10,342 nucleotides of DNA from a virus. Its lineage: Duplodnaviria; Heunggongvirae; Uroviricota; Caudoviricetes. The notes under the pieces were generated by a model that saw only the letters and a program-made list of their open reading frames with translations, was not told the DNA's origin and did not search any database. The first letter of the stretch is position 1, and the number at the start of each line of letters is the position of its first letter. Position numbers and translations under genes: made by a program. The DNA is taken from the IMG/VR virus record IMGVR_UViG_2526164650_000011. The stretch is one strand, 5' to 3'. Of the stretch, positions 1-10,342 are shown piece after piece.

Positions 1-8226: not shown

Positions 8227-8485
8227 TTAGTTTCCTTGTTTATGCCTTGCTGGTGATGTTCTGAAAAGTATAAATGATATTTTTGAATTAAACCATAGAA
8301 CAGAATTATTTTTCTGATGTTGTTTATTGTTTATTTAAATGCAGGGTGGTTTATATCTCGTCTTGTAGTTTATCCATGCATATCTGCTTGATAATCAGGT
8401 TTTTATTTAAGGTATGGTTTTGTGTTTTTTCTGTATTACATGTCAGGTATTTTAAAGAATTATTTTTCAGATGTTGGAAAGAACC

Positions 8486-8674
8486 ATGGCATTTAAACAC
8501 TATGATGTTGTCAGGGCGGCGCCGCCGTCAGATCTTGCGGAAAAGCTGACACATAAACTGAAAGAGGGCTGGCAGCCGTTTGGTAGTCCGGTGGCCATAA
8601 CCCCTTATACCCTGATGCAGGCGATTGCAGCAGAAGGTGATGTGGTGGTCAGTGGTGCAACTGAGCCGGAGTGA
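8486..8674 (+). CDS. Small conserved lambdoid-phage protein (62 aa from ATG 8486), recalled as DUF1737-like and usually found just upstream of S holin
   Basis: MAFKHYDVVRAAPPSDLAEKLTHKLKEGWQPFGSPVAITPYTLMQAIAAEGDVVVSGATEPE, with GGAAAG upstream of ATG 8486. The family name is from memory and unverified. Confidence 0.5.
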   Translation: MAFKHYDVVRAAPPSDLAEKLTHKLKEGWQPFGSPVAITPYTLMQAIAAEGDVVVSGATEPE

Positions 8675-8916
8675 TACTACGTCATCGTACTGGCCCGGCA
8701 TTCCAGGCCATAAAAGACAGTCTGGCAGTGGGACTAAATGCACTGACGCTGACGGATATTACCAAAAATGCAACGTATGGCGTTGAGATAGAAAGTCTGG
8801 TGCTGGAGATAAATGCACCGGCATCATCATAAAAAGTGAGCCAGTCAAATGGAAGGTATCGTTAAACTCACCGGTAGTGTCAGTGGGTCGTCTGAGACGC
8901 TTGCATGAGTTATCAG

Positions 8917-8948
8917 AGCCATCAGTAGTTAACTGGTGGCTTTTTTAT
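8917..8948 (+). terminator. Intrinsic terminator immediately upstream of the holin gene
   Basis: 9-bp stem AGCCATCAG / CTGGTGGCT (one G-U pair), 7-nt loop, then TTTTTTATT. Confidence 0.55.
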
Positions 8949-8981
8949 TGTTGTCAGCTTCCGGATAACGGGAGACGGGGT

Positions 8982-9142
8982 ATGGACCAGATGGAAAAAA
9001 TCACAACAGGTGTGTCATACACCACGTCAGCGGTGGGAACGGGCTACTGGTTCCTGCAGTTGCTGGACAGGGTTTCCCCGTCTCAGTGGGCGGCAATAGG
9101 CGTGCTGGGGAGTCTGCTGTTTGGGCTGCTGACATATCTGAC
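8982..9142 (+). pseudogene. essQ: S21-type class II holin (pinholin) with dual start (Met1/Met4), truncated after codon 54 by IS600 insertion
   Basis: [54 protein letters not shown] resembles phage 21 S as recalled. The frame then continues into IS600 terminal sequence (EVYWQ, stop at 9161); the native charged C-terminal tail is missing. Confidence 0.8.
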
Positions 9143-9185
9143 TGAGGTGTACTGGCAATAGCGGACACTACCATTTGTTCTTTTT

Positions 9186-10004
9186 TTAAGCAGTCATCTG
9201 ATGATATTTTTCCCTGAAGGCTGCCGGGGAGATATTCCCCAGACGAGAGTGACGACGCTGACGATTGTAGAAAATCTCAATGTATTCCCGTATTACTGAG
9301 ATGGCTTCATCCCGGTTATTAAAACGATAGTGGCTCAGGCTCTCATTTTTCAGCGTTCCCCAGAAGCTTTCCATCGGAGCGTTGTCGTAACAGTTACCTT
9401 TACGCGACATTGATGTTTTCAGACCAGACTGCTCCTGTATGACCCGGTAATCGTATGCGCAGTACTGTGAACCTCGATCAGAGTGGTGGATTAGCCCGGC
9501 AGGTGGGCGCTGGCTCCTGAGCGCCATAAACAGGGCTTTACCTGTCAGCTCTTTTGTCATGCGCTCTCCCATGGCGTAGCCGACAATTTCACACGTATAA
9601 ACATCTTTGATGCCAGCGAGGTACAACCATCCCTCCTGTGTGGCAACATACGTCAGGTCCGCCACCCAGACCTGATTTGGTGCTGTAGGAGCGAACGTCT
9701 GGTTCAGCAGATTTGGCGCAACTGGCAGATTGTGGTTCGGGTTCGTAGTCGCTCTGAACTTGCGTTTCTGCTTACAGCGCAGCCTCAGCTCCTTACGAAG
9801 ACGTGCCAGTCGGTCACGACCAACGATGATGCCATTCTCTGCCAGCTCCGTCTGGAGCCGCCGGGTTCCATATGTTTCGCGAGTGCGGATATGTGCCACC
9901 TTAATCTCCGGTTTTAGCCGCTCATCACTTTGTTTTCTGTCTGAGGGTTCATGCTGTACCCAGTTGTAATAACCGCTCCTGGATACACCAAATACCTGAC
10001 ACAT
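9186..10004 (-). CDS. IS3-family transposase OrfB (IS600-like), copy 2
   Basis: 272-aa ORF nearly identical to 372-1190 (differences seen: L31P, and C-terminal MTA versus MAA). Confidence 0.85.
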   Translation of the reverse strand: MCQVFGVSRSGYYNWVQHEPSDRKQSDERLKPEIKVAHIRTRETYGTRRLQTELAENGIIVGRDRLARLRKELRLRCKQKRKFRATTNPNHNLPVAPNLLNQTFAPTAPNQVWVADLTYVATQEGWLYLAGIKDVYTCEIVGYAMGERMTKELTGKALFMALRSQRPPAGLIHHSDRGSQYCAYDYRVIQEQSGLKTSMSRKGNCYDNAPMESFWGTLKNESLSHYRFNNRDEAISVIREYIEIFYNRQRRHSRLGNISPAAFREKYHQMTA

Positions 10005-10039
10005 CGCTTCAATGGGAAATTGTTGTCGCCATTGTTCGA

Positions 10040-10342
10040 TTAACGCGTATTTTTCAGCGACTCCTGTGCAAAATACGCTGTTGCTTTTTTTAATATATCT
10101 CGCTCAAGGCGAGCTTCATTTAACGCCTTACGCAGTTGCAGAATTTCAGATTCCAGTTCAGCCAGCGTGCGGGAACCAGGAGTACCGAGCCCTTTTCTGG
10201 CGGCGGTAACCCATTGTCCTAAAGTGCCTTCAGGAAGAGATAATCGGGAAGCGCCTTCACTGATCGAAAGTTGATTTTCAAGAACCGTTCTGACAGCTTC
10301 GGCTTTGAACTCTTTAGAGTAACGTTGGGTTTTTCTGCTCAT
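10040..10342 (-). CDS. IS3-family transposase OrfA (IS600-like, 100 aa)
   Basis: MSRKTQRYSKEFKAEAVRTVLENQLSISEGASRLSLPEGTLGQWV...LERDILKKATAYFAQESLKNTR, a helix-turn-helix plus leucine-zipper OrfA. Matches IS600 OrfA as recalled. Confidence 0.85.
   Translation of the reverse strand: MSRKTQRYSKEFKAEAVRTVLENQLSISEGASRLSLPEGTLGQWVTAARKGLGTPGSRTLAELESEILQLRKALNEARLERDILKKATAYFAQESLKNTR

Follow-up and report, generated by a model that had tools for sequence, protein, structure and literature searches.

The Qin prophage of Escherichia coli K-12, whose gene order we take to be ydfV-relBE-hokD-rem-ydfU-...-quuQ-...-essQ-ydfR-rrrQ-rzpQ ... ydfJ', carries in essQ a holin gene of the phage 21 S family, to which the S genes of the Stx phages and the E. 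coli allele WP_000372595.1 are also related. In Stx phages, the slot next to the Q/tRNA region holds the stx genes. An intact and phage 21-like locus is found in E. coli YJ3, where the holin gene is followed by a YdfR-family gene, by the gene for the lysozyme RrrQ, with a SAR-like N-terminus rich in Ala and Gly, and by that for an Rz-type 'lysis protein'. Insertion sequences of the IS3 family are expected to leave a 3-bp target-site duplication on simple insertion.

The phage 21 holin S21-68 provides the functional reference for this family, the pinholins, which have a SAR-like TMD1 and a TMD2 and whose small heptameric pores collapse the proton-motive force. Its C-terminus is dispensable for pore assembly only down to K56, the residue at which the truncation series stopped, and the FuN-screen indicates that K56 anchors the helix at the cytoplasmic face of the membrane; only Arg can replace it, His and Glu strongly reducing and hydrophobic residues nearly abolishing function (bioRxiv 10.1101/2021.04.20.440580). 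What defines the antiholin form, S21-71, is a single additional positive charge at its N-terminus (PMC9636201). The expansion of IS elements, pseudogenisation and IS-mediated rearrangement are the documented norm in the evolution of Shigella genomes (PMC7373316, PMC8072062).

The DNA analysed in the present study (hereafter referred to as the window) is a stretch of 10,342 nucleotides from the IMG/VR virus record IMGVR_UViG_2526164650_000011, and it holds a cryptic, Qin-like prophage remnant of 8-9 kb with IS elements on both sides. At the right edge of this remnant lies a 59-aa holin ORF that runs into a copy of IS600. With a probability of roughly 0.88, this ORF is an essQ-like holin pseudogene of the phage 21 S family, left by a lambdoid cryptic prophage of the Qin type in Shigella flexneri, and the DNA on its 3' side was lost by an IS600-associated deletion; the ORF most likely has no lysis function and would represent neutral debris fixed in a clonal lineage. 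The comparison draws on ten near-identical loci from complete genomes, retrieved through the exact 59-aa sequence and taken with 10-kb flanks (20-kb loci), and on an eleventh related locus (L013) obtained from a junction scan of species-representative genomes. The coordinates of the features are collected in Table 1.

Table 1. Features of the prophage remnant and of the adjoining IS elements in the window.
Feature	Position	Strand	Remarks
IS1 end	1-309		C-terminus of InsB at 1-294, with the terminal repeat reaching about 309; adjoins internal IS600 sequence (IS-in-IS truncation)
Second IS600 copy	310-1233	+	Inverted relative to the right-hand copy; 5' end cut by IS1; orfB-proximal end truncates ydfV; left boundary of the remnant
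ydfV-like ORF, truncated by IS600	1187-1492	-	
relB, then relE split by an IS3-family element	1829-3077 (element)		
IS3-family element in relE	orfA 1865-2203; orfB 2230-3069		
hokD, rem, DUF968 gene, rusA			In this order after relE; followed by the Q gene
Q-type antiterminator gene, intact	5771-6592	+	273 aa; same late operon as the holin
Promoter-like site	6598-6625		3' of the Q gene and 5' of the tRNA genes; from a scan
Terminator-like hairpin	6673-6692		3' of the Q gene and 5' of the tRNA genes; from a scan
Prophage tRNA genes	6737-6812; 6903-6979	+	Downstream of Q
STnc100 sRNA (Rfam)	7676-7865	+	Full-length match, 124 bits (gathering score 47)
IraM/PmrD-like gene	7891-8226	-	
DUF1737 gene			After the IraM-like gene and before the hairpin at 8915-8943
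Terminator-like hairpin with T-run	8915-8943	+	12-pair stem, from a consensus scan; just 5' of the holin start; putative terminator
Ribosome-binding GGGAG	8970-8974	+	7-nt spacing to the holin ATG; read directly
Truncated holin ORF	8982-9161	+	59 aa; ATG 8982-8984, TAG 9159-9161
Native 5' part of the class II (phage 21 S-type) holin gene	8982-9143	+	Codons 1-54, MDQMEK...LTYLT
IS600-encoded tail	9144-9161	+	GAG GTG TAC TGG CAA (EVYWQ) + TAG
IS600 (IS3 family), right-hand copy	9143-10342	-	orfB + orfA; runs off the window end and continues for about 64 bp, judged from L009
IS600 orfB	9186-10004	-	272 aa
IS600 orfA	10040-10342	-	100 aa; window ends exactly at the orfA start codon

The greater part of the ORF is native holin sequence. 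At codons 1-54 (162 nt) its DNA is 100% identical to that of the intact 71-aa allele WP_000372595.1, present in E. coli YJ3 and many other strains and described in RefSeq as a 'class II holin family protein' of E. coli prophages; with 162 nucleotides identical to a known gene, a chance match is of no concern. Many E. coli strains carry chromosomal prophage DNA that is likewise 100% identical to positions 8680-9142 of the window. In the pairwise alignment the identity to the YJ3 allele is perfect through base 9143 and the sequence beyond is unrelated. The holin codon ACT and the end of IS600 share the T at 9143, so that codon 54 (T) is the last native one and codons 55-59 derive from the IS element. 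From 9143 onward the DNA is the IS600 terminal repeat, which reads TGAGGTGTACTGGCAATAGCGGACACTACC... and is also present, reverse-complemented, at the close of the other IS600 copy at 1233. This repeat stays open in the holin frame for five codons before reaching TAG, and the EVYWQ-stop is thus supplied by the IS element, while the holin codons missing from the stump are the last 17 (residues 55-71 of the 71-aa form). The preliminary description had recognised an S21-family holin cut by IS600 after LTYLT, with an EVYWQ-stop contributed by the element; the alignment and the Pfam match given below confirm this observation at the same positions, while the interpretation attached to it is partly supported. 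Alternative ORFs over the same DNA were also considered and rejected. A GTG-started ORF of 94 aa (8877-9161) was set aside because RefSeq starts the intact homologue at the ATG of MDQMEK, with GGGAG lying 7 nt 5' of it, and two minus-strand ORFs overlapping the stump (9001-9174 and 9027-9158) were without support.

Membership of the family is evident from the match of the stump to the Pfam family PF04971 (Phage_holin_2_1, 'Bacteriophage P21 holin S'), with a score of 83.3 bits (curated cut-off 26; E = 1.2e-23); no NCBIfam model matches the stump or its full-length counterpart. Over residues 1-54 the stump is identical to the intact E. coli allele and shows 97-99% identity to the Stx-phage holins, and it shares with phage 21 S a weakly hydrophobic TMD1 and a Gly/Ser-rich TMD2 core. 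It differs from phage 21 S in lacking residues 55-71, including K56 (S21-68 numbering), in its foreign EVYWQ tail and in having no endolysin or spanin partner. PGAP and UniProt list the 59-aa form as an ordinary protein, as would be expected of a naturally short holin variant, yet the probability that it is one is next to nil, given that its last five codons and stop are the IS600 terminal repeat and that the family is consistently longer. The PF04971 profile, covered by the stump over positions 1-54 of 64, runs ten positions further and is matched by the intact allele over positions 1-63 at 112.5 bits; 424 of the 427 homologue records in the phage collection cover at least 80% of the 71-aa query; the complete phage records, among those listed, all span residues 1-71, down to 76% identity; and the full-length members of the 90% cluster have 71 aa, the shorter ones being flagged 'partial'. 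Intact S21-family holins ending naturally near the cut had been named beforehand as the finding that would speak against a truncation, and both Pfam and the phage records show that members of the family run on past this point.

The element that cuts the holin gene is a typical IS600. Besides orfA and orfB, the right-hand copy has a body that is 98.8-99.2% identical to RefSeq copies of the 'IS3-like element IS600 family transposase', and it is bounded by TG...CA terminal inverted repeats, which read TGAGGTGTACTGG... at 9143 and ...CCAGTACACCTCA at 1233 in the second copy. The far end, seen in the related locus L009 at 11425, reads ...GGCTACCTCA, and the full element occupies 10162-11425 (1264 bp) in that locus. 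In its two ORFs, its TG...CA ends and its level of identity, the copy resembles both IS600 and the IS-mediated deletions known in Shigella, and its setting, dense in IS1, IS600 and another IS3-family element, is like that generally described for Shigella (PMC7373316, PMC8072062). It is otherwise ordinary and differs from a simple IS600 insertion by the missing 3-bp duplication.

The two IS600 copies that bracket the remnant are inverted with respect to each other, and the same orfB-proximal end faces inward in each. In 5 of the 10 related genomes the whole intervening segment has the opposite orientation with respect to the chromosomal flanks (the ydfJ side and the ydeP/IS1 side), L002, L004, L005, L008 and L010 forming one orientation group and L003, L006, L007, L009 and L011 the other. 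The flipped segment is an inversion polymorphism arising by recombination between the IS600 copies.

The far side of IS600 was followed in the related genomes, the closest of which (L009, CP007037.1) is 99.97% identical to the window over 7265 bp. The holin-IS600 junction, ...catatctgac|TGAGGTG, is identical in all ten complete-genome loci and in L013. At the other end of the element L009 reads ...ctacctca|cccatcttgctgg, that is ...ggctacctca|cccatcttgctggtgacg, where the flank is the interior of ydfJ, and in the related loci the interior of ydfJ is followed by ydfI, ydfZ, rspR, ydfG and dcp. This flank matches the ydfJ-ydfI region of 5204 E. coli genomes; relative to E. coli 13C1079T, whose ydfJ is already truncated by the prophage, it begins 267 bp inside the gene. 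The bases adjoining the two IS600 ends in L009 are GAC and CCC, and hence there is no 3-bp target duplication. As the two flanks derive from different loci (essQ and ydfJ), its absence marks a deletion or recombination junction; it is compatible with such a junction and is no argument against the identity of the element as IS600. The 3' end of the holin gene, YdfR, RrrQ and Rz were not found by blastn or tblastn within 10 kb in the 11 related loci. The preliminary description had placed the endolysin and Rz genes beyond the IS element as displaced genes; in the near-identical genomes the interior of ydfJ is found there instead. The ydfJ flank, the missing duplication and the absence of lysis genes within 10 kb together indicate that the lysis genes were deleted and not displaced. 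The far junction lies 64 bp beyond the end of the window, whose own genome would be expected to share it with the near-identical genomes.

A simple insertion, in which IS600 splits an otherwise complete lysis cassette and leaves the 3' end of the holin, the endolysin and Rz intact beyond it, would predict a far flank of GAC followed by TAACCTGTATTTC..., and then ydfR, rrrQ and Rz. The window ends within IS600, so that its own far flank lies out of view, and IS600 is known to insert beside holin genes elsewhere, as in the STEC strain NIID080884. An arrangement of this kind is nevertheless most improbable, as the identical junction of the ten near-identical genomes and L013 is in no case accompanied by the lost genes, and as the far flank is ydfJ interior lacking a duplication. 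In addition, metagenome contigs gave no matches to the reciprocal junction, in which the far end of IS600 would be joined over 0-6 nt to the holin 3' end as the trace of an ancestral simple insertion. The preferred reading is the IS600-associated deletion. IS600 lies at codon 54/55, and the DNA formerly 3' of it would have been lost, namely the final 17 codons of the holin gene, ydfR, rrrQ for the SAR-type lysozyme, Rz, the rest of the right arm of the prophage and 267 bp more of ydfJ, which the prophage had already truncated. The loss may have occurred as a deletion adjacent to IS600 or through recombination between two copies of it in direct orientation.

Searches of E. coli for the same junction showed it to be absent from 5,426 complete genomes, whereas in Shigella assemblies it is widespread. 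The best 'two-piece' matches in this species (H1-H3) are unrelated IS600 copies near intact holins and were rejected as instances of the junction. In E. coli NIID080884 (L014, 2544-4205), an intact class II holin gene has an IS600 copy some 300 bp 5' of it, an independent event in a similar late-gene region.

The consequences of the cut for the protein were assessed by placing it on the numbering of S21-68, with the cytoplasmic end of TMD2 set from the FuN-screen placement of K56 at the membrane interface. As YWFLQW and the loop LDQVSPSQ fall at the S21-68 positions in the present allele, K56 corresponds to K59 of the 71-aa form, and the native sequence in the stump ends at T51. The cut takes out NLYFK, which comprises the last turn and cytoplasmic end of TMD2 together with the K56 anchor. 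The IS-encoded residues place Glu at N52 and Gln, the last residue, at position 56, and change the net charge after the cut from +3 to -1; no Lys or Arg is left after residue 30, so that the required positive C-terminus is missing. The preliminary description held that both transmembrane segments were kept and only the tail was lost, which underestimates the damage, since the NLYF end of TMD2 and K56 are gone as well. TMD1 is intact, the hydropathy maximum (residues 36-54) is kept, and the NLYF end of TMD2 is replaced by the IS-encoded EVYW. The hydropathy of the TMD2 core is essentially unchanged and V-Y-W resembles the native L-Y-F; insertion into the membrane therefore could still take place. 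With the end of TMD2 and K56 lost, a working tail-less pinholin is unlikely; extrapolation from the K56 data to a construct ending in T51 + EVYWQ suggests that stable pore formation by the stump is unlikely. The 59-aa product would keep TMD1 and most of TMD2 and would be devoid of the TMD2 cytoplasmic end, the Lys anchor and the basic tail, as well as of an endolysin or spanin partner.

The stump may be transcribed, as the upstream Q antiterminator gene is intact, and it could be supposed that the 59-aa protein is still made and active in the membrane, either as a weak depolarising toxin or as a dominant-negative partner that associates by its TMD2 with holins of Stx-type or lambdoid phages superinfecting the cell and disturbs their lysis timing. 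Still intact are TMD1, the core of TMD2 including its Gly/Ser-rich face, the Shine-Dalgarno sequence and the Q gene, the tail of S21-68 past K56 is dispensable for pore assembly, and the ORF is perfectly conserved in hundreds of assemblies. The cut lies, however, five residues inside the limit tolerated by S21-68, K56 is replaced by Gln and a Glu is added, perfect conservation is what a young clonal lineage would be expected to show and does not speak for selection, and the surrounding locus has been damaged by IS elements indiscriminately, relE, ydfV and ydfJ each having been struck; persisting membrane activity is accordingly considered improbable. A more specific form of this proposal, in which the Q-dependent late transcript still yields the anchor-less product, and this joins the near-identical holins of incoming phages (Stx-type or lambdoid) via TMD2 and acts as a dominant-negative 'antiholin' that perturbs the timing of lysis or as a weak membrane toxin, is highly speculative and must be regarded as quite improbable. 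A pseudogene that most likely has no lysis function is the reading preferred here.

A dual start had also been ascribed to the gene on the strength of the motif MDQMEK. Two in-frame ATGs are indeed present, at codons 1 and 4, in the stump as well as in the intact allele. However, the extension of the longer form is Met-Asp-Gln in place of the MKS of S21, has no Lys or Arg and adds a negative charge, so that the extra positive charge of the S21-71 antiholin is not there. The dual-start motif is thus present in form, and on its sequence it would be devoid of the feature that gives the arrangement its regulatory logic.

The rest of the remnant resembles Qin of E. coli K-12 in its gene order and in its chromosomal neighbourhood (ydfJ-ydfI-ydfZ-rspR-ydfG-dcp), as compared in the E. 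coli strains cited above. It differs from Qin in being cut at ydfV and essQ by the inverted IS600 copies and in having lost the DNA from essQ codon 55 to ydfJ. At the left edge, the ydfV-like ORF ends in IS600-derived codons that come from the same terminal repeat in another frame; with both the ydfV and the holin ORFs ending in IS codons, gene-IS chimeric ORFs are found at both edges of the remnant. The IS3-family element that splits relE, presumably IS911-like, is absent from all ten related complete-genome loci and therefore represents a strain- or sublineage-specific event. Its flanks overlap by 3 bp when compared with L009 (4097-4099), as expected for a simple insertion with target duplication.

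The homologue of the Q-type gene is annotated as an 'antitermination protein' in YJ3, and the Pfam family Antiterm is found in the related loci. The promoter-like site and the hairpin that follow Q resemble the pR'/tR' late-promoter arrangement. The tRNA with a CAT anticodon is assigned to Met by ARAGORN and its homologue in E. coli YJ3 is annotated as tRNA-Ile, and the other is a tRNA-Arg (TCT). The sRNA STnc100 lies between the Q/tRNA region and the IraM/PmrD-like gene, in the slot that is occupied by the stx genes in Stx phages. Genes for head, tail, lysis, integration and immunity are all missing from both the window and the 20-kb loci, and the element is consequently unable to make phage at all. 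The view that the insertion rendered a prophage lysis-defective therefore holds in that the element cannot lyse the cell, and fails in that it is a decayed remnant rather than an otherwise intact prophage.

The exact 59-aa sequence occurs in 1465 blocks of the public assembly collection, including hundreds of Shigella assemblies. The protein is already known, being listed in UniProt as Q7UCH5_SHIFL, 'Lysis protein S [Shigella flexneri]', and in RefSeq as 'MULTISPECIES: class II holin family protein [Shigella]', where PGAP treats it as a protein and not as a pseudogene. A literature search combining IS600, holin and Shigella flexneri found no paper. As the annotation pipelines present the 59-aa stump as a normal 'class II holin family protein' or 'Lysis protein S', a truncated-pseudogene flag is due. 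The stump would be of biological interest in its own right only if it interfered with the holins of superinfecting phages. It is an ordinary product of IS-mediated prophage decay that shows no departure from known behaviour, and the locus provides a clean textbook case of the dismantling of cryptic prophages by IS elements in Shigella, in which the holin-IS600 junction could serve as a marker of the lineage.
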